From Rhodospirillaceae bacterium (GTDB taxonomy: Bacteria > Pseudomonadota > Alphaproteobacteria > Reyranellales > JAQSWP01), in NCBI GenBank assembly GCA_040255215.1, contig JBDZUM010000008.1:1-57496 (forward strand): a DNA stretch of 57,496 nt, in the 5' to 3' direction. Made by a program: the position numbers and the translations under genes. Below the pieces are notes generated by a model. That model had not been told where the DNA came from. It saw nothing but the letters and a program-made list of their open reading frames with translations, and did no database searches. Of this stretch, positions 1 to 57,496 are shown in pieces (positions within the stretch are counted from its first letter, which is position 1; each line of letters begins with the position of its first letter).

Positions 1-9604: not shown

Positions 9605-10204
9605 ATGGCCGCCGCCCAGGACGCACTCGAACGCACCGACCTGTTCCTCTCGCAGAATCTGCCGCTGGCGCTGCGCCAGGTGGAACTGCGGCCGGTGGCC
9701 TTCGACGATAGCGCCTCGCACGCGGCACTCGACGAAATGTCGCTGGCTGCTATCGAGATCGCCTACGTCCACGGCAGCGCCGACGCGCTCTACCGCGTCG
9801 CCGCCTTCGATCGGCGGCTGGTCATGCAGGTGCAGCTCAATGCCTATCGCCTCGTCGTGCTCTACCGCGTGCCGATGGCGGCCGGCATCGACGTCGCCGG
9901 GCTGGAAGCGCGCTTCGGACGCTGGCAGAAGGGCGCGGCCCATGTCGGCTGGCAGATCGGCTGGCGCGACGCGGCCGACCCGTTCGAGCCGGCGACGCGC
10001 TACGTCGAAGTCTACGCCTACGCCATGCTGCCCGAGGATTTCCTGTGGAACGAGCTGCACCAGCTCTACTGGCGCACCGACATCGTGCAGATGACGCGCG
10101 CCTTCATGCTGGAGGCGCGGCGCTTCGACGTGGCGCTCGACGAGGCCGATGCCGTCAGACCGGCGGCACCATCAAGCCAAGGGCGGCGAGGCGCGGATCG
10201 ATGA
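9605..10204 (+). CDS. Hypothetical protein (199 aa)
   Basis: GGAG SD, host-like codon usage, globular composition; no family recognised. Confidence 0.75.
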   Translation: MAAAQDALERTDLFLSQNLPLALRQVELRPVAFDDSASHAALDEMSLAAIEIAYVHGSADALYRVAAFDRRLVMQVQLNAYRLVVLYRVPMAAGIDVAGLEARFGRWQKGAAHVGWQIGWRDAADPFEPATRYVEVYAYAMLPEDFLWNELHQLYWRTDIVQMTRAFMLEARRFDVALDEADAVRPAAPSSQGRRGADR

Positions 10205-10925
10205 GGGTGCGCCAGCGGCCAAGCAGCACGTCGTTGGGCTCGCGTCGCAACCCGTAGCGCCGGTAGAGCGCAAAGCGCTCGGACTCGCGATGGCCGAAGG
10301 TGGCGGCGGCGCGCGGATACCAATAGTCGAGCGCCGCCTGCGCCGGCGTCGACCGGCCGTCGCGCTGGATGGCCTGGCGCAGGAATTCCTCGGACAGCGC
10401 TGCCAGTTCCTCCTCCGCCTGCGCCATGCCGTCGATGGCGCCGGCCAGCGGCCGATAGGAGCTCTCCGCCAGATCGCCGAGCTGAATCGCCAGCGAGGCG
10501 CCGACCAACCAGTTGACCAGCAGCGCGTCGTGCCAGCTCTGCAGCGGGTAGTGGAAGACGTTGAGCCGCTTGTCGCCGGGGATGCGGCGCAGCCCGAGAT
10601 CGATGTCGCGCCCGATGCGCGCCTGCCAGGGATGGGTGCGCAGATAGAGATCGGGCACGACGCCGAACGGGCGCAGCAATTCGAGCAGCGCGCCGGCATG
10701 GCCCAGCTTGACGCCGACGATGCGAACCATCGCCTTGCGCTCGGGCAGGCTGGGGGCGCGATTGACGGCATCGGCGAAGCCGGCCGCCGCCGCCAGCCCG
10801 GAATCGACCAGCACGCTCATCACGCGCACGATCTCGCCGCGATAGGCGACCGACATGTCGTCGGGCCCCTCGATGTGGCCGCCCGAGGCGATATGCTCGA
10901 CCAGATTCTGTTCGTCGCGGGCCAT
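10155..10925 (-). CDS. PaaA/PaaC-like ferritin-fold protein with degenerate iron ligands
   Basis: RAPSL, VFHYPLQSW, SSYRPLA and YWYPRAAATFG match the PaaA_PaaC pattern; GGGAGG SD. Confidence 0.8.
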   Translation of the reverse strand: MARDEQNLVEHIASGGHIEGPDDMSVAYRGEIVRVMSVLVDSGLAAAAGFADAVNRAPSLPERKAMVRIVGVKLGHAGALLELLRPFGVVPDLYLRTHPWQARIGRDIDLGLRRIPGDKRLNVFHYPLQSWHDALLVNWLVGASLAIQLGDLAESSYRPLAGAIDGMAQAEEELAALSEEFLRQAIQRDGRSTPAQAALDYWYPRAAATFGHRESERFALYRRYGLRREPNDVLLGRWRTLIDPRLAALGLMVPPV

Positions 10926-11066
10926 GCGTTCCTCCCGAATTTCGGCATTCGGCGTGCCGATTTTTGGCGCATTTCCTGCCGGCATCATGGACTCGAAGCA
11001 GGCGGCGCGCTATCAGGAAACCGCCGGCGGCAGCTGCGTCGCCGGGCTGCACGAGCGCGCGAGGCG

Positions 11067-11513
11067 ATGGCCAATATTGTCATTCTGGTCGGCACCGAAT
11101 CGGGCAATGCCCAGATGGTGGCCGACGTCCTCAAGGACGAGCTGGAAGGCCAGGGCCACAGCGTCACGGTCAACGACCGGGCGCAGGCGGCGGACGACAT
11201 CGCCGGTCACGAGGTGGCGCTGATCTGCTGCTCGACGCATGGCAACGGCGACATTCCGAGCAACATCCTGCAGCTCGCCGAGACGCTGGACAGCGGCAAG
11301 CCCGATCTCTCGGCGCTGCGCTACGGCGTCATTGCGCTGGGCGACCAGACCTATTCCGAGACCTTCTGCTTCGGCGGCAAGAAGCTCGACGCCATCTTCG
11401 CCGCCTGCGGCGCGCAGAAGCTGGGCGAACGGCTGGAGATCGACGCCTGCACCCAGCCCCTGCCCGACGAGGAAGCGCTGCAATGGTCGAAGGAATGGGC
11501 CGGGCTGCTCTAA
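11067..11513 (+). CDS. Short-chain flavodoxin (MioC-like)
   Basis: GTESGNAQ FMN loop, STHGNGDIP, ALGDQTY...FC. Confidence 0.92.
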   Translation: MANIVILVGTESGNAQMVADVLKDELEGQGHSVTVNDRAQAADDIAGHEVALICCSTHGNGDIPSNILQLAETLDSGKPDLSALRYGVIALGDQTYSETFCFGGKKLDAIFAACGAQKLGERLEIDACTQPLPDEEALQWSKEWAGLL

Positions 11514-11645
11514 GCTTTCGCGGCTACGCGCAACGCAGCATGACTATGGCGGCGGCTTTCACAGGCTGAAAATTCGCCGTCCTTGCGCGCCCTCCGGCCC
11601 CGTCCTAGCCTGTCACCAAATCCGAAAAAGCCTGTGGAGGACACC

Positions 11646-13085
11646 ATGCCCGACGGCGATATCCTGATCGGCGGCGACTGGCGCCGCACCAGCGACGGCC
11701 AGACCCTGCCCGTATTCAATCCTTCCGACGGCAGCGAATTCGCCAAGATCGCGCGCGGCGGCGAACGCGACATCGATGCGGCGGTGAAGGAAGCGCACAA
11801 GGCGATGGACGGCGCCTGGGGCCGCATGCCGGCGGCCGAGCGCGGCCGGCTGATGAACAAGCTGGCCCTGAAGATCGCCGAGCACGCCGAGGAACTGTCG
11901 GTGCTGGAATGCAAGGACACCGGCAAGCCGCTGTCGCAGGGCAAGGCCGACGCCACCGCCCTGGCGCGCTATTTCGAATTCTACGGCGGCGCCGCCGACA
12001 AGGTGCATGGCGAGACCATTCCCTACCAGCCGGGCTACACGGTGATGACGATTCGCGAGCCGCACGGCGTCTGCGGCCAGATCATTCCGTGGAACTATCC
12101 GATGCAGATCTTCGGCCGCGCCGCCGCCGGCGCGCTGGCCATGGGCAACGCCATCGTCGTCAAGCCGGCGGAGGAAGCCTGCCTGTCGATCCTGCGCGTC
12201 GGGCAGCTGATGCTGGAGGTCGGCTTCCCGCCGGGCGCGGTCAATATCGTCCCCGGGCTGGGCGAGGAAGCGGGCGCGGCGCTCTCGGCGCATCCCGGCC
12301 TCGACCACATCTCCTTCACCGGCTCGCGCCAGGTCGGCACCTTGGTGCAGGCGGCGGCGGCCAAGTTTAACCGGCCGGTGACGATGGAGCTGGGCGGCAA
12401 GTCGCCCCAGGTCGTGTTCGCCGATGCCGATTTCGACGCCGCCCTGCCCTTCATCACCCGCGCCATCATCCAGAACGCCGGCCAGACCTGCTCCGCCGGC
12501 TCGCGCCTGCTGGTCGAGGACCGCGCCTACGACGAGTTCGTCGGCCGCGTCGCGGAGAAGTTCAAGGCGCTGCGCGCCGGTCCGTGGGATCGCGATCTCG
12601 ACGTCGGACCGCTGATCTCGAAGAAGCAGAAGGAACGGGTCGAGAAGTTCATCGGCGATGCCGGCAAGGACGGCATCAAGCTGCTGGCCTCGGGCGAGGT
12701 CGCCGCCAACGCGCCGTCGGGCGGCTACTACGTGCCGCCGCAGATTTTCGGCGACGTGCCGGTGACGCATCTGCTGGCGCAGGAGGAGGTGTTCGGCCCG
12801 GTGCTGGCCGCCATCCGCTTCAAGGACGAGGAGGACGCCGTCCGCATCGCCAACGCCACGCCCTACGGGCTGGTGGCCGGCATCTGGACGCGCGACGGCG
12901 CCAAGCAGATGCGGCTGGCGCGCAAGGTCAAGGCCGGCCAGATCTTCATCAACAATTACGGCGCCGGCGGCGGCATCGAGCTGCCGTTCGGCGGCTTCAA
13001 GGGTTCGGGCTTCGGCCGCGAAAAGGGCTTCGCCGCCCTGTTCGAGTTCTCGGCCATCAAGACCGTCGCCATCAATCACGGCTAA
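11646..13085 (+). CDS. Aldehyde dehydrogenase
   Basis: PWNYP, FTGS, MELGGKSP, NAGQTCSAGSR, EEVFGPV; GGAGG SD. Confidence 0.95.
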   Translation: MPDGDILIGGDWRRTSDGQTLPVFNPSDGSEFAKIARGGERDIDAAVKEAHKAMDGAWGRMPAAERGRLMNKLALKIAEHAEELSVLECKDTGKPLSQGKADATALARYFEFYGGAADKVHGETIPYQPGYTVMTIREPHGVCGQIIPWNYPMQIFGRAAAGALAMGNAIVVKPAEEACLSILRVGQLMLEVGFPPGAVNIVPGLGEEAGAALSAHPGLDHISFTGSRQVGTLVQAAAAKFNRPVTMELGGKSPQVVFADADFDAALPFITRAIIQNAGQTCSAGSRLLVEDRAYDEFVGRVAEKFKALRAGPWDRDLDVGPLISKKQKERVEKFIGDAGKDGIKLLASGEVAANAPSGGYYVPPQIFGDVPVTHLLAQEEVFGPVLAAIRFKDEEDAVRIANATPYGLVAGIWTRDGAKQMRLARKVKAGQIFINNYGAGGGIELPFGGFKGSGFGREKGFAALFEFSAIKTVAINHG

Positions 13086-13107
13086 TCGGAAAACGAGGAA
13101 ACGTCAC

Positions 13108-13863
13108 ATGCGTCTCAAGGGGAAGGTCGCGATCGTCACGGGGGCCGGCCAGGGCATCGGCGAGGGCATCGCCCGCAGCCTGGCCAAGGAAGGTGCGGCG
13201 GTCGTGATCAACGACATGAACGCGGAAACCGGCCCCAAGGTCGCCAAGTCGATCGTCGATGGCGGCGGCAAGGCGGTCTACGAAGGCGGCGACGTCTCGA
13301 CGCTGGCGGCCAACCAGAAGCTAGTGGAAGCGGCGAAGAAGAATTTCGGCCGGCTCGATGTGATGGTGTGCAACGCCGGCGTGGCGCACTGGAACAAGCC
13401 GATCCTCGACGTCACCGAGGAGGAGTTCGACAAGATCATGGCGGTGAACGTCAAGGGCCTGTTCCAGGCCGCGCGCGCCACCATCCCGGTGTTCGAGGCG
13501 CAGAAGAGCGGCAACATCATCGTCATCGCCTCGACCGCCGGCATCAGGCCGCGCCCCGGCCTGTGTTGGTACAACGCCTCGAAGGGTGCGGCGATCACGG
13601 CGACCAAGTCGATGGCGGCGGAGCTCGGCCCCAAGGGCATTCGCGTCAACGCCATCTGCCCGGTGGCAACCGAAACGCCGCTGCTGCCGCAGTTCATGGG
13701 CGGCGACAATGCCAACAACCGCGCCAAGTTCGAAAGCACCGTGCCGCTGGGCCGTCTCGCCCAGCCGCAAGATCATGCCAATGCCGCGGTGTTCCTGGCG
13801 TCCGAGGAATCGAGCTTCATCACCGGCGTGGCGCTCGAGGTCGACGGCGGCCGCTGCATCTGA
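13108..13863 (+). CDS. SDR oxidoreductase
   Basis: TGAGQGIG, CNAG, YNASK. Confidence 0.92.
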   Translation: MRLKGKVAIVTGAGQGIGEGIARSLAKEGAAVVINDMNAETGPKVAKSIVDGGGKAVYEGGDVSTLAANQKLVEAAKKNFGRLDVMVCNAGVAHWNKPILDVTEEEFDKIMAVNVKGLFQAARATIPVFEAQKSGNIIVIASTAGIRPRPGLCWYNASKGAAITATKSMAAELGPKGIRVNAICPVATETPLLPQFMGGDNANNRAKFESTVPLGRLAQPQDHANAAVFLASEESSFITGVALEVDGGRCI

Positions 13864-13865
13864 GG

Positions 13866-14264
13866 CTACTTGCGCAGCGGATCCTCGCCGGGTGCGGGGC
13901 CGCCCGGCGGATCGGCCGGCGCCATCGTCGCCCAGTTTCGTCCCGCGCCGGTGGGACGCTGCGGCGCCTCCTCGCGATTGCGCAACATGAAGGCCTTGGC
14001 CAGCATGAAGGCGGTGACCGGCGCGGTCAGAAACAGGAACAGCGTGATCAGCAGTTCGTGCAGCGATAGCGTGCCCTGCACCAGCATGAAATAGGCCAGC
14101 GACGCCAGCAGCAGCGCGCCGATCCCCAGCGTCGTCGATTTGGTCGGCGCGTGCAGCCGGCGCATCAGGTCGGGCAGCTTCGCCAGCCCGTAGGATCCGA
14201 CCAGCAGGAAGAAAGCGCCGATCAGGATCAGCGCCGACACCAGGATTTCGACGGCGAGCTGCAT
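13866..14264 (-). CDS. phaG: Cation/H+ antiporter subunit G
   Basis: RLHAPTKSTTLG, LTAPV; last gene of the operon. Confidence 0.92.
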   Translation of the reverse strand: MQLAVEILVSALILIGAFFLLVGSYGLAKLPDLMRRLHAPTKSTTLGIGALLLASLAYFMLVQGTLSLHELLITLFLFLTAPVTAFMLAKAFMLRNREEAPQRPTGAGRNWATMAPADPPGGPAPGEDPLRK

Positions 14265-14271
14265 GCCGGGC

Positions 14272-14541
14272 CTACTCGATCACGTTGCCGCGCAGGCGGA
14301 ACTTGCAGAAGGCGACAGTTGAGAGAAATCCGACCATGGCGAACAGCATCGCCGCCTCGAAATACATGCCGGTGCCGTACCAGATGCCGAGCAACACGAT
14401 CAGCGCGATGGCGTTGATCGCCAAGGTGTCCAGCGCGAGCACGCGGTCGGCGAGATCGGGACCGCGGGCCAGCCGGTAGACGCTGAGGGCGACGGCGAGC
14501 GAGACGGTAATGATGGCGACAAAGCAGGCGGTGGCGATCAT
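14272..14541 (-). CDS. phaF: Cation/H+ antiporter subunit F
   Basis: GPDLADRVLALDTL. Confidence 0.92.
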   Translation of the reverse strand: MIATACFVAIITVSLAVALSVYRLARGPDLADRVLALDTLAINAIALIVLLGIWYGTGMYFEAAMLFAMVGFLSTVAFCKFRLRGNVIE

Positions 14542-15029
14542 TCGAATATCTCCATCAGGCGCTTCTCGTAACGCGACTTGATCGAGGCGACGACCTCATC
14601 GGGACTGTCGGCATCGAGGCAGTGGACCAGCAGCGAACGGCCATCCGACGACAGATCGGCGCTGACCGTGCCGGGCGTCATGGTGATGGTGCCGGCCAGC
14701 ACCGCGATGGCCTCCGGCGTGCGCAACTCCAGCGGAATCTCGACGAAGTGCGAGCGCAGCCGGTCGTTGCGGCGGAACAGGACGATCATGGCGACCTGCA
14801 CGTTGGCGACGACGATGTCGTAGAGCACGATGATGCCGTAGGAGACGATCGCCGGCAGATTGCGCACGCGCGGCCGGTCGGGCCAGTAGCGCGCCGTCAG
14901 CAGCGGCACGACGATGCCGATGGCGGCACCCAGCACCACGTGACCCATCGAGAGATCGTTGACCAGCAGCAGCCAGACGAGCAGCAGCATCAGGCTGAGC
15001 AGCGGATGGGGAAAGGTCCGGCGCAGCAT
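14538..15029 (-). CDS. phaE: Cation/H+ antiporter subunit E
   Basis: MLRRTFPHP start; TITMTPGT, LLVHCLD. Confidence 0.92.
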   Translation of the reverse strand: MLRRTFPHPLLSLMLLLVWLLLVNDLSMGHVVLGAAIGIVVPLLTARYWPDRPRVRNLPAIVSYGIIVLYDIVVANVQVAMIVLFRRNDRLRSHFVEIPLELRTPEAIAVLAGTITMTPGTVSADLSSDGRSLLVHCLDADSPDEVVASIKSRYEKRLMEIFE

Positions 15030-15034
15030 GGCCC

Positions 15035-16561
15035 TCACCTCGCCTTGTCGCCGGCGCCGAGCACGGCGTCGACATAGCCCTGCACGTCGGCGATCTGCGC
15101 CGCGGCGGCATCGAAATACCTTGCCGCCGGCCCCGCGAAGCCCGACAACGCGGCTGGCAGCAGCAGCAGGGCGAGAAGCGGCAGCGCGGTTCGCCGCAGC
15201 GCCGGGATTGGCGTAGGCGATGACGCATTGCCCGCAGCGCCCGCCACGGCGACGGCCTCCGATTTCCAGAACAGCAGGCTGCCGGCGCGGGCGAAAGCGA
15301 TGATCGTCACCAGGCTGGTGGCGAGAATGAAGCCCCAGATCCACACCGCGAGCGGGCCGCGCGTGGCGTCGAGGATCAGCAGCTTGCCGACGAAACCGGA
15401 CAGCGGCGGCAGGCCGCACATGGCGATGGCGGCGAGGAAGAAGGCGGCGGAAAGCGGCGTCGACTGGGTCGGCGGCGAGGCCAGCACCAGCGCATCGCCG
15501 TGACCCGCCCGGCGCTGGGCGATGGCGTCGGCGATCAGGAACAGGGCGGCGCCAGCGACGGTCGAATGCGCCGCGTAGTAGAGCGCCGCCGCCATGGCGC
15601 CGGGATCGAACATGCCGATCGCCACCAGCAGCGAGCCCATCGACCAGACGACGGCAAACGCCGCCAGATCGCCCAGTCGTCGCGTCGCCAGCGCGCCCAG
15701 CGCGCCGATCGCCATGCTGACCAGCGCCGCGCCGACGATCCACGGCGCGGCTGCGGCGGCCGCGTCGCCGAACATCATGTAATGGACGCGGATGATGGCG
15801 TAGGCGCCGACCTTGGTCATGATGGCGAACAGCGCGGCAACGGGCGGCGAGGCAGCCCCGTACGCCGTCGGCAGCCACCAGTGCAGCGGCACCAGCGCCG
15901 CCTTCAGCGCGAACACCAGCAGCAGCATGAAGATGCCGGCGCTGAGCAGGGCAGCATCGCCTTCGCCCACCTGAGCGACCTTGACGGCGAGATCGGCCAT
16001 GTTGAGCGTGCCGGTGACGGCATAGATCAGGCCAACGGCAAAGAGGAAAAGCGTCGAGCCGATCAGGTTGATGGCGACGTACTGGAAGCCGGCGCGCAGC
16101 CGCCGACCGCCGCCGCCATGCAGCATCAGCCCGTAGGAGGCGATCAGCATGACCTCGAAGAACACGAACAGGTTGAAGACGTCGCCGGTCAGGAAGGCGC
16201 CGCCGATGCCCATGAGCTGGAATTGGAACAGGGCGTGGAAATGCCGGCCGCGCGTGTCCCAGCCGCCGCTGGCGTAGATCGACACCACGAGCCCCAAGGC
16301 CGCCGTAAGCGCCAGCATCATCGCCGACAGCCGGTCCAGCACCAGGATGATGCCGAACGGCGCCGGCCAGTCGCCGACCGCGTAGGGCCGCGTCGTGCCG
16401 TCGTCGGCCAGCACCACCAGGCCGATCGCCACGGCGAGCAGAGCCACGGTCGAGGCGATCGACACCAGGCGCTGGCGCAGCAGATCGTGGCGCAACGCCA
16501 GAACGAGGAACGCCGCCGTCAGCGCCGGCAGGACGATGGGGACGATGATCCAGTGATTCAT
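15035..16561 (-). CDS. phaD: Cation/H+ antiporter subunit D
   Basis: GDWPAPFGI, TGDVFNLFVFFEVML, WLP, TKVG. Confidence 0.95.
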   Translation of the reverse strand: MNHWIIVPIVLPALTAAFLVLALRHDLLRQRLVSIASTVALLAVAIGLVVLADDGTTRPYAVGDWPAPFGIILVLDRLSAMMLALTAALGLVVSIYASGGWDTRGRHFHALFQFQLMGIGGAFLTGDVFNLFVFFEVMLIASYGLMLHGGGGRRLRAGFQYVAINLIGSTLFLFAVGLIYAVTGTLNMADLAVKVAQVGEGDAALLSAGIFMLLLVFALKAALVPLHWWLPTAYGAASPPVAALFAIMTKVGAYAIIRVHYMMFGDAAAAAAPWIVGAALVSMAIGALGALATRRLGDLAAFAVVWSMGSLLVAIGMFDPGAMAAALYYAAHSTVAGAALFLIADAIAQRRAGHGDALVLASPPTQSTPLSAAFFLAAIAMCGLPPLSGFVGKLLILDATRGPLAVWIWGFILATSLVTIIAFARAGSLLFWKSEAVAVAGAAGNASSPTPIPALRRTALPLLALLLLPAALSGFAGPAARYFDAAAAQIADVQGYVDAVLGAGDKAR

Positions 16562-16929
16562 GGCCGCTCCGCTCCCGGGCTTTCGCCCTCGGGCGGCGCC
16601 TCGACCAGCGACGGCGCGGCCACCGTGTCGTCGCCGGTTTCGAGGAAGGCGCGCAGCGCCAGCACGACGATCAGCGCCGTCATGCCGAAGGAAATCACGA
16701 TGGCGGTCAGCACCAGGGCCTGCGGCAGCGGATCGGTGTAGGCCGCCGCGTCGGGGCTGATGATCGGCGGCTTGTCGATGGCCAGCCGGCCGGTGACGAA
16801 GAGGAACAGGTTGACCGCATAGGTCAGGAACGCCAGGCCGACGATGACCGGGAAGGTCTGGCCGCGCAGGGTCAGGTAGATGCCGGTGGCGGTCAGGGCG
16901 CCGATGGCGGTGGCGACGAGAAATTCCAT
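16558..16929 (-). CDS. phaC: Cation/H+ antiporter subunit C
   Basis: DPLPQALVLTAIVI. Confidence 0.95.
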   Translation of the reverse strand: MEFLVATAIGALTATGIYLTLRGQTFPVIVGLAFLTYAVNLFLFVTGRLAIDKPPIISPDAAAYTDPLPQALVLTAIVISFGMTALIVVLALRAFLETGDDTVAAPSLVEAPPEGESPGAERP

Positions 16930-16939
16930 GGTTCGCCCC

Positions 16940-19798
<2,859 letters not shown>

Positions 19799-19867
19799 GG
19801 CAGGGCTTGTCCGCTTCCTCGACTGATGATGGACGACGATGGCCGCGAGCGGCGGCCGGTTGACGCT

Positions 19868-19898
19868 AAAACGCCCGGGCCAGCGATGGCCCGGGCGT
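19868..19898 (-). terminator. Rho-independent terminator after yccA
   Basis: ACGCCCGGGCCA/TGGCCCGGGCGT stem then a T run on the minus strand. Confidence 0.75.
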
Positions 19899-19929
19899 CT
19901 GCCGGAACCCTATGGGTTGAGGGTTCGAA

Positions 19930-20685
19930 CTATTCCCTGTTGCCGAGGAACATCAGCAGGAACTGGAACAGGTTGATGAAGTTCAGGTACAGCGCCAGGG
20001 CGGCCATGATGGCGACCTTGGTCTGCGCCGTGCCGTCCCAGTTGGCGGCATACTGCTCCTTGATGCGCTGCGTGTCGTAGGCGATCAGGCCGGAGAAGAT
20101 CAGCACGCCGAGCCCCGAGATGACGAACAGCATCATCTCGCTCTGCAGGAAGATGTTGACGATCATGGCGATGACCAGCCCGATCAGGCCCATGATCAGG
20201 AAGCTGCCGAACGCCGACAGGCTGCGCTTGGTCGTGTAGCCGTACAGGCTCAGCCCGGCGAAGGCGGCGGCGGTGATGAAAAACACCCGCACCACGCTCT
20301 CGCCCGTGTAACGATAGAGCAGGATCGACAGGCCGATGCCCTGCAGCGCCACGAAGCCCCAGTAGAAGGCCTGCGCCATGCCCGCGGACATGCGGTTGTA
20401 AGTGAACATCGCCAGGAACAGCAGGCCGAGCGGCGCGAACATGCCGACCATGCCCAGCATGGTGAAGCCCATACGGCCGGTCTGCGGATTGATGCCGTAG
20501 AACAGCGAATTGATGTTCGGCACCGTGTAGATCAGCAGAGCCACGATGCCGCTCACCGCCAGGCCCGAGGCCATGTAGTTGTAGACGGTGAGCATGTGCT
20601 TGCGCAGGCCGGCATCGAACGTCGCCTGGTCGGCCGGGCGCGCGATGGTGCCTTGCGCGTTCAAGCGGGTGAAATTGTCAGCCAT
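19930..20685 (-). CDS. Bax inhibitor-1/YccA family membrane protein
   Basis: DAGLRKHMLTVYNYM, YGYTTKR, AYDTQRIK, ALALYLNFINLF. Confidence 0.93.
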   Translation of the reverse strand: MADNFTRLNAQGTIARPADQATFDAGLRKHMLTVYNYMASGLAVSGIVALLIYTVPNINSLFYGINPQTGRMGFTMLGMVGMFAPLGLLFLAMFTYNRMSAGMAQAFYWGFVALQGIGLSILLYRYTGESVVRVFFITAAAFAGLSLYGYTTKRSLSAFGSFLIMGLIGLVIAMIVNIFLQSEMMLFVISGLGVLIFSGLIAYDTQRIKEQYAANWDGTAQTKVAIMAALALYLNFINLFQFLLMFLGNRE

Positions 20686-20724
20686 GTTGCGGTCAGCCTC
20701 CGGTTGGATATTTTTCTGCCTCCA

Positions 20725-20753
20725 ATATTGGGGCATTTCGCCCCGGTTTCAAC
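20725..20753 (-). promoter_or_regulatory. Candidate RpoH (sigma32) promoter of yccA
   Basis: GTTGAAA-N13-CCCCAATAT on the minus strand resembles CTTGAA...CCCCATNT. Confidence 0.5.
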
Positions 20754-20829
20754 TGGTTGGCGGACAAAATCGACGCGGCAGGCGATTTCGCACCTGCCGT
20801 GAAACGCAAGGATTCAAAAGCGGTTAGCG

Positions 20830-23379
20830 CTATTCGTTGCGCAGCAGAGACAGCGGGCGCTGCCGCAGCGCGCCGAGCGTGCCGGCCAGACCGAGCGCCA
20901 GGGTCAGGGTCACGGCGCCGAAGGCGGTGAGCACGGCGACCGAGAACGGGAAGCTCCACTGCAGGTTCATGACCTCGGTAATGACCAGCCAGGCGGCCAG
21001 GCTGCCGATCAGGATGGCGGCGATGGCGGTGACCAGCCCCAGCGCGGCGAACTCGTAGATGAACGCCTCGAGGATGCGCCGGCGCGTGGCGCCCAGCACC
21101 TTCATGACCACCGTATCGTGCACCCGCCGCCGCTGGCTCGCCGCCATGGCGCCGGCCAGGACCATCAGGCCGGTGGCGATGCTGACCGCGCCGACCACGC
21201 GCGCCGCCAGGCCGACATTGCCCAGCAGCCCGGCGATGGTGTCCAGCGCGTCCTTGACCCGGATCACGGTGACGTTGGCGAAACGGTCGGTGATGGCGCG
21301 GTAGACCTTCTCCTCCTCCTCGGGCCGCGCCTTGACCGTGGCGATCCAGGTCTGCGGCGCCGCTTCCAGCACGCCGGGGGCGAAGACGAAGGTGAAGTTC
21401 AGGTTCAGCGTGGTCCAGTCGATGGTGCGCAGGTTGGCGATGCGCGCCTCGATCTCGCGCCCCAGGATGTTGACGGTGATGGTGTCGCCGATGCCGACGC
21501 CGAAGCCGCGCGCCAGGGCGGCGTCGAACGACACCAGCGGCGCGCCGCGATAGTCGGACGGCCACCACTGGCCGGCGACGAGGCGGGTGCCGTCGGGCGG
21601 CGTCGGCGCGTAGGTCAGGCCGCGGTCGCTGTCGACCGCCCAGCGCGCGTCTGGCGCGATCTCGACCTGGGCCACCGGCACGCCGTCGATGCGGCTGATG
21701 CGCCCGCGCAGCGAAGGCGTGCGCTCCAGCCCGTAGCCGCCGGCCTCGCGCACCGCAGCATCGAAGGCCATGACCTGGTCGGGCTGGATATCGACGAAGA
21801 AGAAGGCCGGCGCATCCTGCGGCAGGCGCTGCTGCACCTGGCGCTGCAGGTTGTTCTCGATCAGCGCCGTGGCCACCAGCACCGTCAGGCCCAGCCCCAG
21901 CGACAGCATCACCGTGACGGTCGCCGCGCCCGGCCGATGCAGATTGGCCAGCGCCAGCCGCAAGGTCGGGTGCGGCGGGTGCTTGACCCGGCGGGCCAGC
22001 GCCATGGCCAGGCGCGCCAGGGCGGGAAAGGCGACGAAGGCGCCCAGCGCCCCGACGATGAACCAGACGGCGACGTTGCGCTGTGGCGCGGTCAGCACGA
22101 CGACCGCCGCCAGCACGAAGCCGACGCCCGCCATGGCGAGCAGATCGCGCAGCCGCGGCGAGATGTCGTCGGTGGCCGACAGGCCGCGCATCAGCGTCGC
22201 CGCCGGCACCGCCCGCGCGCGCGCCAGCGGCCACAGCGCGAAGAGCAGCGCCACCATCATGCCGAACAGCGCCGCCATGGCCAGCGGCTGCACGTAGAGA
22301 TCGACGCGGGCGTTGACCGGCAGACGATCGCCGATCAGCGCATCGGCGACGAAGGGCAGCGCGATGCCGAACACCAGGCCAATGCAGACGCCGAGCAGCG
22401 CCAACACGGCGATCTGCGCCATGTAGAGGCGCCAGACCAGGCCGGCGGGCGCGCCCTGGCTCTTGAGCGAGGCAATGGTGCGGCGGCGGCCGATCAGGAA
22501 ACTGTCGACCGCATTGCCGATGCCGACGCCGCCGACCAGCAGCGCCGCCAGCCCGATCAGACTGAGATAGAGCGTCAGCCGGTCGATCCACACGCGCAAC
22601 CCGCCGCCGGCCTCGTCCAGCCCGCGCACCCGCCAGCCGGCGCTGGGGAACTGGCGATTGATGGTGGCGATGGTGTTGCGGAAATTCGTGCCCGGCTGCA
22701 GCGCCAGGCGGTACTCGTAACTCAGCAGCGCGCCCGGCTGCAGCAGGCCGGTGCGCGCCATCGCCTCCTGCGACATCATCAGACGCGGGCCGATGGCGAA
22801 GACGCTGAAACCGCGGTCCGGCTCGCGCGCGATGACGGTGCGCACCTGGAACACGCCATCGCCGACCTGAACGCGATCGCCGAGCTTGACGCCAAGCCGG
22901 CGCAGCGCCAGCTCCTCGACGGCGACGCCGAAGACGCCGTTACGCTCTTGGAACGCATCCTGCGTCGACATGGCGGGCTTGAATTCGAGTCCGCCATAGA
23001 GCGGATAGACGTCGTCGACCGCCTTCAGCTGCACGAGAGCGGGCGCGCCGCCGTTGCGCTGCGCCGGACGCGCCATGGTGCGCATCTCGAGCACTTCGGT
23101 GAGGCGCCCGAGTCCGGCAAGAAAATCCTTCTGGTCGTCGCTCGCCGCGCGATGGGTGAGGCGCAGCTCGATATCGCCGCCCAGGATGGTGCGGGCATCG
23201 GCGCGCAGTCCCTCTTCCACGGCGCGCGAGAACGAGCCGATGGCGGCGATGGCGGCGACGCCGAGCGCCAGACAGCCGATGAAAATGCCGAAGCCGCCCA
23301 GCCCGCCGCGCAGCTCGCGCCGCGCCAGCCTGATCGCCAGCGACCAGTTGCCGAAGACTGCCGTCAGCGCCCTGCGCAT
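20830..23379 (-). CDS. ABC transporter permease, YbbP/FtsX-like
   Basis: LARRELRGG, GGDIELR, FFFVDIQPDQ; two FtsX-like halves. Confidence 0.9.
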   Translation of the reverse strand: MRRALTAVFGNWSLAIRLARRELRGGLGGFGIFIGCLALGVAAIAAIGSFSRAVEEGLRADARTILGGDIELRLTHRAASDDQKDFLAGLGRLTEVLEMRTMARPAQRNGGAPALVQLKAVDDVYPLYGGLEFKPAMSTQDAFQERNGVFGVAVEELALRRLGVKLGDRVQVGDGVFQVRTVIAREPDRGFSVFAIGPRLMMSQEAMARTGLLQPGALLSYEYRLALQPGTNFRNTIATINRQFPSAGWRVRGLDEAGGGLRVWIDRLTLYLSLIGLAALLVGGVGIGNAVDSFLIGRRRTIASLKSQGAPAGLVWRLYMAQIAVLALLGVCIGLVFGIALPFVADALIGDRLPVNARVDLYVQPLAMAALFGMMVALLFALWPLARARAVPAATLMRGLSATDDISPRLRDLLAMAGVGFVLAAVVVLTAPQRNVAVWFIVGALGAFVAFPALARLAMALARRVKHPPHPTLRLALANLHRPGAATVTVMLSLGLGLTVLVATALIENNLQRQVQQRLPQDAPAFFFVDIQPDQVMAFDAAVREAGGYGLERTPSLRGRISRIDGVPVAQVEIAPDARWAVDSDRGLTYAPTPPDGTRLVAGQWWPSDYRGAPLVSFDAALARGFGVGIGDTITVNILGREIEARIANLRTIDWTTLNLNFTFVFAPGVLEAAPQTWIATVKARPEEEEKVYRAITDRFANVTVIRVKDALDTIAGLLGNVGLAARVVGAVSIATGLMVLAGAMAASQRRRVHDTVVMKVLGATRRRILEAFIYEFAALGLVTAIAAILIGSLAAWLVITEVMNLQWSFPFSVAVLTAFGAVTLTLALGLAGTLGALRQRPLSLLRNE

Positions 23380-23398
23380 GGTTTGCCGGCCGCTCCCT

Positions 23399-24076
23399 TC
23401 AGGCCGCCATCGCCGTGTCGTTGGCGATGGCGCCGTCGGCGATATGGATGACGCGGCTGCAGCGGCGCGCCAGCGCCTCGTCATGCGTCACCAGCAGCAA
23501 GGTGGCGCCGGTGCCGGCGACCAGCGAGAACAGCAGATCCATGATCGCCCGCCCGGTGCCGCCATCGAGATTGCCGGTCGGTTCGTCGGCCAGCAGCAGG
23601 CGCGGACGGCCGACGAAGGCGCGGGCCACGGCGACGCGCTGCTGCTCGCCGCCCGAAAGCTGCGCCGGATAGTGGTCGATGCGATGCGATAGCCCAACCT
23701 GGCGCAGCGCCTCCTCGGCGCGCTCGAACGGCCGCTCGGCATCGGCGAACTCGAGCGACAGCGCGACGTTCTCCAACGCAGTCATGGTCGGAATGAGATG
23801 GAAGCCCTGGAACACGATGCCGACATTGTCGCGCCGGAAACGGGCGAGACCGTCCTCGTCGAGGCGCACCAGATCGGTGCCCGCCACGGCCACTTCGCCC
23901 TTGGTGGCACGCTCCAGTCCGCCAATCACCATCAGCAGGCTGGACTTGCCGGCGCCCGACGGACCGACCAGGGCCGCCGTTTCGCCGGCGCCGATATCGA
24001 GACTGATTCCGCGCAGGATATTGACCGGGCCGGCGGCGCTCGCCAACTGTAGCCGAACGTCACGCAGGCTGATCAT
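23399..24076 (-). CDS. ABC transporter ATP-binding protein, YbbA-like
   Basis: GPSGAGKS, LSGGEQQR, LLADEPTGNLD, VTH. Confidence 0.93.
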   Translation of the reverse strand: MISLRDVRLQLASAAGPVNILRGISLDIGAGETAALVGPSGAGKSSLLMVIGGLERATKGEVAVAGTDLVRLDEDGLARFRRDNVGIVFQGFHLIPTMTALENVALSLEFADAERPFERAEEALRQVGLSHRIDHYPAQLSGGEQQRVAVARAFVGRPRLLLADEPTGNLDGGTGRAIMDLLFSLVAGTGATLLLVTHDEALARRCSRVIHIADGAIANDTAMAA

Positions 24077-24080
24077 GCAA

Positions 24081-24827
24081 ATGGCTCCCTCATCGACCCC
24101 GACAGCAACCGAAAACTGTGACCAAAGCAAGGCTGGCGCCGCCCGGCGAAGCCGGCTGGCCGCGGCTTTCTGCTCATTCCATGGGCATATTACGCGACGG
24201 GCGGCGCTGGCGATCGCCCTCATCGGTATGGTTTTCGCAGCACCCGTCGCCGCCCAGCAGGCGGCCACCACCATCGCGGTGCTGGGCGACAGCCTGACGG
24301 CCGGCTATGGCCTGCCCGAGCGCGACGCCTTTCCGGCGCAGCTCGAGGCGGCGCTGAAGGAGCGCGGCCACGACGTGCGCGTGGTCAATGCCGGGGTCTC
24401 GGGCGACACGTCGGCCGGCGGGCGGGCGCGGCTCGACTGGACCCTGGCCGACAAGCCGCAGATCGTCATCGTCGAGCTCGGCGCCAACGACACGCTGCGC
24501 GGGCTCGATCCCGATCAGACCGAGGCCAATCTCGACGACATCCTGGCGCGCACCCTGGCGAGCGGCGCCAGGGTTCTGCTGGCCGGCATGCGCGCGCCGC
24601 CCAATTTCGGCCGCGACTACCAGCAGCGCTTCGACGCCATCTACCAGCGCCTTGCGGAAAAGCACGGCGTGCCGCTCTATCCGTTCTTCCTCGAAGGCGT
24701 GGCGATGGACCCCAAGCTCAACCAGGCCGACGGCATCCATCCGACGGCGGCCGGCGTGGCGATCATCGTCAAAGGCATTCTGCCCGCCGTCGAAGCCCTG
24801 CTGAAACGCACCGAGGCGGCGCGCTGA
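24081..24827 (+). CDS. tesA: Arylesterase/acyl-CoA thioesterase I (GDSL/SGNH), signal peptide
   Basis: GDSL, NAGVSGDT, ELGAND, DGIHP; divergent from ybbA as in other proteobacteria; start uncertain. Confidence 0.88.
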   Translation: MAPSSTPTATENCDQSKAGAARRSRLAAAFCSFHGHITRRAALAIALIGMVFAAPVAAQQAATTIAVLGDSLTAGYGLPERDAFPAQLEAALKERGHDVRVVNAGVSGDTSAGGRARLDWTLADKPQIVIVELGANDTLRGLDPDQTEANLDDILARTLASGARVLLAGMRAPPNFGRDYQQRFDAIYQRLAEKHGVPLYPFFLEGVAMDPKLNQADGIHPTAAGVAIIVKGILPAVEALLKRTEAAR

Positions 24828-24911
24828 GACCGGGGATTTGCGCCCGGCAAGCCTGTCGCGCTATAGCAGGGTTCTCGCCCTTCCCGCGATCAGCACGAAG
24901 CGAAACCCGAC

Positions 24912-25952
24912 ATGCAATTCCGCCCGCTCGGCCGCACCGGCCTGAACGTCTCCCTGATCTGTCTCGGCACCATGACCTGGGGCCGCCAGAACACCGAAGC
25001 CGAAGCGCACGAACAGCTCGACTACGCGCTGGGCCGCGGCATCAACTTCATCGACGCGGCCGAGATGTATCCGGTGCCGCCGGGTGCGGAGACGCACGGG
25101 CGCACCGAGCAGTTCATCGGCACCTGGCTGAAGAACCGCAAAGATCGCGACAAGATCGTGCTGGCCACCAAGGCGGCCGCGCGCGGGCGCGATTTCGAAT
25201 GGCTGCGCGGCGGCCCGCTGCTCAACGCCAAGCATCTCAACGAGGCGGTCGACGGCTCGCTGAAGCGGCTGCAGACCGACTACATCGATCTCTACCAGCT
25301 GCACTGGCCGGACCGGCGCACCAACACCTTCGGCCAGCTGGGCTACAAGCACGATCCGTCCGATTCCGGCGGTACGCCGATCGACGAGACGCTCGAGGCG
25401 CTGCAGGGCCTGATCAAGGCCGGCAAGGTGCGCCATATCGGCGTGTCGAACGAGACGCCGTGGGGCGTGATGAAATTCGTCGGGCATGCCGAGACCAAGG
25501 GCCTGCCGCGCATCGTCTCGATCCAGAACCCCTACAACCTGCTGAACCGCAGCTTCGAGATCGGCAACGCCGAAGTCTCCATGCGCGAGGACGTCAGCCT
25601 GCTGGCCTATTCGCCGCTGGCCATGGCGACACTGACCGGCAAGTACCTGAACGGCGCCAAGCCCGAGGGCGCCCGCCTCAGCCTGTTCACCCGCTTCCAG
25701 CGCTATACCGGCGCGCATGCCCAGCCGATCATCCAGGCCTATGTCGATCTGGCGAAGAAGCACGGCATCGATCCCGGCCAGATGGCGCTGGCCTACGTCA
25801 ATTCGCGCCCGTTCGTCACCAGCAACATCATCGGCGCCACCAGCATGGCGCAGCTGAAGAGCAACATCGACAGCCTCGACGTGACGCTGTCGGAAGACGT
25901 GCTGAACGGCATCGAGGAGATCTACAAGCGCACCGGCTCGCCCTGCCCCTGA
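24912..25952 (+). CDS. tas: NADP(H)-dependent aldo/keto reductase, Tas-like
   Basis: LGTMTWG, DAAEMYPVPP, DLYQLHWP, SNETPWG, SIQNPYNLLNR. Confidence 0.9.
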   Translation: MQFRPLGRTGLNVSLICLGTMTWGRQNTEAEAHEQLDYALGRGINFIDAAEMYPVPPGAETHGRTEQFIGTWLKNRKDRDKIVLATKAAARGRDFEWLRGGPLLNAKHLNEAVDGSLKRLQTDYIDLYQLHWPDRRTNTFGQLGYKHDPSDSGGTPIDETLEALQGLIKAGKVRHIGVSNETPWGVMKFVGHAETKGLPRIVSIQNPYNLLNRSFEIGNAEVSMREDVSLLAYSPLAMATLTGKYLNGAKPEGARLSLFTRFQRYTGAHAQPIIQAYVDLAKKHGIDPGQMALAYVNSRPFVTSNIIGATSMAQLKSNIDSLDVTLSEDVLNGIEEIYKRTGSPCP

Positions 25953-25992
25953 GGCGGGGCCTGCCGACGCGCCTGCGCAGGCGGGGCGCGCC

Positions 25993-26544
25993 ATGAGATT
26001 GTTCGTCGCCATCGAGATGCCGTCGTCGCTGCGGGCCGAAATGGCGCGGCTGCAGAACGGCGTGCCGGGCGCGCGCTGGGTGGCGCCGGAAAATTTTCAT
26101 CTGACCCTGCGCTTCATCGGCGAGGTCGACAACGGCACCGCCCGCGACATCGACGACCAGCTGGCGCGCATCGGCGCCATGTCGTTCGAACTCGCCGTCA
26201 AGGGCGTTGGCTATTTCGCCGACGGCGCGCGGCTCAACGCCCTCTATGCCGCGGTCGAGAACAACCCCGCGCTGGAGGCGCTGCAGCAGAAGGTCGATAG
26301 CGCCATTGCCCGCGCCGGACTGCGGCCCGAACGCCGGCGCTTCGTGCCGCATGTCACCCTGGCGCGCTTCGGCGGACGGCAGGAGGCGGGCCACCATCTG
26401 GCGCAATTCATGGCCTCGCACAGCCTGTGGCGGCCCGAGCCCTTCGACGTCGAGCATTTCACGCTCTTCTCTTCCGTGACGCGGCCGGAAGGCTCGCTCT
26501 ATCGGGCCGAGGCGGAATATCCGTTGCAGGTGATTGGCGAGTAG
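25993..26544 (+). CDS. thpR: RNA 2',3'-cyclic phosphodiesterase (2H family)
   Basis: MRLFVAI, HLTLRFIG, PHVTLAR. Confidence 0.93.
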   Translation: MRLFVAIEMPSSLRAEMARLQNGVPGARWVAPENFHLTLRFIGEVDNGTARDIDDQLARIGAMSFELAVKGVGYFADGARLNALYAAVENNPALEALQQKVDSAIARAGLRPERRRFVPHVTLARFGGRQEAGHHLAQFMASHSLWRPEPFDVEHFTLFSSVTRPEGSLYRAEAEYPLQVIGE

Positions 26545-26606
26545 CAGTCAGTCGTGGATTCGATTGCAAATCCACCGTTCGAAAAAAATCAGAGGTACAT
26601 CAGCTT

Positions 26607-26990
26607 CTATCGACGTCGTCGGCTGCGCCGCCGAACCCACTGTAGATAGACGGCTATATCCCGTTCAGAATACCCAAGGAGCCGCCCGACCCTGCGTTCC
26701 AGAATATCGGAAAACCGCAGATCGCCTCTCGTCCAATATCGATAGATGAGGTCCAACTGACGGAAACGGGCTTCGTTGTGATCCGGGAAATAGTACGCGA
26801 TCTCCAATACCCGGCCTGCTAGCCTGTACCGGCGAATGCGTCGCTCCAGCTGACTTGCACGAACGTAACGCTCGAACTGCGCCGAGGGGTCGTATTCCAA
26901 GAACATGGCGATTGGCTTGAGGCCGGCCAACAGCAACTCAAGTTCACGACCCTCGTGCGGACCCACAGCAGCAGGTATTCTCGAAAGCAT
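26607..26990 (-). CDS. Hypothetical protein (127 aa), lower GC
   Basis: GPHEGRELELLLAG...GRLLGY; starts 15 nt after the kinase stop; atypical codon usage. Confidence 0.65.
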   Translation of the reverse strand: MLSRIPAAVGPHEGRELELLLAGLKPIAMFLEYDPSAQFERYVRASQLERRIRRYRLAGRVLEIAYYFPDHNEARFRQLDLIYRYWTRGDLRFSDILERRVGRLLGYSERDIAVYLQWVRRRSRRRR

Positions 26991-27005
26991 TTGCGGATTC
27001 TGTCG

Positions 27006-27848
27006 TCAGATGCGGCGCGTGACAATACGGCTGACTTTCTCGATATATGGCCCGCCGAACAGATAGGCGTGCACCAGCAGCGGCCACAGGTTCCAGATGT
27101 CGCGGCGCTCCGCATATGCCTTGTCGAGACCGGCGATTTCGGCGTAGCGGGCGAGGAAACGCGGGCCGAAGCCGCCGAACATCTCGCTGAAGGCGAGATC
27201 CATTTCCGGATGGCCGAAATAGATCGCCGGGTCGATGAAAGCGACCGGCTGGCCCTGTCGCGTCAGCACGTTGCCCTGCCACAGATCGCCATGCAGCAGC
27301 GCCGGGCGCTTCGGTTCGGGGATCATGTCGCCACGCGTGGCAACGAAGCGCTCGACGAGACGCAGCGTCTCCAGCGGCAGATTGCCGACGCGATGGGCGA
27401 GGAACGCGCCGCTCAGCAGGCGCTTTTCGAGGAACAGCGTGCGCCAGTCCGGCTGGCGCTCGTTGATCTGCGGCATGCCGCCGATCATCACGTCGTAGCC
27501 ATAGCCGTAATCGTCCGCCGTGTGCGCGTGCAATGCGGCGAGCGCGTCGGCCAGCTGTTCCTGCCCGGTGGCATCGAGCGGCGAGCCGTCATGCTCGATC
27601 CAGTCGCCGACCAGCAGCGTGTCGTCGCTGAAATGCAGCGTCGGAAACGCTACGGGCGACCTGCCGACCAGGTCGCGCAGCATCTTGCCTTCGCTGGCCA
27701 GAAGCCGCGCCGCGCTTTTCACGGCCACCGTGCCGCCGCCGGCAAGCGCGCAACGCCAGACCGTCGCGCCATGCCCGCCACCCACCAGCTGCAGGGCATC
27801 GACCTCGCGGCCCAGCACCGCCCGCAGCCGCGCCCGCAACTCAGTCAT
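27006..27848 (-). CDS. Fructosamine/ribulosamine 3-kinase family protein
   Basis: LLHGDLWQGN, FIDPAIYFGHPEMDLA. Confidence 0.92.
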   Translation of the reverse strand: MTELRARLRAVLGREVDALQLVGGGHGATVWRCALAGGGTVAVKSAARLLASEGKMLRDLVGRSPVAFPTLHFSDDTLLVGDWIEHDGSPLDATGQEQLADALAALHAHTADDYGYGYDVMIGGMPQINERQPDWRTLFLEKRLLSGAFLAHRVGNLPLETLRLVERFVATRGDMIPEPKRPALLHGDLWQGNVLTRQGQPVAFIDPAIYFGHPEMDLAFSEMFGGFGPRFLARYAEIAGLDKAYAERRDIWNLWPLLVHAYLFGGPYIEKVSRIVTRRI

Positions 27849-28335
27849 GGTCGGGGAAATGCTCGCGCCTGATATGCGCCAGCAGGGCAGCGCATCCACG
27901 CTCGATAAGGTCCAGCGCGTGTTCGAAATCGCGCGCGCCGCCGTAATAGGGATCCGGCACGTCGTCGAGCCCCGCCTCGCCCAGATGGCTGAGGAACAGC
28001 GACAGGCGCCCAGCCTGCGAGGGCGGACAATCGGCCCGCAGCAGATCGAAATGCCCGCGATCCAGTGCCAGCACGTAATCGAACGCCTCGAAATCCCGCG
28101 GCGCCACCTTGCGCGCCCGCAGGACGGAGAGATCGACGCCGCGCTTGCGGGCCGCGGCGATGCTGCGTCGGTCGGGCGGCTCGCCGATGTGATAGCCGTG
28201 CGTGCCGGCCGAATCGATCAGCAGTCGCGTCTCCAGACCGGCGAGTTTCGCCTGGTGCCGCAACACGCCCTCGGCGGTCGGCGAGCGGCAGATATTGCCG
28301 GTGCAGACGAACAGCACGCCTATCTTCCGCTCCAC
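27841..28335 (-). CDS. Low molecular weight protein-tyrosine phosphatase family
   Basis: VCTGNICRS P-loop, DSAGT, DPYY; GTG start. Confidence 0.93.
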   Translation of the reverse strand: MERKIGVLFVCTGNICRSPTAEGVLRHQAKLAGLETRLLIDSAGTHGYHIGEPPDRRSIAAARKRGVDLSVLRARKVAPRDFEAFDYVLALDRGHFDLLRADCPPSQAGRLSLFLSHLGEAGLDDVPDPYYGGARDFEHALDLIERGCAALLAHIRREHFPDHD

Positions 28336-28402
28336 GCCCTTTCTCCCGCGCCCGAAAGCTCTATGATACCGGCAAAAGCAACGCAGGAAACGCCGTCGAA
28401 CC

Positions 28403-29140
28403 ATGGCACCGCCCAAACTCTCGACCTCGCTCGACACCATCGTGGTGCTGACCGGCGCCGGCATTTCCAAGGAATCCGGCATCGACACGTTCCGCGACAA
28501 GGACGGTTTGTGGAGCAAGTTCAACATCGAGGAAGTCGCCACCATCGAGGCGTTCCGGCGCAATCCGAAGAAGGTGCTGGACTTCTACAATGAACGCCGC
28601 CGCGATTTCCGCAGCGCCAACATCCGCCCTAATGCCGCGCATGAGGCGCTTGCCCGGCTGGAGCGGGAATGGCCCGGCGAGGTGCTGGTGGTGACGCAGA
28701 ACATCGACCTGCTGCACGAGGCGGGCGGTTCGCGCAACGTCATGCACATGCATGGCCAGGCTGGCAAGATCCGCTGCATGCACTGCGAGGCGATCGTCGA
28801 TTCGGAGATGGAGTTGAGCCCCGAAAGCGTGTGCGCCGGTTGCGGCGGCAAGGGGGGCCTGCGCCCGCACGTCGTCTGGTTCGGCGAGATTCCGCTGCAC
28901 ATGGACGAGATCATGGGCGCGCTCGACCGCTGCGGGCTGTTCATGTCGATCGGCACGTCGGGCACGGTCTACCCCGCCGCCGGCTTCGTGCAGCACGTGC
29001 GCATGGCCGGCATCGGGCATACGGTGGAACTGAACATGGAGCCGTCGGACGGGCACTCGCTGTTCGCCGAACGCCATTACGGGCCGGCCAGCGAGATCGT
29101 GCCGGCCTATGTCGACAAGCTGCTGCGCGAAGGCTGGTAG
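28403..29140 (+). CDS. cobB: NAD-dependent protein deacylase (class III sirtuin)
   Basis: GAGIS, FYNERR, TQNID, HG, CxxC...CxxC, RPHVVWFGE, GTS. Confidence 0.93.
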   Translation: MAPPKLSTSLDTIVVLTGAGISKESGIDTFRDKDGLWSKFNIEEVATIEAFRRNPKKVLDFYNERRRDFRSANIRPNAAHEALARLEREWPGEVLVVTQNIDLLHEAGGSRNVMHMHGQAGKIRCMHCEAIVDSEMELSPESVCAGCGGKGGLRPHVVWFGEIPLHMDEIMGALDRCGLFMSIGTSGTVYPAAGFVQHVRMAGIGHTVELNMEPSDGHSLFAERHYGPASEIVPAYVDKLLREGW

Positions 29141-29151
29141 GAGGAACGAAG

Positions 29152-30957
29152 ATGACGCAGGCCAATCTGAAGCTGGCATCGAGCCAGGAAACACCGCGCA
29201 CCGGCTCCGACCACGTCGCGCCGGACTGCCATGGCATGAATTTCTACCGCGCCGACCGTTCGCTGCAGGACCTGCTGCCGCTCTACATGCCGGAGAAGCT
29301 GCTCGCCCATCTCGATCCGCATTTCGACCGGCTGGGCGAACTGGCCGGCGGCAGGCTGGACGAACTGGCCTCGATCGCCGACAGGAACGGCCCCGTGCTG
29401 CACCAGCGCGACCGTTTCGGCCGCGACGAGGACTGGATCGAATACCATCCCGCCTATCGCGAAATGGAGCAGATCGCCTTCGGCGATTTCGGCATGCATG
29501 CCATGACCCATCGCGGCGGCGTGCTGGGCTGGCCCGAACCGATGCCGCCGATCGGCAAGTACCTGATCACCTATCTTTTCGTGCAGGGCGAGTTCGGCCT
29601 GATGTGCCCGATCTCCGTCTCCGACACGTCCAACTTCGTCATCAAGCGCTACGGCAGCGAAGCGGTGAAGAACTACCTGCTGCCGCGGCTGCTGTCGCAG
29701 GACATGGCGACGATGTGGAAGGGCACGCAGTTCATGACCGAGAAGGCCGGCGGCTCCGACGTCGGCGCGGTCGAAACCGTCGCCACGCCGCTGGGCAAAG
29801 GCGCCGACGGCATCGAGCGCTGGTCGATCACCGGCGACAAGTGGTTCTGCAGCCATGCCGACGCCGACGTCGCGGTGATGCTGGCGCGGCCCGAGGGCGC
29901 GCCTTCCGGCACCAAGGGCCTGGCGCTGTTCGCCACGCCGCGCCGGCTGGAGGACGGCAGCCGCAACGCCTATCGCATCGTGCGGCTGAAGGACAAGCTG
30001 GGCACGAAGTCGATGGCGTCGGGCGAGATCAAGTTCGAGGGCGCCACGGCCTATCTGATCGGCGACGCGCAGAACGGCTTCAAGCAGATGATGCACCAGG
30101 TCAATCTCTCGCGGCTGAGCCACGGCGTGCGCGCCGCCGCGATGATGCGCCGCTGCCTCAACGAATCGCTGGTGGTGGCCGGCTATCGCAACGCCTTCGG
30201 CGGGCCGATCAAGCGTTTCCCGCTGCTGCGCCGGCAGCTGATGAAGATCCTGCTGCCGACCGAGCAGGCGCTGTCGATGTCGCTCTATTCGTCGAAGATC
30301 ATGGGCGACGCCAATGGCGGCGACGCGAAGGCCGAGACCCTGCTGCGCATCCTGACGCCGCTCTTCAAGTTCCGCGCCTGCCGCGACAATATCCGCGTCG
30401 CCTCCCATGCGCTGGAGGTGCGTGGCGGCGTCGGCTACATCGAGGAGTTCGTCGCCGCAAGGCTCTATCGCGACGCGCAGGTCGGCACCTTGTGGGAGGG
30501 CACCTCCAACATCAACGCGCTCGACGTCATCACCCGCGCCGTCGGCAAGAGCGGCGGCGAGAAGGCGCTGGGCAGCGCGCTGGACGACATGCTGAAGAGC
30601 GCCGACGGCTTGCCGGGCCAGATGCGCGGCGAATTCGCCGGCTTGGTCGACCGCGCCGGCCGGTTCGCCCGCGAAGTCGCCGCCGACCCGAAGAAGGAAA
30701 AGCTCAGCCGGTCGGCCGCCACCACGCTCTACCACGCCGTTTCGGCGGCGCTGATGGCGGCCGAAGGTGCGGCGATCGGCGCGCGCGGCGGCGACGCCAG
30801 GCGCCTGCTGATGGCCCGCCTGGTCGCCGAGCACCGGCTGAAGGCGCAGGACCCGATGGCGCCGTCCGATCCGGCCTGGGAGGACGCCATCGTCGACCAT
30901 CTGCTCGACGAGGCGCCGGTGCCGCTGGCGCGCGCGGTGGAGCTGGCTTCCGCCTGA
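29152..30957 (+). CDS. Acyl-CoA dehydrogenase family, AidB-like
   Basis: QFMTEKAGGSDV, GDKWFCS, RLKDKLG, GGVGYIEE, WEGTSN. Confidence 0.88.
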   Translation: MTQANLKLASSQETPRTGSDHVAPDCHGMNFYRADRSLQDLLPLYMPEKLLAHLDPHFDRLGELAGGRLDELASIADRNGPVLHQRDRFGRDEDWIEYHPAYREMEQIAFGDFGMHAMTHRGGVLGWPEPMPPIGKYLITYLFVQGEFGLMCPISVSDTSNFVIKRYGSEAVKNYLLPRLLSQDMATMWKGTQFMTEKAGGSDVGAVETVATPLGKGADGIERWSITGDKWFCSHADADVAVMLARPEGAPSGTKGLALFATPRRLEDGSRNAYRIVRLKDKLGTKSMASGEIKFEGATAYLIGDAQNGFKQMMHQVNLSRLSHGVRAAAMMRRCLNESLVVAGYRNAFGGPIKRFPLLRRQLMKILLPTEQALSMSLYSSKIMGDANGGDAKAETLLRILTPLFKFRACRDNIRVASHALEVRGGVGYIEEFVAARLYRDAQVGTLWEGTSNINALDVITRAVGKSGGEKALGSALDDMLKSADGLPGQMRGEFAGLVDRAGRFAREVAADPKKEKLSRSAATTLYHAVSAALMAAEGAAIGARGGDARRLLMARLVAEHRLKAQDPMAPSDPAWEDAIVDHLLDEAPVPLARAVELASA

Positions 30958-30958
30958 G

Positions 30959-31456
30959 ATGATCCTGCCGGACGTTCTGCGGCCGGGCCTGACGCTGGTG
31001 TTCTGCGGCACCGCCGTCAGCCGCATCTCGCAGGCGCGCGGCTATCCCTACGCCAATCCCGGCAACGCCTTCTGGCCGACGGTGAAGAAGCTCGGCCTGT
31101 TCCCGCCCGATTTCGACCCGGCGCAATTCCCGCGCATGGTCGAGCACGGCATCGGCTACACCGACCTCAACAAGATCGAGGTCGGCGTCGATAGCGAATT
31201 GTCCGCCGCCGCCTTCGACGTGGCGGCGTTCGCGCGCAAGATGAAGCGGCACAGGCCGCGACTGATCGCCTTCACCAGCAAGAACGCCGGCGCGACCTTT
31301 CTCGGCGACCGGCGCATCGGCTTCGGCCTGCAGCCGCGGACGCTCGGCGACAGCGAGATCCACGTCCTGCCCTCGCCCTCCGGCCTGGCCCGCTCGCACT
31401 GGAACGTCGCGCCATGGCAGGCGCTGGCCGAGCGGTACCGGGCATTAAGAGCGTAG
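30959..31456 (+). CDS. mug: Mismatch-specific uracil/ethenocytosine DNA glycosylase
   Basis: [24 protein letters not shown]. Confidence 0.85.
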
Positions 31457-31870
31457 GCTGTCCGCTTCCTCTTCCTCGGCCTGCGCTTCCAGCGCCTCCA
31501 TGTCGTCGTCGGAAAGGCCGAAATGATGGCCGATCTCGTGGATCAGCACATGGCGGATCAGATGCTCGAGATCCTCGCCGCTGTCGCACCAGTAGTCGAG
31601 CAGCGGCCGGCGATAGAGGAAGATCATGTCGACGTCGGACGGCGTCCAGGCGACGCTCTTGCTGCCCAGTTCGACGCCGCGATAGAGGCCCAGCAGGTCG
31701 AATGGGGTCTCCAGCCCCATCTCGCGCTCGGTCTCCTCGTCGGGGAAGTCGACGACGCGGATCACCACGTCGCCGACGAAGCGGCGGAACTGTTCGGGCA
31801 GATCGGCATAGGCCTGCCGCGCGATGTCTTCGCAGTCGGAAAGCGAGGGCGGTGTGCTGTAGGATGGCAT
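31445..31870 (-). CDS. Zincin-like minimal metallopeptidase
   Basis: [20 protein letters not shown]. Confidence 0.88.
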
Positions 31871-31947
31871 GCAGGATACATAGGCCGGCGACAGGCCGAC
31901 GCCAAGAGCGTCCGCGCGTCCGGCGGGTCGATCAAGGAGGCAACGCG

Positions 31948-32241
31948 ATGGTCAAGAAACTGACGCCGGCGAAACGCAAGGCGGCCCTGGCCGGGCTCAA
32001 GGGCTGGAAATCGGTCGACGGCCGCGACGCCATCGCCAAGTCGTTCAAGTTCGGCGATTTCAACGCCGCCTTCGCCTTCATGACCAAAGTGGCGCTGGCG
32101 GCCGAGAAGGCGGACCACCATCCCGAATGGTCGAACGTGTGGAACAAGGTCGACATCGTCCTGTCGACGCATGACGCGGGCGGCGTGACCGAGAAGGACA
32201 TCGCGCTGGCGAAGTTCATCGAGCAGGCCGCAAAGGGGTAG
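31948..32241 (+). CDS. phhB: Pterin-4-alpha-carbinolamine dehydratase
   Basis: DHHPEW, STHDAGG; AAGGAGG SD. Confidence 0.92.
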
Positions 32242-32260
32242 CTGGCGTTTCCTCTGACCT

Positions 32261-32347
32261 CTCATGCTTCGACAGGCTGAGCATGAGGATTTTTGGTCAT
32301 GCGGCTACGACACCAATGTCCTCATCCTGAGCTCGTCGAAGGATGAG
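32261..32347. repeat. REP/REPIN-like doublet of inverted palindromes
   Basis: CTCATGCTTCGACAGGCTGAGCATGAG and CTCATCCTGAGCTCGTCGAAGGATGAG are each hairpins and near reverse complements of each other. Confidence 0.8.
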
Positions 32348-32377
32348 GCCACACAACCTGCCGATTCGTTCATCTGG

Positions 32378-32410
32378 AAAAACAAAAGGCCCGCCGGAGC
32401 GGGCCTTTTG
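32378..32410. terminator. Bidirectional intrinsic terminator
   Basis: CAAAAGGCCCGC-CGGA-GCGGGCCTTTTG between convergent genes. Confidence 0.85.
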
Positions 32411-32430
32411 CGTTCGTGAGAAGCGGCGGC

Positions 32431-33192
32431 TTATTTCGGCGCCAGGCGGATGGCGCCGTCGAGACGGATGGTCTCGCCGTTCAGCATCGGGTTCTCGACG
32501 ATCGCCATGGCGAGCTGGCCGTATTCGCTGGGATCGCCCAGCCGCGGCGGGAACGGCACCATGGCGCCCAGGCTCTTTTTGGCCTCTTCCGGCAGCGACG
32601 CCATCATCGGCGTGTTGAACAGGCCCGGCGCGATGGTGCAGACGCGGATGCCCATCGACGACAGATCGCGCGCGATCGGCAGGGTCATGCCGACGACGCC
32701 ACCCTTGGACGCCGAGTAGGCCGCCTGGCCGATCTGGCCGTCGAACGCCGCGACCGAGGCGGTGTTGATGATCACGCCGCGCTCGCCGCCGGCCAGCGGC
32801 TCGGCCTTGGCCATCTCGGCCGCCGCCAGGCGGATGACGTTGAAGGTGCCGATCAGGTTGACCTTGATGACGACGTCGAAATCCTGCAGCGGCATCGGAC
32901 CGGTCTTGGAGATGGTGCGGCCGGCGCGGCCGATACCGGCGCAGTTCACGGCGACGCGCGGCACGCCCAGCTTCTCGATCACCGCCTTGACGCCGGCCTC
33001 GGCCGAAGCCGCGTCGCTGACATCGACGTTGCAGAAGATGCCGCCCAGTTCCTTGGCTTTCTTCTCGCCCAGTTCCGCGTTGCGGTCGAAGATCGCGACC
33101 TTGGCGCCCTTGGCGGCCAGAGCCGAGGCGGTTGCGCCGCCCAGACCCGAGGCGCCGCCGGTGACGATGGCGGCAAGTCCTTTAACGTCCAT
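32431..33192 (-). CDS. 3-hydroxyacyl-CoA dehydrogenase type II (SDR)
   Basis: [35 protein letters not shown]. Confidence 0.92.
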
Positions 33193-33304
33193 GATTTTTC
33201 CCCTCTCGGCGTTTTTTGGTTGGATTTCGGCCCGGGTTTTACCAGACGGGGCAAACCCGGAATAGCCCTATTGAGTGGCGGGAAACCGGGCCCATATTGA
33301 ACCC

Positions 33305-33670
33305 ATGAACGAGACTCTCCCTGCCGTCGACCCGCAGAAAATGCAGAGCGACGAGAAGACCGTCGAGCGCGGTTTCTGGCGCAAGCTGGGAAACGTCGCC
33401 GCCCGCATTCCCTTCGCCGACGAAGCGGTGTCGGCGTATTACGCGGCCCGCGACCCGGCAACGCCGATGCGGGTGCGCGGCGTATTGCTGGGCGCGCTGG
33501 CCTATTTCGTGATACCCGTCGATCTCATTCCGGACTTCATCGCCGGGCTGGGCTTCACCGACGACGCCACCGTCCTGCTGCTGGCGGCGCAGACGGTTTC
33601 CGGCCATATCAAGGACGCCCATCGCGAACGTGCCCGCGAAATGCTGGCGGCGCTGCGCGACGAAAAATAG
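33305..33670 (+). CDS. YkvA/DUF1232 family membrane protein
   Basis: ALAYFVIPVDLIPDFIAGLGFTDD. Confidence 0.9.
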   Translation: MNETLPAVDPQKMQSDEKTVERGFWRKLGNVAARIPFADEAVSAYYAARDPATPMRVRGVLLGALAYFVIPVDLIPDFIAGLGFTDDATVLLLAAQTVSGHIKDAHRERAREMLAALRDEK

Positions 33671-33708
33671 CCATCGGCTGCAATTCGCAGCCGCGCTAGC
33701 ATCGCGCC

Positions 33709-34653
33709 ATGCGCACGCGGCCCGAGACCTTCCACGACGGCTACTGGTACTGCTACGCGAACTCGACGGCGATGCTGCTGGCCAGCATCGGCGAGACCGT
33801 ATCGCCGCGCCTGATCGAGGCGCTGAGCGGCGTCGGACTGGGCGCCTTCCAGACGCCCGACAGCCTGCCCTTCTTCAGCGGCCTCGCCGGCCTGCCCGAC
33901 AAAGGGATCAGCGCGGCGCTCGACATACTGGGCTTTGCCTGCGAAGAATCCGCCGCCGAACAAGCCGAGCCCGATCCCATCGACCGGCTGCCGACACTGC
34001 TGCAGCGATCGGCAGTGATTCTCGGCCCGCTCGACATGCAGCATCTGACCTACAATCCCCTGCGGCCGCTCTTTCCCGGCGTCGATCATTTCGTCCTGGC
34101 GCTGGAAATGCAGGACGACCGACTGCGCCTGCACGACCCCGCCGGCTTCGCGCACGCGCTGATCGGCCGCGACGAGCTGAAAGCGGCATGGCGCGCCGAC
34201 GCGATCGCCTACAAGCGCGGGCATTACCGCTACTGGACCGAGCCACGCCGCGACAGGGACGTCAGCGATAGCGACCTGCAGCATCGTGCGCTGGCCTTCT
34301 TTCGCGGGCTCTACGCCGAAGCCGAGGCGCTGGCAGCGCAGAACGGAGCGAAGATCGACGGCGAACTGATCCGCGACTGGTCGCGGATGATCGCCGGCAA
34401 CGGCTTCGATCCCGGCCAGCTCGGCCATCTTACGCGCTTCGCCCTGCCGCTGGGCGCCAAGCGGGCGATGGACTACGCCGCATTCTTCGATCCGTTCATG
34501 CCGGCACTGGCTGCCCTCAAGCGCCGGCAGGCGCAGGCATTCGGCGCCTGCCTCAGCCATGTGGTTGCGCAGGACCGGAACCGGGCAAGCGATACGCTGC
34601 TGCGGTTGGCCGAAATCGAGGACGAAATCGGCCGGCAGCTGCGCGCCGGCTGA
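33709..34653 (+). CDS. Hypothetical protein with papain-like (BtrH-N/C39-like) Cys-His-Asp pattern
   Basis: YCYANSTAMLL, DHFVLAL, LHDP in the order expected for a papain-fold triad. Confidence 0.6.
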   Translation: MRTRPETFHDGYWYCYANSTAMLLASIGETVSPRLIEALSGVGLGAFQTPDSLPFFSGLAGLPDKGISAALDILGFACEESAAEQAEPDPIDRLPTLLQRSAVILGPLDMQHLTYNPLRPLFPGVDHFVLALEMQDDRLRLHDPAGFAHALIGRDELKAAWRADAIAYKRGHYRYWTEPRRDRDVSDSDLQHRALAFFRGLYAEAEALAAQNGAKIDGELIRDWSRMIAGNGFDPGQLGHLTRFALPLGAKRAMDYAAFFDPFMPALAALKRRQAQAFGACLSHVVAQDRNRASDTLLRLAEIEDEIGRQLRAG

Positions 34654-35583
34654 TCAGGGGCCCGCCTTCTCCGATTTCGCTTCCGGGATCACCGGCTTGC
34701 CGAGCTGCGCCTCGCGACGGGCGATGTAGAGCGTCGAAACGACGATGATCAGCGCCCCGGCCAGCGTCCACCAGCTCGGCGTTTCGGCGAAGATCCAGAC
34801 GCCGGCGGCGACCGACAGCGGCAGGCGCAGATAATCGAAGGGCGAGACGACGGAAGCCTCGCCCTCGGTATAGGCGCGGATGATGAAATGCTGGCCGATC
34901 GTGGCCAGAAGCCCCATCGCCGCCGCCATGCCCCAGGCCACGGCGCTGGGATCGCGCCACACCCAGATCGCCGGCCCGATCATGAACAGGCTCGACCAGA
35001 TGGTGAACATGATCAGCGTCGTGTTCGAGCTTTCGCTGCCGGTGAGGCTCTTGACCAGACATACCGCCACCGCCGTCAGCGCCGCGCCAAACAGCGCCAT
35101 CAGCATGACCGGATCGAAGCCGCTCTCGCCGCCCGGCCGCATCATCACCAGCACGCCGACGAAACCGACCGCCGTCGCCGTCCAGCGCCGCCAGCGGACT
35201 TTCTCGCCGAGGAACAGCACCGCCACGACGATGACGAACAGCGGCGTGGTGAAGGAGATCGACGTCACCGCCGCCAGGGTCAGGTGGGTCAGGGCGTAGA
35301 AGCCGATGGCCATCGAGGCGGTGCCGAGCGCGGCGCGCCAGAAATGGGCGAAATGCCGCTTGGAGCGCAGCGAGGCGAAGTTGCGGCGCAGCATCAGGGG
35401 CAGCACGAACAGCAGGCCGAAGATGCAGCGGAAGAAGGCGACCTGCAGGCTGTCGAGCTCGCGGCCCAGCAGCTTGATCAGCACGCCGACGCCGGTGAAG
35501 CACATGCTGCCGGCGATCAGCCACAGCGCCCCGCGCATGTTGGGGGAGAGGGCGTCGAATTTTTCCTTGATCTTGGCGGGCAT
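34654..35583 (-). CDS. DMT/EamA family transporter
   Basis: About 10 TM segments; FLGEKV, VSPFDY, IFAETP. Confidence 0.9.
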   Translation of the reverse strand: MPAKIKEKFDALSPNMRGALWLIAGSMCFTGVGVLIKLLGRELDSLQVAFFRCIFGLLFVLPLMLRRNFASLRSKRHFAHFWRAALGTASMAIGFYALTHLTLAAVTSISFTTPLFVIVVAVLFLGEKVRWRRWTATAVGFVGVLVMMRPGGESGFDPVMLMALFGAALTAVAVCLVKSLTGSESSNTTLIMFTIWSSLFMIGPAIWVWRDPSAVAWGMAAAMGLLATIGQHFIIRAYTEGEASVVSPFDYLRLPLSVAAGVWIFAETPSWWTLAGALIIVVSTLYIARREAQLGKPVIPEAKSEKAGP

Positions 35584-35649
35584 GGCGCGGTTCCGCACCC
35601 TACTGCCCGGCGCGCTCCGACGCCAGCGCCCCGATACCTGCGCCGCCTG

Positions 35650-35760
35650 TCACAGGATGAGCAGCCTTAGCGCATAGGCTACCGCCGCGACCACGGCGAC
35701 GCCGGCGGCCCACAGCCCGACGAACCACAGCAGCCGGCGCCAGCGCTCGCGCATCGCCAT
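35650..35760 (-). CDS. Small membrane protein, DUF2474-like (36 aa)
   Basis: MAMRERWRRLLWFVGLWAAGVAVVAAVAYALRLLIL, 4 nt after the cydB stop; below the ORF-track cutoff. Confidence 0.8.
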   Translation of the reverse strand: MAMRERWRRLLWFVGLWAAGVAVVAAVAYALRLLIL

Positions 35761-35764
35761 GGCG

Positions 35765-36772
35765 TCAGTGATAGCCGCTGTCGCGCGTGACCTTGCCGCG
35801 GAACAGCCAGTAGACATAGGCCGTGTAGGCCAGGATCACCGGCACCAGCACCGCCGCGCCGACCAGCAGGAAAATCTGGCTGCTGCGCACCGTGGCGGCG
35901 TCCCAGATGGTGATCGAGGGCGGCACGATCATCGGATAGAGGCTGATGCCGAGCCCGAGATAGGACAATGCGAACAGCCCCAGCGCGCAGAGGAAAGGCG
36001 TGGCGTGATTGTCGCGCGCCAGCGTGGCAAACAGCCGCCAGGCCAGAAGCGCAACCAGCACCGGCACCGGCGCGGCGAAGAGCATGTTGGGCAGGGTCAG
36101 CCAGCGCTGGTAGAAGCCCTCCTGCAGGAACGGCATGATCAGGCTGATCAGCGCGATGAAGACCAGGGTCGCCACCGCCAGCGGTTTGGCGAAGCCGCGC
36201 ACGCGGGCCTGCAACGCGCCCTCGGTCTTCCAGATCAGCCAGCCGGCACCCAGCAGCCCGTAGCCCGCCACCAGCGCCACGCCGGTCAGCAGCGAGAACG
36301 GCGTCAGCCAGTCCCACCAGCCACCGGCATAGGCGCGATTGGCGACCTCGATGCCCTGCACCAGCGCGCCGAGCGCGATGCCCTGGGTGAGCGTGGCGAC
36401 GTAGCTGCCGCCGGCGAAGGCCACGTCCCACAGGATCTTGCCGCGATCGGTATGCGCCTTGAAGCGGAACTCGAAGGCGACGCCGCGGAACACCAGCGCC
36501 AGCAGCATCAGGATCAGCGGCATGTAGAGCGCCGGCAGGATGGTGGCGTAGGCCAGCGGAAAGACCGCGAACAGCCCGCCGCCTCCCAGCACCAGCCAGG
36601 TCTCGTTGCCGTCCCACACCGGCGCCACGGTATTGACCATGACGTCGCGGTCCTCGCGCTCGGGCATGAACGGAAAGAGGATGCCGACGCCGAGATCGAA
36701 TCCGTCCAGCGCCACGTAGAGGAACACCGCCGTGGCGATCAGCAGCGCCCAGATCAGCGTGAGGTCGATCAT
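35765..36772 (-). CDS. cydB: Cytochrome bd oxidase subunit II
   Basis: LDGFDLGVG, PVWDGNETWLV, RGVAFEFR. Confidence 0.95.
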   Translation of the reverse strand: MIDLTLIWALLIATAVFLYVALDGFDLGVGILFPFMPEREDRDVMVNTVAPVWDGNETWLVLGGGGLFAVFPLAYATILPALYMPLILMLLALVFRGVAFEFRFKAHTDRGKILWDVAFAGGSYVATLTQGIALGALVQGIEVANRAYAGGWWDWLTPFSLLTGVALVAGYGLLGAGWLIWKTEGALQARVRGFAKPLAVATLVFIALISLIMPFLQEGFYQRWLTLPNMLFAAPVPVLVALLAWRLFATLARDNHATPFLCALGLFALSYLGLGISLYPMIVPPSITIWDAATVRSSQIFLLVGAAVLVPVILAYTAYVYWLFRGKVTRDSGYH

Positions 36773-38199
36773 CGCCCGCCCTCCCGGATGCCGGCCGCGT
36801 CGGGAGCGTCGCCGACCATGGCGGGCGCCGGCGTGATGCCCGCGCTGCGCGTCGGCTCGCCGCGCTTCGGCCCTTCCTCGTGCGGATGCGGCGGCCGGGC
36901 GAACAGACGCACCAGGTACCAGATGCCGGCGCCGAACACGACGAAATAGACCACGGCGAAAGCCGCCAGCGAGGTCGCCACAGCCGGTGCGGCGATCGGC
37001 GACACGCTGTCGGCCGTGCGCATCAGCCCGTAGACCGTGAAAGGCTGCCGCCCCGCCTCGGTCACGATCCAGCCGGCCGTGGCGGCGATCGGGCCGGATG
37101 GCGCCATCGCCACCGCCCAGGCAAGGAACGGCCGCATCGTGTAGAGCTTGCCGACCCAGCGCAGCGCCAGGCCGGCGAGCCCCAGCGCGATCATCAGCAG
37201 ACCGATCGCGACCATGATGCGGAACGACCAGAACACCAGCGGCACGTTGGTCGGCCGGTCCTCGCGCGGAAAATCCTTCAGCCCGCGGATCGTGGCCTCC
37301 GGATCGTGCGCTAGGATCAGGCTGCCGAGCTTGGGTATTTCGATGGCGTGCCGGGTTTCCTCCGCCTTCATGTCGGGCCAGCCGAACAGGATCAGCGGCT
37401 GGCCGGCGCGGGTCTCGAAATGCCCTTCCATCGCCGCCACCTTGGCCGGCTGGTGCTGCAGCGTGTTGAGGCCGTGCATGTCGCCCGCCAGCAGCTGCGC
37501 CGGCGCAACGAGTGCGGCCATCCACATCGCCATCGAGAACATGGTGCGCGCGTGCTGGGTGGCGGGGCCGCGCAGCAGATGCCAGGCGCCGACCGCGCCG
37601 ACGATCATCGCGGTGGTCAGATAGGCCGCGATCACCGTGTGGACGAAGCGGTAGGGAAAGGACGGGTTGAAGATGATCTTCAGCCAGTCGTCGGGATGGA
37701 AGAAGCCGTCGGCGGTGACGATGTGGCCGGCGGGCGTCTGCATCCAGGAATTCGCCGCCAGGATCCAGAAGGCCGAGATCAGCGTGCCGATCGCCACCAG
37801 GCAGGTGGCGAGGAAATGCAGCCGCGGCCCGACCCGGTTGAGGCCGAACAGCATGACGCCCAGGAAGCCGGCCTCGAGGAAGAACGCCGTCAGCACCTCA
37901 TAGCCCAGCAGCGGGCCCAGCACCGGCGCGGTCCGGTCGGAGAACACCGACCAGTTGGTGCCGAACTGGTAGGACATGACGATGCCCGACACCACGCCCA
38001 TCGCAAAAGCGACGGCGAAGATCTTGAGCCAGTACTTGAAGAGATCGAGATAGTGCTCGCGCCTGGTCAGCAACCACAGGCCTTCGAGCACGGCGAGATA
38101 GCTCGCCAGGCCGATGGTGAAGGCCGGGAACAGGAAATGCCATACGACGGTGAAGGCGAACTGGAAACGCGCCAGGTTGAGAGCGAGATCCTGCTCCAT
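36769..38199 (-). CDS. cydA: Cytochrome bd oxidase subunit I (short Q-loop, CIO-like)
   Basis: ARFQFA...H, FFLEAGF, NSWMQTP, QPAKVAAMEG, EAGRQP. Confidence 0.95.
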   Translation of the reverse strand: MEQDLALNLARFQFAFTVVWHFLFPAFTIGLASYLAVLEGLWLLTRREHYLDLFKYWLKIFAVAFAMGVVSGIVMSYQFGTNWSVFSDRTAPVLGPLLGYEVLTAFFLEAGFLGVMLFGLNRVGPRLHFLATCLVAIGTLISAFWILAANSWMQTPAGHIVTADGFFHPDDWLKIIFNPSFPYRFVHTVIAAYLTTAMIVGAVGAWHLLRGPATQHARTMFSMAMWMAALVAPAQLLAGDMHGLNTLQHQPAKVAAMEGHFETRAGQPLILFGWPDMKAEETRHAIEIPKLGSLILAHDPEATIRGLKDFPREDRPTNVPLVFWSFRIMVAIGLLMIALGLAGLALRWVGKLYTMRPFLAWAVAMAPSGPIAATAGWIVTEAGRQPFTVYGLMRTADSVSPIAAPAVATSLAAFAVVYFVVFGAGIWYLVRLFARPPHPHEEGPKRGEPTRSAGITPAPAMVGDAPDAAGIREGGR

Positions 38200-38325
38200 G
38201 GGCTTCCTCCGTCGTCGCCGGATTGCGGGCGGCGGCCATGCGGATGCGGCGGCTCACCTGTCCGCCGGTGCGACCTTCAATCTAGGTGTCTTTCGCTGCC
38301 GGCGCACGACGCCATCTTGTCCCAT

Positions 38326-38340
38326 CGGACGCAACGTCGC
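38326..38340 (-). promoter_or_regulatory. Candidate RegA/RegR/PrrA box upstream of cydA
   Basis: GCGACGTTGCGTCCG versus GNGRCRTTNNGNCGC; mismatches in the last two positions. Confidence 0.4.
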
Positions 38341-38355
38341 AGCCGGGCCTGTGGT

Positions 38356-39009
38356 TCAGGCCAGGCCGGGTTTTACCGTCAGCGACGCCTCGGTCGATTT
38401 CTTCACCTGATCGACGCTGACCCCGTCGGCCAGCTCGATTAGCGTGACGCCGGGCTTGCCCTTCTTGTCGATGGTGAAGACGCCCAGCTCGCTCACCACC
38501 ATGTCGACCACGTTGGCCCCGGTCAGCGGCAAGGAACAGGATTTCAACAGCTTGGAGGCGCCGTCCTTCGAGGTGTGCTCCATCACCACGATGACCTTCT
38601 TGACGCCGGCGACCAGATCCATCGCCCCGCCCATGCCCTTGACCATCTTGCCGGGGATCATCCAGTTGGCCAGATCGCCGTTCTCCGCCACTTCCATGGC
38701 GCCCAGGATCGACAGGTCGATATGGCCGCCACGGATCATGGCGAAGCTGTCGGCGCTGCTGAAATAGGACGTGTCCGGCAGCTCGCTGACGGTTTCCTTG
38801 CCGGCATTGATGATGTCGGGATCGACCTCGTTGTCGAGCGGATACGGCCCCATGCCCAGCATGCCGTTCTCGCTCTGCAGCACCACGTGCATGCCTTCGG
38901 GAATGTAGTTCGATACCAGCGTCGGAATGCCGATGCCGAGATTGACGTAGAAACCGTCCTGCAGCTCCTTGGCGGCGCGGGCGGCCATCTGTTCGCGGGT
39001 CCAGGCCAT
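38356..39009 (-). CDS. scoB: 3-oxoacid CoA-transferase subunit B
   Basis: [13 protein letters not shown] catalytic Glu, GMGGAMDL. Confidence 0.93.
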
Positions 39010-39035
39010 GACGATGCCCTCCTCTGCTGACCGGT

Positions 39036-39737
39036 TCAGATCTTGCGCGTGGTGCGCTTCTCGATGCGCTTCTCGTACGGCGTGCCGAGAATGATGCGGT
39101 CGACGTAGATGCCGGGCGTATGAATGTGGTCGGGATCGATCTCGCCGGGCTCCACCAGGATCTCGACTTCGGCCACGGTCTTCTTGCCAGCGGTCGCCAT
39201 CATCGGGTTGAAATTGCGCGCGGCCTTGCGGAACACGAGATTGCCGGCCTTGTCGCCCTTCCACGCCTTGACCAGCGACAGGTCGGCGACCAGCCCGCGC
39301 TCCATGACGTATTTCTCGCCGTCGAACTCGCGCACGTCCTTGCCTTCGGCGACCAGCGTGCCGACGCCGGTCTTGGTGAAGAAGGCGGGGATGCCGGCGC
39401 CGCCGGCGCGGATGCGTTCGGCCAGCGTGCCCTGCGGGTTGAATTCCAGCTCGAGTTCGCCGGCCAGGTATTGCTGGGCGAAGATCTTGTTCTCGCCGAC
39501 ATAGGACGAGATCATCTTTTTGATCTGGCGCGTTTCCAGCAGCAGGCCAAGGCCGAAGCCGTCGACGCCGGCATTGTTGGAGACGCAGGTCAGGTCCTTG
39601 GCGCCGGTGTTGCGCAGCGCGTCGATCAGCTTTTCGGGAATGCCGCACAGGCCGAAACCGCCGGCCATCACCATCATGCCGTCGAACACCAGCCCGTCGA
39701 GCGCCGCCTTGGCGTCGGAATAGACCTTTTTCGCCAT
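39036..39737 (-). CDS. scoA: 3-oxoacid CoA-transferase subunit A
   Basis: [31 protein letters not shown]. Confidence 0.93.
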
Positions 39738-39890
39738 TTCGTATCCTTGTCTGCCGGGAAAATGCCGTGGGTCGGCCTTTTATGCGGGCCGGCCCAAGCC
39801 GAGTCAACGTCCCGCACCGCAGCATCGGCAGCGCGGCGCCGACTGTGCCTGCCGCGCCCTGTCCTGTCTCTTTAGTTGGCAGCCCCCTCG

Positions 39891-40826
39891 TCAGCGCGAG
39901 CGCAGCCGCACCAGCAGCAGCGACCCGCCGATCACTAGCAGCCCGGAAACGATCTCGGCCGGCCCCAGCGCCGGCCAGGGCAGCCAGCCGGCCAGGGCGC
40001 AGCCGGCCTCGAACACCAGGCAGGCGAAGGGCAGCAGCGCCAGGGTGGCCAGATAGGTCTGGGTGCCGGCCAGCCGCACCGCCAGCAGCGCCAGATACAT
40101 GGTCGGCCCGCGCAGCAGCACCCCGGCCAGCGCGCCGGCGATCAGCAGGTCGGTCGAGGCGAAGAGCTGGCCGAAATCGCCGAAGGCCAGCGCGTTGCTG
40201 CCGATGCTGATGCCGAGCGCGCCCGTCAGCGCCCAGGCGGCGATGAACATCGCGGCGGTGACCATCAGCACTGTGCCGGTGAACAGGCAGCGCGCCTTGA
40301 CGTCGTCGCGGCGGTTTTCCGGATGGCGCTCAATCAGCAGGGTCGAGGCCACCACCGCGCACTCGGCGATCACCTCCAGCAGCACCGCCGGATTGAGCAG
40401 CCCGCCGGGCAGGGAAAAGGCCATGGTGGCGATACCGGCGATCATCACGCCATGCGCCAGGATCTGCCCCCGCGGCAGGCGCTGGCGGGTGACGATGACC
40501 AGCACCAGCGCCGCCAGCGGCACGTTCATCGCCGCCAGCAAAGTGTCCTGCATGACCGTGACGTAAAGCAGGGCCGCGGATGCGGCGCCGGCGCTGACCA
40601 CGCGCAACGCGCCATAGGCCCAGATCGAGGGCGACAGCAGCGAGGCCCAGGCGATGGTGGCGCGGCGGCCGAACGCCATCATGGCGAGCCCGCCGGTCAG
40701 AAGCTGCACCAGGGTGAAACCCCAGGCGTTGATCTCGAAGCGGATCAGCACCAGGCGCGTGGCGACCAGCAGCACGGCCCAGGCGATGGTCGCGGCTACG
40801 GCGACGGCAAGCGGCGAATTGTTCAT
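39891..40826 (-). CDS. Multi-pass membrane protein, divergent EamA-like
   Basis: About 10 hydrophobic segments in two halves. Confidence 0.7.
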
Positions 40827-40836
40827 GTGAGTGGTT

Positions 40837-42111
40837 TCAGGCGGTACGCAGCAGCATGCGATTGGCGGAATTGAACACGGCGAACACCTGGTCGAACTGG
40901 CGTTTGAAGCGCTCCCAGTCGAGCGACGAATCGAGCGTCCGCAATTCGCCGTGGATGTCGCCCAGCGAGCGCCTGCCGTCGCAGCGCGTCAGGATGGCGC
41001 CGGCCAGCGGCGGCAGGGCTGCACGCCATTTCACCCCGTCGAGATCGCCGCTCAGCGCGCCGGCCTTGCGCACCGAAGCCGCCAAAGTCGCCCCGTCCAG
41101 CTCGCGCAGCACAGGGACGGCCTGCGGGCCATCGGCGCGGGCGATGCAGGCGGGCAACCGGCCGGGCCATGTCAGATAGACGGTATGGGTCGTCAGATTG
41201 CCGGCCAGTTGCTCGGCCAGCGCCGCCCGGTCCAGCCAGGGCAGTTCCGCGGCGCGACGGCGCAGCGCCGGGTCGGCGACATAGGTGTCGGGATTGTAGC
41301 GCACCGGCTCAATGAAGGCCGCGATCTGCAGCCCGGTCGACGCCACAAGTGCGGCCAGTTCCGGCACGTCGTAGGCGCGGTCGCGGGCATGCAGCAGCAG
41401 GTCGAACAGACCGGCGTCGCCGCCCTGCACGTGATCGGACAGGAACGGGTTGCGCTTGAACCAGTTGGTCGGCGGCAGCGCCTCGAGCAGGCGGCGGGCC
41501 AGTCGCACCCGTTCGGCGACTTCGAGGTCTGGCGGCGCCAGCAGGCGCAGCGCATCCTGCATTTCGTAGACTCCGGTGCGGCCGTGCCGGCCATAGACCA
41601 TGATGCCCAGACCACCCTCTCCGGCCAGAACGCCCGCCAGCGCCCGCAGCCCGGCCTCGGGATCGGCGAGATGGTGCAGCACGCCGGTGCAGTCGATGTA
41701 GTCGAAGCGCCCGCCGATGCTGGCGCCGACGTCGAGCAGCGAGCCGGTGTGGAAGGTGATGCCGCCGAGACCACGGGCGGCGGCGCGCGCTTCGGCGACC
41801 GACCGCGCCGCCTGCGAGAGATCGAGATAGTGCAGTTCGGCCGGGCAGCCGAGATCGGCCAGCTGCTGCGCCAGCATGATGCAGGCATCGCCCGTGCCGC
41901 CGCCGGCGATCAGGACGCGAAACGGCTGCGTCCAGTCGCGCCGCCCGGCGAACAGATAGTGGTCGATTTCGACCACCTGGCTGGGCGAGCCGACCACCAG
42001 GCGCTTCTTCTCGTCGCGCGGATCGCGGGCGGGATAGGGCAGCGCCTCGTACTGCGCCTGCACCGCCGCATCGCGGGCGTCGCCATCTGGTCGGTCGCTG
42101 TGGCTTGTCAT
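40837..42111 (-). CDS. Class I SAM-dependent methyltransferase with C-terminal extension
   Basis: QYEALPYP, VLIAGGGTG, FDYIDCTGVLHHL. Confidence 0.88.
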   Translation of the reverse strand: MTSHSDRPDGDARDAAVQAQYEALPYPARDPRDEKKRLVVGSPSQVVEIDHYLFAGRRDWTQPFRVLIAGGGTGDACIMLAQQLADLGCPAELHYLDLSQAARSVAEARAAARGLGGITFHTGSLLDVGASIGGRFDYIDCTGVLHHLADPEAGLRALAGVLAGEGGLGIMVYGRHGRTGVYEMQDALRLLAPPDLEVAERVRLARRLLEALPPTNWFKRNPFLSDHVQGGDAGLFDLLLHARDRAYDVPELAALVASTGLQIAAFIEPVRYNPDTYVADPALRRRAAELPWLDRAALAEQLAGNLTTHTVYLTWPGRLPACIARADGPQAVPVLRELDGATLAASVRKAGALSGDLDGVKWRAALPPLAGAILTRCDGRRSLGDIHGELRTLDSSLDWERFKRQFDQVFAVFNSANRMLLRTA

Positions 42112-42150
42112 GGCGGGGCGGGAACGATAAAGCGGGTCCGGGAGGGCGGC

Positions 42151-42729
42151 ATGAAAGGCTATTTCGGCATCGGTGTCGAGCGCGTCAGCAAGGCGATGAA
42201 CGTCGGCGCGCTGTTCCGCACCGCGCATGCGTTCGGCGCCAGTTTCGTGTTCAGCGTCGACGCCCAGTATCCAAGGCGCGAAGGCAAGCAGGCCGACACG
42301 GCCGACAGCACCGCCAGCGTGCCGTTCCACGAATTCGCCTCGGCCCAGGCGCTGCGGCTGCCGGTCGGCTGCAAGCTGGTCGGCATCGAAATCACCGACG
42401 ACGCCATCGAACTGCCGAGCTTCCGCCACCCGCGCCAGGCCGCCTACGTGCTGGGGGCCGAGCGCGAAGGCCTGTCGCCGGCCATGCAGGAGCTGTGCGA
42501 CTACGTGGTGCGCATTCCCATGCGGTTCTCGGTCAATCTGTCGGTGGCAGGGGCGCTGGTCATGTACGACCGGCTGATCTCGCTGGGCCGGCACGCGCCA
42601 CGGCCGGTGGCGCCCGGCGGGCCGCTCGAGGCGCTGCCGGCGCCGGTGTTCGGCGCGCCGCTCTACCAGCGCAAGCGGGCCCGGCGCGCCGCCGAGGCCG
42701 CCCGTCGCACCGGTAAATCGGCCGGCTGA
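42151..42729 (+). CDS. SpoU/TrmH family RNA methyltransferase
   Basis: NVGALFRTA, VLGAEREGL, SVNLSVAG. Confidence 0.9.
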   Translation: MKGYFGIGVERVSKAMNVGALFRTAHAFGASFVFSVDAQYPRREGKQADTADSTASVPFHEFASAQALRLPVGCKLVGIEITDDAIELPSFRHPRQAAYVLGAEREGLSPAMQELCDYVVRIPMRFSVNLSVAGALVMYDRLISLGRHAPRPVAPGGPLEALPAPVFGAPLYQRKRARRAAEAARRTGKSAG

Positions 42730-42776
42730 CGCTGGCGGCTGTGGCGTTGGCGGCAACAAAACGGTAGTTTCTTTAT

Positions 42777-43301
42777 ATGACTATCGCTTGGGGGCGCGCA
42801 GTCACCTGCCTACTAGTTCTGACGATCCTGCCCGCGGCAGCGCCGGCGCAGGATGTCGTCAAGCTTGGCGATTTCGAGGATTGGGCCGCCTATTCATCGG
42901 GCGCCGGCGACAGCAAGGTCTGCTACGTCGTCAGCGAGGCCATGGCGCGCCAGCCGGCGCAGCCCGAGCGGCAGGCCTATGTCTATCTGGCCCACCGCCC
43001 AGGCAAGAAAGCCTACAACGTCGTGATGGTCTATTCCGGCTATCCCTATGCGAGCGACAGCATTGTGCAGGTCGAGATCGGTCGCCAGGAGTTCCGGCTC
43101 TTCACCCATCGCGAAACCGCCTGGACCGCCGACGCCGATACCGACCAGGCCCTGGAACGCGCCATGCGGCTGGGCCGCAAGATGACGGTAAAATCCTCGC
43201 CGGCCGAGGGAAACCCGAGCGTCGACACCTATTCGCTGACCGGCGTCGCCAAGGCCATCGACCGCATCAGCATCGCCTGCCCGCGCGACCGCCGCCGCTG
43301 A
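42777..43301 (+). CDS. Invasion associated locus B (IalB)-like periplasmic protein
   Basis: Signal peptide, FEDW...CY, DTYSLTG...C. Confidence 0.82.
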   Translation: MTIAWGRAVTCLLVLTILPAAAPAQDVVKLGDFEDWAAYSSGAGDSKVCYVVSEAMARQPAQPERQAYVYLAHRPGKKAYNVVMVYSGYPYASDSIVQVEIGRQEFRLFTHRETAWTADADTDQALERAMRLGRKMTVKSSPAEGNPSVDTYSLTGVAKAIDRISIACPRDRRR

Positions 43302-43308
43302 GGCGCCG

Positions 43309-43998
43309 TTACATCACGCGATTTCGGATGATGACCACGGAGGTTGCCTCGACCTCGCGGGCATCGAACAGATCGGCATCGTCCATTTCGCCCGAAACCG
43401 AGACCCGATCGCCGATATCGATCACCGGGGCTTCCGGTCCGCTGGCGTCGCCCAGATCGACGTCGATGGTGCGATAGCCGGTATTGACGGCGATTTCGTC
43501 GCCGTCGATAGACGTCACGGTGCCGGTGAAGGCCACCCATTCGTCGTCTTCCGCGGCGCCAACCAAGGCGGTCTGACCAACGGACGAGGCGTAATAGCCG
43601 TCCTCCTCATCGGCCGGGTTGGCGGAGAAATATTCGTTGCGCCTGGGCACGAAAACCGAACTCGCCTCGATCTTCTTCTTTTCGTAGAGATCGTTGTCGA
43701 CCCGGCCGGTGACGGTCACCCGGTCGCCGTTGCGCAGATAGCCCTGGTCCTTCCAGCCGTAGCCGTCCATCTCGATGTCGATCTGGCCGTCGCCGTATTT
43801 CAGCGTGAACCGGTCGGCCGAGACGGATTGCACGGTGCCCGTCAGGCTGATCCACTCCATGTTGATCGCCTGCTCCACGGTAGCCTTGTCCGTGGCGGCC
43901 GCATTGGAAGCCTTTTCGCGCATGTCATCGGCGATCGCCGGCGCCGTGGCGACGGCAAAAAGGCAGCTGCTGGCAAGGATTGCTGTCAAATATCGCAT
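43309..43998 (-). CDS. Secreted acidic protein with two OB-fold-like repeats (YgiW/YdeI-like)
   Basis: Signal peptide; repeats WISLTGTV...GDRVTVTGRVD and WVAFTGTV...GDRVSVSGEMD. Confidence 0.75.
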   Translation of the reverse strand: MRYLTAILASSCLFAVATAPAIADDMREKASNAAATDKATVEQAINMEWISLTGTVQSVSADRFTLKYGDGQIDIEMDGYGWKDQGYLRNGDRVTVTGRVDNDLYEKKKIEASSVFVPRRNEYFSANPADEEDGYYASSVGQTALVGAAEDDEWVAFTGTVTSIDGDEIAVNTGYRTIDVDLGDASGPEAPVIDIGDRVSVSGEMDDADLFDAREVEATSVVIIRNRVM

Positions 43999-44107
43999 TG
44001 TCGTTACTCCGTCCGCTCAATCTCTGCGTGGTAGTGCCGTATGGGTGGCGCCTTGCGCGCCCGACCGCAGCTGCCCGGCTGGCCGCCGGCGGTCCTATAA
44101 AGGGGCC

Positions 44108-44132
44108 AACACGATGCCCGGTCGATCGTTCC
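44108..44132 (-). promoter_or_regulatory. Candidate sigma-EcfG (general stress response) promoter
   Basis: GGAAC-N16-TGTT on the minus strand, about 110 nt upstream of the OB-fold gene. Confidence 0.55.
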
Positions 44133-44217
44133 GGACGAATTTGCGGCGACGACGGCCCGGTGGGGCGATACCGGAAGCCCATTGCCCGGGCTGCGGGAAG
44201 GGACTATCTCAGGCCCG

Positions 44218-45366
44218 ATGCACGAGCCCATCCAGACCATCCTCGAACCGGTCCGCCGTAACGACACCCGCCGCAATCTGGTCGGGCTGTCGCGGGCCGA
44301 GCTGAAGGCCGAGCTCGTCGAACAGGGTCTGGAGCCGTTCCGCGCCGGCCAGATCTGGCACTGGATCTACTGGCACGGCGTCACAGATTTCGCGCGCATG
44401 AGCAATATCGCGCGCAAGGTGCAGCAGCGCCTGGAGGACCTCTACATCATCGAAAGGCCGCAGACCGTCACCGAGCAGCGTTCGTCCGACGGCACGCGCA
44501 AATGGCTGCTGCGCCTGGCCGACGGCAACGAGGTCGAGAGCGTCTATATCCCCGAGGACGATCGCGGCGCGGTCTGCGTCTCCAGCCAGGTCGGCTGCAC
44601 CCTGACCTGCTCGTTTTGCCATACCGGCACCATGCCGCTGGTGCGCAACCTCGACCCGGCCGAGATCGTCGGCCAGTTCATGGTCGCCCGCGATTCCTAC
44701 GCCGAATGGCCCTCGCCGACCGGCGAATCGCCTCGCCTGCTGAGCAACATCGTGATGATGGGCATGGGCGAGCCGCTCTACAATTTCGACAACGTCGCCA
44801 AGGCGCTGACCATCGTCATGGACGACCAGGGCATCGCCCTGTCGCGCCGGCGCATCACGCTCTCGACCTCGGGCGTCGTGCCGATGATGCAGCGCTGCGG
44901 CGAGGAGCTGAACGTCAACCTGGCCGTCTCCCTGCACGCGGTAAGCGACGAGCTGCGCGACGAGCTGGTGCCGATCAACCGCAAATGGCCGATCGCCGAA
45001 CTGCTCGACGCCTGTCGCGCCTATCCCGGCGCCAAGAACGCCCGCCGCATCACCTTCGAGTACGTCATGTTGAAGGGGCTGAACGATTCGGACGCCGATG
45101 CGCACGAACTGGTGCGCCTGCTGCGCGACATACCGGCCAAGGTCAACCTGATACCGTTCAATCCCTGGCCGGGCGCGCCCTACGAATGCTCCTCGAACAA
45201 CCGCATTCACCGCTTCGCCGAAATCCTCAACCAGGCCAATCTCGCCGCACCCGTCCGCACCCCGCGCGGGCGCGATATTCTGGCGGCCTGCGGTCAGCTG
45301 AAATCCGCCTCGCAGCGCAGCAGACGGACCAGCACAGGGTCGGCCAAGCTGCGGCCGGCGGGTTGA
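44218..45366 (+). CDS. rlmN: 23S rRNA m2A2503/tRNA radical SAM methyltransferase
   Basis: [30 protein letters not shown]. Confidence 0.96.
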
Positions 45367-45645
45367 GAGCACGTGAGCGGACAGAGCGCGCCACCGCGAC
45401 TTTCTTCCTGTTCACTTCAATGAATCGTCCTAGTGCTTTGACTCTATGCGATTCATTTAGCAATCGAGCAATTTTCGTTTGTTTTCAGAGCGGTATACTA
45501 AAGCGGTATCCGAAAGTGCGATGGTCCTAATACTGCGATGATTCATTGCAGCGCATAAAGTTGCCGTGCTTTTATCGGGTGTGGGGTTAAACCATCAGTC
45601 GCGTACGCGTTTAAGAAATACAATTCTACGGACAGGGAGACTCGG

Positions 45646-46134
45646 GTGCAAAAAGGCATCCCGGACGGCGTAACGACGCCGATCGAAGACACCGGCTCGC
45701 GTCAGCGCAGCGCCGGCGATCGGTTTCGCGCCATGAGCGAGGCTGCGGCTACGGCCCGGCTCGGCAACATGTCTGCGCTCGACCCCAGCTTGGTGGTGCG
45801 TGCGCTCGAGGAAGCGACATCGCGCATGAAGCAGGAATTCCTGTGCGCGCTGGCCGACCGCCTCGTTGAAATCCTGATGGGCGAGCGCTTTCCGGCCGCA
45901 ACGGCCCTGGCGCTCGCGCACGCGAATCCGTCGCTGCTTGAAGCAGTGCGGGGCGACATGCCGCAGGTGGTGGCCATGGCCAACGCCGCGCGGCTGTTCA
46001 ACGGCCAGCATCTGGTCGAGAACGCCCCGACCCCGGAACAGATTATATCGGCCGAAATCCCCGGCGTGACCGACAGCAAGCATTGGGCTGCGCTGCAGGG
46101 CATTCCGACGGATGGCTCGATGCCGCCCAATTAA
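45646..46134 (+). CDS. Hypothetical helical protein directly upstream of luxR
   Basis: AGGGAG SD then GTG; GC content rises at the start; stop is 25 nt before luxR. Confidence 0.7.
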   Translation: MQKGIPDGVTTPIEDTGSRQRSAGDRFRAMSEAAATARLGNMSALDPSLVVRALEEATSRMKQEFLCALADRLVEILMGERFPAATALALAHANPSLLEAVRGDMPQVVAMANAARLFNGQHLVENAPTPEQIISAEIPGVTDSKHWAALQGIPTDGSMPPN

Positions 46135-46159
46135 CGGCACGGGCAAAGGAGTCCGCGCG

Positions 46160-46873
46160 ATGTCGATTGAAACCGCAGCCTTCTCGTTCGTCGAGCAGAT
46201 CGCCGACTGCAACGATGCCGACCGCATCGCCAGGCAGTTCCGCTCGCTGCTGGAGGGGATGGGGTACGATCGTATCCTGGTATCCGACCTCAAGGATCCG
46301 GTTGGGACGCAGCCGCAGAAGCTCGTCACCTGGCCGGACATGTGGCGCCAGCGCTATCGCGAGAAGGGCTATTTCTATCGCGATCCGGTGGTGTTCGACA
46401 CCTTGCACCGCACCGATCCGTTCACCTGGGCCGAATCGCTCGACCGGCACAATTCGCCGTTCGCCGAGCGCTTCTACGACGAGGCGCGCGATTTCGGCAT
46501 GCGTCATGGCTACGTGATCCCGATCCACGGCGCCCGCCGCTACCGCGGCATCGTCACCGTGGCCGGCGAGCACGTCGCGCTCGACTCGCGCAGCAAGGCC
46601 GCCATCCACCTGATGGCGATCTACTGCCACGACAAGCTCTCCCGTCTGCGGCAGAACGAGGAGACCGGCGAGCGCAAGAAGCTGACGCCGCGCGAGCGCG
46701 AATGCCTGCACTGGGCGGCCGTGGGCAAGACCGACGACGAAATCGCCTCGATCCTGACCATCAGCTCGACCACGGCGCACTGGCACATCGAGAACGCCAA
46801 GCGCAAGTTCGACGTCGCCACCCGCGTCCAGGCCGTTCTGGCCGCTTTCCGGGCCGGCGAACTGAACATCTGA
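46160..46873 (+). CDS. luxR: LuxR-family AHL-responsive regulator
   Basis: Autoinducer domain W...Y...DP...W...G; HTH LTPRERECLHWAAVGKT; AAGGAG SD. Confidence 0.93.
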   Translation: MSIETAAFSFVEQIADCNDADRIARQFRSLLEGMGYDRILVSDLKDPVGTQPQKLVTWPDMWRQRYREKGYFYRDPVVFDTLHRTDPFTWAESLDRHNSPFAERFYDEARDFGMRHGYVIPIHGARRYRGIVTVAGEHVALDSRSKAAIHLMAIYCHDKLSRLRQNEETGERKKLTPRERECLHWAAVGKTDDEIASILTISSTTAHWHIENAKRKFDVATRVQAVLAAFRAGELNI

Positions 46874-46907
46874 GAACAAAAACCCGACCGGTTACCCCGG
46901 CACCTCG

Positions 46908-46937
46908 AACCCGGCCTTTTGGCCGGGTTTTTTATTT
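46908..46937 (+). terminator. Rho-independent terminator after luxR
   Basis: AACCCGGCC-TTTT-GGCCGGGTT then a T tract. Confidence 0.88.
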
Positions 46938-47047
46938 GTTTTCAGATATTTATCGGGTGATTACTGGCAGTTCTTTATAAAAACTTATAAAGATCTTGTA
47001 GTCCATTGATTCGAAACAATTTTTCTTGTCTCTATTATTCGGTATAT

Positions 47048-47067
47048 CCCCCTCTGATCGGCGGGGT
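47048..47067 (+). promoter_or_regulatory. Candidate lux-type box for luxI
   Basis: 20-bp imperfect palindrome CCCCCTCTGATCGGCGGGGT centred on GATC, about 33 nt before a CTATCT -10-like hexamer. Confidence 0.6.
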
Positions 47068-47123
47068 GTGCGCAACCCCATCTCATCCCACTATCTGGCC
47101 AACCAAACACGGGGTGTGTGGAA

Positions 47124-47789
47124 ATGATTGAGGTCGTTACCAAGGACAACGCCCATCTCTACGGCGAAGCGCTCGAAGAGATGTTCCGGCTGCGTCATGA
47201 AATCTACGTCAAGGAGCGCAACTGGGTCGATCTCGACCGCGGCGACGGGCTGGAGAAGGACCAGTTCGATGGCCCGGACGCGACCTACCTGATCGCGCTG
47301 GATGAAAACCGGGTCAGCGGCTGCGTGCGCCTGCTGCCCACCACGGGAGCCCATCTGCTGGGCGACGTCTTCCCGCATCTGTGCGAGGCCCAGCCGGTGC
47401 CGCGCAGCGAGGACGTCTACGAAATCACCCGGCTGTGCGCCCATCGCGACTATCGCCTGCCCGGCCAGGGCGGCGTGCTCGACAAGCTGGTCTGCGGCCT
47501 GTTCGAACATGCGCTGGCGCTGGGCCTGCGGCACATGAGCATGGTCACCGACGCCTTCCTCGTCGCCAAGGCGCTGCAGTTCGGCTGGAAGCTGCGGCCG
47601 CTGGGCCTGCCGACGCCGTATCGCGAGGGCACCTGCATCGCCGGCCTCGTCACCGTCGACCACGCGACGCTGGAAGGCTTCTATCGCACTGCCGGGATCA
47701 CCGGCCCGGTCCTGAACTACGTCGGCATCCCCAAGCCGTCGGTGGATCTGCCGGGCGAACATGTGGAGCGTCCCGCCAGCCTGCACTGA
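47124..47789 (+). CDS. luxI: Acyl-homoserine-lactone synthase
   Basis: FRLRHEIYVKERNW, EKDQFD, RLLPT, YEITR, GWKLRPLGLP. Confidence 0.93.
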   Translation: MIEVVTKDNAHLYGEALEEMFRLRHEIYVKERNWVDLDRGDGLEKDQFDGPDATYLIALDENRVSGCVRLLPTTGAHLLGDVFPHLCEAQPVPRSEDVYEITRLCAHRDYRLPGQGGVLDKLVCGLFEHALALGLRHMSMVTDAFLVAKALQFGWKLRPLGLPTPYREGTCIAGLVTVDHATLEGFYRTAGITGPVLNYVGIPKPSVDLPGEHVERPASLH

Positions 47790-47820
47790 GTTCAACACTC
47801 CCTGCCGTCCAAACTAGACC

Positions 47821-47855
47821 CCGGCCAGGACAGTTTTCCTGGCCGGTTTTCTTTT
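47821..47855 (+). terminator. Rho-independent terminator after luxI
   Basis: CCGGCCAGGA/TCCTGGCCGG stem then TTTTCTTTT. Confidence 0.88.
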
Positions 47856-47864
47856 GTGCGGCGT

Positions 47865-48908
47865 TCAGGCGCGGGCGAAGACGAAGAGCTTGGCGAGATA
47901 GGCGAGGCGCGTTTCCAGCGGCTGCAGCCCATGGGCGGCGAATAGCGCCGCCACGTCCATGCGCACGTAGTCGGCGTAGTAAGGTTCGTGGAAGTGGTGC
48001 GGGAAGAGATCGAGCAGCCCGTCCCAGCCGGGCCGGTCGCCGAGCTGCAGCGAATCGAGCAGATGGATCTGCCCGTCAGGCTTCAGCACCCGCGCCATCT
48101 CCGCCACGACGCGCACGCGCACCGGCGGCGGCAATTCGTGGAACAGGAAGCTGCAGACGATGGCGTCCTGCGAGGCGTCGGGCAGCGGCAACGCCTCGGC
48201 CGCACCCGCCAGCAGCCGCAGCCGTCGCGATCGTCCCAGCCGCCTGCGCGCTTCGGTGAGATAGGGCTCCGACAGATCGACGCCGCACAGGGTGAGACCC
48301 GGCCAGTTGCGCCTGATGGCGCCCAGCAGGCTGCCGGTGCCGCAGCCGACGTCGAGCACGCAGGCCTGGCGTGTATTGCGATGACGCAGGAACGCAGCCA
48401 GCGGCGCCAGGATCTGCCGCCGCATGGCATCGGCGGCGCCGGTGAACAGCGTCTCGACCTGCAGGTCGTAGAGCCGCGCCGACTGCTCGGTGAGATAGCC
48501 GCCGCTCTGGTAGTGGAAGTTCTGGCGGAAATAGCGCGGCAGTTCGGCGAAGCGCGGATCTTCCGCGGTTTCGTCGGCCGCCAGACCGTGGCGACGACGA
48601 TCGACCCTGGGCAGATCGCGGAAATAGGCGCGGCTGCGCGCCAGATGCCGCAACGGTGCGGTCGGCACCGCGACCGGCGGCTCGTACAGTCCCGCGGCCA
48701 CATTGCGCCAGTCGCGCCGGAAGAGATCGAGCAGGGCGGCGGCAAGCTCCCGGCGGTCGGGAATCGGGCCTATTGGACCCGCCGGGCGCGGCAGCGATTT
48801 CAACAGGCGACGGCCGGCGATGTAGTGCCCGGCGAACCAGGCTACGCGCGCGGCCTGCCCGGCGCCGTAGATCAGCCCGTCGAGGGCGGTCGGCGGCCGG
48901 TTGCTCAA
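47865..48908 (-). CDS. Class I SAM-dependent methyltransferase (UbiE-like)
   Basis: QNFHYQSGGYL, VLDVGCGTG, FLFHELP; TTG start overlapping the upstream stop. Confidence 0.88.
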   Translation of the reverse strand: MSNRPPTALDGLIYGAGQAARVAWFAGHYIAGRRLLKSLPRPAGPIGPIPDRRELAAALLDLFRRDWRNVAAGLYEPPVAVPTAPLRHLARSRAYFRDLPRVDRRRHGLAADETAEDPRFAELPRYFRQNFHYQSGGYLTEQSARLYDLQVETLFTGAADAMRRQILAPLAAFLRHRNTRQACVLDVGCGTGSLLGAIRRNWPGLTLCGVDLSEPYLTEARRRLGRSRRLRLLAGAAEALPLPDASQDAIVCSFLFHELPPPVRVRVVAEMARVLKPDGQIHLLDSLQLGDRPGWDGLLDLFPHHFHEPYYADYVRMDVAALFAAHGLQPLETRLAYLAKLFVFARA

Positions 48909-49411
48909 TGCGAGGGGCTGACCCTGATGTTGACGCCGGCCTCGGCCAGGCGCTGGCTGATATCGAGTTCGCCGCTGGCGAATTTCTGCAGCTCCTCGAT
49001 CGTCAGCGTGCCCAGCACGCAGGTACTGCGGTAGAAGCCGATCAGGCTGTCGGATTCGCCGTTGGCCAGCTGCTTCTGCGCCTTGATGAACGGCCGGCAG
49101 ACGATGCCGTTGGGCAGATGCACCGCCGTCTCGCCCTCGTTGCTGATCCAGCGGCCGCCCTGCAGCCGGCACAGGCAGTCGCCGACGAAGGCGGCGGCGA
49201 GCTGCGCCATCTGGCGCGTCTCCTCGTCGGTCGCCGCCTTGCGGGCATGGCTGATCCACAGCGAGATCTGCTCGATGGATTCCTCGTTGTAGTCGAAATC
49301 CGGTTCGCCGCTCTTGTGCATCAGCTGCACCAGCACCTGCGCCAGGCGCGGCGGCACGCTGGGATCGATATTGGTCGGCACGGTGCCACTCGTCTCGGCG
49401 TTCTGGACCAT
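48905..49411 (-). CDS. Hypothetical protein (DUF3806-like)
   Basis: FDYNEESI, AAFVGDCL...GRW, PFIKAQKQ; GAGG SD. Confidence 0.65.
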   Translation of the reverse strand: MVQNAETSGTVPTNIDPSVPPRLAQVLVQLMHKSGEPDFDYNEESIEQISLWISHARKAATDEETRQMAQLAAAFVGDCLCRLQGGRWISNEGETAVHLPNGIVCRPFIKAQKQLANGESDSLIGFYRSTCVLGTLTIEELQKFASGELDISQRLAEAGVNIRVSPSH

Positions 49412-49550
49412 GGTTTCCTCTCCGGTTCCCTGCCAGGAACAGTCCACCATTGCCGATGGTACAGGCTGAGGCGGCAATTGTAAGGCCCGCAGCGCCCATG
49501 TCGCCCGATTTCGGCCCGATTCCGGCCGGTTAGCGGGTGCAGCACCCGGC

Positions 49551-49578
49551 TTGCCCCCGGCCGCTCGACGACTATACT
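49551..49578 (+). promoter_or_regulatory. Candidate sigma70 promoter of argG
   Basis: TTGCCC-N16-TATACT. Confidence 0.5.
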
Positions 49579-49608
49579 CCGCGCCGATTTCAAGCCCCGG
49601 AGAATGCG

Positions 49609-50829
49609 ATGCAACGCGGCGACGTGAAGAAGGTTGTGCTGGCCTATTCGGGCGGACTTGACACCTCCGTCATCCTGAAATGGCTGCAAAGCACCTATGG
49701 CTGCGAGGTCGTCACCTTCACCGCCGATCTCGGCCAGGGCGAAGAGCTGGCGCCGGCCCGCAAGAAGGCGGAGATGCTGGGCATCAAGCCCGAGAACATC
49801 TTCATCGACGATCTGCGCGAGGAATTCGTCCGCGACTTCGTCTTCCCGGTGTTCCGCGCCAACGCCCTCTACGAGGGCCAGTACCTGCTCGGCACGTCGA
49901 TCGCCCGGCCGCTGATCTCCAAGCGCCAGATCGAAATCGCCAAGCTGACCGGCGCCGATGCGGTCGCGCACGGCGCGACGGGCAAGGGCAACGACCAGGT
50001 GCGCTTCGAACTCGGCTACTACGCGCTGAAGCCCGACATCAAGATCATCGCGCCGTGGCGCGAATGGGACCTGACCTCGCGCACCAAGCTCATCGAGTTC
50101 GCCGAGAAGCACCAGATCCCGATCGCCAAGGACAAGCGCGGCGAGGCGCCGTTCTCGGTCGACGCCAATCTTCTGCACTCCTCGTCGGAGGGCAAGGTGC
50201 TGGAGGATCCGTGGGAGGAGCCCGACGAATCGGTCTACCAGCGCACGATCTCGCCCGAGGCGGCGCCGGACAAGCCGACCTATATCGAGATCGAATTCGC
50301 CAAAGGCGATCCCATCGCCATTGACGGCGAGAAGATGTCGCCGGCCACCTTGCTGGCGAAGCTCAACGAGCTGGGCGCCGCCAACGGCATCGGCCGGCTT
50401 GATCTCGTCGAGAACCGCTTCGTCGGCATGAAGAGCCGCGGCGTCTACGAGACGCCGGGCGGCACCATCCTGCACCACGCCCATCGCGGCATCGAAAGCA
50501 TCACGCTCGACCGCGGCGCCATGCATCTCAAGGAAGAGCTGATGCCGCGCTACGCCGAGCTGGTCTACTACGGCTTCTGGTTCGCGCCCGAGCGGGAGAT
50601 GCTGCAGGCGCTGATCGACAAGAGCCAGGAGCGGGTCGAGGGCACGGTGCGGCTGAAGCTCTACAAGGGCAACGCCACCGTGGTCGGCCGCAAGTCGCCG
50701 CAGAGCCTCTACAGCATGAAGCACGTCACGTTCGAGGAGGACGCCGGCGCCTACGACCAGAAGGACGCGGCCGGCTTCATCAAGCTCAACGCCCTGCGCC
50801 TGCGCCTGCTCAAGACCGTGCGCGGCTGA
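49609..50829 (+). CDS. argG: Argininosuccinate synthase
   Basis: [33 protein letters not shown]. Confidence 0.97.
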
Positions 50830-50838
50830 CGCCACGCG

Positions 50839-51474
50839 ATGAGCGAACAGCCGCAGGACCGCCAGCCGATCCTCAACCTGCCGCCGGCGACGGCGGCGGT
50901 CGGCGTGGCGCTGCTCGCCATCCACGTGCTGCGGCAATTCCTCGACATCCCGGCCGACAACTGGCTGATCCTGAATTTCGGCGTGACGCCGGCCTACTGG
51001 GCCGCCGGCCCGGGCGCGCTCGACCTGCTCGCTCTGGTCGCGCACATGCTGCTGCACGGCAGCTGGCCGCATCTGGTGTTCAACCTTGCCGCCCTGCTCG
51101 CTTTCGGCACGGGCATCGAACGCATGCTGGGCGCGGGGCGGATGCTGTTCGCTCTGCTGGCCGGCGGCGTCGCCGGTGCCGTCCTGCATGTCGCCGTCTA
51201 TTTCGGGGACCCGACGCCAGTCGTCGGCGCCTCGGGCGGGCTGTCGGCGCTGTTCGGCCTGACCATGTTCGCCATCGCCATGCGCACCGGCGGCTGGCCG
51301 CGGCTGGCGGCGATAACGGCAATCTGGCTGGGCATGAACCTCGCCATCGGCCTGATCGGCGTGCCGGGCGACGCCGGCGCCGGCATCGCCTGGGTGGCCC
51401 ATATGGGCGGGTATTTCTTCGGTCTGGCATACGGCTACTGGCTGATGCGCCGGGCGCTGCGCCGGCGCCAATGA
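50839..51474 (+). CDS. Rhomboid intramembrane serine protease
   Basis: HxxxxHLVFN, GASG, AHMGG. Confidence 0.92.
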   Translation: MSEQPQDRQPILNLPPATAAVGVALLAIHVLRQFLDIPADNWLILNFGVTPAYWAAGPGALDLLALVAHMLLHGSWPHLVFNLAALLAFGTGIERMLGAGRMLFALLAGGVAGAVLHVAVYFGDPTPVVGASGGLSALFGLTMFAIAMRTGGWPRLAAITAIWLGMNLAIGLIGVPGDAGAGIAWVAHMGGYFFGLAYGYWLMRRALRRRQ

Positions 51475-51989
51475 ACGGGTTCCTCCGTATCCTGCAGGGC
51501 GCGCCGCTCTGGGTCTGGCCGCTGCTGGCGTTGCTGCTGTTCCTGGGCATTCGCAGCCTGCGCGCCCGTTCGACGCCGGTCGCCAGCCTGGTGGCGCTGC
51601 CGCTGGCTTTTTTCGGCCTGTCGCTCTCCAACCTGCTGCCGCTCGACGCGCTTGCGCCGCTGCGCATCGGCGTCTGGCTCGCCGCACTGACGGTCGGCAT
51701 CGCGCCCGGTTGGCTGCTGGTGCGGCCCGACCGCATCGCGATCGATCGCGCCAGGCGGCGCGTCGCCGTGCCCGGCAGCGTCGTGCCGCTGGTCCTGATG
51801 CTGGCGGCCTTCGTCGTCGGCTTCTATTTCGGCTATCTCTTCGCCCGCTATCCCGAACTGAAGAGCGATCCGCTCACCCTGGCGATCGCCTCGACCTATC
51901 GCGGGCTGATGAGCGGCTATTTCCTCGGCCAGACCCTGCGCCTGTTCCGCCTCTATCTGCGCGCGCCTCAGTCAACCGTCTCGACATAG
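51471..51989 (+). CDS. Hypothetical membrane protein (DUF6622/CcdC-like)
   Basis: APLWVWPLL, VPGS; about 5 TM segments; ATGA overlap. Confidence 0.72.
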   Translation: MNGFLRILQGAPLWVWPLLALLLFLGIRSLRARSTPVASLVALPLAFFGLSLSNLLPLDALAPLRIGVWLAALTVGIAPGWLLVRPDRIAIDRARRRVAVPGSVVPLVLMLAAFVVGFYFGYLFARYPELKSDPLTLAIASTYRGLMSGYFLGQTLRLFRLYLRAPQSTVST

Positions 51990-52462
51990 TCGAGCGGCAG
52001 CGCGGTGGTGAACTTGATGCGTTCCATGGCGAAGCTCGAGGACACGTCGGACAGATCCGCCGCCTTGATCAGCCGCTTGTAGACCGCGTCGTAGGCGGCG
52101 ATGTCGGGCACCACCACGCGCAGCATGTAATCGACGTCGCCGCTCATGCGGTAGAACTCGACGATCTCGGGAATCGCCGCCACGCCTTTGGCGAATCTGT
52201 CCAGCCAGGCCTGGCTGTGCGATCCAGCACGCACGGCGACGAACACGGTGACGCCGACATTGAGCCGGTCGGGATCGAGCAGCGCCACGCGGCGGGCGAT
52301 GACGCCGCGCTCCTGCAGGATTTCGATGCGCCGCCAGCACGGCGTCGCCGACAATCCGACCTTGGCGGCGATCTCCTGCAGCGACAGGCTGCAATCCTCC
52401 TGCAGCAGGCGCAGGATGCGCTTGTCGATCGAATCTAGAGATATTTTCTTAGATTTGGCCAT
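51968..52462 (-). CDS. Lrp/AsnC family regulator (DecR-like)
   Basis: VGLSATPCWRRI HTH; EFYRMSGDVDY; SFAMERIKFTTALP. Confidence 0.92.
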   Translation of the reverse strand: MAKSKKISLDSIDKRILRLLQEDCSLSLQEIAAKVGLSATPCWRRIEILQERGVIARRVALLDPDRLNVGVTVFVAVRAGSHSQAWLDRFAKGVAAIPEIVEFYRMSGDVDYMLRVVVPDIAAYDAVYKRLIKAADLSDVSSSFAMERIKFTTALPLDYVETVD

Positions 52463-52546
52463 TTTGTGGGAAATTATTCCACGAATTCGGGAAAATGGCG
52501 AAACATTTGGAAGAACCTTGCCGGCGAAGAACGGCACAGTGTCGAC

Positions 52547-52762
52547 ATGTCGATCACGGAAAAATTCACCGCCCATCCGCAAAGCGTCGGCGAAAGCTAC
52601 GCCCAGCACGCCGCCATGGCCTCGGGCTTCGGCTTCAGGCTGCTGCTGGCCGGCATGGCCTGCCTGGTCCATGCCGTGTTCCCGTTCCTGTTCGTCAAGA
52701 CGGGCAGTTCGATGATCGGCGATCTCTACCAGCGCATGGTCGCGCACCGTCGGGTGCGCTGA
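52547..52762 (+). CDS. Small DUF6356-like protein
   Basis: FTAHPQSVGESYAQH...CLVHAVFPFLF. Confidence 0.78.
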   Translation: MSITEKFTAHPQSVGESYAQHAAMASGFGFRLLLAGMACLVHAVFPFLFVKTGSSMIGDLYQRMVAHRRVR

Positions 52763-52763
52763 C

Positions 52764-53459
52764 TCACATCGGCAGCGCCGAGCGGCCGATGATGAAGCCG
52801 TGGCTGAACAGCACGGCGAAATAGGCCGCGATCGCCAGCGCCGGCCGCCACAGCCCGATCGCCTTCCAGTCCAGCCTCGCCCGCCCGCCGATCACCGCCG
52901 CCAGCGGCACGAAGGAGGTGCGCGCCATATAGGCGGCATAGGCCGGGCCGAGCGCCTTGTGCTTCTTCCAGTCGATACCCGCCGCCCCGCCCAGCGCCAG
53001 CAGCAAGATGCCGCCGGTGAGAATCACTGTCGCGGCATCGCCGTTGGCGATCATGTGCCCTGCCGCCCATAGCGCGAAGGCCCACAGCATGGGATGGCGC
53101 GTGATGGCGCCGAAGGCGGCGCCCGCCGCCAGCTTCTCGGCGCCTTGCGGCCCCATGGTCGGATTCGGTGCGGTAACGCTGAGCACGAACAGCACTATGG
53201 CCGGGATCATGATCAGCAGCAGCAGATGCCGCGCCCAAGGCGGATCGCCCCACAGCGCGACATAGGGCGCAGTCGAGTAGGCGTAGAGCATCCAGGCGAA
53301 GAAGATCGCGACGACGACCGAATAGACGCCGCCGAACGCCTTCTCGCCCAGCGCCCGCACCATGGCCGGCCGCAGCGGATGCGACATGACGAAATGGCCG
53401 AGCACGAATGCCGCGGTGCCCAGGAAGACTGCCAGGATCGATCCGCCGAGAAATGACAT
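52764..53459 (-). CDS. NnrU family membrane protein
   Basis: ITRHPMLW, WAAGHMIANGD, TSFVP. Confidence 0.88.
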   Translation of the reverse strand: MSFLGGSILAVFLGTAAFVLGHFVMSHPLRPAMVRALGEKAFGGVYSVVVAIFFAWMLYAYSTAPYVALWGDPPWARHLLLLIMIPAIVLFVLSVTAPNPTMGPQGAEKLAAGAAFGAITRHPMLWAFALWAAGHMIANGDAATVILTGGILLLALGGAAGIDWKKHKALGPAYAAYMARTSFVPLAAVIGGRARLDWKAIGLWRPALAIAAYFAVLFSHGFIIGRSALPM

Positions 53460-53472
53460 TGGAGTTCCTCCG

Positions 53473-53787
53473 TCAGCCCAGTTTCACCGCCGTGCCGTTG
53501 CACGACACCATCAGCATGGAATCGCCCACCACCTCGTAGTCGATGTCGACGCCGATCACCGCATCGGCGCCCAGATCGGTCGCCGAGGCCACCATGTCGT
53601 CCATCGCCTGGCGCTGGGCGCCGCGCAGCGCCTTCTCGTAGCCGCCGGCGCGGCCGCCGACCACGTCGCGGATCGAGGCGAACCAGTCGCGGAAGATGTT
53701 GGCGCCGACGATGGCGTCGCCGCTGACGATGCCGAGATAGGCGACCACCCGCCTGCCGTCGACCGTATCGGTGGTGGTGACGATCAT
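53473..53787 (-). CDS. YbjQ/UPF0145 family protein
   Basis: [26 protein letters not shown]. Confidence 0.92.
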
Positions 53788-53831
53788 GCGCTGCTCCTTG
53801 TTGCGCAGAGCTTGCCGGGTTTGCTTTCTAT

Positions 53832-53942
53832 TGTCATCCCGGCCGAGCGCAAGCGAGAGCCGGGACCCATGATGTCCGTCAACGACGGAACCCGCCGGCG
53901 TCATGGGTCCCGGGTCGCCGCTTCGCTCCGCCCGGGATGACA
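53832..53942. repeat. REP/RPE-like palindromic element
   Basis: TGTCATCCCGG...CCGGGACCCATGA / TCATGGGTCCCGG...CCGGGATGACA nested inverted repeats. Confidence 0.85.
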
Positions 53943-54009
53943 GCGGTGGGAGCGTGATGACAGTAGAAAGGAGACATGTGAAACTCCCGCCACCAACCTC
54001 GGGGGGAAC

Positions 54010-55428
54010 ATGGCGCGGGGACATTACGCGATGCGGTCGGCCCAGGACAGCAGGCCGCCGGCCGGGTCGCCGCTCAGGGCGCGGCTGAGCTGGGCCTTTT
54101 TCGACTGGGCCAACCAGCCGTTCTTCACCGTCATCACCACCTTCATCTTCGTCCCCTACTTCACCTCGACCATGGTCGGCGATCCGGTCAAGGGCCAGGT
54201 GATGTGGGGCGACATCCAGTCCTTCGCCGGCTTCACCATCGCCCTGCTCAGCCCCTTCCTGGGCTCGATCGCCGATGCCGGCGGCCCGCGCAAGCCATGG
54301 ATATTCTTCTTCCAGGCGATGACCATCGCCGGCTGCATCCTGCTGTTCTGGGCCTATCCCAACGACGCCTCGTTCCTGCCCTTCGTCGTCGCCGGGCTGA
54401 TCCTGGGCACGATCGGCGCGGAATTCTCCATCGTGTTCAACAATGCCCAGCTGCCGCATCTGGTGCCGCCCGAGCGCATGGGCCGGCTCTCCGGCCTGGG
54501 CTGGGGCATGGGCTATCTCGGCGGGCTGGTGGCGCTGTTCATCGTGCTGATCGTCAGCCGGCCGGAACTGGTCGGCATCGCCACGCCCGAAGGCAAGGCG
54601 CTGTTCGGCTTCGACAAGGCGACCTACGAGGTCGAGCGCTGGATCGGGCCGGCCTCGGCGATCTGGCTGGTGGTTTTCGTGACGCCGATGTTCCTGTTCG
54701 TGCCGGACGTGAAATCGACCGGCCTGCGCAAGATCGAGGCGGCCAGGAAGGGCGTGCGCTCGCTGATCGGCACCTTCAAGGCGCTGCGCCAGCATCGCAA
54801 CCCGCTGCTCTTCCTCATCGCCTACATGATCTACAACGACGGGCTGGCCGCCATCATCGCCTTCGGCGGCGTCTATGCCGCCGGCACCTTCGGCTGGACC
54901 ACCGTGTCGCTGGGCATCTTCGGCATCATCCTAACCGTGTTCGCCACGGTCGGCGCCTTCGTCGGCGGCTCGCTCGACGACCGCTTCGGCTCCAAGCCGA
55001 CCGTGCTGGTCGCCATCGTCGGCGTCATGATCGCCACGCTCGGCATCGTCTCGATCGGCCGCGATTCGATCCTGTTCGCCTTCGACGTCGCCGCGCCGCT
55101 GCCCGATGGCGGTCTGTTCGCCTCGGCGCCCGAAATGGCGTTCATGGGTTTCGCGCTGATCCTCGGCATCTGCATGGGGCCGATGCAGGCCGCCAGCCGC
55201 ACCATGATCGGCCGCCTGGCGCCGAAGAACATGGTCGGCGAATTCTACGGCCTGTTCGCGCTCTCCGGTCGCGCCACGACCTTCATGGCGCCGTTCCTGA
55301 TCGCCAGAGTCACCGATGCCAGCGACAGCCAGCGCATCGGCATCGTCGTGGTGCTGGTGTTCCTGGTGATCGGCTTCACTCTGCTGCTCAGGGTCCGCGA
55401 GGAAGCGTCAGCCGAAACGGCGCATTGA
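54010..55428 (+). CDS. MFS transporter (UMF1/Atg22-like)
   Basis: [29 protein letters not shown]; start 54010 or 54031. Confidence 0.9.
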
Positions 55429-55433
55429 AACCG

Positions 55434-55817
55434 ATGATTCTTTTTCGGCCGACGGGCCTGGCGGAAATCAGACTGGTGCGTGCCAATGACTGGCGGCTAT
55501 GGCCGCCGCGCCTGCCGGATCAGCCGATTTTCTATCCGGTGCTGAATTTCGACTATGCCGAACAGATTGCGCGCGACTGGAACTCGCCGGATCCGGCAAA
55601 CAACCATCTGGGTTTCGTCACACGCTTCGAGTTGGCTGCCGAATTCACCGCGCGCTATCCGGTGCAGATCGTCGGCGCGGCCGCCATGCATCAGGAGCTT
55701 TGGATTCCCGCGGAGAAAATCGACGCGATGAACGCTGCCATCATCGGCCGGATCGAACTGGTCGCGGCCTATCGCAACCGGCAGAGAATCGATCCCACAG
55801 CCAAGTTGCTCGACTGA
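55434..55817 (+). CDS. Conserved small protein of the PPRLPxQPIFYPV family (ADP-ribosylation-associated)
   Basis: LFRP, WPPRLPDQPIFYPVLN, IARDWN, GFVTRF, HQELWIP; starts 5 nt after the MFS stop. Confidence 0.75.
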   Translation: MILFRPTGLAEIRLVRANDWRLWPPRLPDQPIFYPVLNFDYAEQIARDWNSPDPANNHLGFVTRFELAAEFTARYPVQIVGAAAMHQELWIPAEKIDAMNAAIIGRIELVAAYRNRQRIDPTAKLLD

Positions 55818-55821
55818 TGGC

Positions 55822-57432
55822 TCAATGCCGGAAATGCCGCATGCCGGTCAGCACCATGGCGAGACCGGCCTTGTCGGCGGCGTCGATGACTTCCTGATCG
55901 CGCATCGAGCCGCCGGGCTGGATGACGGCGGTGGCGCCCGCTTCCGCCGCCGCCAGTAGCCCGTCGGCGAACGGAAAGAACGCGTCCGACGCCACGACCG
56001 AGCCGACCGCCGGGCTTTGCGCGAGCTTGGCCGCTTCGCCGGCTTCCTTGGCTTTCCAGGCGGCGATGCGCGAGGAATCGACCCGGCTCATCTGGCCGGC
56101 GCCGATGCCGACCGTGGCGCCGTCCTTGACGTACACGATGGCATTCGACTTCACGTGCTTGGCGACGCGGAAGGCGAATAGCAGATCGGCCATCTCCTGC
56201 GGCGTTGGCTTGCGCCTGGTGACGACCTTGAGTTCGCTTTCGGCGATGCGGCCATTGTCGCGCGTCTGCAGCAGGTAGCCGCCGGCGACGCTGCGCACCG
56301 TCATGCCGGCGGCCGACGGGTCGGGCATGCCGCCGGTCAGCAGCACGCGCGCGTTCTTCTTGCGCTCGAGCAGCTTCAAGGCCTCCTCGTCGGCGTCGGG
56401 CGCGATGGCGACCTCGACGAAGAGTTTCGCGATCTCGTCGGCGGTGGCGGCGTCGAGCTTGCGGTTGACCGCGACGATGCCGCCGAAGGCCGAGACCGGG
56501 TCGCAGGCCAGCGCCTTGGCGTAGGCTTCCAGCAAAGTCGCGCCGCTGGAGACGCCGCAGGGGTTGGCGTGCTTGATGATCGCTACCGTCGGCGCGTCGA
56601 ACTCGGCGACGCATTCGAAGGCGGCGTCGGTGTCGTTGATGTTGTTGTAGGAGAGCTCCTTGCCCTGCAGCTGGCGGGCGGTGGAAACGCCCGGCCGGTT
56701 CGAGCCGTCGACGTAGAACGCCGCCTGCTGGTGCGGGTTTTCGCCGTAGCGCAGCGTCTGCTTCAGCGTGCCGCCCACCGCCAAGGTCGGCGGGAAGACT
56801 TCGCCGTTCTGGCCGCCGAACCATTGCGCGATGGCGGCATCGTAGGCGCCGGTCCGGGCATAGGCGCGCGCCGCAAGCTGACGGCGCAGCTCCAGGGTCG
56901 TGGCGCCCTTGTTCGTCGTCATGGCGTCGATCACCGCGGCGTAGTCGGCCGGATCGACCACCACGGTGACGAAATCATGGTTCTTGGCCGCGGCCCGGAT
57001 CATCGCCGGCCCGCCAATGTCGATGTTCTCGACGCAGTCGGCGAAAGACGCGCCCCGGGCCACCGTGGCCTCGAAGGGATAGAGGTTCACCGCCACCAGA
57101 TCGATGCCGCCGATGCCGTGCTCGCTCATGGCTTTGGCGTGATCGGGATCGGAACGGCGCGCCAGAATGCCGCCATGGACGCTAGGGTGCAGCGTCTTGA
57201 CCCGCCCGTCCATGATCTCGGGAAAGCCGGTGTGGTCGGAAACCTCCTTCACCTTGACGCCGGCCTGGCGCAGGGCGGCGGCGGAGCCGCCGGTCGACAG
57301 GATCTCGACGCCCTGGGCGGCCAGGAACCGGCCGAATTCGACCAGCCCCGCCTTGTCGGAGACCGAAATCAGCGCCCGCTTGATCGGGGCCAGATCGGGG
57401 GCGGGAAAGGTCTTGGCGGCGGGCGCGGACAT
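55822..57432 (-). CDS. purH: Bifunctional AICAR formyltransferase/IMP cyclohydrolase
   Basis: [46 protein letters not shown]. Confidence 0.97.
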
Positions 57433-57465
57433 GGCAACTCCGGGCATGGAAGGCGGGCGCGCCGG

Positions 57466-57493
57466 ATATAGAAGATGCCGCCGGATGGGGCAA
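57466..57493 (-). promoter_or_regulatory. Candidate sigma70 promoter of purH
   Basis: TTGCCC-N16-CTATAT on the minus strand. Confidence 0.45.
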
Positions 57494-57496
57494 CCG

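Follow-up and report, generated by a model that had tools for sequence, protein, structure and literature searches.

What is the small open reading frame that precedes luxR in this locus, and does it belong to the quorum-sensing (QS) circuit in which it lies? The window, by which we mean the whole stretch of 57,496 nucleotides that was analysed, has a GC content of 0.67, and its block at 45367–47864 consists of a 162-aa ORF (ORF162), luxR, a terminator, an AT-rich spacer, luxI and a second terminator. ORF162 (45646–46134, forward strand) starts with GTG and encodes an orphan protein of ~17 kDa with a pI of 5.2; the three genes together form a module of 2.5 kb. The first-pass annotation had described a three-gene cassette between rlmN and argG, and the elements that it listed are all present where it placed them: the leader is AT-rich (GC 0.43 at 45400–45599, against 0.67 for the window), as is the spacer (GC 0.43 at 46900–47099), the stop codon of the ORF at 46134 lies 25 nt ahead of the luxR ATG at 46160, and no mobility genes were seen in the flanks. 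The upstream flank is indeed rlmN (Pfam), but argG does not adjoin the other side; the neighbour there is a convergent SAM methyltransferase gene (Pfam), followed by a 190-aa ORF without a Pfam family and only then by argG, two genes further on. The same annotation had proposed a co-transcribed modulator, and this is the reading that we prefer, with a probability of about 0.4, namely that ORF162 acts as a modulator of LuxR or of the quorum threshold.

The partners of ORF162 are of recognised types. The luxR product (46160–46873, forward strand; 237 aa), an AHL-type receptor and transcription factor, has the Autoind_bind (PF03472, 3.2e-30) and GerE (PF00196, 3.9e-15) domains, both above cut-offs, and among PDB entries it is matched best by RhlR and TraR (E about 1e-22). 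In the HMMER alignment with TraR of NGR234 (2q0o), with positions counted by hand, W62, Y66, D75-P76 and W90 fall on W, Y, DP and W of TraR, which we take to be the ligand-pocket residues W57, Y61, D70, P71 and W85; by domains and pocket residues alike, the gene reads as that of a LuxR-type AHL receptor. Its nearest named relatives are labelled BjaR1, at an identity of only about 40%. The luxI product (47124–47789, forward strand; 221 aa) was recovered as a LuxI-type AHL synthase by Autoind_synth (PF00765, 2.1e-25), as had been claimed, and matched PDB entries on the RpaI/BjaI side (6wn0, a 4-coumaroyl-HSL synthase, 5.8e-38; 6wns, 2.3e-34; 5w8a, 9.4e-31) far better than other synthases (TofI-type 3p2f, 2.7e-16; LasI, 1.5e-11; EsaI, 2.2e-4). 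Its sequence places it in the RpaI/BjaI (acyl-CoA-type) clade, closer than to the acyl-ACP-type synthases, with the substrate class assigned by this closeness, and the HSL that it makes is probably an unusual one derived from acyl-CoA.

The gap between ORF162 and luxR, 25 nt here and 19–25 nt across 8/8 loci, contains the luxR Shine-Dalgarno sequence AAGGAG (46146–46151, forward strand), which is kept in all eight. No terminator-like sites were found between 45565 and 46887, and the terminator noted earlier downstream of luxR was confirmed as an intrinsic terminator at 46907–46940 on the forward strand, a hairpin with a T-run (46907–46930) whose 10-bp stem is conserved in the genus. Contigs from RNA libraries span the ORF162/luxR junction in 4/4 metatranscriptome runs (three studies), in agreement with the suggested co-transcription; such contigs may contain DNA, and a contig over two genes is not proof of a single transcript. 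Contig cover is absent at 45380–45545 in the leader and at 46791–47039 in the spacer, and neither stretch was used as evidence. ORF162 and luxR apparently share one transcript, with ORF162 as its first cistron, and luxI is a separate unit past the terminator. The luxI contigs start near 47073–47081 in two runs and at 47037 in another and, because these starts differ, we claim no luxI start site. The second terminator, also claimed earlier, is a bidirectional hairpin (47821–47846) shared by luxI and the convergent methyltransferase gene.

The leader itself runs from the rlmN stop codon to ORF162 (45367–45645, forward strand; GC 0.43). In the 8-locus alignment it shows motifs conserved within the genus, and one, CCTAATAC (about 45526–45533), is common to both genera. 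We infer a candidate promoter for ORF162-luxR at 45546–45575 on the forward strand, with a -35 element TTGCAG (45546–45551), a 15-nt spacer and TGcTTTTAT (45567–75); it was uncalled by a consensus scan, and its elements TTG(C/T) and TG(C/T)TT are kept in 8/8 loci. In two runs the RNA-library contigs stop at 45590 and 45593, where adapter letters follow, and these ends give a weak hint in support of the candidate.

The order rlmN-ORF162-luxR-luxI was found in all eight genomes of one Reyranellales family (f1; two genera), and ORF162 is adjacent to luxR in both of two metagenome contigs as well, so that a homologue search scored for luxR adjacency placed ORF162 beside luxR in 10/10 loci, all of them kin from one lineage. 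Orthologous luxI (>70% identity) is likewise confined to f1 (7/7). None of the three cassette genes is present at any of 17 rlmN loci of the sister family f2, where rlmN abuts the methyltransferase gene and argG in 10 of the 17, and ORF162 without luxR-luxI was seen in no instance in the genomes searched or among the 1.84 billion proteins scanned with its profile. Read from this distribution, the three genes are one QS module, which in f1 was acquired or lost as a whole at the site that separates rlmN from the methyltransferase/argG genes. However constant the linkage, all the linked loci are kin from one family and rlmN is linked equally constantly, and the co-occurrence therefore amounts to effectively one evolutionary event. 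The carriers of ORF162 are uncultured Reyranellales from metagenomes of water, sludge, compost and rhizosphere.

The best-surviving alternative, which we consider somewhat unlikely, takes ORF162 to be a real gene with a function unrelated to QS that merely travels, and is transcribed, with luxR. Such a passenger fits poorly with the joint absence of ORF162 and luxR-luxI at the sister-family site and with its occurrence nowhere without them, and also with a 19–25-nt spacing that both genera keep although their synonymous divergence is saturated; it fits well with the single lineage from which the linkage is known, with a protein of no detectable kinship to any QS accessory protein, and with one metagenome-assembled genome (G005) in which ORF162 is intact next to a luxR frameshifted by a 2-nt insertion. 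The insertion is possibly an assembly error; if it is real, ORF162 can persist beside a broken luxR, which counts against the modulator reading too, as do the derivation of the linkage from kin in which rlmN is just as linked, the lack of a match to any Pfam family, those of TraM and RsaM included, and the poor structural model described below.

On sequence comparison ORF162 is an orphan. No Pfam family matched it at E up to 0.1; it gave one chance-level match in NCBIfam (0.03), a best E of 1.1 in a profile search of the PDB and no usable match for the whole protein in the ESM Atlas, and its profile retrieved only its own cluster from 1.84 billion representative proteins at E up to 0.001, which bears out the initial impression that it resembles no recognised family. 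No ORF162-like gene lies beside 42 luxR/luxI loci of other Alphaproteobacteria. A weak match in the Reyranella genome G031 (E 3e-4) was rejected as spurious, because the frame that contains it, 301 aa long and rich in arginine, looks antisense and does not adjoin luxR. The protein is predicted to be all-helical and cytoplasmic; its AlphaFold2 model, from an 18-row alignment, is poor (mean pLDDT 53.9, pTM 0.28), and fold-search matches of this low-confidence model to the PDB (best Z 5.6) were generic helical ones that offered no lead. The predicted complex of LuxR (50-row alignment) with ORF162 (18-row alignment) scored 0.00, a value obtained without controls that counts neither way. We found no description of the cassette, or of QS in Reyranellales, in a non-exhaustive literature search; the Reyranella papers listed were community surveys.

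The ORF162 alignment has 82 invariant columns in 18 sequences and includes a 40-residue invariant core, predicted to be helical, which could be a DNA- or a protein-binding surface. This leaves some room for a second alternative, which we hold to be unlikely, that ORF162 is a part of the QS system that does not bind LuxR and is either a DNA-binding co-regulator with an RsaL-like role at the luxI or ORF promoter, or a helper in synthesis of an acyl-CoA-derived signal. The LuxI protein belongs to the acyl-CoA-type clade, and a third linked gene in Mesorhizobium, from the same clade, is described as required for signal synthesis (PMC10470506), but neither an enzyme nor an HTH family signature was detected in ORF162 with Pfam and NCBIfam, and ORF162 is transcribed with luxR, not luxI, whereas the helper gene is placed by the same paper 8 bp after the synthase gene.

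That ORF162 is a gene at all follows from several features of its alignment. Its GC by codon position (0.69/0.50/0.80) is coding-like; its start codon is kept in 8/8 loci, with ATG in the second genus in place of the GTG of this window, and 6 nt before it the Shine-Dalgarno sequence AGGGAG (45634–45639, forward strand) is identical in 8/8 loci as cAGGGAGa. The dN/dS is 0.11–0.23 (seven pairs; two luxR pairs gave 0.04 and 0.07) and, because pS is 0.55–0.65 and pN 0.07 in the core codons 64–146, the constraint lies on the protein rather than on the DNA. Between the genera, ORF162 (71–75% identity) is about as well conserved as LuxR (76–79%) and LuxI (70–77%). These patterns indicate that ORF162 is a genuine, translated, lineage-specific gene. 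The contrary idea, of a frame left open by chance in DNA of 67% GC or of a luxR leader that is conserved but non-coding, can cite the frequency of long ORFs in GC-rich DNA, two antisense ORFs that overlap ORF162 and a GC3 of 0.80 slightly under the 0.87–0.92 of its neighbours. It is close to refuted by synonymous sites near saturation beside invariant core amino acids, by the conserved Shine-Dalgarno sequence and start, and by a frame that is open in 8/8 related genomes.

The spacer ahead of luxI offers a candidate for the site at which LuxR would act. Two palindromes had been pointed out there, and both are present (46969–46996 and 47005–47020, AT-rich), but they are kept only in the nearest relative (L002); the element conserved in 8/8 loci is another, an 18-bp dyad, CCCCTCTGATCGGCGGGG, at 47049–47066, whose end lies 57 nt ahead of the luxI ATG and whose core is identical in all eight amid an otherwise diverged spacer. 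This lux-type dyad, rather than the AT-rich palindromes, is likely to be the LuxR box. With up to three mismatches allowed, the window contains no second match; two further one-mismatch matches occur genome-wide and, because both lie inside ORFs, no regulon can be inferred from them. Since no copy was found upstream of ORF162, in the window and at up to three mismatches, ORF162-luxR is apparently not autoregulated through the dyad, a point that we also count against the modulator reading.

If ORF162 does modulate LuxR, the following mechanism can be proposed. Coming from the same mRNA, ORF162 and LuxR would be produced in a fixed ratio and, because ORF162 is small, acidic and predicted to be helical and cytoplasmic, it would most likely act by binding LuxR directly, either stabilising the apo-receptor or, in the manner of an anti-activator, raising the AHL threshold; the site of action of signal-bound LuxR would then be the conserved 18-bp dyad ahead of luxI. 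We count in favour of this modulator reading the precedent of small proteins that sequester receptors, as TraM is described as forming a non-functional complex with TraR (PMC3386692) and QteE and QslA as anti-activators that sequester LuxR-type regulators and so raise the threshold (PMC5767178). It is possible, if doubtful, that ORF162 is the first representative of a new class of proteins that partner LuxR, a leader cistron of the receptor mRNA that through its fixed ratio sets the threshold of an acyl-CoA-type AHL circuit. In another alphaproteobacterial lineage (L045/L046), a 106-aa orphan ORF lies ~18 nt upstream of a gene for a 40%-identical, Zavarzinia-type LuxR; it was tried as a relative of ORF162 and proved unrelated (hhalign probability 0.1%). 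Its position suggests that bicistrons of a small leader ORF and luxR may be a design that recurs in this receptor clade and has until now gone unrecognised.

TraM, RsaL, RsaM, QslA and QteE are built-in brakes that time the firing of QS, and each was discovered in cultured model organisms. The acyl-CoA-type AHL clade is little studied and its receptors are wanted as orthogonal parts for synthetic biology. Should ORF162 act on LuxR, it would bring to that clade a new accessory family, and a new arrangement in which the accessory gene is upstream, co-translated and in fixed ratio; should it not, it would be a lineage-specific gene of unknown function.

Among known systems, RpaR-RpaI and BjaR1-BjaI share the tandem order of R followed by I, and 6wn0 and 5w8a are the best structural relatives of LuxI, but LuxR is only about 40% identical to RpaR and BjaR1, and the 42 other alphaproteobacterial loci have no counterpart of ORF162. 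The Mesorhizobium R1-I1 circuit also combines an alphaproteobacterial luxR-luxI pair and an acyl-CoA-type synthase with a conserved third linked gene, which is reported to encode a crotonase-superfamily enzyme and to be co-transcribed with luxI (PMC10470506). ORF162, in contrast, is a non-enzymatic-looking orphan of no Pfam family, and is upstream of luxR. The QslA and QteE genes of Pseudomonas aeruginosa are not known to belong to the lasR or rhlR operons. Their receptor sequestration is the mechanism proposed here for ORF162, but no homology was detected, as the search of 1.84 billion representative proteins, assumed to include those of P. aeruginosa, gave the ORF162 cluster only at E up to 0.001.

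As with RsaM and RsaL, the luxR/luxI locus would have in ORF162 a small third gene devoted to QS. RsaM is described as essentially confined to QS contexts and without similarity to characterised proteins (PMC3386692, PMC10710839); it constitutes pfam16245, whereas ORF162 belongs to no Pfam family, and its core is given as two helices surrounded by an antiparallel beta sheet of five strands, whereas the low-confidence ORF162 model, at its mean pLDDT of 53.9, has helices only (PMC10710839 for RsaM). The RsaM and RsaL genes are stated to lie usually between luxR and luxI, as transcription units of their own (PMC10710839). The position of ORF162, 25 nt upstream of luxR and on the same strand, is different.

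TraM, of Agrobacterium and rhizobial plasmids, is the product of a small gene beside a luxR-type gene, and ORF162 could similarly bind its receptor and raise the threshold. TraM is helical, as ORF162 is likewise predicted to be. The library in which ORF162 had no match at E up to 0.1 included Prok-TraM (PF09228), and a search of the whole genome with PF09228 gave no match, as did the control genomes. ORF162 further differs from TraM in length (162 aa, against 102 positions for the TraM family), in being chromosomal and without conjugation genes, and in its place upstream of the receptor gene, with which it is apparently co-transcribed.

The cassette occupies 45367-47864, essentially the block delimited in the first-pass annotation. 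It begins right after the stop codon of rlmN (44182-45366; RlmN_N and Radical_SAM domains) and comprises, all on the plus strand, an AT-rich leader of 279 nt (GC 0.43), an open frame of 162 codons (ORF162, 45646-46134), a 25-nt gap, luxR (46160-46873; Autoind_bind and GerE), a terminator (46907-46930, a 10-bp stem with a T-run), an AT-rich spacer of 190 nt and luxI (47124-47789; Autoind_synth), behind which lies a second hairpin terminator (47821-47846). All of the elements previously listed are present, but argG (49606-50829) does not directly follow luxI, because a convergent class-I SAM methyltransferase gene (47865-about 48800, minus strand; Methyltransf_25, 3.6e-23) and then a 190-aa ORF with no Pfam family come between. 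The context upstream of rlmN is ordinary, with an IalB-family gene (42777-43301; PF06776, 4.6e-07) followed by a minus-strand gene (43309-43998), whose BOF/OB-fold product has two domains and an apparent signal peptide.

Scoring homologues of ORF162 for adjacency to luxR, as had been suggested, we found luxR beside it in all eight genomes of the Reyranellales family containing the window, where the order rlmN-ORF162-luxR-luxI is kept throughout, and in the two metagenome contigs retrieved. An orthologous luxI (70-100% identical) was found only in this family (7/7, plus the window's own genome); in the sister family any luxI occurs in only seven of 53 genomes, at 29-35% identity. At the rlmN locus of 17 sister-family genomes, ORF162, luxR and luxI were found in none; in 10 of the 17 the convergent methyltransferase, with argG next, lies directly against rlmN, in four it is 370-840 nt away, and in three it is absent from the 1.5 kb fetched. 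Against an ancestral rlmN-methyltransferase-argG order, the block has therefore been inserted or deleted as a unit, which bears out the proposed three-gene architecture and shows ORF162 to be inherited as a unit with luxR-luxI; as the genomes are kin, the eight amount to roughly a single event. Among the same-genus loci reaching that far, three (L011, L012 and L014) lack the methyltransferase, and there the 190-aa ORF and argG come straight after luxI. In the closest relative of the window (a MAG, G005, locus L002/L010), luxR carries a 2-nt insertion, giving a frameshift at about codon 84 (about 46408 in the window), and a 3-nt deletion, beside intact ORF162 (98% identical) and luxI (100%); either the assembly is wrong here or luxR has recently become a pseudogene.

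The gap between ORF162 and luxR is 19-25 nt in all eight loci and includes luxR's own AAGGAG, and a terminator scan found no site from ORF162 to luxR and a strong one directly after luxR. When Logan contigs from four metatranscriptome runs (two estuary, two soil; three studies) were mapped to the stretch, the junction was spanned in each (45590-46401, 45593-46479, 45976-46349 and 46052-46265), with the reservation that RNA libraries may contain DNA and that a contig spanning two genes does not establish that both share one transcript. Close relatives are the source of the longer of these contigs, which are about 97% alike. ORF162 and luxR thus stand in a bicistronic arrangement, with separate terminators after luxR and luxI, in agreement with the co-transcription envisaged earlier. 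The two estuary contigs break off at 45590 and 45593, where they run into sequencing-adapter letters, which hints weakly at a 5' end some 55 nt upstream of the ORF162 start; these ends agree in position with a candidate promoter (TTGCAG, 45546-45551, and TGcTTTTAT, 45567-75) that was recognized from conservation only and not called by a consensus promoter scan. Farther 5', CCTAATAC (45526-45533) and flanking short repeats are kept in both genera and may form a binding site for a regulator of the ORF162-luxR unit.

The first-pass annotation proposed that ORF162 is a co-transcribed modulator. Under such a scheme, ORF162 and LuxR would be produced in fixed proportion, and ORF162 would act on the receptor, either by sequestering it as an anti-activator in the manner of TraM/QslA or by stabilizing apo-LuxR, while LuxR-AHL would act at a dyad at 47049-47066 and drive luxI. 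We give a role directed at LuxR a probability of about 0.4. It is somewhat less probable that ORF162 is a passenger of unrelated function.

That ORF162 serves the circuit otherwise, by binding DNA or supplying the signal, is less probable still. The Mesorhizobium R1-I1-crotonase circuit offers a model for signal supply, but the helper there is an enzyme encoded 8 bp after the synthase gene (PMC10470506). LuxI itself is far nearer to the 4-coumaroyl-HSL synthase 6wn0 (5.8e-38), 6wns and 5w8a than to TofI-type synthases, LasI or EsaI, which places it in the acyl-CoA-type clade; judged by clade, an unusual HSL may be the signal. Full-length alignments of LuxR with RhlR, TraR and LasR give E-values of 1e-20 to 1e-23, and LuxR retains the W, Y, DP and W columns of the pocket; its closest relatives outside the family (56-57% identical) lie on 1-kb contigs, and the next (about 40%) are labelled BjaR1. 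A distant luxI homologue (29% identity; C129:25665-26195) and a further luxR homologue (32%; C156:2898-3566) lie on other contigs of the same genome, so that this is probably not the organism's only AHL circuit.

The two AT-rich palindromes noted earlier in the AT-rich spacer are present, but only the closest relative shares them. All eight loci keep, amid diverged spacer, an 18-bp dyad, CCCCTCTGATCGGCGGGG (47049-47066), and in the second genus an A for G at position 12 makes it more palindromic. Its length is that of a lux/tra-type box, and it is a candidate LuxR site. The dyad is unique within the window and has no copy upstream of ORF162; the rest of the genome contains two sites one mismatch away, both intragenic, so that no regulon emerges. 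Contigs of luxI from the RNA libraries start at 47073-47081 in two runs of different habitats, about 7-15 nt past the dyad, and farther upstream, at 47037, in a third. If transcription truly began at 47073-47081, the dyad and the core promoter would overlap, which would point to repression instead of activation.

Long open frames come cheap in DNA of 67% GC, the value for the whole window, and two antisense ORFs overlap ORF162, but it is highly improbable that ORF162 is not a gene. Its GC by codon position (0.69/0.50/0.80) follows the coding pattern of its neighbours, with GC3 somewhat below their 0.87-0.92; the frame is open in all eight genomes, across two genera (protein identity 71-98%), and eleven further 90%-clusters occur in metagenome protein sets. 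A Shine-Dalgarno sequence, AGGGAG, lies 6 nt 5' of the start, identical in all eight loci; the frame starts with GTG in the one genus, with ATG in the second. Values of dN/dS were 0.11-0.23 in seven pairs (Nei-Gojobori), and in the core (codons 64-146), where the protein is nearly invariant, synonymous differences reach 55-65% against 7% non-synonymous, so that the constraint is on amino-acid sequence and not on an RNA or DNA element. On composition, open frame, translation signals and selection, ORF162 is a real gene, as first supposed.

The protein (about 17 kDa, pI 5.2) has a variable N-terminus of 25 residues followed by 82 invariant columns, the run from F65 to L98 being unbroken except at one F/Y position; no segment of it is hydrophobic (the highest Kyte-Doolittle mean over 19 residues is 1.2), and it is predicted, with low confidence, to be all-helical. 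Searches gave no Pfam family at E up to 0.1, one chance-level NCBIfam match, a best E of 1.1 for the profile against the PDB and no match in Atlas, and an HMM of 18 members recovered only its own cluster from 1.84 billion representative proteins of all lengths. Because an E-value across the whole library is harsh, we added a targeted search of 1752 six-frame pieces of at least 50 aa from about 1.5 kb around 42 luxR/luxI homologues in other Alphaproteobacteria, where the best E was 1.7. By sequence comparison, ORF162 is thus a new orphan protein family without detectable relatives, limited to this cassette in a single bacterial family; the earlier impression that it resembles nothing known holds.

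A second small leader ORF before luxR, a 106-aa orphan unrelated to ORF162, occurs in two other Alphaproteobacteria (locus L045 of G111, about 2216-2533, minus strand; L046 of G283, about 1021-1341; 65% identity between them). It ends about 18 nt before the gene of a LuxR homologue that shares about 40% identity with LuxR of the window, and luxI there is convergent; the small ORF matches no Pfam family, and its five database homologues, all 'hypothetical', are from Zavarzinia sp. and a Novosphingobium-labelled MAG.

Our literature search, which covered the topology surveys outside their supplementary tables, found no paper describing the cassette. In these surveys, third genes lie mainly between luxR and luxI and are RsaL, RsaM, MupX and a few hypothetical genes (PMC3386692; PMC10710839); RsaM is given as a beta-sheet protein that is transcribed as a unit of its own (PMC10710839), and TraM as forming a non-functional complex with TraR (PMC3386692). 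ORF162 differs from both TraM and RsaM in position and, matching no Pfam family, belongs with neither by sequence. It may work like an anti-activator, and it is outside every described family; its interest would grow if LuxR binding or a threshold effect were demonstrated. A quorum-sensing circuit with an accessory gene is known; new here is an orphan protein family that would carry the accessory role.
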